DNA of 64,000 nucleotides from positions 62,620,001 to 62,684,000 of the forward strand of contig JAGIQG010000004.1 in the NCBI GenBank assembly GCA_024679065.1, given 5' to 3'. The DNA comes from Sphyrna mokarran (taxonomy: Eukaryota). Position numbers and translations under genes: made by a program. How positions within the stretch are numbered: position 1 is the stretch's first letter; each line of letters begins with the position of its first letter. The notes below the pieces were generated by a model. It did no database searches and had not been told where the DNA came from. It was given only the letters and a program-made list of their open reading frames with translations. Shown here piece after piece: positions 1-64,000 of this stretch.

Positions 1-59
1 ATTTACAGATGATACAAATTGGAGGATTGTCAGAAAATATAGCAGGATATAAATCAAGG

Positions 60-319
60 AACAAAGAACAAGAGCAGCCCTCTCACGACCCATCGCGTGT
101 ATGCCCCCCGTTAGACAACAAGGTGGACAAAAGCACTTGTAGGATAAAAACAAGTACATCAATATCATCATCTATTTACACACTTCCAAGGCTCATGATC
201 CCTACTTTAAATCAGTTTTCTATAACCCTCCATTCCCATTCTGTTCATGTGCCCATCTAAGTATTTCTTAAATAACCCCAGAGTGCCTGCCTCCACCACT
301 TTATTTGGCAGCGCATTTC
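60..319 (-). mobile_element. Internally deleted copy of the CR1/V-SINE chimeric retroposon
   Basis: Reverse complement matches 766-1026; the (CAAAGAA) tail joins directly to the middle segment. Confidence 0.75.
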
Positions 320-765
320 AGTTTACTGTATCGTGAATCTCTGTTTTATATCCCTGTCATGTTTTGTCTCAATACACACGTCCCCTTCCAAATCCCGCCT
401 ACCCTTCAACACTGAGCCATCAGTCTCTCGTTCTTAGCTTTGCTACATTTCTGTTGTAATCTGTTCCAGATGCATTATCATATCAAACACATATTCCTTC
501 TCTTTAGTTCCGAATCGGAATCAAACGAACTCTAAACGTTAACTCTGCTTGTTCTTTCTCCAGAGGCTGGCAGACTAGCTTAACTTTTCTGTCATTCGCT
601 GTTTTGTTTTGGAGCCCAGCATCCACAACATTTTCTTTATCTTTAGACGTACCCGTAAGGGTGTTCGAACTGCAGAGAGAGTCGTCTTGCAGAGAGACAA
701 TGCAAAAGGCTGACATATTCATACTCATGGAAATGAAGTTTACTGACGAAATTCCAGACATTAAC

Positions 766-1410
766 AAATGCGCTGCCAAGTAAAGTAGTGGAGGCATGTA
801 CTCTGGAGTTATTTAAGAAATACTTAGATGGGCACATGAACAGAATGAGAATGGAGGGGTATAGAAAACTGATTTAAAATAGGGATCATGAGCCTTGGGA
901 GTCCCTGGGAAGTCTGTAAATAGAGGATGATATTGATGTACTTGCTTTTATCCTACAGGTGCTTTGGTCCACCTTGTTGTCTAACGAGGGGCATACACGC
1001 GATGGGTCGTGAGAGGGCTGCTCTTGGATCATTTTCGAGAGTATCCTAGTACTTTACGTCGTTAGTGTACCCTTGACCTGGACCATTTGTTGGGCAACAC
1101 GACATCTCAGTGACTATTGCTGTGCTGTGTAGAGACATGGATTTGGCCCTGTGTCTATGGGAGTTTGCGCATTCTCCCCATGCTTGCGTGGGTTTTCTCT
1201 GGGTGCTCCGGTTTCCTCCCACATCCCAAAGATGTGCTCTTAGGCTAGTTGGCAAAACAAATTCTCCCTAAATTGTCTCAAATTTGGCTTTTAATCCATA
1301 GATCTATAAACATGGACAGGGATCGAGGGTAGAGGTGGGAGCGTTGGGTTGGCGGTGCTGGCTCGTTGGGCGGGGGAGACTGTTTCCCGTGCTGTTTTGT
1401 CCTTTGTTCA
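766..1410 (+). mobile_element. CR1/V-SINE chimeric retroposon copy
   Basis: CR1-like ORF2 end, family-specific linker, V-domain core (GGAGTTTGCGCATTCTCCCC..CTCCGGTTTCCTCCCACA), and tail; homologous to five other copies in the window. Confidence 0.8.
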
Positions 1411-4400
1411 TCCTGCTTCACCAAGACGACAGCCTCTGCAGACGTGGCAGCACATTGAAATGAAGGAGGGCGAGAAGGGAAAGGGGCGCGTGGAGCATTA
1501 TGCTGTCTAAGTCCTCAGCATCGACATTATACGCTAAACGATCTCACTTATTCAGGTAGAAAATTGACCACAAAACCTCTGACCTACTACCATGTACTGT
1601 AACACCTTCACCAACCCCATCTACTTTCGACTATATCACCTCGTCTGATGAATTAGTACTCCACTATGTTGAATACCATTTATCAGAAGAAATCATATTG
1701 GCTAGGGCACTGAACCTAATCTTGTGGAGGATTTCAATGTTCGTCACGAACAGTGGTTCTCTAGCAGCCCAACCTGGCTGAGTTGGTCTGTAGCAACTGC
1801 TGAGAGAGCCAAGAGGACGACAACACACATGATTCCATCCTCACCAACCTGCCTGTTGCACATGCATTTGTCAAAAATATTTGTAGGGATGATAATGGCA
1901 TGGTACTTTTATCTACGAAGTCCAGTCCTCACGTTGAAGCCACCCTCCATCGTGTTGTTTGACACGATTGCCATGGTTAATGGACGAGATTTTAAACTCA
2001 AGTCATCGCATCCATGTGCGCCATTTGTAACAACAGAATTGCATTTAGCCAGAATCTGTAATCTCATGGCCAACGTAACCCACACTCTACCATTGTTTCC
2101 AAGCTTAAAGATCATCATGGTTGAATGAAGGGAGCAAGAGGGCATGCCATGAACAACAAGCACATGGTGTCTGCTGAGTCTACCATTCTGCCTATAACCA
2201 GCAGCATTTGGTATCGATCGTCTTCATTGCTTGCACGTTTCTGGGCTTTTTAATAGGCTTATTATGTTGAAAATATGCCTCTTTTATCCCAGTACCCATC
2301 ACTAATTTGTAACCAAAATGCAGTTTCTCTAATCCAGACATTCAAGAACAAAGTTGGATGCCTCCTCACTTACAAAAATCATTACAGTTCATCATGAATT
2401 TCTAATGATTGTTCCTTTAATGGAATTGCTGTGAAATTCAACAATGTTCAATATGCAGCACTTGGTGAAATGTTATCTGCAAGGAGATATTATGAAAATC
2501 AATCATCGACCCCCTCAGATATTATGCCAACTCTGTTAAGTTTGCCTTCAACCAACCAAATTTACATCCAATCAACTTTTCTTAAAACCCAACATTTTCC
2601 TGTTTTTTTTTTCAAAGTTTTCTACACTATTTGAACCGCGATAGATGCTGCCTCTAGCTTTCTCACGTTTTTAAACAACTCAGCAATGTCTGCATTCATC
2701 CAAAACTGTAAAGCCATTTCCAATGCAGCATTGTATTGGACACCAGACTGGGAAACCCAAAAGATCTTTGGGTAAAATATTCTTGAGTACCAAAGGCAGA
2801 TGAGACCTAACGTGATGCATTTACTGGCTAATTTCATCGACTGGAATTCGTTTTTTTTTAATTCTGCCAGTATTTCTTTCAATAATGCAATTTTATTTAA
2901 TTGGTTCAGAATTTAGTGTAAACTGTTTGAGAGATTCGGGGGAACAAAGAAGGGGAAGCTCTGATGATCACGAAGACGTACACGCCATGAAAGAAGGTAT
3001 ATAGTGATTGAATAAACTATTACATACAATTTGAATAAAGTGCCGATATTATTATAAATGGATAGTATCTGTAGTTTTAATCTGTGTCTCATTTTAATAG
3101 TTTAATACAGTTTCTCAGGGCCCTCGAAGTTAATGAAAAGTGGGACCCCAACGAGAGAAATGAATTTGATAAGTCAGTGCAGCTTGTTAACAAACGTTGA
3201 TTCATTAGTTAGCATCATCAGCTCCTAAAAATGGGAACATTCAACTTTGTCTCCTGTAGATAAACACGGCGGAGCTTTTCTCTTTGCCCCGGTCTCTGAT
3301 ACTGCAAAGGTTGTGCTCAGAATTATAGCGATGATGGTAATACTGAAGATTCTGGTCAGACGTTGAGAAATAGATGAATCTGATGATAAGACGTTAGAGA
3401 TCCTGGTTCACAACTGAGGTCTAATGCCTAAATATGCTGTGGCAGAAAAATATTAATGGTGTAAGCTGGGATCGAGATGTTCAGAGCAATTTTGATTGCA
3501 CTGAGTGTATTGTCATTCTCGGACCTATTGTTGAAGCGAGTACAGAATCTAAACTGAAAATGCATATCAGAAAACATCACCAAGTATGAATGTTAAACTC
3601 AACTTACTTTTGTTTCCGGCGATAGCAAAAGGCATGGTGTGAATTCTGTAAATTATGTGCTGCGAATATTTGACTGCGCAGGGAGGGCGGGAGATGGTGG
3701 CGGGCGACTATGGGATAGAGATCGTAAACATGGAATATAAATTTAACAGGAGAACACAGAACCAGAACGTGCTGGCGATGGTCAACGCTCAGATAGTATT
3801 TGTGGATATAAAGAAAAAGAGAATTAATGTTTTAGATAAAAGCAGTTTACTGCGTTTGCTGGAATCCGAAACAAAAACAGAAAATGCTGGACGATCTCAG
3901 CAGGCCTAATACCATCTATTTGATAGCCTGACAGATGGCGCCAGACCTGCTGAGATCTTCCAACATTGTCTGTACAGATAATGCTTGAGATATATTGTAT
4001 CTCAGGAAAGATAACTCAGTTTTGATATCCACATATAATGCTTGATCTGCTGAGTATTTTCTACAATTTCGGCTTTTATTTCACAATTCCAGCATCTGCA
4101 GTACTTAACATTCGCTAGTAATAGGCAATGTGCTGTCTTCTAATAATTATCCCTTTTCTTGCACAAGTAGAACCGGATGTTACATTTTTATTGCCCATCA
4201 TCTGCCACTTTACTTCAAGTTGGCTATGTATTGGAGGAAACATCGCACGTGATGCAATTGATCATTTATGTATTTTCTTTCTCTAAAAAAACAGAAGGAC
4301 TACTAAAGAAATGGCCGGCCAGTTAAAGATCCATGTCAGTTTCAGTATTGGGGAATAGGCTGCCATGTCAATGAACTGAACGCTTACACCATAGGTATAA

Positions 4401-4489
4401 TGATGATCTCATGATATAGAAAATGCTCCTGCTCAATGTGAGCGCAGAGTAAAACATGCTGAGTTAATAGTTACTGGATTTTCCTTCTA

Positions 4490-5810
4490 ATTATGGACGT
4501 GTGGTCAGCGTCCCATCAAAAGGGCAATAATAGCGGAGTCGAGGCAATCCTCCAGCTCTCGCAGATAGCGTTCTAATTTTTGCGTTTCTTGTGTCGGTTC
4601 GGTAGCTATTCAGCCACCAGAAGAGATACAGAGCTCTGTTATATGATCACCCCTTAGCACCAACCATAAATCTTTGCCTGCTCTCGGTATATTGACCGGG
4701 TCAGCTCACTGGCCGCTTTTCTTACTTCTTCAAACTCCGAGAATCCCTACGAAAAAAGAAATCATCTGAAATAATCCAATTCGGGCCTGGAAAAGTTCTT
4801 GATTGACTCGAAGTCTCCTTCTGCAAGTGAATGAAGGATTGTCTGACTTCCATTCACAGCATTAGCACCTGATAGTCTCAGCCGCCGATCCGTTGGGGAC
4901 TGCCTGTCGAGACGCCTTGGCAACTCCTGCTGCACAAATTGAACAGCCAGAGCTTTTACTTGTTAACTTAATCGAAACCATAATCGGCATGTGACTCTTG
5001 ATATCTTTGTACTTCAATTGGTGTTAATGAGACGACGCCAATTCGTAATTGGTTCAGGGATTGTGCGATCTCTATGTGAGTCCAAACCGGTATGATCAAT
5101 TTCTAATAGCCTTCTCGAGTCTGATGGTCGTCCGCTGCTATTATTTCCAATTTTCCCCTGACAGATCCACTATGTTGTCAACTGCTTGTTGGATCATCTC
5201 TGTCCTGGTGTGCACACCATCGGGAAAACAAGAATGTTTCCCATAAACCAATTATGAATGAACGTCGTCTCATTAACACCAATTGAAATACAATGATATC
5301 AAGAGTTACATGCTGATGATGGTTTCGAATAAGTTAACAAGTAAAAGTTCTGGCTGTTCAATTTGTGCAGCAGGGGTTGCCAAGACATCTCCACAGTGAG
5401 TCCCCAACGGATCGGCGGCTGAGACTATCAGGTGCTAATGCTGTGAATGGAAGTCAGACAATCCTTCATTCACTTGCAGAAGGAGACTTCGAGTCAATCA
5501 AGAGCTTTTCCAGGCCCGAGTTGGATTATTTCAGATAATTACTTTCTTCGCAGGGATTCTCGGAGTTTGAAGAAGTAAGAAAACCGGCCAGTGAGCTGAC
5601 CCGGTCAACATACCGAGAGCAGGCAAAGATTTATGGTTGGTGCTAAGGAGTGATCATATAACAGAGCTCTGTATCTCTTCTGGTGGCTGAATAGCTACCG
5701 AACCAACACAAGAAACGCAAAAATTAGAACGCTGTCTGCAAGAGCTGGAGGATTGTCTCGACTCCGCTATTATTGTTCTTTTGATGGGACGCTGACCACA
5801 CGTTCATAAT
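4490..5810. repeat. Long inverted repeat: arms ~4490-5060 and ~5239-5810, spacer ~180 bp
   Basis: Direct reverse-complement comparison; for example, 3 mismatches in 120 bp for 4621-4740 versus 5561-5680. Confidence 0.95.
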
Positions 5811-5899
5811 CGGCAAACGCAGCGTACGACAGACCCCCTTCGATCTATGCTAATTGTGGTGAGCCCCTCTGCCTCCCCATGGAAATGTCGCTTTCATTC

Positions 5900-6660
5900 C
5901 GGTCCAGCGGCATCTGAGTCGCTGTTGGCGGGAATTAGCGCTCAGAACAAGTAAGAGGAAACAACATTTTAAGTCCGCCCACCAGAACCCAACAGAATTT
6001 CTGCAAGTACCAGTTTTTTTTTTAACCAGGAGCTGCTCTATGTTTCTTAGACGATATTCGAAACCGTGGAGGAGAAAAGGGCTACCCTCTTTCCAAAGGT
6101 CATGTCATGACTAGTTCATATTCCAGCAGAAGCTATGATGACATGGCTGAGGAAGTAATCTCTAGCATCATTAACAGGTGGACCTTACAAATGCCACAGG
6201 TAGATGAATATCCTACTCCGACTGTGGTTAGTCCCTATTACCTGCTGCTGGCATCACTCCCATCGGTAAGCTTTGGCGTTTCACCTTAAATCCCTAAAAA
6301 CATCAAACGCACGAGCTCCACTCCTCTCCTTCAGATTCCTGCCATGAAATCCCCATCAAAATACCCTCAAAGGTTCGGCGCAGTGCTCACACGTGTATTC
6401 CATCACCTGGCACCTCGCCATACCGCAATCTGATAATGCCGTTAGCGTGTCTTCATCAGCTAAGATATCCCGCAGCTGCAAGGAACGTATCAGACGGGTG
6501 TTGACATGGTTATTCTTCGGGTCCTCACTCCCATTGAGGAAAGGGGCCTGGAAATAATGGGGTAAGGCCCAAAGCGAGATGTGGTAAGACGTTAGTTCGG
6601 AATACCCCGCCGAATTGTAGACTTTAATGCACCTTTATCCACTATCTCAAGTGAATCTAT
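5900..6660 (+). mobile_element. Highly decayed Harbinger-like relic (Myb-like trace)
   Basis: TVEEKRATLFPK at ~6063-6098 resembles the Harbinger Myb/SANT N-terminus; flanks are GC-rich. Weak. Confidence 0.3.
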
Positions 6661-7350
6661 CATTTCCCAGGAACTTGATATTCGCCAACGGTAACACCAT
6701 GTTTTTATTGTTCCAGGATCTCCATCAGTGAAACAGAATCAACTGAAGAATTTATCCTGTTAAACATGTGTTATGGCTATTTGGCGATCGAATTCTAGGC
6801 TCCAGAATTTGAAGAATTCGAAGTTAATGGACATTTAAACTCGCGTGACAATGGTCATGTTTAACAATAGAAAGCTGTGATATCAGATTTTCATCTATTA
6901 AAATAGAGGCAGAATATCCAGGAGGGAGTTGGAGGGGAACTGTGCTTGTAAAAGAACAGTGTGTGAACAATAAAAATATGAGATGCTGAGACAGGCAGGT
7001 AAGTGATTCAGTGAGCCAAAAACAATGACACTTGGCATTTAGTTTGACTGGCAGTCAATATGAAAACTGGATAATTCTAGATGATTACTTGTACGAGCAT
7101 AAAATTGGAACAATATCTGGACGCAGCAAAGGTTTATTTTTGACGAATTAGCAGACTGCTGATTCGCCATTTCAGAATATCCGCAGTGAGTGAACAGCTT
7201 TGGAGAGAATTATTGGGCTCAGTCGTGAAATGATGTGGCACCTGCCTCAGGCATGCTAAATCGTTTCGTAACACTATCACAAGCTGAGCACGGGAAGGAT
7301 CATGGATGGAAAACCAATAAAAAAAAGCCTGTGAGGGCAAAAGGCGAATG

Positions 7351-7356
7351 TTTATT
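7351..7356 (-). promoter_or_regulatory. Candidate polyadenylation signal for the receptor gene
   Basis: AATAAA on the minus strand ~520 nt past the stop; a second one lies at 7133-7138. Motif only. Confidence 0.25.
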
Positions 7357-7879
7357 GAACATATTGCAATTTGAAAAAAATGAAAGATACATGGATATTT
7401 TCACGTCACATATCAAAGGAGGAGGTGGGAGAAGTGGGTGGTGGTTTCAATTTTAGCAGAAATAGAGATTTAAACTATTCCTGGAATGATAACCGAGTGA
7501 AATCCAAATTCAGGTGAGAAAATACGATGAAATATTAGCAAATTTAAGGAGCGAATCAAGCGTATCATCTCTGGATATTGGTAGAGCAAAGTTTAGATAA
7601 TCTATTAAAATTATAAGTAAATAAGAGTAGAAAATGAAGCAGAAAATTATTTTCCTTTCATGTTATCCATATATGTGGAATGGCTAGAACTCGAAAATCC
7701 GACGACGGAGAAGCATGGTCAAAAACGATGGAGATCCATGCGTGGAGTGAATTTCAAGTCAAACAGAAAATCCACAATTAACATTTGTAGAAAAATCCAT
7801 CTATACTTTTCAAAAAATGTCAAAGGCTTGACCGAGGGAAAGATAAACTCATCGCTCAAAACGTCCTTGTTTGCCTAAC

Positions 7880-8008
7880 TTAACCTTTCGTTTTCAACGC
7901 TGCGTATGTTAACCCTGTTTCTCGGAATGTTGTTTTCGACGATGACTTGGGACCTGCCAGATTCAGAGCAACGTAAGTCAGTTTGCTCTCAGCGGTGCTC
8001 TGTATGGT
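7880..8008 (-). CDS. Terminal exon with ITIMs LTYVAL and LTYAAL
   Basis: TIQSTAESKLTYVALNLAGPKSSSKTTFRETGLTYAALKTKG*; acceptor tttacAG. Confidence 0.87.
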   Translation of the reverse strand, partial: TIQSTAESKLTYVALNLAGPKSSSKTTFRETGLTYAALKTKG

Positions 8009-11000
8009 CTGTAAATCAACGGCAGGGAGTATTTTACTATTTGTTAAATTAAATTGTATCGAAATTGCATCAAATTGATTTTCAATATAATCTCAAAAGC
8101 ACATTGTAATAGAGAAGGTTAAAGTTTCCACGTGCGAACTGAGAATTACCTCTGCATATACCGTCTGTTCTCTGTTTTGTTTCGGCATTTCGCCTCGCTT
8201 GGAATCGGTCAGATGAAGAGCAGCATACATCAACTTGCTTTCGGCTGAATTCAGTTCCTCCTAGGGATTCAATGTTTACTATTCAGTAAGTTTCATCTTT
8301 CGGACACAAGATCTTGCATACATGCATATAAATTAGAAGCAGAAGCAGGCCGCTCAACATCTAAAACCATTTTGCTATTCCTTAAAACATGTTTGGTCTC
8401 AGTGTGGCCTCAATTTCACTATTCTTTCTATTCCCTGAATCTCCAAGCCTTGCAAACTGTCCTAATTCAGTAAGCTCCGCATCTACAAATTTCAGTACGC
8501 CTCTAATCTCCGATATTTCCTTGGCATTTCCCAGCCATTATTCACAATTTTTTTTTACTTTTGTAAAACAAAAGCAAATAAGCATTTTTTTTTTTAGTTT
8601 TCTCCCTTGTCAATCAAAAAAAGTCAATCTTAAAGTAATTGAATGAATATGTCTTTACCGCTCTCTGATTAAATCAATTCTACAGATGAGTGACCCGTTG
8701 ACAGAGAAACAAATCAAATCTCCTCATCATTGTCTTAAATGGTAAATCATGTTTTTTTTTTAACAGCATCATGTAAATTCACCTTTTGTTGCAAATTATC
8801 ACATTCTTGCAACATCCGTCCTGTCAATACAACTCAGCATTTTTTTACGTTTCAAAATATTACTTTGTCTTCTAAAGTGAATAGTGTACCGGTCCAATCA
8901 GTTAAAAATGGTTAAGTAACACGTTCACCTCAGCAATCAATGTAGTGAGACTTCTCTTAATTATTTGAACAGAAATTATTTTATTTCTTAATGAAGGACC
9001 AAAGCTGCATCCAATACTTCTGGGCAGGAATTTTACCGACTCGCCCATCCCGATTCCGGGGACGGTCGCGATTCGGAGGGCGGCTTCCTCCTATGGCTTC
9101 GAGCGAGATAGTACATCCGAGTCTAAAATAACTTCGCACACATATAAAAAAATGTTATTTTTTTTTATCCTGATTGCTATTTTTTATCCTGATTCATTGC
9201 TAAATGAATAAATTCACCATTTCTCGCGTTATATACCATCTGTCATCTTTGCACAGACTTTACCTATCCGTGACCCATATTTTCTCCTTGCCACTTGCTC
9301 ACCCATCTACTTTCTTGCATCAATATCATTAACAACAATGAATGTGGTGTCATCATCCAAGTCGTTGATATCAACTGTAAATAATTGAGGACACATGGCG
9401 CTACAATTGACACTAGATCTTTTTTCAACCAGATAAAAGTCCAAAATGTGCCTACTCTATGTTTCCTGACAGCTAGGTAGTCCTTGATAGATGCTATCAC
9501 CTGTATTAAGTGAACTTCCTATGTGTAACCTTTAATGTAGATCATTATGTAATGCCTTTTTGAAATCCAGATATAGTAAATCTACAGGTTCGGTTTTATT
9601 CACGTTGCTTGTTACTTTCTCAAATAACTCATACATTATGTAATGCACACACACAAAAAAATCCAGACAACAACCCCATGTTTACTCTGCTAACCACTAT
9701 CAAATGTTAGTGCCCTGTTACAAATCCTTTTTTAATAGATTCCAGCATTTCGTCAGTGGCAGATGTTAAGCTAAGTGCCCTGTAGTTTTGGAATTCTGTT
9801 TCCCTACGTTCTTGAACAAAGGAGCTACATTAGCTGTTTTATTCAACTCTAATTTGTCGCTGCCAGAATCAAGGAAATTTTGAAAACTTAAATCCATCTC
9901 ATCCGTTATCTCAGCAGTTACTTATTGTATGATCCTCGCAACAGTTGCATTACGCTTTAGAATTTTCAGATTTTTCGTTATATTATTTTTTTCGACAGCA
10001 TCATCCTGCTGAAAGTAGTCGTTTTACTTCTTGTTTCAGTTTCGCATCGAGAGATCCAATTATTTCTGGCATGTATTTTGAATCTTCTGCAGTGATATCT
10101 GTTCCATTGATTCTGCTTTCGCTTGATTGATATTATTACTTCGTCGGACTCGCTCTTCGAACGTTGCTTTTATATATGCTTTTTATATGTCGTTGCTTTT
10201 ACAACACGTGTAGAAACTCTTCCGATGTGTGCTGCATATTCATAGCTAACGCTCGGTCCTGCTCTGATGTTTCACTTCATTTTTACCATTATTCGCTGAA
10301 ATTTATGTAACTTGTTCGTCTAATCCGCCAGTAATCTTAAGGGAATTGATTTTGTTTATTTGAATTTGATCCCATTGATAACTTCCTTAGTTAGCTTCGG
10401 ATGATATGTCCATCCCCTCGAGATTTCTTTTCTTTCTGACTCAAATGACTGAGAATTAGAAAGCATCTCCTTAAATGTCTGATAAAAGCATAACAACTTT
10501 GATGCTAGAATAACAACAGAAAATGCTAGAACATCTTAGCAGATTGACAGCATCCGTAGAGAGAAAATAGAACCAAATCTAGGTCACCGTTCGTCAGAAG
10601 CTCTGACCCCTTGTCAACCACGCCACCGCAGCATTTTTCACTACCAAAACATCGAGTATGGAAATACCAAAGATCAGAGACCATTACGGCACAGAAACAG
10701 TCTTTCGGCCCTCCAAGCTGAAATGTCAGCTTGTGAAAGAGAAAGAAGTGCTGCCTGAAGACTATAAATAGTTTATTTTTTTCTGATTCGCCTAGTGGAT
10801 AAAAAAAAGAGCAAAGAATAACGGATGACCTGATTTTAAACCATGTAAAGAGGAAGGCAATAATACTGCTCTCTACTCTCGTTACCGATTCTACGCTGAG
10901 ATTAGAAATTTGAATTTTATTTGAAATATAAGTGCACTGGCACGTTTTCACCATGCTGCAGCTTGGTTTGCACAACAAATGCAAAGCTGCGAATCTTATC

Positions 11001-14000
11001 ATAACTATTTTTAGTAGCCAAAAAGGCATGCCATTTTATCTAATATAGATGAAAAGTTAAAACTGTATTGAACTTTTCAAATAGCTGGCAGAATTTGCAA
11101 ACGCTTTTACCATTTTTCTAATTTTACTTGTTTTTCCATAAAGTTGTGCTTTTACAGAAAAGAGGAGACGTCAAGTCCAATGTCCCACGTGTTTAAAAGA
11201 GATTTATTTAATGTGATGTATCAATCATTCATCTGAACTTGACAACGCAAGTTCAGGATTGATAATGAAATGTTCTTACCTCATCTGTACGCTGTGTAGT
11301 ATTTATTGATTTTTTCTTTGCACCTGATGAAATTCAAAAAGGACAACGTAAAAATACGGGTCATATTTTTACCTGACTCTATGTCAATTAAGTCAGATTC
11401 AATTCATTCTAGCAAGTTATGGTGATATGCTAATTTAGTAATATACCTCAAAATTTCAAACCGAACGAATTTGTTTCGCTATCGTTTCTGTATTAAAGTT
11501 ACGCAGGCACCATTGAACTATTTAATTTACATTTTTATAGTTAGATCTTTATAATGCAGTTCGGAAAATGAAACTGAGAGAATTATAATGTCAGATGTTT
11601 ATGTAATACATGAGTTGAAGTAATATGTAAGTGTGATGGTATTTTTCCGTCAGTTAATTATGCCAATTATCCCAATAAGCAGCTTTGCTCCCTCTTTTAG
11701 TTACTCGAATCGGATATTTTAAGATTTCGCTTGCGAGTAAATTATTTCTCTCAGTGTGAAAATTCTCATTCGTACCTTTGCACTTCATGATTCCTATCAG
11801 GATCATTAAGGCCAAAAATAGAATTGCAAGTGCACTACCGGACCATCCACCGACCGTAAGAACATTGTTTTCAAAGGAATTAGCTATCAAAACAAGGAAA
11901 TGTCTTGTAAGCCGCATGCACACTGCTCTCAATATCAAATGCATAATTTTCAATTGCACTGTAAACGAATATCATGATACAAAATATAAAACTTCAGTAC
12001 ATCATTTTAATTATCGATATTTATGCAGCTGTTTTACGTACCGTTCAAAAAAAAGCGCAATTGAAACATATAGATCATAGAATCCTGGGGTCGTAGAATC
12101 CCTACAGTGCAGAAGGGAGCCATGGAGTCTGCATCGACAAAATTCCCACGCAGGGTCTATCGCCGCAACTCCAAGTATTTACGCTTAATGCGCCTGACAC
12201 CAAGGCACAATTTAGCATGGTCTACCTAACACACACATCTTTAGAATATAGGAGGGAACCGCAGCACCATGAGGAAACCCGCTCTTTCGGAAGCAGAATA
12301 TGCAAACATTCATCCGAAGCCCGAATTGAACCCGGGTCCCTCGTACTATGAGACAGCTAACCCCTGTGCAAGCCTATTGAAGAAATAATAGCAATGTTGA
12401 ATACGATGTCAATTGAATGGGCACATTTCCATTTATGACTATACAAAATGCAATCGTTTTCAATTTATTGTGCTAACCAAAAAGCAATTAAAATGTCGTA
12501 ACAATTTTCATTGCACCACATGCAGAATATGTCCAAAAATCGCTTGAGTTCATCTTTTAAGGAAAGATTTATTACTGACTGTTTACTCATCTTATCACAA
12601 TTACCTGTAATCCTACTTTTATAGCATTGCTATTGAGCAATAACTTTAAAAATGAAGAATCAAGTTGTTCTAGATTGTATCGACAGCTGTATGAAAAGAC
12701 TCAATTGTTCGATTTCATAGCTCAGGGATCCACTATTTTTCAGTGCCTCGATTGAACATCAATGCTGCATTATTTTCTGGGTTGCAATGTTATGCGGTTA
12801 ATCTGATTTATGGGAGCAATACTCAAGACTCAAACCCATTAGTGATAATGTTGCATGATGCAGTCTACAACCAAATTTTAAAACCAAAATAAAATGGAAA
12901 CCTTCATCCAAAGAATACAATAAGATTCATCAACATACGAGCAAGAAGCTACTCGAGTAATAATTTCCTATGAATTATCGTTTTTTCATGCATTTTTGTG
13001 AAGGGCGAAAGGCTAAACTATCATCGTTCATATAAGATTACCTTCATCAAAAAAGGTATAGCTGGTATTTGCTGGCATTGAGCTGGAAGCGTGATGTACT
13101 TGACAGACATAAACTGAGCCTTGTTCGATCACCTGCAGTTTCAGGGTACTGACAACTTCAAAAAGCCCCTCGGAATTTGCTTGTTGTTCATTTTGAAATC
13201 CGCTGACAATTTGAGCACCGTTTTTATACCAAGTAAGGTTAAATCCTTTAGGGTAAAAAGCCGCAGTTTTGCACTGAAGTCTAATAGTAGCAGATGAGAT
13301 GTCTTCGGATGATAAGGACATAATTTTCAGGGGAACAGGTGGAGCTAAATTCAAGATAACAATATAAATAAATTGAAAAAGTGAGCTTCTGCCTGAAAAA
13401 AAATGTATTTTTATTAATTACACACAGCTACTTCCAGGCAAGCAAGTTGATTTAATAATCAGTATTTTTTATATTGCTGCGTGGTGTTATTCATAGGTTT
13501 TCATAAGCCTCCAAAAGTTTGGAATGTGAACCCTGCTCTCTTCTAATTAGCGAAAGGGCATTGAAAATGTAAATATTGCTAGCGACTTTTAGATTATTCA
13601 TCCAGTTACAAGTTTTCCATATTGAAAACGAGTTTTAATTGTTAGTTTTGCTTGTACTTTGCTTGGCAAACTTCAATTCAAGTAGCATTTTTTAAAAAGT
13701 TAGGGAGATGATAAATTTGCATATCGCTGCTACTGCAAGTTTTCCTCTTTTTTGAACATCTGTCCTTCCAATCAAGTGATGGTGCTTTCTGCGTTTTGCA
13801 CTTATTTATTGTAATGCTGTATTAATCGTCTTTCATTGACACCATCTACTAAACATGACATATTTCAACTCACCATATATGAAAACTTGCACAGCAATAT
13901 CATTCACAATCGCCCGACTCTGAATTTTGACTGCACAGTGATATGTTCCAGCATCCGGTATGTCGACATTCAGGAGATGAAGGTACGCTCCACCTTTCAT

Positions 14001-14548
14001 TATCTGGAAGCGTTTTCCACTGTCCTCCTGCAAAAAGCTGTTATAACCATCTTTCCACCAGAACGCCATTGCGTTTATAATGTCGTTATGGAAAGGGAAA
14101 GGACATCGCAAGGTTACGTTTGTGAATCTGAGCGCCTTTATTGGTTCAATATCCGATGTGCCCATAGCAACTATCAAAAGAAACATGAACAGACACATAC
14201 TAAACCATGCATTTCCAATAAAAATTAATGCATACTACGAAAATAACATCACCCGTTCAGTACCTATATTGTAAAGATTTAATCTGTCTCACTGCCAGAG
14301 TTACCGTCGAGTTCCAGCGTTTATATTTTGACTTGAGATTTGTAATATGTTTTACTCACCCAGAACCTTCCGACCACTAGACCACGTCGTATAGTAATAA
14401 ATACAAATTTAAAAACAAATAAAGATATTCACATTTTCGCCAACTATGAGATCAACTTACTGTCGCGTCTTGCTTGCGAGCAGTCATACAAAACAAAATG
14501 AAAACACAATATAGAAATATACCTGGAAGAAAAATCACCAAAAAACAT
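7880..14548 (-). CDS. Spliced Ig-superfamily receptor gene (leader-V-C1-TM-ITIM tail), SIRP-like, 359 aa; join 14548-14461,14170-13874,13344-13042,11883-11776,11323-11280,8260-8150,8008-7880
   Basis: Exon lengths 88+297+303+108+44+111+129=1080 nt form one open frame ending in TAA at 7882-7880. Every intron is GT-AG. Phases are 1,1,1,1,0,0, the usual IgSF pattern. Extra phase-0 exons inside the 3 kb intron 8261-11279 cannot be excluded. Confidence 0.88.
8150..8260 (-). CDS. Cytoplasmic exon with ITIM LMYAAL and TVYAE
   Basis: EELNSAESKLMYAALHLTDSKRGEMPKQNREQTVYAE; acceptor ccctAG, donor GTAATT; 111 nt, phase 0/0. Confidence 0.87.
8320..9940 (-). mobile_element. Old degraded CR1-like LINE fragments in the receptor intron
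   Basis: Residual RT-like text (ORF 9264-9500: DYLAVRKHRVG.., ISTTWMMTP) and a CR1-type 3' end near 8330. Confidence 0.55.
11280..11323 (-). CDS. Juxtamembrane cytoplasmic exon GAKKKSINTTQRTDE
   Basis: Acceptor tttcatcAG, donor GTAAGA; 44 nt converts phase 1 to phase 0. Confidence 0.8.
11776..11883 (-). CDS. Transmembrane exon ANSFENNVLTVGGWSGSALAILFLALMILIGIMKCK
   Basis: Uncharged hydrophobic run followed by a KCK stop-transfer; acceptor ttttgatAG, donor GTACGA; 108 nt, phase 1/1. Confidence 0.88.
12068..12372 (-). mobile_element. HE1-like tRNA-derived V-SINE (degraded, intronic)
   Basis: B-box-like GGGTTCAATTC on the minus strand, V-domain remnant, (CATAGA) tail. Confidence 0.7.
13042..13344 (-). 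CDS. Ig C1-set domain exon
   Basis: LQCKTAAFYPKGFNLTWYKNG..NSEGLFEVVSTL..YVCQVHH, the C1 signature (FYP, W-x-x-NG, YxCxVxH); acceptor atttAG, donor GTAATC; 303 nt, phase 1/1. Confidence 0.95.
13874..14170 (-). CDS. Ig V-like domain exon
   Basis: VTLRC..AFWWK..LHLLNVDIPDAGTYHC motifs; acceptor ttgatAG, donor GTGAGT; 297 nt, phase 1/1; NVT sequon. Confidence 0.93.
14461..14548 (-). CDS. Exon 1, probable signal peptide MFFGDFSSRYISILCFHFVLYDCSQARRD
   Basis: ATG at 14548, hydrophobic core, strong GTAAGT donor in phase 1. A+TT joins in frame to the V exon. An internal acceptor-like site (ttttcttccAG at ~14524) leaves the true start uncertain. Confidence 0.6.
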
Positions 14549-15279
14549 TTGCCCCAAAGCGACCAACCCATGAGTACATGGACGCAGAGACAATACGATG
14601 AGATTATATATCGAACAGACGGATATGCGTCGAATGGGCGGTTCCCATTTGATTATAAACTACTACTGACTCATGGTATCAGAAAACAAATGACAAGATA
14701 GTGCTGAATGAAACAAATGCATGTTTTTTCGAACAAGATATTCCGGTATGTTAATGAGCTGAAATAGTACTTGGAAACAGAAGGCAATTATATCAAAACA
14801 AATTGGTGAGTGTGGGGCGTGGTGAATGGGACTGGTCTGGACGATGTCGATGAAGCTACGGTATTTGACATGTCAAGTCCATGAATTGCCATTTTGTGGG
14901 GGAATAATATTTCATGGCTTCATAATATAGGTCCCCCAAATATTTGTGTTGGATTTACTGTGAGCCTATGTTGATCGTTTAAATTTTGCATAGGTCCGAA
15001 CCTTCTGGTTGATTCAGGCAGCAGACAGATGAGAGGTGCACAGAGCCAGTCGGATAAATATTACTTGCATTGATTGATGCACCGTCAGATCGTAAGGGAT
15101 GAGGTAATTTCCCGGTAATGGAATAACTGTGGAAATTTCTGAAATTGACTTCTAGTGGTTTTTGCTATTTTTTCTGCGCGGAGTGTAGATTTATTGAATT
15201 ATGCGCACAGTTGGAGATCGGGCCCAGCCTGTTTTACGCCTCACCAGGTACCTTTTAAGCTATCTTCATTCCCAACTGT

Positions 15280-16280
15280 AGAAGATACAACATAGAGCAT
15301 TACAGCGCAGAACAGGCCCTTCGGCCTTCGATGTTGCGCCGACCAATTATGAAAAAAGCAATGACCCTCCAAACTAAACCATTCCCTTCTCTTCCATAAA
15401 CTTATCAACTAACCTCTTAAACGCCACCAAACTTTGCGCATCTACAACTGCTGCAGGCAGGGCATTCCACTCCCGAACCACCCTTTGGGTAAAGAACCTA
15501 CCTCTGATATCCGTCCTATAACTATCACCCCTTAATTTAAAGCTGTGTCCCCTCGTGCTAGCTTTCTCCATCCTAGGAAAAAGGCTATCACCGTCCACCC
15601 TATCTAAACCTCTAATCATTTTATATGTTTCGATAAGGTCCCCTCTTAGCCGCCTCCTTTCTAACGAAAACAACATCAAATCCCTCAGCCTCTCTTCATA
15701 AGACCTGCCTTCCATACCAGGCAACATCCTGGTAAACCTCTCTGTACCCTCTCCAATGCCTCCACATCTTTCTTATAATGTGGGGACCAGAACTGCACAC
15801 AATACTCCAAGTGCGGCCGCACTAGAGTCTTGTACGTTTGCAACATGACGTTGCGGCTCCGAAATTCAATCCCCCTACCAATAAAAGCTAAGACTCCGTA
15901 TGCCTTCTTAACAACCTTATCGACTTGACTGCCTACTTTCAGGGATCTATGCACCAATACACCAAGATCCCTCTGTTCATCAACACTATTAAGAATCCTA
16001 CCATTAGCCCTATACTCTACACATTTATTATTCCTGCCAAAGTGCATTACCTCACACTTTTCCACATTACACTCCATTTGCCACCTCTCGGCCCAGCTCT
16101 GCAACTTGTCCAAGTCTCTCTGCAAACTATAACACCCCTCTTCACTATCTACCACTTCACCGACTTTAGTGTCATCCGCAAATTTACTAATCCATACTTC
16201 AATACCCTCATCCACATCATTTATTAAAATTACAAACAGCAGGGGCCCCAAAACAGACCCCTGAGATACACCACTTGTAC
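15280..16280 (-). mobile_element. 5'-truncated CR1 LINE (RT C-terminus plus 3'UTR)
   Basis: [15 protein letters not shown] and LEYCVQFWSP motifs; one frameshift; 3'UTR shared with the other copies; ends ~730 bp upstream of the receptor ATG. Confidence 0.95.
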
Positions 16281-16659
16281 TCGACCTGCAGCGTCGGGTT
16301 TTTTTTCCAAGTATCCTTCGAATAAGAGTAAACCCGGAACAACATACAAATTGCTGAGTTATAACCGAGATGTACACTTATCACAGATCAATCAATTTAA
16401 TACATTTTGCTGATACGTTGTATTTCCTTTGGAAAAATTCGAACACCATCAGTAACAAGAAATTGATCTTAACATGGACTGTAGATATGAAAATTAGGTA
16501 TCAGGTGAAAGTCACAACCAACGACACCAAAGTAGCATTTCACCGAGTGTCAAGGAGCTCTAATTTAACTGGCGTCAATGGGAATAAGATAGAAAACGCT
16601 CCGCTGACTGTAAGCACACCGCATACCTGGGACAACAAAATATGTTTTTGGTGAATTTA

Positions 16660-19350
16660 TGTCAATTATCTCAGTTCCAGGGCAGCAATGCAGGAGTTCT
16701 TCGGTGTGATGTTCTGGACCCAAATATTTTCAGCTGCTTCTTCCATGATCTTGCTTCATCATAAGGCAGGAAGTGTAGATTTGTTTTGAGGTGACTGCTG
16801 AATATTGACAAGAATTTACAATTAATCAGATACTGAAGCAGTTTATGGGAGCGGAAAGGGGGAGAGGGATGGGAAACAAGACCTATACAATATCCAGACA
16901 TTTGCTGAACACAGTAGAGAAAAAAAACATTCACGCCACTCAAGTGCCAAGCATCTCAAAGCGATTACCTAGCCTGTCAATGGTGCATAGGCTAAACATC
17001 GCTGACTCCTGCACTATCAACATCCTGAAGGTTACCATAGAATAGAATTTAAACTGGTTTAGCTACATATGAGACTTGCTAACGCGGAAATTCAAAGGCT
17101 GGGAATCCTGTGGCGAGAAACTCTCTTTCTGGTTCCCCAATGCTTGTCCTTCATTTATAAGCTGCAGTTCTGGATTGTGATGGAAGGCATACCGCTTGTC
17201 TGGATGAGTGCACTCGCAACAACATTCAATAAGTTCCACACTATTCAGACAAAGCAGTTCACTTGATTGCTCTCCCCATCGCATCATTTAATCCAATCAC
17301 CACCAACGAATACTTGCAGCCTTGTGCAGTAAATATAAAATATACTGCACTATAAAATGAAAAAAAAATGTTGCTGAGGTTGTAGAATCATCGAGAAGAC
17401 GAGAGTTGCAGATATATTCTGAAACAGAAAATTGCCATGTAACTTTGACAAGACACAAGAACGAAACAATCATCGTCCACAATGCAAAACAATCCAACCA
17501 TTGATTCTTGACATTCAATTGCATTCACCTCACTGAAAATCACAATACCAACATCCGAAGGGTTATCATTTACCTGATACTTAAGCAAATCATCATATAA
17601 GTACGTTGGCATGTACATGAAATCTGTAAAATAAAGGATCCGTAATTTGTAGTCATAGCCTGCACAAAGTAGTATGTTTGTGGTTGCAGCAGGTGAATAA
17701 TCTAAGATCTTGGATATCACTGCAGAAATTCCACAGGGCAATGTCCTCCGATTAATGAAGCAGTGTGATGGAATATCCTCTATGACCTGGATGAATGAAG
17801 CTCAGCACATTCATGCCACATCCTGGAAGTTCCCCTCATCAGTCACCATGCAGACTTGGAAATATATTGCCATTCGTTCAAAATGCTGGATCTTTCATCT
17901 CCCCCAGTCCCCAACGGCACTGATGGTGTATTTATAACTTAGAAAATTGCCAAGTGACTTTGAAAGGCAGCTAGGGATAGTCAATGAATGTTGCCCTAAC
18001 GATCAATGTCCTCGAAATGTATGTTAACTTGCAAACTGACATATGGTCTTCAATGTTAGCACGGAATGTTGATGGATGTATTCTTCTCGACAACGCACAC
18101 CTAACCTCGGTCGTGGTATACTTGAAACAACGTTGACTGAAAATGCCCCAACTTGCATTGCTTATTGTTTTAGCAGTTCCTGCTAAATATCAGTATCAGC
18201 TGACCGTAATTTTGACACCAGTTAGTTCAGACAACCTTTGTACAAGGCTCAATTATGTGTTATAACATAGGCAGTTGCATGGAAATCTGGAAACTAAACG
18301 TGTTTATTATTTGCAGTAATATCCAACTCAAAGTAGTATGGGTGTGGTTGCAATAGGTCAGTCATCTAATTTCCGGAACATCAGGTCAGGGATTCCACAG
18401 GGCCGCTTTCATAGGAAAACTCCTTCATCAATGACCTGACTTCTATTATAAGAAAAGAAATGTGGAAGCTTTTTGATGTTTGCAAAAAATTCAAAATTTT
18501 TTGTACTTCATTTTGAAGCACCTAATATTTAAACGGAATATGCCCTGGACAATATCCAAGCTTCAACAAAGAAGTGCCCGCTGACGTTGGCAATACCCAA
18601 GCATGAAACAATGACCGACTACACTAAGAAGGAATCTAACTATTGTGATTTCACATGCAGAGTAATTTCCGTTAATGAATCTCACACTATCAATAGCCTG
18701 GAAGGTTACGATTTATTAGAAACTTACGTAGACTCTCCATATAAATATGTTGGCTATAAGAACAATTCAGAGGCTAGGGATGCTGCAGCGAATTACTCGT
18801 CCGCTGAATTCAGAACACCTGGTCGCCATCAAAAAAAAAGCTTATGTGATGCAGTATCTTCTGTGGTCTGGATGAATGCAGCTCAAATATTGCTAAGTAA
18901 GCTCATCGGATTTAGAAATGATCTGCCGCTTAATTTGCACCACGTTCACAAATATTTCATCCTTCTTACATGATCGGACAGCGCAGCAATCTGTACCATG
19001 CAAAAGATGCACTACTGTAAATTCCCAGAGTCTCTGTGACAGCACGTTCCAAACTAATCGCTGCTCCGATCTGGAAGGACAAGGAACGCAGGAATATGGA
19101 AACATCACCATCGAACGGTTTCCCTTCAAATCACTCACCATCCTCACGTGGGATTACATCACTGTTTCTTCATTTTCGCTGGGTCAAAATCCAAGAACTC
19201 CCTCCATAACCGTACCGTGCCTGTAAATGCACCACATGGATACGACGCGTCAATAAAGACATTAAGCCCCATGCTCTGAAGGGCAATAAAGGTCGACAAT
19301 ATATCCTGGCCTTGCTAAATATTCCCACATCGTGTAAATTTATTAAAAAA
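16660..19350. mobile_element. Patchwork of old LINE fragments from a second family (clade not assigned)
   Basis: Repeated degenerate DITAEIPQG-like RT segments at ~16670, 17710 and 18370, plus shared 3' segments. Confidence 0.5.
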
Positions 19351-19699
19351 GATTTTTGAAGTTCCAGGAGCTTTTGAATAACTGGTAGATTTAGCAAATT
19401 TAAACTAAGCAATCTTTAACCTCAATTTTGGGACAATGTCCTGGAGGCTAACATAAAGTATTTTTAGTATTGATCGTAACTGGTGAAGTTGTTTGTTGAA
19501 GTAATGTCGGAAAAAAATCTACTTGTTGACTGATTTTGATCGTCAATTGCCCACGTGGTTTGGTAGCGATACTTCCATCCTTCCGCCTTAATCCTGAATA
19601 TTTCATGCACACATGAATTTATCAATATTGCAACATCAGGCAGTCATAGAAAACGTAAAAAAAGTTATTTTTAATTAGTAATAATCTTCAGTCTGATCT

Positions 19700-20450
19700 A
19701 GCAGTTTATTTGATTTAATTTGATTTGATTGATTATTGTCATTTGAACCGCGGTATAGTAAAGAGTTTTGTTCCTTGTGTCCTGTTTTGGCAGAACATAC
19801 AATTCATAAAATACATAGCAGAAAAAAAGAATAATAGAGGGCAGAATATATTGTTGTATTATAGGTAGGGTGAAGAGAAAAGTCAACTTAATAAATGATG
19901 GGCCATTCAACCGTTGATGATTCTGTACGTAAGTGCTTTCAGGCATTTGTATCCATTTCTTGTCCGACGGAGAAAGGTGAAAAAGAGTTTATCTGTTTTG
20001 TGTGACTTCTTTCCCGAGGCAGAGCGAAGTTTAAAAGGAAACAATGGGCAGGAAAATTATTTGCGTTGTTGGCTAAGATAGGGTCACATTCCTCTGTAGT
20101 TTCTTGTGGCCTTGGGCAGAGCAGAAGGCATAACAAGCTAAGAAACAACGGGAAAGGATACTTTCTATAGAGTACCTGTAAAAAAAAACTGTAAATGTCG
20201 TAGTAGAGTTATCAAATTTCCTTAAGCGTATGAGAAAGTTGCTGAGCGTCCTTAAATATACCGTCGACTGTGACACCCGGGCAGATTGTTGATGATCAGA
20301 CCATCACGAGACCTGAAGCTCTCGATTATTACCGCTTCATCATCATTGATGTAGGCAGTGGTATATCTTTCACTACTTTCCAGAAGTCGATGTCTAGCTC
20401 CTTCGTGTTTTTTGACAGTGACGGGAAGCGGGGAAGTGTAAAGAGATACA
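19700..20450 (-). mobile_element. Rex1/Babar-like LINE 3' fragment
   Basis: FYRYSIESILSRC..CSAQGHKKLQR motif; (AAATC)n tail. Confidence 0.7.
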
Positions 20451-21001
20451 GGATTTGGTGAAATGGTGCGAGGACCATCATCGCACCCTAAATGTAATTA
20501 AAACGGTGGTAATCGACTTCAGAAAAACATAATATCTAAGAAGCCGACCTAAAGGAGTGACTTGAGGACAGTATTCAATTCACATGTCCAAGCTAAATGC
20601 ATATTAGAAGTATATTGTGTTCGCTAAATAAGTTTACTTGGTTTAAATGCCGCGTGTTATAATCATCTGGGCAATTTTGTTGTCTTCTTGAAATTTCATG
20701 ATTAGCGCGGCAATGTGTTTTCTTTTTTCTTCTCTCATGCGTTTGCTTCATTATTTCATGTTATTTGGACGCCACTAGCTGGTCTGAGTTAGGCTATCGA
20801 TCTCTGATTGTCCTTTCAAACATGGTAGTGACCCATTTTCTTATACTATCACAGCACATGTCCTGCAGGTGTACCTATAGCGCTGGCAGCGAGAGAGCTT
20901 CATAGAACATAGAACATAGAACATAGAACATTACAGCACAGAACAGGCCCTTCGGCCTTCGATGTTGTGCCGACCAAAATAAAAAGCAATGCTCCTCCAA
21001 A

Positions 21002-23778
21002 CTAAACCATTCCCTTCTCTTCCATATACTTATCAATTAACCTCTTAAACGCCACCAACTTGGCGCATCTACAACAGCTGCAGGCAGGGCATTCCACTCC
21101 CTAATCACTCTTTGAGTAAAGAACCTACCTCTGATATCCGTCCTATAACTCATACCCCTTAATTTAAAGCTGTGTCCCTCGTGCTAGCTTTCTCCATCCT
21201 AGGAAAAAGGCTATCACTGTCCACCCTATCTAAATCTCTAATCATCTTATATGTTTCGATTAGGTCCCCTCTTAGCCGCCTCCTTTCTAACGGAAACAAC
21301 CTCAAATCCCTCAGCCTCTCTTCATAAGACCTGCCCTCCATACCAGGCAACATCCTGGTAAACATCCTCTGTACCCTCTCCAATGCCTCCACATCTTTCT
21401 TATAATGTGGGGACCAGAACTGAACACAATACTCCAAGTGCGGCCGCACTAGAGTTTTGTACAGTTGCAACATGACGTTGCGGCTCCGAAATTCAATCCC
21501 CCTACCAATAAAAGCTAAGACTCCATATGCCTTCTTAACAACTTGATCCACTTGACTGCCTACTTTCAGGGATCTATTGACACATACACCAAGATCCTTC
21601 TGTTCCTCAACACTATTAAGAGCCCTACCATTAGCCCTATACTCTACACATTTATTGTTCCTGCCAAAGTGCATTACCTCACACTTTTCCACATTAAACT
21701 CCATTTGCCACCTCTCGGCCAGCTCTGCAACTTGTCCAAGTCACTCTGTAAACTAAAACACCCCTCTTCACTATCTACCACACCACCAACTTTAGTATCA
21801 TCTGCAAATTTACTGATCCATCCCTCAATACCCTCATCCAGATCATTTATAAAAATTACAAAAAGCAGGGGCCCCAAAACAGACCCTGAGGCACACCACT
21901 CGTCACCGAACTCCACGATGAATATCTCCCATCAACCACCACCCTCTGTCTTCTATCTGCCAGCCAATTCCTAATCCAATTAGCTAAATCACCCTCTATT
22001 CCACGCATCTGCATTTTCTGTAGAAGTCTTCCATGGGCCACCTTATCAAACGCCTTACTAAAGTCCATATATACTACATCAACCGCCTTACCCCCATCCA
22101 ACTCTCTGGTCACTTTCTCAAAAAACTCAATGAGGTTAGTAAGGCATGACCTACCCTTCACGAAACCATGCTGACTATCCCCAATCAATTCATTTCTCTC
22201 TAAATAACTATAAATCCTATCCCTAATAATTCTCTCCAATACCTTGCCCACAACAGAAGTAAGACTCACTGGCCTATCATTCCCTGGAAGGTCTCTCTTC
22301 CCCTTCTTAAACAATGGGACCACATTCGCTATCCTCCAGTCCTCCGGAACCACACCCGTAACCAACGAGGACCTGAAGATCAGAGCCCGAGGCTCTGCAA
22401 TCTCCTCTCTTGCCTCCCAGAGAATCCTAGGGTAAATCCCGTCCGGCCCAGGGGACTTATTCAACTTCAAACCCTCGAGAATTTCTAGCACATCCTCCCT
22501 ATCTACTACAATACTTCCCAAATTGCAACCCTGTACCTCAGTGTTCTCCATAGCTACATTTCCAGCACTCTGCGTGAATACCAAAGAGAAATATTTATTC
22601 AGTGCCTCACCAATCTCTTCAGGCTCCACGCACAACTTCCCACTGCCGTCTATGACTGGCCCTAATCTTGCCCTAACCAATCTTCTATTCCTAACATATC
22701 GAAAGAAAGCTTTAGGATTCTCCTTAATCCTATCAGCCAACATCTTCTCGTGTCCCCTCTTAGTTCTCCTCAATTCACTTTTTAGCTCCTTCCTGGCTAA
22801 TCTGTAGCTATCCATTGCACTAACTGAGCCTTCAAGCCTCATCCTGACATAAGCCTCCTTTTTCTTCTTAACCAGCAAATCAACTTTTTTCGTACACCAA
22901 GGCTCTCTTACTCGACCATTTCCTCCCTGCCTGACAGGGGCATACTTATCAAGGACTCGCAGCAGCTGCTCCTTGAATAAGCACCACATTCCAGATGTTC
23001 CCAGTCCCTGTAGTTTCCTAGTCCAATCTATGCAGCCTAATTCTCTCCTGATGGCCTCATAATTACCCTTCCCCCAGCTATAACTACTGCCCCCAGCTTC
23101 ATGCCTATCCCTGTCCATCACTAAGGTGAACGTAACCGAATTGTGGTCACTATCACCAAAATGTTCACTAACTTCCAAGCCTAACACCTGGTCTGGATCA
23201 TTGCCCAGCACCAAATCCAATGTAGCCTCACCTCTAGTTGGCCTATCTACATACTGAGTCACAAAACCTTCCTGCACACTCTGTACGAAAACTGACCCCT
23301 CTAACGAGCTAGAGCTATAGCTATTCCAATCAATATTAGCAAAGTTAAAGTCCCCCATCACAATTACCCTACTACTTTCACTCCTAATCAGAATTGACTT
23401 TGCCATCCTTTCCTCAACCTCTCTAGAACTATTAGGAGGTCTGTAAAAGACTCCCAACAGGGTGACCTCTCCTCTCCTGTTTCTAATCTCAGCCCATACT
23501 ACCTCAACAGACAAGTTCTCATCAAACTTCTTTTCTATCACCGTGATACAGTCTTTGACCAATAATGCCACTCCTCCCCCCCTTCTACCTCCTTCTCTAC
23601 GCCGACTAAAGCATTTGTACCCCGGAACCTGCAACATCCATTCCTGTCCCTGCTCTACCCAAGTCTCTGTAATGGCCACAACATCGAAGTTCCAGGTACT
23701 GGTCCAAGCTGCAAGTTCCTCCCCCTTATTGCGAATACTCCTTGCATTAAAGTATACGCATTTCAAACCATGCCCCAC
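21002..23778 (-). pseudogene. CR1 ORF2: APE endonuclease plus reverse transcriptase; four 1-bp frameshifts
   Basis: YFNARS, ITETW, MGDFN, SDHN, KSPGPDG, DFSKAFD and KFADD motifs; 640 aa uninterrupted before the first shift. Confidence 0.92.
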
Positions 23779-23882
23779 CCCACCCGTACGCCGCTGTGTT
23801 TTACAACTCTCTTCTATAACCCCCTTACTCTCATTCCTCTCAGCACCCCAACTACTTAGGATCCCACTCCCCCCACCCCGAA

Positions 23883-24806
23883 TCAGTTTAAAGCCCCCAT
23901 CATAGCCTTAGCAAATTTTCCCCCCAAGATATTAGTCCCCCTCTGGTTCAGGTGTAGACCATTTCTCTTGAAGAGGTCCCACCTATCCCAGAATGAGTCC
24001 CAATTGTTAAGGAACCTGAACCCCTCCCTCCTGCACCATCCACGCAGCCATGAGTTCAAACTTTCCCTTTCTCTGTTCTTCTCTAAACTATCCCTTGGCA
24101 CAGGCAGGAGTCCAGAGATAACCACTCTGCCTGTTATGGACCTAAGCTTCCACCCTAACTCCATAAATTTCTGTTTAATATCCCCTTCCCTTGTCCTTTT
24201 ACATCATGTGTCCCCACATGAACTATGACTTGGGGCTGACTCCCCTCACCCTTAAGAATCTTAAAAACCCGATCTGCGACATCCTGGACCCCAGCCCCTG
24301 GGAGGCAATACACCAGCCCTGAGTCCCGTTTATTACTATTTACCCTCCTATCTGTCCCTCTAACTATGGAGTCTCCTATAACTAGGCCTAATCTCTTATT
24401 CCCCCCACCCACCTGAGCATTCTCAGCAGGCTCACCCCCAGAGACCTGCTCCCTTTGGTCAGCTCCAGTTGATTCTTCATCAACTGTAGCCTCCAAGACA
24501 GAAAATTTATTTTGGAGGGGAACAGCCCCAGGGGATTGTCTCCCCGATTGCTTCTTACCCCTCCTCCTAATAGTTACCCAATTATCACTTTTAGGAGTTA
24601 CAATCTTTGTTACTCCTGCCTATATCCTCCTCAACCTCTCGAATGACCCTGAGTTCCTCTAATTCCAGCTCCAGCTCCTTAACACGATCCTCAAGGAGCT
24701 GCAAATGTGCACACTTCCTGCAGGTGTAATCAGGAGGAACACTACTGGTGTCCCTCACCTCATACATACTGCAGGAGGTGCAACGTACTACCTGCACTGC
24801 CATCAC
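23883..24806 (-). pseudogene. CR1 ORF1: CxxC..CxxC, coiled coil, SGNH esterase domain; two frameshifts
   Basis: CTSC..CRKC, LEDRVKELELELEEL, GDSIVRG, VHVGTHD and GLHLN spread across three frames. Confidence 0.85.
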
Positions 24807-25460
24807 TGTTACTTTAATTTCCAGGAGAGAAAAAAAAACTTCTCACACACTTTTATTATTAGTTTAGAGGAGGGGGGAGGGTGGGATACTCTACCTGTGT
24901 AGAGTATCGGGTTACCTCTCTGGACCAATTTATAGAGTCAGAGAGAAAAACTACAACTACCGGCAGCCCCTAGTGACGACTTCCAGTTACAAGTTAGTTT
25001 AAATAAAAAACGGCAAAAACTACTCCCGCTCGCTGTTTTAAACAAAGAGAAAAGTTAAAAAACTACTTAACAATCGAACTTCTCTCTCTCCCAAATCGCT
25101 GCCTCTCCGTGCTGCTCCAATGGAACAATCAGACTGGGAATGGCAATTTTCCATGATAGCATGGCTGTGGTTACAGAGAAACGTTCAAGTACAAATTGTT
25201 GGAAGTGAACTCATTCAGGTATGTTAAGGGTATCCCATGCCATCACACTTCTTCATTGGTTGGTGCTGGTTTTGGACTACATTTGCAGAATGACAAGGCG
25301 AGTTAGTGGCGAAGTCTCCACAGCAACTGTAACTGTAGCCACAGTAATTGTATGGCTTCTTTAGTCAGTTTGCTGTAAATTATATCTCTTTGGATGTTGG
25401 TAATGAGGTGCAGTCAAGCTGTTGAAAGTGAAGGTGAGATTGTTGGGTTATTTTTTGTTG

Positions 25461-26213
25461 GAAATGGACATTGCTTGGCATTGCAATGGTGCTCGAATTC
25501 CTTGCCAGTAATTAGACTTAATCTAAAAGTTGCTCCATAAGTTATGCATCTGGACGCGAATAACTTCAGTATCCACATTGTTGATGAGCAGGAATAGTGC
25601 TGAGCTGCCGCAATCAGCGGAGAATATTTGAACAACTCACTTAAATTGGAGGAAACGTCATTGATAAGCATCTGGAAATGGTTGGACCCAGAACAGAACA
25701 CTGCCACCTCCCGCAACTCCAGCCAGCTAACGTTCTGTTGAACATGAGTATGGCAATGAACCCCACAACCCAACTCCCAACCTCTCAATTCCTCTTAACT
25801 CAGTTTCGATAGAGCTATTGATAATACAACCGCAGAAATGACATTGCTTGGCATTGCTATGGTGCTCGAATTCCTTGCCAGTAATCAGACTTAATCTAAA
25901 AGTTGCCCCATAAATTTTGCATCTGGACGCGAATAGCTTCAGCATCCGTATAGTTGATAAGCAGGAATAGTGCTGAGCTGCCGCAATCAGCGGAGAATAC
26001 TTGAACAACTCACTTAAATTGGAGGAAACGTCATTGATGAAACATCTGAAAATGGTTGGACCCAGAACAGAACACTGCCACCTCCCGCAACTCCAACCAG
26101 CTAACGTTCTGTTGGACATGAGTATGGCAATGAATCCCACAACCCAACTCCCAACCTTTCAATTCCTCTTAACTCAGTTTCGATAGAGCTATTGATAAAA
26201 CACTCGCAGAAAT
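25461..26213. repeat. Tandem duplication with a 374 bp unit, inside an old LINE relic
   Basis: Units start at 25461 and 25835; GAAAT occurs at 25461, 25835 and 26209. Confidence 0.93.
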
Positions 26214-27565
26214 TTTGCCTTGATGCCAAAGACATTCACTTTCATTGCGTGTCTTGAATGTATCTATTATATCCATATGTATAGCAAGTCTGTAATGAGG
26301 TTAGGATACGAATGTTTCTGGTGGGAAACAAAATGGACACCAGCGATCTGGTTATTGCCATCAAAGCCTGCTTGATCCCATTGTCGACCATGTCTCTCAT
26401 TTCTTTCTTGATGATCTGGACTAGAACAATAGGCGAATATTTTCTGAGAAACGACGTAATCATACACGCCTTTGAATAACAAGAATCCAACCTGTTCTGA
26501 AAAGACCGCTCGTGATTCTGCAGTTCATCCATAATATATGCAGATAGATTAAAATGAAATGTTTCCAATACCGGCTTGGAAAAAAAAACAACTGCACAGC
26601 AGTAAAAATATGAAGTATACATACAAACAAAAATGAATGTCATTGCCATATGTCAGGTCGAAAATCTATTTGCCGAAATGTGCGGCTGAAAGAACATGTT
26701 TCGCAGTAAACCGACATTCTGATGTTCCTGTGTTTACCTTATGTCAGTAGAACCAGAGGCCCATCCAGTGTTTTTTTTTTGCGAGAAAAAAACACAAAGG
26801 GGCAGTTACATTTGAAGAAAATCACAAATGCATTGTATTTAATCATGATACTGGTGTAAGAATTTAATTATTGCTTTTGTTTCCGTTAGTTTTCAGTTCA
26901 TCTCTCAAAATCAAATTTGAATACAGAGATGCATTCATGATTATCAGATGACGCTTCTGGATCCGGAGCATATTTCGTAGATTAGGATGAGTACACAAGA
27001 TATAAAGTATGTCATTAAAGTAAACAGATGGAAATTGTGTATTATTCATTGACAAACTAAATATGCACATTACCAGGTGAAAAACCCGGAATTTCCTTCC
27101 TCACGGCATTGTGGGTCAGCCCACATCGCATGGAATGCAGCGATTCAAGATGGCAGCTCACCGCCATCTTCTGAAGGGCATTTAGGGATGGGCAATTAAT
27201 ACTTTCCAGTCAGCCATGCCCACGTCCCTCGAATAAATAAAAATAAGTGATTGTGTTAGTGAATTGAGTCATATTTGATTCTATGCAGGTCACTCTGACT
27301 AACCAATTACGCACCTGAATGCATTCAGGTATTCTGAGGAATAAAAATAGTGATCCGTTCAGCTGGACTGTTCCTCTTGTGAAACATAAAACATGTGAGG
27401 AACTAATGAAGTCTTGAAGTTTTCAAAACCTCTTTGGTAATGACAATAAGTAAGAGGGTCTTTCATTTTATACGTTGGAGAAAGATTTTGTAATTGTCAT
27501 TAAAAGAGCAGGGACACCGGATTCCAACGGCTGTTTTAAGGCCCGATTCGTACTAATTGTCTATT

Positions 27566-28117
27566 ACAAAGAACAAAGAACAAAACAGCACGGAAAACAA
27601 GCCCTTCGACCAACGAGCCCGCGCCGCCACAACTATGTTCCCACCTCTACCCGCGATCCCAGACCATGTTTATAGATCTATGGATTAAAAACCAAATTTG
27701 AGACAATTTAGGGAGAATTCTTTTTGCCAATTAGCCTAAAAGCACATCTTTGGGATGTGGGAGGAAACCGGAGTGCCCGGAGAAAACCCACGCAAGCACG
27801 GGGAGAATGCGCAAACTCCTATAGACACAGGCCCAAATCCATGTATCTGCACAGCACAGCGATAGTCACTGAGCTGTCGTGTTGCCCATCAAATGGTCCA
27901 GGTCAAGCGTATACTAACGACGTGAAGCAGTAGGATACTCTCGAAAAAGGTCCAAGAGCAGTCCTCTCACGACCCCCCGCGTGTATGATCCTCGTTAGAC
28001 AACAAGATGGGCCAAACTACCTGTAGGATAAAAACAAGTACATCAATATCATCATCTATTTACACACTTCCCAGGGACTCCCAAGGCTCATGATCCCTAT
28101 GTTAAATCAGTTTTCTA
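27566..28117 (-). mobile_element. CR1/V-SINE chimeric retroposon copy
   Basis: (CAAAGAA)n tail, V-domain and linker; 5'-truncated at ~28117. Confidence 0.85.
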
Positions 28118-30888
28118 ACTTTAAGGAAAACGATTAATAATTTGAGCCGACTACTAAAATGGAGACGCCTGTGCGGAAATACGTATTTGAAAATAAAAGA
28201 TTCGCAATTGATAAATCAGAAACTTAATTTGAATTAATCCCCAGCCTGTACACGAGCGTGGTGACGAAAGATTCTCTGCGCTGAACTGACACGCTACCTA
28301 AATATGGGCATTATAAGTGTCGAGTTTTAAAGCAGATGACCCAAGCAGGAAACCGGAGTTTTATCAGTGTGTAAATACTTTGTTGGCGTCTATGTGTTCT
28401 TCGTTAGTTAATATCTCATTGGTTCAATCGAACTGCATGAATGTTGACATCTACCATGCAGAGTCACTATTGTGGGCAGACGTCCATCTCTTGTCATTTC
28501 CAGATGAACGCTGTTGCCAACTTTTAAACTTTGTCATTTACACTCAACTTTACAGATTCCGTTGATAAAGACACTCTCGCTTCACTCTGTTAGTTGTGTA
28601 ATCGTCCACAACAAAGCAGGACTGAAAAAGAATGACACCCCCAGCGTGCGGTTTATGGTTGCGTAATGGAAAATACACTGCCAAAATGTCTATATTGTGG
28701 TAGTACGTCTCAAACCTCTATAATCTATGCACCTCAAGCAGGTATTATGGTTCATGTTAGAAACTCCGAAGTGTTTTCTGAGGCCCTCCTAAGCCTTGTT
28801 TTGCATCTTTAACGTAGCTAGGATTATCACGGGATGTTTCATTCTGGGTATTATTCAAATGAGCTACTAGAGAGCTCTTATCAAACAAAATATATTTAAT
28901 AATTTCATCAAAATGTACAGTGAGAAAATTGGCAAGAACATTATCAATTACAAACAAGAGCAAAACAGCCAGTATTTAACCCTTGTGCATATATGTAATA
29001 ATGTTGCAATCAAAACCAAAATCCAATAAAATCTTCCTACAGAACCTCACATGATACTAGAATCCAGTTCCCTAGATTGAATTCTGATATCAAATGATCT
29101 TGAAAACTCAGAACAACCAGTTTTGGCATCAGCTCCGCAAAATACCAAACCCCAGATTAATTACTGCGGCATAGATACAAGCCTTTCTTTCATTAAACTG
29201 ATAAAATTTTCAAAGCAAAACGGGGAGAGAAAGAAACTTCTTTTCCAGAGTGCTTCTAAGACTGCTTCTAACAGTGCAACCAGACCTACTCACAGCCTTT
29301 TTCTCCACCGAACAATGACATTACGTAAGGCAGTGAGCATGAAATCATTAAAAAAAAGTCTCTTAAAGACATACTAACCTCACAATAAGTATTCATGCTA
29401 TTGCAAAAACAGGACAATATTCGCTAAGCAATTCTGCAGTAGTAACTGCTGATTGAATATTCCGTCATCAACCTTTTGTTATGGCTGATAGTCAGGGCCT
29501 TGGACAGAAAAGTTACAATGTAATAAAAAAAACATGATTGTTTAGCAGTACAATTGCTGAACACGTTATTCACGTTGGCGTAGGCGTCGCATTACTTTTT
29601 TTTCAAAATTTGCTGCATTGCTTTTTTTTCTAAATTTATTACATAATTTACTTTCCTAGTTGATGGCGCAATGGAAATCCAACTCGCATTGATAATTCAG
29701 AGACTCAGGGTAATGGTTTGGGAATATTTGTTAAATGTCATCATGGGAACCATTGGAAATTTAATCAACTCAAAATGATTTGCAATTGAAAGCTAGTCTT
29801 ATTAAAGCTGATCATAATTTTATAAAATGGTTGTCTTGCACACAGTTCCTGGATCATCAAAGGTTTCGGGAAGTAATTCTGCCATGTTTGCATTGTCTAA
29901 CATACAAGTGATTGCACACCGGCAGAAGTATTATTAGTTACTAACTGTCTTCTCAAGTTACCGAACAAAGACACTTGTGGCATACAGTTTTATAACGTAC
30001 AATGCACTGCCAAAATATTTGTGTGATAGCAGTAAGTCTCAGTAATGCGAATTCAGTTCAAAAAGAATTACGGAAAGATATGAGATTTAGACAATGTAAA
30101 CCACACCACCATCCCATGAATTAAGAAAAATAAGAAACTGTTGGGGTACCGATTCTAGAAGAGTAAAACTCCCCGAAATTTAAAATTGTTTTTGGATCAG
30201 GTCCATCATCTTATCACTTTGTAACAAGTGTCATCCACATTAAGTTTTCTATTGTCGATTGAACATATTAACATTGAAGAGAAGTACGTAAAGTAGGCGG
30301 ATTTTAACTTCTGGTAACAAATGCGGAGGTAAATAAATCGCATTTCAAAACTACAAGCAAATTAAATAAAAACAAACTCGTAATACATTTTATGAACAGA
30401 TATTCCTGAGTAGCAGCACACTAAAGCAAAAATCTTTGCAGAACGTTCCTCTCTGGAATATGGGAAAAGCTGTCATAACGTCACTGTTGCCCATTCATAT
30501 TGCCTTTTGAAAAGATCGCCATGGTCGCTTTCTTGAATGCTATAATAATTCTGCTGCAAATAAGCCTGTTCTGTTACAGGGAAAAGAATTTCAAGGTATT
30601 CATCATGTTCGGCAGAAGCCTTTTTTAGCTTCTTCTCCCAATGTCCCAGCGTCGGTTAGCGATTCTTTCTAAGTTTGTACAAAGGACCAATAAGCCTTTG
30701 CAAACTATAAGCCGCAAAATAGACAGCATTAGTGTTTTATGTATCTAATATTAATGTTGCCACGAATGGATATCAAGTTCTTTGGCAGCTGATGTGCACC
30801 TGCACTTTCATTGACAGCAATCTAGTCAACACAGTATCAGAATGTTACATCAGTCTCTTCGTGTTACACCAGTAGGATTCGACTTATG

Positions 30889-31120
30889 GGGCCCGATTTT
30901 ACCATTGCGTCGCGCCCATCTTCGGACACAAAAACGTGGTAAATTCAGGCGTGAGGTATTAACGCGATCCGTGTCTGCACAGATGCCCACTTTACCAAGG
31001 GCAGAAAATAGCCGATCCAAATCGCGCCTGAAACGGGCGCAGTGGCGATTTACAAGAATTTGTATGCATTTAAATTGAATCAATGGGCTGGCCACCCATG
31101 TTTATCAGTATTTTCCCTTT
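30889..31120 (+). repeat. Left terminal inverted repeat of the Harbinger element
   Basis: Aligns with the reverse complement of 53110-53348, e.g. TCGCGCCTGAAACGGGCGCAGTGGCGATTTA versus TCGCGCCCGAAACGGGCACAATGGCGATTTA. Confidence 0.85.
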
Positions 31121-31249
31121 ACCGACGCGTCCTTAAGTGCAGTTAAGGTGCAAAACAGATATGCCCAACAAAGGTCTGTTTCGGTAGCTCCGGCTTCTGA
31201 AGAGGTGTGTTCAGATGCTCCAGCCGTTATCTGACTCAGAACAGTGCTG

Positions 31250-31625
31250 GAACGGGGGAGAGGTGGTGGAGAGAATTGGAACAAATTATTTTCTGTGCGG
31301 GGGAGAGGAGGGAGGACAGATCGTTCTTTGGTGGATAGGAAGAGGAAAAAGGCCCCATCGTGTCTGGTTGGGAGGTGGGAGAGGGAGGCAGAGGGAGGGC
31401 AGATTATTATCCGGTGGGTGGGGAGGTGGAGGCAGAGGGAGGTCAGAATGTTGTCTGGTGGGGGGAGGAAGGAGAACTGATCATTCTCTGGTGGGTGGAG
31501 GTGGAGGGAGGTGGAGCAGGGCGGGGTTGGGCATTGGCGGGCGGGAGGTTCCTCTGCTACTCTGCGGACGATCAGTTGGGGGAAGTGGGACAGAGGGCCG
31601 CCATCGCGCTGGTTGGGAGGGGAAT
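31250..31625 (+). repeat. G-rich low-complexity tract with G-quadruplex potential
   Basis: Many GGG runs with a loosely repeated GGGAGGTGG(A/G)GGCAGAGGGAGG unit. Confidence 0.6.
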
Positions 31626-33479
31626 GGTAAATAAGGAAGACAGTCATGCTACTGGATTCCGGGTGATTTCTATGGGCGCCCATTTTCCACTACAGGGCCG
31701 CTTTGCCTGCTTTTTGCGGCCTGGGAGCGACGTGACAAGGACGTGCTTTTATTTATTTTTTTCTCTCACTCGTATGCGCAATTCAAAGCTGCGATCCTTG
31801 CAACAGCGTTTCTGGCGTACGAAGCCCGCTCACGATTCAAGCTTTTTTTTTTCTCAGGCTAAGTGCTAAGGGGCGCCTGGGAACAGATTTCCTACGGGGT
31901 CCAAATTTATCATTTTGATTCTACGTACTGAATTTGGGTGCAACTCAGATCAGTACTGTAAAAGTTTTCTCAGATGTCCCTATAACCATTTATCCTGCAA
32001 GCAAGCCGTGAACTTTAATTGTGCTGCGGATGGGACTTATTGCTCCTAAAAATTGCAGCTAGGATGGGAACTTTGAATTGAGCATGCACAGTGAGAAAAC
32101 AATTTGAAAAATGTCTCCGTATCTCCTCGCTCCCAGGCTGCAAAAAGCGGATAAAGCAGCGAGGGATGAAAAGCGCGAACGATGGCTCCCACAGAGATCA
32201 CCCCATCACCACAACATGGTTATCTCCCATATCCTCCCAACTGGCCTCCACTACCCAGATCGATCGTGAACCCCTGCCCCCTTCCATTCCCACCTATTGC
32301 TCACAGAGTGTCAGCAGATCCCTCCCACTACCTGAAACCCCCTCACCCCACCCCTTAGAGATCCATCTGGCCTTCCCCTCACCAGAGAATGATTGGGCAT
32401 CGCCCTCACCAGAGAATGATTGGGCCTTCCCCGATCAGATCATGATTTGGCCTCCCGACCCCAAAACATTCTCATGTGGAAATATGCCCCTTTAATCCAT
32501 CTTCTTGTGTAAAATTCTTGGAAAACATGCTCACCGAGTGCTCCAGATGCTATATGCAGTGCCGCAGCTCAAATAAAATTTTTGCACCGTATTAAGCTCA
32601 GCTGAGGATGGTCATCAAAGTTTGTTTTTGCCATTAAAGACACGCACAGGTAACAGTGTCCTTGAATATAAACATAGGCACACACAAACAAAGCAACTTC
32701 GCAAAAAGGAGGCGAAGGTAGATATATAGGGTTTGATTTTACCGTTTTCATTCTAAGTGCCGAATCTGGGCATAATACAGATCCAACATAGAAATCTGCT
32801 TTCAGGTGCTCATAATACACTCTCAGCCATCTCCCGTATCATTCACACTGTGGGCGTGGCGTAGCGTGGCCGAAACAATCGGAGTTCTGAACTGTACATG
32901 TGTAGTTGGTAAAACGTTGAAAAAGCGTGCCTGCTGACATCATTCCGGGATGGATAATGCCTCCCCCAAGCCCCACAGACATTGTCCCACCCACACAGCA
33001 TTACAGTCCCACATATGCCCCCACCCTTCACCACCCAAAACAATCGAGAATCCCTCCCACTTCCCCCCACCTATCTCAGGCAGAGTGGCGTCAGACCCTC
33101 CCCTTTCCCTTACTGATCTGAGGCAGAGAGATCCCCCCTCTACCCTACAAATATTAAGCGGAGTGATCCCCCTCATTCCCATCTCGGACCCTCCCGCAAA
33201 AGGCCCCATCCCACCTACACTCCGATGGCTGTGTGACAGCCCGCTCTCTCTCCCCTGTCACTAGTCATTGAGGCGCTCATCCACCACCATCACCACGCCC
33301 TCGCCCCCGCCTCCCCAACCGCACACCTGTCAGTACTCACTTTCTTCCTCTTTATGCTAGCAAGCACACTGCATGGAATTTGCAGGAATGCTCTATGAAA
33401 CTGCCTGTAGCTAATCTATCCTAAGGAATGGCAGTTCCACGAAAACACTCCGCAATGGACAGGCAGGCAGTTCAGGACA

Positions 33480-35800
33480 ATGTGCGCACGGCCAGCTGCC
33501 CCCCCCCCCCCCCCCCCCACACCCCCTGCAATTTTCTGAGGACGACTTGAGGGGACTTTTGGGTGCTGCTGAGTTGAGGTGAGTCACTCTCGTAACCCAG
33601 GAGGTGCAGACCCGGGGGAGGAGTGAGGTTGGGCGATTGCTGATGGCTATGCGGCCTGGGAGGCAGGGCACTGGCACCCAGAACCGCAAGGTGATGCTGG
33701 GAAAAAATCAGTGACCTCATCCACGCAGCAAGGGTGAATGCTGAACCCCATTCAGCATGCTCCCTCATATCCCCCCAGATCCTTCTATTGTTAGCAATCT
33801 GCATGCTTCGGACCCCGAGCACCCTCTTCCTCCCCCCCCCACTAATAAATCCCACTGTATTTGCTCTCTGGGGTCCACCTCCTGATTCTCTGCATGAGTC
33901 ATGCCACCATTTATTTCATCGTTACTTCTGTCTCCATAGAAGACTGAACACAATACTTGTGAGAGGGCGAAGACAGGGCATGATGAGTAAGAGTTCAGGT
34001 CTTCATCCTGCTGAGCAACGGACACTGGGGCTCACCAAAGAAGCAGAGACAAGGGCTGGCAGTGTACGCACAGTCCAGATGTTGGCACCTGTCATTCCTA
34101 CGCTCACTTTGAGGCAATTTCTTAGGGGCATGAGTTTCGGATGCAAAGGGCAATGTGCGAGGGAGATGGATGGGACATTTTATTTGCATTTAGAGGATAG
34201 TGGGTGCCTGAAACTCACTGCCCTAGAGGGTTGTGGATGCAGAAATTATACGGGCATTTAAAGGACACCTCTACAGCTACCTGAGTAGGATGGGAACAGA
34301 GATATATGGGAACAAACAAATCAGATAGGCAATCGAGTCACTCCAGCGTTGGAGGGCGAAAGGACCTGTTCTTGTGATGTAATTGTCTGCCTTCAGTGTT
34401 CTATGTTCAAAGGAGCCTTTTTCGAGAGTATCCTACTGCTTCACATCGTTAGTGTATGCTTGACTTGGACCATCTAATGGGCAACATGACAGCTCAGTGA
34501 CTATCGCTGTTCTGTGCAAATACATGGATTTGGGCCTGTGTCTGTAGGAGTTTGCGCATTCTCCCCGTGCTTGCGTGGGTTTTCTCCTGGAGCTCCAGTT
34601 TCCTCCCACATCCCAAAGATGTGCTCTTAGGCTAATTGGCAACACAAATTCTCCCTAAATTGTCTCAAATTTGGTTTTTAATCCATAGATCTATAAACAT
34701 GGACAGGGATCGCGGGTAGAAGTGGGAACATCGAGGTGGCGGCGGAGGCTCGTTGGGCCGAAGGGCCTGTTTCTCTTGCTGTTTTGTTCTTTGTTCTTTG
34801 TTCTTTGAGCCATGGATACATGTATTTGGCATCCCAGATCCTTCTCCCTCCTTTGCACATAACCATGTGTCCTGTGTTTCAGGGACATATCTTGATGCCC
34901 CAGAACCTTTTGGACCACAGGCCTTGGCTATAGGTCTCAGCCATCCTAGGAATAGCAACGCAGCTGTGTTCTCAGAAGATGTGGTTGAGGGGACCGCCGA
35001 GAATGGCACTGTTTATTCTTCAGTTTCTATCTCATGGCATCTGCAATGGAAAGCCTGGGGCAGGGTATCCACACTGTGGGTGGCAGGCTCCAAGAAATGG
35101 CCGAATCGCAGCAGGTCACAGCAAAGAGATTGGGCAGGCTTCTTGAGATTCTGTGGCCAATGGCTCAGAGGCTTGAGACCTTCCAGGAGACTCAGAGGAA
35201 CAGCAGTGAGACATAGCAGGCAATGTCAGCAAGCCTTGAGAAGGTGACCCAGTCTCAGAGTGCCACGGCTGAGGGCTTGCAAAGCATGCCCAGTCTCAGA
35301 GGGCTACATCTAAGGGCCTGCAGAGCATAGCCCAGTCTCAGAGGGCACTTGCAGCAGCCATTGAGAAATGGCCGACGATTCTAGTGGCCATCGCGTAGGA
35401 GTCGACCACCACGAGTAGGACACAAGTGGGCCTCCAGGACTGCTAGTGCCAGGTGACACCAGAGCTTCTGGAGCTCACTGCAGAAACACCAATGTTCCAT
35501 GCAATGATCCCGAGGGCCAAAAGGGACCCCAAGGGAAGAGGAAGGATGCAAGCCCATGCTGGGGCCTTCCAGCCTGGGGATTGTGGCTGTGGCAACACCT
35601 TCTAATCATCCCTTCCTGACATTGGGTCATCTCAGTGATAGTGGGATGAAAAGGATATCATGGAACCATCTCAGACATCCTCAAAGTCCAGGGCCTGCAG
35701 AAGACACCAGCCATATGCATCTCAGGCCACGGAGTAAGGTCGGCAGCTGGCTCCCTCTACTGTTGATGTGCATTCTGAAGAGTCACTGAGGCATACTGAG
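33480..35800 (+). pseudogene. Harbinger Myb/SANT-like DNA-binding protein gene, decayed and with introns
   Basis: FSEDDLRGLLGAAELR..; RTAR*CWEKISDLIHAAR followed by a GT donor at ~33733; next exon KTEHNTCERAKTG after ccatAG at ~33938; coiled-coil-like segment at 35034-35350. Confidence 0.7.
34416..34807 (+). mobile_element. CR1/V-SINE chimeric retroposon copy, immediately after an older CR1 3' end (~34170-34410)
   Basis: Linker, V-domain and (TTCTTTG)n tail. Confidence 0.85.
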
Positions 35801-35886
35801 TGCAGCTTAAGGTTAGGAGGTTGTAGTTGCACTGAGATGGCACGACTGAAGGGCTGCAGTAGTTACTGCAGGCACCTTATTGCTTT

Positions 35887-36800
35887 CAAAGAACAAAGAG
35901 AACAAAGAACAATACAACACGGGAAACAGGCCCTTCGGCCCAACAAGCCAGCGGCGCCATCCCGATGTTCTCACCTCTACCCGTGATCCCTGTCTATGTT
36001 TATAGATCTATGGATTAAAAACAAATTTGAGACAATTTAGAGAGAATTTGTTTTGCCAATTAGTCTAAGAGCACATCTTTGGGATGTGGGAGGAAACCGG
36101 AGTGCCCGGAGAAAACCCACGCAAGCACGGGGACAATGCACAAACTCCCACAGACACCGGCTCAAATCCATGCATCTGTACAGCACAACGATAGTCACTG
36201 AGCTGTCGTGTTGCCCATCAAATGGTCCAGGTCAAGCGTACACTAACGACATGAAGCACTAGCATAGTCTCGAAAAAAAATCCAAGAGCAGCCCACTCAC
36301 GGCCCATCGCGTGTATGCCCCTCGTTAGACAACAAGGTGGACCAAAGCACCTGTAAGATAAAAACAAATACATCAATATCATCATCTATTTACACACTTC
36401 CCAGGGACTCCCAAAGCCCATGATTCATATTTTAAATCAGTTTTCTATACCTCTCCATTCCCATTCTGTTCATGTGCCCATCTAAGTATTTCTTAAATTT
36501 CTCCAGAGTGCATGCCCCCAGCACTTTACATAGCAGCACATTCCATATCCCCACCACCCTCTATGTGAAAAAAGTCCCTCTAGTATCCAAATCATACCTT
36601 ACCCCCCTCACCCTAAGCCCCTGACCCCTCGTGCTATTCGATTCCATCCTAGGAAAAATCTTAACCCTGTTTACTCTATCTATACTCCTCATAATCTTGT
36701 ACACCTCTATTAGATCTCTTCTAATCTACATCTTTCTAAAGGAAACAGTCCCAATTTGCCTAACCTCTCCTAGTAACGGAGGCCTTCCAGGCAACTACCA
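35887..36800 (-). mobile_element. Longest CR1/V-SINE chimeric retroposon copy
   Basis: Tail, V-domain and linker continue into ~350 bp of CR1 ORF2 C-terminus (minus strand: DLIEVYKIMRSIDRVNRVKIFPRMESNSTRGQGL). Confidence 0.85.
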
Positions 36801-36825
36801 GGCAACTGTGAGATCATGCATTTTG

Positions 36826-38620
36826 GAACATAGAACATAGAACATTACAGCGCAGAACAGACCCTTCGGCCTTTGATGTTGCGCCGACCAATTATGAAAA
36901 AGCAATGACCCTCTAACCTAAACCATTCCCTTTTCGTCCATAAACTTATCTACTAACCTCTTAAACGCCACCAAACTTGGCTCATCTACAACTGACGCAG
37001 GCAGGGCATTCCATACCCTTACCACCCTCTGGGTAAAGAACCTACCTCTGACATCCGTCCTATAACCACCACCCCTTAATTTAAAGCTACGTCCCCTCGT
37101 GCTAGCTTTCTCCATCCTAGGAAAAAAGCTATCACTGTCCACCCTATCTAAACACTCACAGACTGACCCCTCACACAGCAATGGTACACAGAACTTTACT
37201 AATCCATCCTTCAATACCCTCATCCAGATCATTTAAAAAAATTACAAACAGCAAGGGCCCCAAAACAGATCCCTGAGGTACACCACTTGTAACCGAACTC
37301 CACGATGAATAATTTCCATCAACCACCACCCTCTGTCTTCTATCCGCTAGCCAATTCCTAATCCAATCAGCTAAATCACCCTCAATCCCATACATCTGCA
37401 TTTTCTGCAGAAGCCTTCCATGGGGCACCTTATCAAACGCCTTACTAAAGTCCATATATACCACATCAACTGCTTTACCCCCATCCACCTCTTTGGTCAC
37501 TTTTTCGAAAAACTCAATAAGGTTAGTAAGGCACAACCTCCCCTTCACAAAACCATGCTGACTATCCCCAATCAATTCATTTCTCTCTAAATAACTATAA
37601 ATCCTATCCCTTATAATTCTTTCCAATACTTTGCCCACAACAGAAGTAAGACTCACCGGCTTATAATTCCCAGGAAAGTCACTATTCCCCTTCTTGAATA
37701 ATGGGACCACATTCGCTATCCTCCAATCTTCCGGCACTATACCCGTAACTAACGACGACCTGAAGATCAGAGCCAGAGGCTCTGCAATCGCCTCTCTCAC
37801 CTCCTAGAGAATCCTAGTGTAAATCCCGTCTGGCCCAGGGAACTTATCTAACTTCAAACCCTCAAGAATATCTAGCACATCCTCCCTGTCTACTTCAATA
37901 CTTTCCAGTTTGTAACCCTGTATCCTAGTGTTCTCCACAACTACATTTACATCTCCCTGCGTGAATACCGAAGAGAAATATTTGTTCAGTGCCTCTCCAA
38001 TCTCTTCGGGCTCCACGCACAACTTCCCACTGCTGTCTCTGACTGGCCCTAATCTTGCCCTAACCAATCTTCTACTCTTAACATATCTAAAGAAAGCTTT
38101 AGGATTCTCCTTGATTCTCCTATCAGCCAAAGTCTTCTCGTGTCCCCTTTTAGCTCTCCCCAACTCACTCTTTAGCTCCCTCCTGGCTAATCTATAGCTA
38201 TCCAGTGCAGTAACTGATCCTTCAAGCCTCATCCTGACATAAGCCTCCTTTTTCCTTTTAACCAGCGAATTAACTTTTTTAGTACACCATGGTTCCCTTA
38301 CTCGACCATTTCCTCCTTGCCTGACAGGGACATACTTATCAAGGACTCACAGTCGCTGCTCCTTGAATAAGCTCCACATTTCAGAAGTTCCTAGTCCCTG
38401 TAGTTTCCTAGTCCAACCTATGCACCCTAATTCTCTCCTTATGGCCTCATAATTACCATTCCCCCAGCTATAACTACTGCCCCCAGATTCATGCCTATCC
38501 CTATCCATCAGTAAGGTGAACGTAACCGAATTATGGTCACTATCACCAAAATGTTCACCAATTTCCAAGTCTAACATCTGGTCTTGCTCATTGCCCAGCA
38601 CCAAATCCAATGTAGCCTCA
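36826..38620 (-). mobile_element. 5'-truncated CR1 with a ~570 bp internal deletion and ~40 bp filler
   Basis: ORFs 38347-38634, 37804-38232, 37171-37800 and 36918-37232; non-CR1 filler at ~37154-37192. Confidence 0.93.
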
Positions 38621-38880
38621 AATGAAGGAGTCATTTGAATTAGAAAGTAGGGGCAGTAAGATTCAGAGAAAGAATAGGCAGGCTATGGTTGCTAGAGGGT
38701 CAAAGAGGGTGTGGTGAACTGAAGTGCATTTGTTTCAATGCAAGAAGTGTAGCAGCTGAGATGAACTTAGTGCTTGAATTAATACTTAGAACTGTGATAT
38801 TGTTGCCATTACAGAGACTTGGGTAAGGGAAGGACAGGATTGGCAACTTAACATTCCAGGATATGGATGTTTCAGGCAGG

Positions 38881-39210
38881 AGGAGAGCTAAGAGGGGAGA
38901 CGAGAAGATGTTGGCTGATAGGATTAAGGAGAATCCTAAAGCTTTCTTTTGATATGTTAAGAATAGAAGATTGGTTAGGGCAAGATTAGGGCCAGTCTTT
39001 ACTCAAAGAGTGATTAGGGAATGGAATGCCCTGCCTGCAGCTGTTGTAGATGCGCCAAGTTTGGTGGCGTTTAAGAGGTTAGTTGATAAGTATATGGATG
39101 AGAAGGGAATGTTTTAGTTAGGAGGGGCATTGCTTTTTATTTTGGTCGGCACAACATCGAAGGCCGAAGGGCCTGTTTTGTGCTGTAATGTTCTATGTTC
39201 TATGTTCTAT
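38881..39210 (+). mobile_element. Short CR1 with a ~1.5 kb internal deletion
   Basis: Mid-ORF2 segment fused at ~38997 to the 3' end and tail. Confidence 0.9.
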
Positions 39211-39265
39211 GATAGAGGGAGATGTAAAGGGAGGGGGGGATGTAGAGAGGGGGGATGTAGAGGGA

Positions 39266-41650
39266 GGGGTCAGTTTTCGTACAGAGTGTGCAGGAAGGTT
39301 TTTTGACTCAGTATGTAGATAGGCCAACTAGAGGTGAGGCTACATTGGACTTGGTGCTGGGCAATGAGCCAGACCAGGTGTTAGGCTTGGAAGTTAGTGA
39401 ACATTTTGGTGATAGTGACACAATTCGGTTACGTTCACCTTAGTGATGGATAGGGATAGGCATGAAGCTGGGGGCAGTAGTTATAGCTGGGGGAAGGGTA
39501 ATTATGAGGCCATCAGGAGAGAATTAGGGTGCATAGATTGGACTAGGGAACTACAGGGACTGGGTACATCTGGAATGTGGTGCTTATTCAAGGAGCAGCT
39601 GCTGCGAGTCCTTGATAAGTATGTCCCTGTCAGGCAGGGAGGAAATGGACGAGTAAGAGAGCCTTGGTGTACGAAAAGAGTTGATTTGCTGGTTAAGGAG
39701 AAAAAGGAGGCTTATGTCAGGATGAGGCTTGAAGGCTCAGGTAGTGCAATGGATAGCTATAGATTAGCTAGGAAGGAGGTAAAAAGTGAATTGAGGAGAG
39801 CTAAGAGGGGACACGAGAAGATGTTGGCTGATAGGATCAAGGAGAATCCTAAAGCTTTCTTTCGATATGTTAAGAATAAAAGATTGGTTAGGGCAAGATT
39901 AGGGCCAGTCATAGATAGCAGTGGGAAGTTGTGCGTGGAGCCTGAAGAGATTGGCGAGGCAATGAATAAATATTTCTCTTCGGTATTCACGCAGAGTGCT
40001 GGAAATGTAGCTGTGGAGAGCACTGAGGTACAGGGTTGCAAATTGGGGAGTATTGTAGTAGATAGGGAGGATGTGTTAGAAATTCTCGAGGTTTGAAGTT
40101 GGATAAGTCCCCTGGGCCGGACGGGATTTACCCTAGGATTCTCTGGGAGGCAAGAGAGGAGATTGCAGAGCCTCTGTCTCTGATCTTCAGGTCCTCGTTG
40201 GTTACGGGTGTGGTTCCGGAGGACTGGAGGATAGCGAATGTGGTCCCATTGTTTCAGAAGGGGAAGAGAGACCTTCCAGGGAATTATAGGCCAGTGAGTC
40301 TTACTTCTGTTGTGGGCAAGGTATTGGAGAGAATTATTAGGGATAGGATTTATAGTTATTTAGAGAGAAATGAATTGATTGGGGATAGTCAGCATGGTTT
40401 CGTGAAGGGTAGGTCCTGCCTTACTAACCTCATTGAGTTTTTTGAGAAAGTGACCAAAGAGGTGGATGGGGGTAAGGCGGTTGATGTAGTATATATGGAT
40501 TTTAGTAAGGCATTTGATAAGGTGGCCCATGGAAGACTTCTACAGAAAATGCAGATGTGTGGAATAGAGGGTGATTTAGCTAATTGGATTAGAAATTGGC
40601 TGGCAGATAGAAGACAGAGGGTGGTGGTTGATGGGAGATTCTCATCGTGGAGTTCGGTGACGAGTGGTGTGCCTCAGGGGTCTGTTTTGGGGCCCCTGCT
40701 GTTTGTAATTTTTATAAATGATCTGGATGAGGGTATGAGGGATGGATCAGTAAATTTGCAGATGATACTAAAGTTGGTGGTGTGGTAGATAGTGAAGAGG
40801 GGTGTTTTAGTTTACAGAGTGACTTGGACAAGTTGCAGAGCTGGGCCGAGAGGTGGCAAATGGAGTTTAATTTGGAAAAGTGTGAGGTAATGCACTTTGG
40901 CAGGAACAATAAATGTGTAGAGTATAGGGCTAATGGTAGGGCTCTTAATAGTGTTGAGGAACAGAAGGATCTTGGTGTATGTTTCAATAGATCCCTGAAA
41001 GTAGGCAGTCAAGTGGATAAAGTTGTTAAGAAGGCTTATGGAGTCTTAGCTTTTATTGGTAGGGGGATTGAATTTAGGAGCCGCAGCATCATGTTGCAGC
41101 TGTACAAAACTCTAGTGCGGCCGCACTTGGAGTATTGTGTGCAGTTCTGGTCGCCACCTTATAAGAAAGATGTGGAGGCATTGGAGAGGGTACAGAGGAG
41201 GTTTACCAGGATGTTGCCTGGTATGGAGGGCAGGTCCTATGAAGAGAGGTTGAAGGATTTGAGGTTGTTTTCGTTAGAAAGGGGGCGGCTACGGGGGGAT
41301 CTTATTGAAACATATAAGATAATTAGAGGTTTGGATAGGGTGGACAGTGATAGCCTTTTTCCTAGGATGGAAAAAGCTAGCACGAGGGGACACCACTTTA
41401 AATTAAGGGGTATGAGTTATAGGACGGATATCAGAGGTAGGTTCTTTACTCAAAGAGTGATTAGGGTGTGGAATGCCCTGCCTGCAGCTGTTGTGGATGC
41501 GCCAAGTTTGGTGGCGTTTAAGAGGTTAGTTGATAAGTATATTGATGAGAAGGGAATGGTTTAGTTAGGAGGGGCATTGCTTTTTATTTTGGTCGGCACA
41601 ACATCGAAGGCCGAAGGGCCTGTTCTGTGCTGTATTGTTCTATGTTCTAT
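39266..41650 (+). mobile_element. 5'-truncated CR1 (2.4 kb)
   Basis: ORFs 39443-40096, 40093-40788 and 40782-41564; TTCTATG tail. Confidence 0.95.
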
Positions 41651-41745
41651 GTAAAAGGGATGGGGGAGTTGCACTACCATTAAAGGAAAATGTCACAGCT
41701 GCACTGCAGGAAAGGACCTCAAAGGTCACATATTGCGAGGCAATA

Positions 41746-42370
41746 TCTCTGCCCATCACACAAACCAGTTTCCCTTCATTGACTCTGTCTACATTTCCAG
41801 CTGCCTCGGCAAAAGCAACCAGCATAATTAAAGATCCATACACCCTGGACATTCTCTCTTCCACCTTCTTCTGTCAAAAGAACAAAAAAAAATACAGCAT
41901 AGGAACAGGATCTTTGGCCTCCAAGATTGCACTGAACATACTGTCTGACTGAACTAAAACCGCCTACTCTTCCGGGGACCATATTCCTCTATTTCTATCT
42001 TATGTATGTATTTGTCAAGATGCCCCTTAAAAATCATGATCATATCTACTTCCACTACCGCTACCTCCCCCCCCCCCCCCCCCCCAACCCCCCTGCAGTG
42101 AGTTCCAGGACCCACCATCCTATGTGTAAAGGATCCGAAAAGGATACAAAGGTCTGAGGTCACGTACCAACCAACTCAAGAACAACTTTCTTGTCGCCAT
42201 CAGACATTTGAATGGACTTACCTTACATTAAGTTGATCTTTCTCTGCACGCTAGCTGTGACATACTACACTCTCTCCTTTCCTTCTCTACAAACAGTGTA
42301 CTTTATCTGTGTAGTGGGCAAGAAACAATACTCTTCGCTATACTAATACGTGTGATAACAAATCAAATCA
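41746..42370 (+). mobile_element. Rex1-like LINE 3' end interrupted by a minus-strand CR1 3' end (~41877-42130)
   Basis: ATSIIKDPY motif, AATCAAATCA tail; the insert carries a CR1-type 3'UTR. Confidence 0.6.
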
Positions 42371-43117
42371 GATCAATATGGTAAGGACCCAGGAATAGGA
42401 AGGTGTAGTCACAATGCTGAGGGTTTCCTCTAGCGTCCCAATAGAGCGTAGGAGGTAGAGGAACATATTTGATTTGATTTGAGTAATTATCACGTGTGAG
42501 TGTGGGAGTATGTGTGGGGTTCTGTGTGTATCAGTGTATGAATATGTGTAGTTTGGGTGTAGATATGTGTGCAATGTGCAGAAGTTGGGTGTGTGTGGGG
42601 GGGGCGCGTGTGGATATATTCCTGTTTATGGAAGGAGGGATATCATAATTTCCAGAGTGAACAGTCAGAAGCTTTTTCACATGCTGGAAGAGGCAATTAC
42701 TAAGGGGTATAGGTTTAAGGTGAGGGGCAAGGTTTAAAGGAGATGTGGAAGGCAAGTTTTTTACACAAAGGTTGGTGGGTGCATGGACCTCACTGTCAGG
42801 AAAGATAGTGGAAGTAGATACGATAATGACGTTTAAGGGACAAATACATGAATATGATAGGAATAGAGGGATATGGTCCTCAGAAGAGCCGGGGGTTTTA
42901 GTTCAGTCAGGCAGTATGTTCACTGCAGGCTTGGAGGGCTGAAGAGCCTGTTCCTGTGCTGCAGTTTTCTTTGTTTTTTCGTTCTTTAAGTGTGTCTGGA
43001 TATGGGTGTGAGTGTTTGTGTATGTGTGACATTGGTGTGGTTGTGTGTGTGAGTGCACGTATGTTTGCGTGTGCACGCATGTCTGAGAATATATGTTGGT
43101 GGGTCTGCATGTGTGGA

Positions 43118-43280
43118 GATGCCAGTGTTGGACTGGGGTAAGCACAGTAAGAAGTCTCACAACACCAAGTTAAAGCTCAATAGGTTTATTTAGCAGTACA
43201 AACTTTTGGAGTCTCATTCCTTCATCAGGTGAGTGAGGACTTGTGTTCACAAACAGGGCATAAACAGACACAAAGGGACA
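43118..43280. mobile_element. Penelope-like terminal repeat fragment
   Basis: GATGCCAGTGTTGGACTGGGGT..AAGTCTCACAACACC..CCTTCATCAGGTGA, recognised from memory as a shark Penelope-type terminus; contains a decayed hammerhead-like core. Confidence 0.5.
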
Positions 43281-43399
43281 ATCCTTACAGGCTGGTCCGT
43301 TTTAATCACTTTAGGTTCCATAAACAGTTTTCAACCATTTTCATATTGGATTCTGGCTGTGCATATGTTGCTCCAGTAAAGACGCTTTCTCACTTATTT

Positions 43400-43720
43400 C
43401 CTTACGCCCCGTCCTTCACGTACTCCATGTCAATACCTCACACTTTGCACCTCCTCACTCCCTCTGCATCCCTTCACTCCCTCAGCATCCCCTAAATGCA
43501 TTTACACTCGCTCATGCCATATACACTTTTTCATTCCATCTCACTCCCCCACTCCATCTGCACTCTTTTCCTCCATTTTTACTTCATCTCACTTTCTCAT
43601 GCCATTTCACTTTCTCACTCCATACCTCACTCTCTCACTCTATCTGCACTCTTTCAATCTCTCTCAATTCCCTCACTCCACCTACATCATCTTACTCCAT
43701 CTGCACTTTCTCGCTCCATC
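43400..43720. repeat. CT-rich low-complexity tract; TG-rich tracts at ~42495-42610 and ~42990-43110
   Basis: Composition and loose CTCACTCC repeats. Confidence 0.75.
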
Positions 43721-44227
43721 GGCCACTTACTAATCTGTTGATTTGGACAGTTAGTAAAGTGTATGAGACAGTTACGATAGTTGATTATACAGTCAGTAAT
43801 GTGTACAGGATATTGGGATCGTCGATTAGATTCAAGAACACAAAAAAACAAAGGAAATGGAAGGAGGAGTACTACACTAGGCCCTTCAATCCTATTCTAC
43901 CATTCAATATGATCGTGGCTGATCATGTTGGCCTCGACTTCTTTCCTGTACGATTTCCCCAGACCCCACTATTACTTGAACTATCAAATATTTATTATTT
44001 AAATGGTTCTATTGATCTAGCCTCCAGTATCCTCTGTGCAGAGAATTCCAGAGATTCACTAGCCTCTGAGGGGAAATTTCTGTGTACCTCAGTTATAAAT
44101 GACTGCCCCCCCGTCCTTCCCTTTTATCTTGGAACTATGTCCCCTTTTTTGAGGCTCTCCCACGAGTAAAAACATCCCATTAACTACCCCCTCAGGATCT
44201 TATGTGCTTGAATAAGGTCATCCCTCA

Positions 44228-44490
44228 TTTTTTTATGACCTTATGACCTACCAACTACCAGGCAGCATCCTGGTAAACCTCCTCTGCACTTTCTCCAGAG
44301 TCTCCAAGTCCTTCCGGTAGTAAGGTGACCAGAACTGGACGCAGTATTCCAAATGAGGTCCACCCAACGTTTTATACAGCTGCAATATTAAAAGCCAGCT
44401 CTTGTACGCTATACCCCTTCCTGTAAAGGCTAGCACACTATATGCACTCTTCATAACCTTCTCCACCTGCTCTGCCACCTTTAGTTGAAC
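44228..44490 (-). mobile_element. CR1 RT C-terminal fragment
   Basis: PHLEYCVQFWSPYYRKD. Confidence 0.88.
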
Positions 44491-44519
44491 TTTTGAACTA
44501 GTAGCTTCATTCACTGCTT

Positions 44520-45060
44520 CATTGGTAATTTATTGATCATGTTCCCTCTCATCTGTTGTTGACTGCTCTTCATAATAATTCAGGGTATGTGCATGTGATG
44601 TGCTAGTGCATCTTTCTCAGATACTCCAAAATCTTACCCAATTCCCAATACCCTCGAAGAATAGGCTCGCACCGTCTGGTTACCATGTTGTATTATGACT
44701 GCGTTGGTGTTTGTTGGTATCACTTTCCACTTTTTTGCTCTCTCTTTTATAGTAGACCCTATCCCCTTTCTAAAATTTTCCCCTGATGGTCTGATGCGAT
44801 GTCTCAGGGCCCTTCTTGTCTGTTCGGAAACTTCAGCCTTAATAAAGGCCTTTGTTCTTGCACACAAGTTTCCGTGTTTCACCTGCTGAATGTCTTTATT
44901 GTAATTAAATGTTTTTTCTCTCTCCACAACCACCTGCAAATAGATTGTTTTGAACAGAATTCCTGCCCCATTGATGATTATCCGATGGCACAGCTCATAG
45001 GCGTGACACCTCAATGCAGTTTCACTGAGAAAGGGAAGCCATTGGTCTATCATACCCAAT
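44520..45060 (-). mobile_element. LTR-retrotransposon integrase C-terminal relic
   Basis: KAFIKAEVSEQTRRALRHRIRPSGENFRKG..IQHGNQTVRAYSSRV resembles integrase tails; family not assigned. Confidence 0.5.
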
Positions 45061-45156
45061 GAGTGATCACCTCTCAGCCCCAAACCATCATCCCTATCTT
45101 CGTTATCTGGGGGGTTCGGAGCCCTTAACCACTAGACAAGTTCTAGTTCCAGGTTC

Positions 45157-45590
45157 TACAACAAAGAACGAAGAACAACACAGCAAGGGAAACAGGCCCT
45201 TCAGCCCAACGAGCCCGTGCCGCCATCCTAACGTCTTAATGACATATAGAGACCAATATAGGGACAATTTGTCACCCAATCAGCCTAAGAGCACATTTTT
45301 GGGATGTGGGAGGAAACCAGAACACCCGGAGAGAACCCACACAACCATGGGGAGAACGCGCAAACTCCCGCAGACACAGGCCCAAATCCATGTGTCTGCA
45401 CAGCAACAACGATAGTCTCTGAGCTGTCATGTTGCCCATCTGATGGTCCAGTTTAAGCATACACTAACGACATGAAGCACGAGGCCACTCCTGAAGTAAC
45501 ATCCAGAAGCAGCCCTTGCACGACCTGCCGAATGCATGCACCTTGTTGGTCAACAAGGTGGACCGAACAGCCTGTGGAAACAATTAAAGT
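45157..45590 (-). mobile_element. More diverged CR1/V-SINE chimeric retroposon copy
   Basis: Tail, V-domain and a diverged linker (CAACAAGGTGGACC). Confidence 0.75.
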
Positions 45591-45758
45591 GTGCATCTGG
45601 ATCTCAGGCTGCAGTCAGACTGCTTGGCACCAGGGCACTATCAGAATTGTGATTAACGAGTCGTCAGCATCCTCCTGCCTGGGGAAAAAAGTCGTGAACG
45701 CAGAGTATCTGGGCCCAACACTCTGGTGTGATAATGTGCAGGATGAGTGGAAGGCATT

Positions 45759-46777
45759 TTAGAGGGTTGGGGATGGAGGAAATGGAACCACAATCATTAT
45801 CCCCAAGGGACTGAACTGCCTGGTTATCAGAGCCTCCCCATTCACCCTTACATGCCTCAGCTGAGATGCCAACCCTCCATCACTTGGCTGGTGTTCCAAG
45901 GTGTTCTCATCCTCCTTTTCCTCCTCCCTCTTATCCTCCTCATCCTGGTGGTCATCCTTTCCAGTGACGTCCAGCTGGTCATCCTCCACATCCTCTTCCT
46001 CCTCCAAGAGTTTACCCCTCTGCAGAGCCAGATTGTGCAAAGCACACCACATCACCACTATGTGGGAGGAGATCAGGGGGTTGTACTGGCGGTCCGCTCC
46101 AGATCAGTCCAGGCACCAGAATCGCGTCTTGATGAGCTCAATGCACCTCTCTACTGTCGCATGTCGGCTACATGGACCTCATTTGTAGTAAGTCTCTGCC
46201 TCAGTTACATGCCTCTGCACAGGCGTCATCAGCCATGCCTGAAGTGGGTAATCATATCACCCAGGCGCAATCCATGCAGACTGGACTCCTCCTCAAATAC
46301 TTCGGGATGTCCACGCTCCTTACACTGAAGCTGTCATGCACATTGCCTGGATGTCTGTGCCCCTGTGCATGATGGTCATATTGTGGTCACACATGATTCG
46401 AATATTTAGGGAGTGGACCTCGTCCTATTTACAAATCATTGTGGATTCAGTAGAGGGAGCGTGGGAGTGACATAAGTGCAGTCGACCACCCCCTGCACAT
46501 TCAGCATCCCGCAATTGCAGCAAACTCCACATCGTGGGCTTCCTGGTGGACTGGTCCAGGTTGAATTTGATGCACTGCCCAGCCAGGCATACAGGGCTTC
46601 TGTGACTTGTTTGATACAGGTGTGAACTGAAGACTGGGAGATGCCACAGATATTTCTGCTCGGTCTCTGGAAGGAGCCAGCTGCAGTGAAGTTCAGAGCA
46701 ATCGTTAATCTGACAACCACTGAGAGCAGGTGCCCTCCCCCGCCCTAGGTGTCAGGTCCTGTAGCAGGTTGCATAGG
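45759..46777 (-). pseudogene. HARBI1-like Harbinger DDE transposase, frameshifted
   Basis: LCNLLQDLTPR..VVVRLTIALNFTAAGSFQ..ICGISQSSVHTCIKQVTEALY..VQGVVDCTYV..CALHNLALQRG plus an acidic tail. Confidence 0.88.
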
Positions 46778-46876
46778 TGTCATGCGGTATCCTTTTTGGA
46801 ATCAGAGACATTGGCGGCAGATGGTGTCCTAGAGCTCCTCAAAGGACATTCGTGTATGTAACTGCCAGGGTTTCTG

Positions 46877-49800
46877 CTCGGATAATTCGGGAGGTTGAGG
46901 CGGACATTGACAGGAGTCACAAAGAGATAGTCACTCCTAAAAGTGATTTTTGGGTAACTATTAGGAAGAGGGGTAAGAAGCAATCGGGTAGACAATCCCC
47001 CGGGGCAGTTCCCCTCTAAAACAAGTTTTCTGTCTTGGAGGCTACAGTTGAGGAAGAATCAACTGGAGGTGGCCAAAGGGAGGAGGTCTCTGGGGGTGAG
47101 CCTGCTGAGAATGCTCAGGTGGTTAGGGGGAATTAGAGATTGGTCCTAGTAATTGGAGACTCCATAGTCAGAGGGACAGATAGAAGAGTAAATAGTAATA
47201 AAAGTGACTCAGGGCTGGTGTGTTGCCTCCCAGGGGCTGGGGTCCAGGATGTCGCAGATCGGGTTTTTAAGATTCTTAAGGGAGAGGGGAGTCAGCCCCA
47301 AGTCATAGTTCATGTATGGACACATGATGTAGGTAGGACAAGGGAAGGGGATATTAAACAGAAATTTATGGAGTTGGGGTGGAAGCTTAGGGCCAAAACT
47401 GGCAGAGTGGTTATCTCTGGACTCTTGCTTGTGCCAAGGGATAGTTTAGAGAAGAACAGAGAGAGGGAATGTTTGAACTCGTGGCTGCGGGGATGGTGCA
47501 GGAGGGAGGAGTTCAGGTTCCTGAACAATTGGGACTCATTCTGGGATAGGTGGGACCTCTACAAGAGAGATGGTCTACACCTGAACCAGAGGGGAACTAA
47601 TATCTTGGGGGAAAATTTGCTAAGGCTATGCAGGGGGCTTTAAACTGATTCGGGGGGGGGTGGGATCCTGAATAGTTGGGGTGCTAAGAGGGATGAGAGT
47701 AAGGGGGTCATAGAGGAAAGCCGTAAAACACAGCAGCATACGGGTTGGGGTAGGGCATGGTTTGAAATGCGTATACTTTTAATGCAAGGAGTATTCGCAA
47801 TAAGGGGGAGGAACTTGCAGCTTGGACCAGTACCTGGAACTTCGATGTTGTGGTCATTTCAGAGACTTGGGTAGAGCAGGGACAAGAATGGATGTTGCAG
47901 GTTCCGGGGTTCAAATGCTTTAGTCGGAGTAGAGAAGGATGTAGAAGGGGGGGAGGAGTGGCATTATTAGTCAAAGACTGTATCACAGTGACAGAAAAGA
48001 AGTTTGATGAGGACTTGTCTGTTGAGTTAGTATGGGCTGAGATTAGAAACAGGAGAGGAGAGGTCACCCTGTTGGGAGTCTTTTATAGACCTCCTAACAG
48101 TTCTAGAGAGGTTGAGGAAAGGATTGCAGAGTCAATTCTGGTCAGGAGTGGAAGTAATAGGGTAATTGTTATGGGGGACTTTAACTTTACTAATATTGAT
48201 TGGAATAGCTATAGCTCTAGCTCATTAGAGGGGTCAGTTTTCGTACAAAGTGTGCAGGAAGGTTTTTTGACTCAGTATGTAGATAGGCCAACTAGAGGTG
48301 AGGCTACATTGGATTTGGAGCTGGGCAATGAGCCGGACCAGGTGTTAGGCTTGGAAGTTAGTGAACATTTTGGTGATAGTGACCACAATTCGGTTATGTT
48401 AACCTTAGTGATGGATAGGGATAGGCATGAAGCTGGGGGCAGTAGTTATAGCTGGGGGAAGGGCAATTATGAGGCCATCAGGAGAGAATTAGGGTGCATA
48501 CACTGGACTAGGAAACTACAGGGACTGGGAACACCTGGAATGTGGAGCTTATTCAAGGAGCAGCTGCTGCGAGGCCTTGATAAGTATGTCCCTGTCAGGC
48601 AAGGAGGTCGAGTAAGACAACCTTGGTGTACGAAAAAAGTTGATTCGCTGGTTAAAAGGAAAAAGGAGGCTTATGTCAGGATGAGGCTGGAAGGCTCAGT
48701 TAATGCAATGGATTGCTATAGATTAGCCAGGAGGGAGCTAAAGAGTGAATTGAGGAGAGCTAAGAGGGGACACGAGAAGACTTTGGCTAATAGGATTAAG
48801 GAGAATCCTAAAGCTTTCTTTAGACATGTTAAGAATAGAAGATTGGTTAGGACAAGATAAGGCCCGTCATAGGCAGCAATGGGAAGTTGTGCGTGGAGCC
48901 TGAAGAGATTGGAGAGGCACTGAATAAATATTTCTCTTTGGTATTCACGCAGGGTGATGTAAATGTAGTTATGGAGAACACTGAGGTACAGGGTTGCAAA
49001 CTGGAAAGTATTGAAGTAGATAGCGAGGATGTGCTAGATATTCTCGAGGGTTTGAAGTTGGATAAGTCCCCTGGGCCAGACGGGATTTACCTTAGGATTC
49101 TCTGGGAGGCAAGAGAGGCGATTGAAGAGCCTCTGTCTCTGATTTTCAGGTCGTCGTTGGTTACGGGTGTAGTTCCGGAGGACTGGAGGATAGCGAATGT
49201 GGTCCCATTGTTCAAGCAGGGGAAGAGAGACCTTCCAGAGAATTATAGGGCAGTGAGTCTTACTTCTGTTGTGGGCAAAGTATTGGAGAGAATTATTAGG
49301 GATAGGATTTATAGTTATTTAGAGAGAAATGAATTGATTGGGGATAGTCAGCATGGTTTTGTGAAGGGTAGATCGTGCCTTACTAACCTCACTGAGTTTT
49401 TTGAAAAAGTGACCAAAGAGGTGGATGGGGGTAAGGCGGTTGATGTGGTATATATGGATTTTAGTAAGGCGTTTGATAAGGTTGCCCATGGAAGACTTCT
49501 GCAGAAAATGCAGATGTATGGGATAGAGGGTGATTTAGCTAATTGGATTAGGAATTGGCTAGCAGATAGAAGACATAGGGTGGTGGTTGATGGGAGATAT
49601 TCATCGTGGAGTTCGGTGACAAGTGGTGTACCTCAGGGGTCTGTTTTGGGGCCCCTGCTGTTTGTAATTTTTATAAATGATCTGGATGAGGGTATTGAGG
49701 GATGGATCAGTAAATTTGCAGATGACACTAAAGTTGGTGGAGTGGTAGACAGTGAAGAGGGGTGTTTTAGTTTACAGAGTGACTTGGACAAGTTGCAGAG

Positions 49801-50615
49801 CTGGGCCGAGAGGTGGCAAATGGAGTTTAATGTGGAAAAGTGTGAGGTAATGCACTTTGTCAGGAATAATAAATGTGTAGAGTATAGGGCTAATGGTAGG
49901 ATTCTTAATAGTGTTGATGAACAGAGGGATCTTGGTGTATTTGTGCATAGATCCCTGAAAGTAGGCAGTCAAGTCGATAAGGTTGTTAAGAAGGCATCTG
50001 GAGTCTTAGCTTTTATTGGTAGGGGGATTGAATTTCGGAGCCGCAACGTCATGTTGCAACTGTATAAAACTCTAGTGCGGCCGCACTTGGAGTATTGTGT
50101 GCAGTTCTGGTCCCCACATTATAAGAAAGATGTGGAGGCATTTGAGAGGGTACAGAGGAGGTTTACCAGGATGTTGCCTGGTATGGAGGGCAGGTCTTAT
50201 GAAGAGAGGCTGAGGATTTGAGGTTGTTTTCGTTAGAAAGAAGGCGGCTAAGAGGAGACCTTATTGAAACATATAAGATGATTAGAGGTTAGATAGGGTG
50301 GACAGTGATAGCCTTTTTCCTAGGATGGAGAAAGCTAGCACGAGGGGACACAGCTTTAAATTAAGGGGTGATAGTTATAGGACGGATATCAGAGGTAGGT
50401 TTTTTACCCAAAGGGTGGTTCGGGAGTGGAATGCCCTGCCTGCAGCAGTTGTAGATGCGCCAAGTTTGGTGGCGTTTAAGAGGTTAGTTTATAAGTATAT
50501 GGAAGAGAAGGGAATGGTTTAGTTTGGAGGGTCATTGCTTTTTATATTGGTCGGCGCAACATCGAAGGCCGAAGGGCCTGTTCTGTGCTGTAATGTTCTA
50601 TGTTCTATGTTCTAT
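46877..50615 (+). mobile_element. Long CR1 (most of ORF1 plus ORF2), disrupted
   Basis: GDSIVRG..DGLHLN; APE and RT ORFs 47850-48860 and 48887-50221; a premature TAA and frameshifts; TTCTATG tail. Confidence 0.95.
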
Positions 50616-52196
50616 AAGGAGGGTATGCTAGATGTTCTTGAAGGTTTGATGTTAGGTAAGTCCCCTGGGCCGGACAGGATTTACCCTAGGATTCTCTGGG
50701 GAAGTGGGAGAGTCGATTTCAGAGCCTCTGGCTCTGATCTTCAGGTCGTCGTTGGTTACGGGTATATTGCCGGAAGACTGGAGGATAGCGAATGTGGTCC
50801 CATTGTTCAAGAAGAGGAATAGAGATTTTCTGGGGAATTATAGGCCGGTGAGTCTTACTTCTGTTGTGGGCAAAGTATTGGAGAGAATTATTAGGGTTAG
50901 GATTTATAGTTATTTAGAGAGAAAGGAATTGATTGGGGATAGTCAGCATGGTTTTGTGAAGGGTAGGTCGTGCCTTACTAACCTCATTGAGTTTTTTGAA
51001 AAAGTGACCAAAGAGGTGGATGGGTATAAGGCAATTGATGTGGTATATATGGACTTTAGTAAGGTGTTCGATAAGGTGGCCCATGGAAGGCTTCTGCAGA
51101 AAATGCAGATGTATGGGATTGAGGGTGATTTAGCTAATTGGATTAGGAATTGGCTAGCGGATAGAAGACAGAGGATAGTGGTTGATGGAAGTTATTCATC
51201 GTGGAGTTCGGTCACGAGTGGTGTACCTCAGGGATCTGTTTTGGGGCACCTGCTGTTTGTAATTTTTATAAATGATCTGGATGAGGGTATTGAAGGATGG
51301 ATTAGTAAATTTGCGGATGACACCAACGTCGGAGGAGTGGTAGATAGTGAAGAGGGGTGTTATAGTTTGCAGAAAGACTTGACAAGTTGCAGTGCTGGGC
51401 CGAGAGGTGGCAAATGGAGTTTAACGTGGAAAAGTGCTTGGTAATTCACTTTGGCAGGAATAACAAATGTGTAGAGTATTGGGCTAATGGTAGGATTCTT
51501 AATAGTGTTGAAGAACAGAGGGATCTTGGTGTATATGTGCATAGATCCCTGAAAGTTGGCAATCAAGTCGATAAGGTTGTTAAGAAGGCATATGGAGTCT
51601 TAGCTTTTATTGATAGGGGGTTTGAATTTCCGAGCCGCAACATCATGTTGCAACTGTACAGAACTCTAGTGCAGCCACACTTGGAGTATTGTGTGCAGTT
51701 CTGGTCCTCGCATTATAAGAAAGATGTGGAGGCGTTGGAAAAGGTACAGAGGAGGTTTACCAGGATGTTGCCATTTATGGAGGGCATGTCTTATGAGGAG
51801 AGGCTGCGGATTTGAGGATGTTTTCGTTGGAAAGAAGGCGGCTAAGAGGAGACCTTATCGAAACATATAAGATGATTAGAGGTTTAGATAGGGTGGACAG
51901 TGATAGCCTTATCCTAGGATGGAGAAAGCTAGCACCAGGGGACATAGCTTTAAATTAAGGGGTGGTAGTTATAGGATGGATATCAGAGGTAGGTTCTTAC
52001 CCAGAGGGTGGTAAGGGTATGGAATGCCCTGCCTGCGGCAGTTGTAGATGCGCCAAGCTTGGTGGCGTTTAAGAGGTTAGTAGATAAGTTTATGGATGAA
52101 AAGGGAATGGTTTAGTTTGGAGGGTCATGGCTTTTTCCTAATTGGTCGGCGCAACATCAAAGGCCGAAGGGCCTGTTCTGCGCTGTAATGTTCTAT
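50616..52196 (+). mobile_element. 5'-truncated CR1 directly abutting the tail of the previous copy
   Basis: KSPGPD through to the 3'UTR; ORFs 50704-51444 and 51387-51815. Confidence 0.93.
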
Positions 52197-52400
52197 AACT
52201 TCTATAACTCCTTCTCCTATGCCCCCCGCGCTGGGTGAATAGGTGGCCACCCCCTGCCTCTGACAGTCGTCTCCCTCCGATCCTGCAGGTAGTACACCCT
52301 GGGACTTCTGGTCCCCCAATTCTTCCTCCATGTCCTCCTGCTTGGCTCCAACAGCAACCAAGAGAATAGCAAGTTCGATTGGTTGCGTTGCAAATGGCAT
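52197..52400 (-). pseudogene. Probable N-terminal piece of the Harbinger transposase gene
   Basis: MPFATQPIELAILLVAVGAKQEDMEEE..; its position and strand between the CR1 block and the right TIR fit. Confidence 0.4.
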
Positions 52401-52554
52401 CACGTTACTCTGAAAGATGGAGGCGGGGGGAGGACGGGGGGTGGGGGGCAGGTGTTGCGGTGAAGTGGGTTGGGGGAGGTGGATGTGAACAAATGTGGAA
52501 GTCATGCAACGCTGTTTGCCTGTAACGTCGAAAATCACAGCCCTCCCTGCCCCA

Positions 52555-52725
52555 CAAACCCCAGCCACATGCACCACACAATCATAGCCCCCTTGCCCTC
52601 CAATCCCCTTAGCCACATGCTCCACACAATCACAGCCCCCCATGCCCCTCACTTCCCCCAGCCACATGCTCCACACAATCGCAGCCCCCGCCCCGTTGCC
52701 CCCCTGCGACATGATGCACACAACA
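52555..52725. repeat. Minisatellite, 3-4 units of ~47-50 bp
   Basis: Repeated AGCCACATGC(A/T)CCACACAATC(A/G)(C/T)AGCCCCC. Confidence 0.8.
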
Positions 52726-53109
52726 ACAGCCCCTGGTAAATTTGGAGGGCTGCATCTGTGCTATCTGGAACGGCTTTGTGTGCATCCTTCAGCCTGCAGT
52801 GTTCTGTGGTGCTGGGATCCAGCAGCAGTGCAAGACCCGAGGTGAGTGCTGAGACCAGGTCCGTGCTGAAGAACAAAGTTTGGAGACTGCGCACAATAAT
52901 AGCCCCCCTGCCTCCAAACACTCGCAGAGCCACCACCGACCTGGGACAGCGAAATGGTCACAACAATAGGAAACCCATGAGTACCGGGCAGCCTTTGGAT
53001 GTCATGCGCTTTCCTCCTCGTCTACCCTGATTGATGAAGCGCCTGATTCAGACTTTTATTCAGAAAGTCCATTACGGCGCGCTTCCGGATTGATAAACAC
53101 ATTGCTGAA

Positions 53110-53348
53110 GGCGGAGCTGCTGGTAAAGTTGGGCGGGCAGTTCATTAATTCAATTGAAATGCATGCAAATACATTTAAATCGCCATTGTGCCCGTTTCGG
53201 GCGCGAAATGAATCGCCACCATTCCCGGGTTTCAGTGAAGTGGCAATCTGCGCTGGCTTGGGTACAAATAGTGATAATGGCCTCTCATTGAAATTTACCA
53301 TATTTTCGTGCCAGAAAACGGGCTCGAGGAAATAATAAAATAGGGCCC
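53110..53348 (-). repeat. Right terminal inverted repeat of the Harbinger element
   Basis: Counterpart of 30889-31120; roughly 70-75% identical by eye. Confidence 0.85.
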
Positions 53349-54374
53349 ATAGATTAACAGATACGCTCTTGGATAGTTGCAAAGGCAAATAAAACACAAT
53401 GCCGAAAGTGCTGAAAATATAAAACAAAAATAAAACATTATGTATATGCTCACCACGTCTGGACCCATCTGCGGAGAATAAATTAGAACTCGCGTTTCGA
53501 ATCAGACGTTTTCTTGTCCTGAGTTTAAAAAACACAATCCAGGGCTTTAAAATGAAAAAATAATCGAATGCACCAAATGTTATTTATTCTTTGCTGTCTC
53601 AATAAGGATTCTAAGGTCTGAATCTTAGATTCTCTCCAAATATAAGACAAGATCTACTGAGTATTCGTAACATTTCATGAATCCATTAAAGAGAGGGGCG
53701 AACGTCAAAACAAAACATACAAATAGCTTTATAGAAAAATAGAAGCAGGAGTTGGTCATTCAGCTGTTCATTGTGATCAAGGCTGATCATTATCCTTAAT
53801 CTCGCATGTCTACTGATCTGTCTAGGCCTAAGAGCATTATGTAATTCCTTACTGAAATCACACAACGTATTGACCTCAACTACTTATTGTGGCATTGATT
53901 TCCGAAGATTTACCAGTTCCTGCGTGAAGAAATGTTGCTTTATTCATTCTTAAACAGGTTTACCCATTATTCACACACTATGGTCTCTCGTTCTGAACAT
54001 TTCCACCATCGAGAATAATATTTCTGTCGCAACCTTATCTATTCCTGCTTGAATTTTATAGGTTTCAACGATATCCTCTGTCACTCTTTTACAGTTCAAT
54101 GGATGTAATCATATACAACAAGCTTTTCATATATGGCAGTCCCACATTCCAGGAAACAGTTTCAAAAAACTTCTCTGCCCTCTTCCACAGAAAAATATCT
54201 TCCTCTCATTAGGAGGACAAAATTACACAAAATACTCCAGATATGGCCTTAACAACGTCATACACAATTGCAGCAACACATCCCTTCTTAGTTCCATACT
54301 TAAATCCTTTTGCTGTGAAGTCCAGAATATATTTTGTCTTCTGAACTGCCTGTTGTAGCAAAACGTTTACATTT

Positions 54375-57140
54375 AATGATTGATGCACAATTTGATTTGA
54401 TTTATTATTGTCACGTATTTGTATTCAGTAAAAGGTATTGTTTCTTCTGCGCTATATAGACAAAACACACTGTATAGAGAAGGAAAGCAGAGTGTGCCGA
54501 ATATAATGTTATAGTCATAGTTAGGTTGCAGAGAAAGATCAACTTTATGCGAGGTTGGTTCATTCGAAAGTCTGATGGCAGCGAAGTAGAAGCTATTTTT
54601 TAGTTGATTGGTAGTACTCACAGATTTTTGTATCTTTTTGCCAAAGACAGCCTATCCGGAGTGCGTAATGTACTTAATTATGCGGACTGTTTTTTGGGAA
54701 AGGTTGCTTGACTTCTGCAATGGTGACTTCGCATACAAGTTCGTTTCAAAGCTTCTGGGATAGACAACGTGGCATATATTGCATTGACCTCATTGGGAAG
54801 GGGTGCATTGGTAATGGCAATCTTACATGTCTTCATCGTGTATATCTTGCAGACCTTGCCATAGTCGGGGCGGGGGAGGCGGGGTGGGGGGGGAGTGGGG
54901 GGAGAGTCCTTTTTGCAAGCCTTGGACTTACTTTAGTCCGGTACTGCCTTTTAGCATCATTGCTCGATCTCCTTCAGTCATATTTCACTTTGTTGTATAG
55001 GTCAGGATCGCCTGACTTGAGTACTTCAGATCTGGACTTCAGCAAGCCGTGGATATCACTGTTCGCCGTAGGTTCCACTTGGGAAACATGCAATTTGCTT
55101 ATCTGGCACACAGTCTTCCAGACATTTAGGAACAAAGTCAGTTATAGTAGTAGCGTAATCGGTGAGACAGATCGCAGAGTTTTAAAGTACTGACCAGTCT
55201 TCTGATTGTACAGTGTTCCGGAGAAGATTATCCAATTTCTGAGAGAAACATTGCTCGGCTTTCGTTGATGGATTCCTCCATTTCAGTAAGCCAGGAGCAG
55301 GAGCACGAAAAGGTGTCCGTGATTATCCACCTCTCTGAATTGATCCCCTGACAAATAATAACATGTCTTCTTCTTATTTCTACTGAAGGGTAAACTCATA
55401 TTTATCCATATTATACTGCACCTGTAATGCATCTCTTCACTGAATCTGTTCAAATCACACTGAAGAATTTCTACTTTCAGCCTGACACATCACTCGTTAT
55501 CCAACATTGTATTATCTACAAATTTTGAGATAATGTGTTTAGAACAGCCAATACAAATGGACCTCTCCTCGATTAGCTCAGTGCATCGTATGCCTTATTA
55601 AGCAAGGCATCAGCGAGATCATGCTTTCTACTCCACAAAGCTCGGCCAAACTGATATCCGAATTCAATATTTCACACGTCAGATCAACATTCTCGAATGT
55701 CTAGCCTCGGAAAGCAATTCATCTGGATTGGATACCCGGATGAGCGCTCAGATTCTGCGCAGACCAACTAACGGATTATTCCCAGACATTTTTAACGTCT
55801 CTTTCCACCAATCTGACGTCCAAATCTGCTTCAAGAAGACGGCCAAATAAAACCCAGGCAGTTTGCCTTCATGATTGTCATCCGGTGCCTCTGACATCCA
55901 TCAATTATTAAGTTCTTTGAAAGTTAATCATGCCACACATCATTTCCAGCCTCCCAGATTACCCAGGTCCATTACAGTTCACCTATTACTGCAACGGTTC
56001 ACAGCAGAGACCATCACTTTAGTGCTACACTCAACATTGGAACACCTGCATAATAAATGCATTTATGTCAGGCTCTTGTTTACTATCTCAGCACGGCTTT
56101 CAGTATCATTATTCCTACAAAATTCATCTCCGAACTCCATAATCTGGGGCTCATCTCCTCCTTCTGTGACTCGATTCTAGCCTTTCTAACTCACAGATTG
56201 CAATACTGGTGTCCTCAACGGCTTTGCTTACTATGCTTCTTATAAACCTATTACTGTGTGACCAAATTCCTCTCCGACTCACCTTTCAAGTTTATTGATA
56301 ACACCACCGCAGTGGGTCGGATCTCAAACAATGATGTGATGGATAATAGGAAAGACATAGAGATACTGAAGAATTGATGCAAAGGCAATGATCTCTCCTT
56401 CAATGTCAAAACCATCGAAGGAGATAGTCACCGATTTCAGCAAGCGGACAATCCTGATCTATATCATGGAGGATGAAGTGGAAATGGTTGAAAGCTTCAA
56501 ATTTCTAGGTGTCCAGATAACCAAAATAAGTTCTAGTCCCTCCACGTCTATGCTGTAACTAAGAAACTAAGAAAGATACGTCTACTTTCTCAGGAGGCTA
56601 AATAAATTTGACATATCTTCTAAGACTCTCAACAACGTTCAAAATTTATCATGGGAAACAGTTATTTCTTATTGTTTCATAGCTTGATATGGCTTTTGCT
56701 CTATTCAAGACCGCAAGAAACTACAAGTGGCAGTCAATGAGGCCAAGCCCATGTTGCAAAGTAACTTCCAATCCATTGATGCCGTCTACAGTTCCTGCTG
56801 ATTTGGAAAAGCAGCCAGCATAATCAAGGAACCCACTCACTCCCGATATATTCTCTTCCATCTCTTTCTATCGGGAAGAAAGATATAGAAGTCTGTGGAC
56901 AGGTACCGCATGAACAATTTGTGGTCATGTAACAAGAACAATATTTTCCCTTCTGCCATCAAACATTTGAACAGATCTACCTCGTACTAAGTTGATATTT
57001 CTCTGCAATTTACCGAAAAGTGGAAAGTTACATCCTGCGCCATCTCCTTTCCTTCTCTTTGTAGAGCGCACAAGAAACAGTAGTTTTCACTGTGTAATAA
57101 TTCACAAGACAATAATGAATCAATTCAAATCGAATCAAAC
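54375..57140. mobile_element. Rex1-like LINE fragments: minus strand 54375-55330, plus strand ~55600-57140
   Basis: Minus-strand IHGLLKSRSEVLKSGDPDLY; plus-strand IYVRLLF and FKFIDNTTAVGRISNND; AAATC tails. Confidence 0.65.
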
Positions 57141-57184
57141 CAAATTAGTTCCCACTTCCAAGTCATTAATGATGACTATAAGAC

Positions 57185-57321
57185 NNNNNNNNNNNNNNNN
57201 NNNNNNNNNNNNNNNNNNNNNNNNNNNNNNNNNNNNNNNNNNNNNNNNNNNNNNNNNNNNNNNNNNNNNNNNNNNNNNNNNNNNNNNNNNNNNNNNNNNN
57301 NNNNNNNNNNNNNNNNNNNNN
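57185..57321. other. Assembly gap (137 N)
   Basis: Run of N. Confidence 1.
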
Positions 57322-57982
57322 ATTGGGGAAGAGAAATTGCCATCTTTAACTGGACTGGCTGACATGTGACTCCAAGTCTACAGCAATGTGGTTGACTCTT
57401 AAATGGCCTTAAGGTTGGCAATAATTGCTGGCCCAGCAAGCCATGCCTTCATCATGTAGGTGAATGAAAGAAATGTATTCATATTAAACTGCATTGTATG
57501 TGTATGCCAACTCTATCATTCTGCCCAAATTACACCGAAATATCATTGTATCATCCACAAAGCTCATCTTTTCATCTTCAATTTACAGATGATGACAAAA
57601 TGATCATCTGCAAATTTCAAAATATTGCATTTAGTTCCCAGCCCAGATCATTCATCCATAATGTGTACAGTTGAGGACCCACCAGTCACAGGCCCACCAG
57701 TCACAGCCCCAACAGTCCCTGCCTGTCGACTGATAGGAGACCTATTTATTCCAAATCTTTGATTTCTTTCTATCAAACATCTTTGCATTCATTTTAAGAC
57801 AGTATACAGAATACTAAGCATCTCAATTTTGTATTGTAGTCTGCTATGTGTGACGTTATCATAAGATCTCTGAAAATATAAATAAGCCACCCCCACCAGT
57901 TTTCCTTCTTCAATTCTACTCGTGCCATTTTTGAAGAATTCCAATAGGTTTGGGAAGGATGATTTTCGTTCATCGATTCAAG

Positions 57983-58266
57983 TAAGGTTTATTTATTAGT
58001 CAAAAGTAGGCTTATATTCACATTGCAGTAAAATTAATCTGAAAATCCGCTCGACTCCACACGCTGGCTGCTGTATACTGAGGGAGAATTTAGCATGGAG
58101 AATTCACATAACTGCACATCTTTGGGCTGTGGCAGAAAAGCAGACCACCCAGAGCAAACCCACACAGGGAGAATGTGCAAACTCCACACAGACAGTGACC
58201 GAGGCCAGAATCAAACTCCTGTCCCTGGCGCTGTGAGGCAACAGTGTTAACCATAGTGCCACCGTG
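57983..58266 (-). mobile_element. HE1-like tRNA-headed V-SINE
   Basis: Minus strand CACGGTGGCACTATGGTTAACAC (A box)..GAGTTTGATTC (B box), then the V-domain. Confidence 0.85.
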
Positions 58267-58320
58267 TTTGCTTGAAAACATCACTGTTTTCCAAATGCTG
58301 TGCAATGAAATCCCAGATAA

Positions 58321-58555
58321 TAGAAGATAGAACATAGAAAATCTATAGCACAAACAGGCCCTTCAGCCTACATGTTGTGCCAATGATACCCATACCTACT
58401 CGGCTTACATATAACCCTTAATTCTACTAAGTTCCACGTACTCATCCAGAAGTCTCTTGAAACACCTATCGAATTTTCTTCCACCACTACCGACAGCAGC
58501 TGATTCCACTCACCCACCACACTCAGAGTGAAAAACTTATCCCTGATATCTTTAA
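58321..58555 (-). mobile_element. CR1 3' end from a different subfamily
   Basis: DIRDKFFTLSVVGEWNQL; ATAGAAC tail. Confidence 0.75.
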
Positions 58556-58569
58556 AATATATATATAAA

Positions 58570-59937
58570 TCCGGGGAATTATAGGCGGTGAGTCTTACTT
58601 GTGTTATGGGCAAAGTATTGGAAAGAATTATTAGGGATAGGATTTATAGTTATTCAGAGAGAAATGAATTGATTGGGTCAGCATGGTTTTGTGAAGGGTA
58701 GGTCGTGCCTTACTAACCTCATTGAGTTTTTTGAAAAAGTGACCAAAGCAGTGGATGGGGGTAAGGCAGTTGATGTGGTAGATATGGACTTTAGTAAGGC
58801 GTTCGATAAGGTGGCCCATGGAAGGCTTCTGCAGAAAATGCAGATGTATGGGATTGAGGGTGATCTAGCAAATTGGATTAGGAATTGGCTAGCAGATAGA
58901 AGACAGAGGGTGGCGGTTGATGGGAGATATTCATCGTGGAGTTCGATTACAAGTGGTGTACCTCAGGGATCTGTTTTGGGGCACCTGCTGTTTGTAATTT
59001 TTATAAATGATCTGGATGAGGGTATTGAAGGATGGATTAGTAAATTTGCGGATGACACCAAAGTCGGAGGAGTGGTAGATAGTGAAGAGGGGTGTTATAG
59101 TTTGCAGAGAGACTTGGACAAGTTGCAGAGCTGGGCCGAGAGGTGGGAAATGGAGTTTAATGCGGAAAAGTGTGAGGTAATGTACTTTGGCAGGAATAAC
59201 AAATGTGTAGAGTATAGGGCTAATGGTAGGACTCTTAATAGTGTTGATGAACAGAGGGATCTTGGTGTGTATGTGCATAGATCCCTGAAAGTTGGCAATC
59301 AAGTCGATAAGGTTGTTAAGAAGGCATATGAAGTCTTAGCTTTTATTGGTAGGGGGATTGAATTTCGGAGCCGCAACGTCATGTTGCAACTGTACAAAAC
59401 TCTAGTGCGGCCGCACTTGGAGTATTGTGTGCAGTTCTGGTCCCCACATTATAAGAAAGATGTGGAGGCATTGGAGAGGGTACAGAGGAGGTTTACCAGG
59501 ATATTGCCTAGTATGGAGGGCAGGTCTTATGAAGAGAGGCTGAGGGATTTGATTTTCATTAGAAAGGAGGCGACTAAGAGGAGACCTTATTGAAACATAT
59601 AAGATGATTAGATGTTTAGATAGGGTGGACAGTGATAGCCTTTTTCCTAGGATGGAGAAAGCTAGCACGAGGGGACAGAGCTTTAAATTAAGGGGTGGCA
59701 GTTATAGGACGGATATCAGAGGTAGGTTCTTTACCCAGAGGGTGGTAAGGGTATGGAATGCCCTGCCTGCTGCAATTGTAGATGCGCCAGGTTTGGTGGC
59801 GTTCAAGAGGTTAGTAGATAGGTTTATAGACGAAAAGGGAATGGGTTAGGTTAGAGGGTCATTGCTTTTTCCTAATTGGTAGGCGCAACATCGAAGACCG
59901 AAGGGACTGCGCTGTAATGTTCTATGTTCTATGTTCT
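58570..59937 (+). mobile_element. 5'-truncated CR1
   Basis: 306 aa RT ORF 58673-59593 plus 59604-59849; TTCTATG tail. Confidence 0.95.
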
Positions 59938-61822
59938 AACATTATCCTCACTTATCTATAATTCCCTGTTTTTTTTCTCTTTCTTTTTGAATAGATTGGT
60001 TAAACATTATCTAGCCTCCGACCTGTAGGAACGATGCCAGAGTCCAAAGAATTTTGTAAAACGACCAAAATGGATTTCTATTTAAAGTGCCAATTCTTTA
60101 AGTATTCTGAACTCATGAGTATCCAGCAGTGAAGATATTTCTGCATTCAGTTCTATAATTTTCCTCAAAACTATTTCTCTATTAATACTGATTTTCTCCT
60201 GCATCTAAAATTTGTGTTCCGAAAATCTTCCAATACATTATTCCTGTCTTCTTTAGTGCAAACAGAAGCAAAGTACACATTTATTTCCTCAGCTAATTCA
60301 TTGATCCACTTATGAAATTCCCCCTTTCTGAATGCAATGGGTCTACATTCCTTTTTTGTTGATCTTTTTTTTGCATACATTAAAAAAAAGTTTACAATCG
60401 AGTTTTGTGTTCCCCATTAGTTTGCTTTCACTTATATTTTCTTCCTCTTGATCAATTCTTTGGTCCGTCTTTGCTGAATTTTTACTCTCAATGCGCAAGT
60501 CTAGTTGTTTTTCTCGTGAGCTTTTAAGTATGTTATTTGAACATAAAACAATTTCTAATTTCCTTTGTGACCGCGTTCCATTTGTACCCTCACGCAAATT
60601 GGCAGTATACAACTTTCAGGGTTCACTTGCTCATTCCTTGCATGCCTACGATTCTCTCCAATTTTTACAGATGGACAATAGAAAACGTCCTTTCCAGATA
60701 TATCTCAGCTTGGAAAGGTTCCTGCTCTGACCAGGTCTGCAAGAAACTATAAAGCATTATGAACGTGGCTCTGGCTACAATTTGTGTGAGCATAGAAAAT
60801 CTGACACATTAATTAAGGAGCCCACGCACACCGCACATACTCTCTTGCAACTTCTTCTGTCGGGAAAATGATTTTAATAATCCTGAGATCACGTACCAAC
60901 TGCCTCAAGAATATTTTGTTCCTTCCTGCAACAGACTTTCGTATGGACCGACCACAAATTAAATTGATCTTTCTCTACAGCCTAGCTCTGATTGAAATTT
61001 CGTCTCTACTCTCTTTTTTCCTTCCCTCTCTCACCGTATGATTTGTGCGTCTCGGGCGCCTCGAACAATAATTTTCAGTGTATTCAAATACATGTGGCAA
61101 GAATAAATTAAATCAAATGAAATGTCCTTTTATCGTTTGTGTCCTTTTTTTACTGGCTAATGCTATCCCCAACATTACCAAGGAAATTTGTATTTGTAAA
61201 CCATCTGCGCGAATGTTTTCTGCCCCTTTGTGTTTCTCCACGCGACACATACAGATTCTATATCGTTTGCCTTAACAGTTTCCTTCAAAATTGTATTGAT
61301 ACCTCATTTAATCAACTGTGCAGCTCCAACACTTTTTCCTCTCTGTCTGTCCTGCCTAAATACTAAACAGCCCTCAGTATTGACTTCCCATCCTTGGTTA
61401 TCCTGAATGTATGTCTCCGTAATCCCAAGTATATCATACTGCTTTACATCTACATGTACAACTAAATCGTCTGTTTTATTTTGAATGCTCCATGCATTTC
61501 AACAAAACCCAATGGCTAGTCTTTTTAACTTTCCTTGTCCTGTTTCTTTAAAAAACATGGTCCTTACCTGATTCTGGCCCCTGATTTTTCCACTTATACC
61601 TTTTTTATCCTTCTTGCTGTACTTTCCTCTTGTTCTTACTTCCGCTTGCTCTGAAAAATTACAGACACCAGCACCCAGCCAAATCAGTTAAATCCTCGCC
61701 AACATTCACCAACTAATCGCCCCCTCTCCCTTCCCACCTACCCTCCTCCCCTGCCAACCCAACGCACATCGCTAAGGGCATCTATCTCAGTCCAATCAGG
61801 TATAAACCTTGCTAATCGTACA

Positions 61823-62039
61823 ATAGAACATAGAACATAGAACATTACAGCACAGAACAGGCCCTTCGGCCTTCGATGTTGCGCCGACCAATATAAAAAA
61901 GCAATGCCCCTCCAAACTAAACCATTCCCTTCTCTTCGATATACTTATCAACTAACCTCTTAAACGCCACCAAACTTGGCGCATCTACAACTGCTGCAGG
62001 CAGGGCATTCCACTCCCGAACCACTCTTTGGGTAAAGAA
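61823..62039 (-). mobile_element. CR1 3' stub
   Basis: Tail and 3'UTR match the young subfamily. Confidence 0.92.
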
Positions 62040-62634
62040 ATGGTAGTGATAGCCCCAGCAATTAGTGACTCGTCAGTTTGACGACAATGTTGGCAAGCTT
62101 CCAGAAACATTTATTCGCGACAGAAATAGTAGTCACTGGAAAATAAAATGAGTTAAATTGGAAGAGGTACCATGGATTACTACAGTAACAATCCTGTTTA
62201 ACCGACTTGCTGCGATGCCTTTATGATGTAACAGAATTAATCCGTTAGAGTAATGTTTTAAAGTGATTTAAGGGGACATGAAAAGGATAACCAAAGATGG
62301 GAAATTTCACACAACAAACTTGTGAGAAAATTTAAAGTTCATGAAATAAAAGTGATAGTCTCAAAGCGTTCACAAAACTGGTTAAATAATTGAAAGCATT
62401 CCAAGCAGTCCCACACTACAGGAAGGATGTGAACACATTGAGGAGAGCGCTGGTGAATTTTGCGATAATTATTCCAGGAATGGGGAACGACAGTTATGGG
62501 GATAGATTTGAGTCATTGAGGGTATTCTCCTTGGAGAAAGGTTGCATAGAGATTTTCAATATCATGTTGGGCTGAACATATTCGATAGGTTGAACTGTCT
62601 CCGCTCATAAGGTGATCAAGAACAAGTAGTGAAA

Positions 62635-63750
62635 TATAGAACATGGAACATTACAGTGCAGTAAAGGCCTTTCCGCCCTCGATTTTTGCGACGGCCAGTG
62701 GAACCAATCTAATGACCCTCTAATCTAAAGTGATCCAATGTTATCCATATGCTTATCCACTGACCATTTGAACGCCCTTAAATTTGGCGAGTCCATTACT
62801 GCTGCAGGCAGGGGATTCCACGCCCTTACTATCCTCTGAGTAAAGAACCAACCTATGACATCCGTCCTATAACTATCACCCCTTAATTTAAAGCTATGTC
62901 CCCTCCTGTTATCCATCACCATCCGAGGAAAAAGGCTTTCACTGTCCACTCTATCTAACCCACTGATCATCTTGTATGCCTCAATTAGGTCACCTCTTAA
63001 CCTTCTTCTCTCTAACGAAAATAATCTCAAGTCCGTTAGCCTTTCCTTATAAGACTTTCCCACAATACCAGGTAACATGCTGGTAAACCTCGTCTGCACC
63101 CTTTCCAATGCCTCCACATCTTTCTTATAATGCGGCGACCAGAACTGTACGCAATTCTCCAAGTGCGGCCGCACCAGAATTTTGTACAGTTCAATATGAC
63201 CTCACGGCTCCGAAATTTAATCCTTCTATCAATAAAAGCTAACATACCGTATGCCTTCTTAACAACGTTACCAACCTGGGTGCCAAGTTTCAGGGAACTA
63301 TGCACATGGACACTGGGACCTCTCTGCTCATCGACATTACTAAGAATCCTTCCATTAGCCCTCTCTTCTGTACACCTGTTACTCTTATTAAAGTGAATCA
63401 CCCTCACACTTTTCTGTATTAAACTCCATTTGCTATCTCTCAGCACAGCTCTGCAGCTTATTTATGTCCCTCTGCAATCTATAACACTGTCTACAAATCC
63501 TCTGACCATGGTGCTGTCAGCAAATTTACTAACCCATCCTTCTGCACCCTCATCTAGGTCATTTATAAAAATGACAAACAGCAGTGGCTCCAAACCAGAT
63601 CCCTGAAGTACACCACTTGTAACTGAACTCCAGGTTGAATATTTCCCATCAACCGCCACCCTCTGTCTTCTATCAATTCCTGTTCCAAACTGCTAAATCA
63701 CCCCCAATCCCATACATCTGCATTTTCTGCAGTAGCCTACCGTGGGAGAC
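62635..63750 (-). mobile_element. 5'-truncated CR1 of a sister subfamily
   Basis: RT fragments 63462-63659, 63036-63446 and 62725-63174; different C-terminus (VDKHMDNIGSL). Confidence 0.9.
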
Positions 63751-63756
63751 CGTATA

Positions 63757-64000
63757 GAACAAACAATGAAGAACAAAACAGCATGGGAAACAGGCCCTTC
63801 GGCCTACGAGCCTGCGCCGCCACCCCGATGTTCCTCTACCCGCGATCCCTGTCCATGTTTGTAGATCTATGGGTTAAAAAATAAATTTGAGACAATTTAG
63901 CGAGAATTTGTTTTGTCAATTAGCCTAAGAGCCTAAATCTAAGCCTAATTAGCCTAAATCTTGGGGATGTGGGAGGAAACCGGAGCACCCGGAGAAAGCC
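63757..64000 (-). mobile_element. CR1/V-SINE chimeric-family copy running off the window
   Basis: Same 3' segment and start of the V-domain as 27566-27790. Confidence 0.75.

What the first reader, a model, noticed from the sequence alone, without database searches (positions are those of the whole stretch)
7880..14548. Intact V-C1 immune receptor with four tyrosine motifs, mostly invisible in the ORF track
Seen: seven phase-compatible exons give leader-V-C1-TM and a tail carrying LMYAAL, TVYAET, LTYVAL and LTYAAL. The leader and the three cytoplasmic exons are too short to show in the ORF track. Established: C1-set domains are largely confined to Ig, TCR, MHC, beta2m, tapasin, SIRP and B7-H6-like proteins, and SIRPalpha (V-C1-C1) has four tail tyrosines that recruit SHP-1/2. 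Inference: this is a non-rearranging, two-domain inhibitory receptor of a cartilaginous fish. It could be SIRP-related or belong to a lineage-specific V-C1 family relevant to antigen-receptor origins.
Basis: partly seen in the sequence, partly recalled or inferred. Interest (0 to 1): 0.8.

Follow-up and report, generated by a model that had tools for sequence, protein, structure and literature searches.

The report
Shark inhibitory paired immune receptor gene
This is an intact seven-exon gene of a cartilaginous fish for an antibody-like, non-rearranging surface protein that likely acts as an immune 'brake'; it is one member of a large shark, ray and chimaera family with predicted 'on' and 'off' versions that databases model and loosely label SIRP-like, but whose ligand, expression and ancestry are untested.

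Summary
The gene is real in sequence: seven GT-AG exons give an open 346-aa leader-Ig-C1-TM-tail protein, and shark homologues align across all six junctions. Corrections: the leader is 14571-14523, not 14548; three of the four tail tyrosines are canonical ITIMs (TVYAET is not); domain 1 is a compact V/I-like domain that has lost the J-like GxG most relatives keep.

The gene belongs to a family found in sharks, rays and chimaera. Its members have either ITIM tails with conserved 23/14/23 tyrosine spacing or short tails with a membrane arginine, and the two types interleave on the ectodomain tree: a paired-receptor system. The best reading is an SHP-1/2-recruiting inhibitory receptor (inferred; no RNA or binding data).

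It works like SIRPalpha but fails SIRP's V-C1-C1 definition, and orthology is unresolved. Nothing ties it specially to antigen-receptor origins. RefSeq already models the family under loose names. Nine literature searches listed no description, but key subscription journals are not held. This scan has already noted the family on other DNA of this genome and others. Interest 0.5.

The parts
14523..14571 (-).
   Evidence: hydrophobic, matches homologue leaders (0 of 1000 shuffles), CAG|GT donor, phase 1
13874..14170 (-). Exon 2, compact V/I-like Ig domain (C39, W54/W55, C95), single exon, J-like GxG lost
13042..13344 (-). Exon 3, C1-set Ig domain (C140, W154, C196)
   Evidence: PF07654 E 4.5e-13, 39 of 39 family members hit C1-set
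11776..11883 (-). Exon 4, short stalk and uncharged transmembrane helix
11280..11323 (-). Exon 5, 44-nt juxtamembrane exon, phase 1 to 0
8150..8260 (-). Exon 6, 111 nt, phase 0-0: ITIM Y279 (LMYAAL) and non-canonical Y302
7880..8008 (-). Exon 7 coding part: ITIMs Y316 (LTYVAL) and Y339 (LTYAAL), stop TAA; an old tandem duplicate of exon 6
   Evidence: 55 of 111 nt identical to exon 6, 0 of 5000 codon shuffles
7351..7356 (-). First AATAAA downstream of the stop (523 nt), candidate polyA signal
   Evidence: consensus match only

Best explanation
An intact germline gene for a type I membrane protein (leader, compact Ig domain, C1 domain, uncharged TM, 97-aa tail with three ITIMs) that likely works as the inhibitory member of a chondrichthyan paired immune-receptor family. 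Shown: the exon structure, the motifs, the family, and the two tail/TM types. Inferred from known ITIM receptors: ligand binding at domain 1 would lead to tail tyrosine phosphorylation, tandem-SH2 phosphatases (SHP-1/SHP-2) would dock on tyrosine pairs 23 residues apart (Y279-Y302, Y316-Y339), and leukocyte activation would be damped. Siblings with a similar ectodomain, a short tail and an arginine at the outer end of the TM would signal through an FcR-gamma/CD3-zeta-type adaptor. The ligand is unknown; by analogy with other paired families the likeliest is a self surface protein that pathogens can mimic.
For: Gene model. Full-length homologues at 44-49% identity in horn and zebra sharks. Family in sharks, rays and Callorhinchus. 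Several members per species lie on a contig of the same length, e.g. 9 sevengill-shark proteins on a 66.5-Mb contig. Tyrosine spacing 23/14/23 is exact in the window and recurs, exactly or within one residue, in sharks, a ray and the chimaera. Of 43 family rows with a TM (49 examined) I classed 19 as ITIM-type and 14 as short-tail TM-Arg; 10 were neither, both or truncated. The window gene lies in a 16-row clade (100/99) holding both types. The Arg rows are rejected as one ectodomain clade (AU p 8e-87; at least 4 changes forced), yet 9 of 14 share a TM signature R-x15-19-[DEN]H across several clades, including the chimaera row P0181. PMC1440944 (passages): Fc-gamma partners carry an Arg in the N-terminal TM segment, type I DAP12 partners a central Lys.
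Against: No expression, phosphorylation, phosphatase or adaptor binding, or ligand data. Y302 is non-canonical. The closest full-length homologue P0001 has lost the first tyrosine. All homologues are gene models, and several are truncated or fused. Only this one gene lies in the window, so clustering in this genome was not checked. The classes were read by eye after the first tree was seen, and near-copies make the labels partly clustered (7-8 of 500 shuffles as low).
Confidence: 0.75

Rival explanations
1. The family is the true chondrichthyan branch of the SIRP family, with one C1 fewer, and acts as a CD47-type self sensor on phagocytes. This is compatible with the inhibitory mechanism; it differs on ancestry and ligand.
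For: Atlas top feature hits for P0001 are SIRPalpha clusters (0.96). A rodent SIRPalpha was the only non-chondrichthyan hit of the first family profile (E 2e-14). Profile match 99.35% over 149 columns. Tail register 23/14/23 against 24/17/24. SIRPalpha's tail scores 35.2 bits on the family tail HMM, against at most 16.0 for 118 other stored proteins.
Against: V-C1, not V-C1-C1 (PMC12975943 passages). Domain 1 Cys spacing is 54-60 in 50 of 50 members against 66. The tail signal vanishes when wider motif contexts are kept and only linkers are shuffled (63 and 259 of 500). A second broader profile did not return SIRP, and Ig chains and UrIg2 score at or above SIRP in the PDB. PMC13262535 Table S3 gives SIRP orthologue conservation 0 in Chondrichthyes, ray-finned fish and amphibians.
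Confidence: 0.25
2. The family is a surviving relative of the non-rearranging VJ-C1 precursor of Ig/TCR (PRARP/UrIg-like).
For: Single-exon domain 1 plus C1, as in an antigen-receptor chain. GxG[TSP] in the G strand of 38 of 50 relatives. UrIg2 and Ig chains rank high for family profiles, although multi-domain chains gain score by summing domains.
Against: The window gene lacks GxG. Domain 1 lacks C'/C'' strands in both models. GxG is shared by CD79, NITR, SIRP, CD8, NKp30 and PRARP (PMC11599192 passage), so it is not specific. UrIg2 ties with many others by structure (Z 12.8, rmsd 11.0). ITIM tails are not an antigen-receptor feature (own knowledge).
Confidence: 0.1
3. A B7-H6/B7-like ligand whose tail tyrosines serve reverse signalling or trafficking.
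For: B7-H6 is first in the two-domain structure search (Z 14.3, rmsd 3.1, 184 aligned). Some relatives are named NCR3LG1-like or CD276 homolog by RefSeq.
Against: The first 11 or so rows are within 1 Z and so are tied. Paired ITIM/Arg forms and a conserved tandem tyrosine register are receptor features.
Confidence: 0.07
4. An unexpressed or recently dead copy in a birth-and-death family.
For: Long terminal branch (0.43), loss of GxG, LINE fragments nearby, and no expression data.
Against: All 7 exons are open, all 12 splice sites are canonical, and the core Cys/Trp residues and all four tail tyrosines are kept at about 50% divergence from relatives.
Confidence: 0.05

Closest known systems
RefSeq-modelled chondrichthyan V-C1 proteins, e.g. 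Heterodontus XP_067905931.1 and XP_067906072.1, Stegostoma XP_059507783.1, Heptranchias XP_067853503.1 (named 'uncharacterized', SIRPalpha-like, SIRPbeta1-like, NCR3LG1-like, tapasin-related-like)
   Same: Same family: same leader, domains, junctions and tail register; 44-51% identity.
   Different: No one-to-one orthologue among those retrieved: the window gene is sister to the other 15 rows of its clade. The names are automatic and inconsistent.
SIRP family (SIRPalpha inhibitory, SIRPbeta1 activating)
   Same: Non-rearranging V+C1 ectodomain, four tail tyrosines in two pairs, paired inhibitory and activating forms.
   Different: One C1 rather than two; domain 1 is about 10 residues shorter between the cysteines; activating forms carry an outer TM Arg (Fc-gamma type) rather than using DAP12; CD47 binding untested.
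UrIg, UrIg2 (PMC12227049) and PRARP/VJC1 (papers recalled, not held)
   Same: Single-exon VJ-type domain followed by C1, no rearrangement, cartilaginous fish included.
   Different: UrIg has VJ + 3 C1 and is a secreted disulphide-linked dimer; UrIg2 has 9-11 C1. This family is multigene with ITIM or Arg signalling and a compact domain 1.
NKp30/NCR3 family and teleost NITRs (features recalled)
   Same: VJ-type domain; TM-Arg activating or ITIM-bearing forms.
   Different: NKp30 has no C1 domain, and the second NITR domain is not C1 (recalled). Not compared directly.
B7-H6 (NCR3LG1)
   Same: V + C1-like two-domain ectodomain (Z 14.3, tied).
   Different: A ligand, not a paired ITIM/Arg receptor family.

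Membership tests
Chondrichthyan V-C1 paired-receptor family (unnamed) | Compact domain 1 (Cys-Cys 54-60) + C1 + TM, with the ectodomain grouping in the family | tested here: met
   (clade 100/99)
Chondrichthyan V-C1 paired-receptor family (unnamed) | Inhibitory type: uncharged TM and 23/14/23 tyrosine tail | tested here: met
   (77.6 bits on a tail HMM built without it)
ITIM inhibitory receptors | [ILVS]xYxx[LVI] motifs in the cytoplasmic tail | tested here: met
   3 of 4 tail tyrosines
ITIM inhibitory receptors | Phosphorylation-dependent SHP-1/2 recruitment and inhibition | not testable with these tools
   needs bench work
SIRP | Ectodomain V-C1-C1 | tested here: not met
   One C1 exon, no second C1 in the window; definition from PMC12975943 passages, which also notes D1-only splice variants
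SIRP | Full-length V-set D1 | tested here: not met
   Cys spacing 56 against 66 in rodent SIRPalpha; no C'/C'' strands in the models
SIRP | Four tail tyrosines in two tandem pairs | tested here: met
   23/14/23 against 24/17/24; linker homology not shown
SIRP | Phylogenetic grouping and synteny with amniote SIRPs | tested here: inconclusive
   Only one SIRP sequence was on hand, as a long-branch outgroup; no flanking genes in the window; no genome held
SIRP | CD47 binding | not testable with these tools
   no shark CD47 sequence or assay
Non-rearranging VJ-C1 antigen-receptor-like genes (UrIg/PRARP) | J-like GxG motif within the single V exon | tested here: not met
   Absent in this gene; present in 38 of 50 relatives
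Non-rearranging VJ-C1 antigen-receptor-like genes (UrIg/PRARP) | No rearrangement signals | tested here: met
   One heptamer in 13300-14800, inside the YHC codons, with no nonamer at 12 or 23 spacing
Non-rearranging VJ-C1 antigen-receptor-like genes (UrIg/PRARP) | Linkage to the MHC or antigen-receptor complex; grouping with Ig/TCR domains | tested here: inconclusive
   No synteny available; PDB ranks are not discriminating
B7-H6 / B7 | Orthology and NKp30 binding | tested here: inconclusive
   Top but tied structural match; binding not testable

The most novel reading that the evidence does not exclude
Cartilaginous fish have an undescribed paired-receptor complex, older than the chimaera-shark split and built from compact VJ-C1 chains. 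It swaps a fixed ITIM tail module and a fixed TM-arginine module among diversifying ectodomains. It is their main KIR/LILR/SIRP-like self versus non-self sensor and descends from the VJ-C1 stock that also gave SIRPs or antigen receptors.
Probability: 0.3. Interest if true: 0.8.

Novelty: new variant of a known kind. Interest (0 to 1): 0.5.

Why it matters
Few innate leukocyte receptors are known in cartilaginous fish (own knowledge), and an automated survey finds no SIRP orthologues there. A family with ITIM and TM-arginine forms present in both chimaera and elasmobranchs is a concrete candidate for their missing-self or phagocyte checkpoint system. It also offers a test of whether SIRPs arose at the base of jawed vertebrates and how they relate to other C1-bearing receptors. 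The single gene is ordinary within that family. The paired-receptor principle is well known, so the value lies in the family, its ligand and its ancestry.

Tried and rejected
- RNA runs: no RNA holder was listed, so no reads were laid; this is no evidence either way.
- Genome: none is held, so synteny and paralogue counts in this species could not be checked. tblastn of 58 stored proteins (57 family members and SIRPalpha) found no second copy in the window.
Its donor at 14461 used with the ATG at 14571 would give a phase-0 exon and shift the frame (one search shows 37 codons).
- Tail homology to SIRPalpha: looked significant with hexamers kept (0 of 300) but not with wider motif contexts kept (63 and 259 of 500), so it is not claimed.
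- PDB sequence and fold searches return generic Ig matches with tied scores; NKp30 was not listed in the rows shown, which does not exclude it.
- Homodimer prediction for the P0001 ectodomain gave no answer (0.16 against a mark of 0.32).
- The RSS-like heptamer is explained by the YHC codons.
- The Pfam YesK hit to the TM exon is below cut-off and was dismissed.
- Literature: nine searches listed no paper that, by title and abstract start, describes this family. The one held supplement of PMC3964593 had no hit for SIRP, ITIM, NKp30, V-C1 or CD47 and may not be the main supplementary text. The shark NCR3 family paper was not held.
- Rows dropped: P0013 (fused model) from the trees; 16 of 49 rows (10 unclassed, 6 without TM).
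Full report
Observation. On the minus strand, six exons at 14170-13874, 13344-13042, 11883-11776, 11323-11280, 8260-8150 and 8008-7880 have canonical AG/GT ends, and with a leader exon they join in phases 1,1,1,1,0,0 into an open frame. Two leaders fit in phase. The alternative (ATG 14571, donor 14523) beats all 1000 shuffles and scores higher in 9 of 10 homologues. The corrected protein has 346 residues. Exon 3 is a C1-set domain (E 4.5e-13). Exon 2 is an Ig domain below the V-set cut-off (21.6 of 26 bits). The TM (231-249) is uncharged. The tail holds Y279, Y302, Y316 and Y339; three are canonical ITIMs and TVYAET is not. Shark homologues P0001 and P0012 align in register over all six junctions and P0016 over five. 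A horn-shark isoform lacking C1 and the duplicated tail of P0012 break at our exon boundaries. No RNA check was possible.

Family. Searches with exon 2 and with two successive alignments returned full-length V-C1 proteins named from sharks, rays and the chimaera Callorhinchus. RefSeq calls them uncharacterized, SIRPalpha-like, SIRPbeta1-like, NCR3LG1-like, tapasin-related-like, Ig-lambda-like or MHC-II-like. The best full-length matches are 49% (P0001, horn shark), 46% (P0012) and 47% (P0016, zebra shark). Within a species many members lie on a contig of the same length, which shows one chromosome but not adjacency. All 39 members scanned hit both C1-set and V-set at E 0.001 or better. Domain 1 is compact: Cys-Cys 54-60 in 50 of 50 members, 56 here, 66 in rodent SIRPalpha. 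A J-like GxG[TSP] is present in 38 of 50 but not in this gene. AlphaFold models of the window's domain 1 (pLDDT 87) and of P0001 show no C'/C'' strands. Fold searches return I-set and V-set domains with tied scores.

Pairing. Of 49 family rows 43 have a TM. By eye I classed 19 as long-tailed ITIM forms and 14 as short-tailed forms with an arginine at the outer end of the TM; 10 were left unclassed. The window gene falls in a 16-row clade (100/99) whose named rows are sharks and rays and which holds both types. It is sister to the other 15, so no one-to-one orthologue was found. Its V and C1 exons are as close to Arg forms (44-55% and 49-62%) as to ITIM forms (42-54% and 54-62%). On the ectodomain tree the Arg forms are rejected as one clade (AU p 8e-87) and at least four label changes are forced (classes assigned after one search was seen). 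Nine of the 14 still share one TM signature, R-x15-19-[DEN]H, including a chimaera protein. I infer that signalling modules have been exchanged among ectodomains, or ectodomains homogenised, since before the chimaera-elasmobranch split. The 23/14/23 tail register recurs across the ITIM forms and comes from an old duplication of a phase-0 exon: exons 6 and 7 share 55 of 111 bases, and 0 of 5000 codon shuffles reach that.

Mechanism. Shown: anatomy and family. Inferred from established ITIM biology: ligand engagement, tail phosphorylation, SHP-1/2 docking on tyrosine pairs, and damping of activation. For the siblings, PMC1440944 (passages read) states that Fc-gamma partners carry an N-terminal TM arginine and type I DAP12 partners a central lysine, so an FcR-gamma/CD3-zeta-type adaptor is predicted. 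Ligand and cell type are unknown. Confidence 0.75.

Comparison. The gene works like SIRPalpha. The Atlas ranks SIRPalpha clusters first (0.96), the profile match is strong, and the tail register is similar. Membership is not met on architecture (V-C1-C1 per PMC12975943 passages) or on domain 1 length. The apparent tail homology reduces to motif context and spacing. PMC13262535 (passages and one supplementary row) assigns no SIRP orthologue in Chondrichthyes. Orthology remains open (0.25), because only one SIRP sequence was on hand for trees. UrIg and UrIg2 (PMC12227049, abstract, introduction and section 7; PMC10751288, passages and section 13) are non-rearranging VJ-C1 genes with 3 to 11 C1 domains and are a different kind of protein. 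The GxG motif is shared by CD79, NITR, SIRP, CD8, NKp30 and PRARP (PMC11599192 passage), so it does not single out antigen-receptor ancestry (0.1). B7-H6 leads the two-domain fold search only in a tie. PMC8455134 and PMC8236899 (passages) added nothing on this family. PRARP, VJC1, shark NCR3, NITR and bird SIRP papers are recalled, not read.

Novelty. Nine searches listed no description of the family. Most subscription immunology journals and bioRxiv supplements are not held, so a prior description cannot be excluded. Earlier notes of this scan report the same family on other DNA of this genome and of other genomes. They are unchecked AI notes and are not counted as support; my reading was recorded before I saw them. 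Verdict: a real gene, an ordinary inhibitory member of a little-described chondrichthyan paired-receptor family; new variant of a known kind; interest 0.5.

Noticed in passing
window 14579-14535 (-): A 14-codon out-of-frame ORF starts 8 nt upstream of the preferred ATG and overlaps it; it could damp translation if it lies in the mRNA.
   Followed up: no
window 11279-11253 (-): Reading through the exon 5 donor meets a stop after 8 codons (read), which would give a form without ITIMs; RefSeq model P0009 ends at the matching place.
   Followed up: no
window 13934-13940: A perfect RSS heptamer overlaps the YHC codons of domain 1, without a nonamer.
   Followed up: yes
window 15.4-16.4 kb, 21.2-24.6 kb, 37-41.6 kb, 47-52 kb, 58.7-59.8 kb, 62.7-63.5 kb: Many broken non-LTR retrotransposon copies (RVT_1 and endonuclease confirmed for three ORFs; CR1-like by recall). 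No other host gene was recognised in the window.
   Followed up: partly
window 57185-57321: Assembly gap, a run of 137 N.
   Followed up: no
P0070, P0014, P0009 (stored proteins): P0070 (Mustelus) has both an outer TM arginine and an ITIM tail; P0014 and P0009 have an arginine further inside an inhibitory-type TM. They may be intermediates between the two types.
   Followed up: no
P0012, P0183, P0092, P0140 (stored proteins): Extra tandem copies of the tail exon give up to eight motif tyrosines, so tail length varies by exon duplication.
   Followed up: partly
P0013, P0072 (stored proteins): Annotation artefacts: P0013 appears to fuse two neighbouring family genes, and the N-terminus of P0072 matches the window's LINE remnants.
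   Followed up: partly
P0119, P0166 (stored proteins): A third type with a Cys-rich juxtamembrane region, a long basic tail and no ITIM or TM arginine; P0119's cluster is conserved above 90% in three bamboo/epaulette sharks.
   Followed up: no
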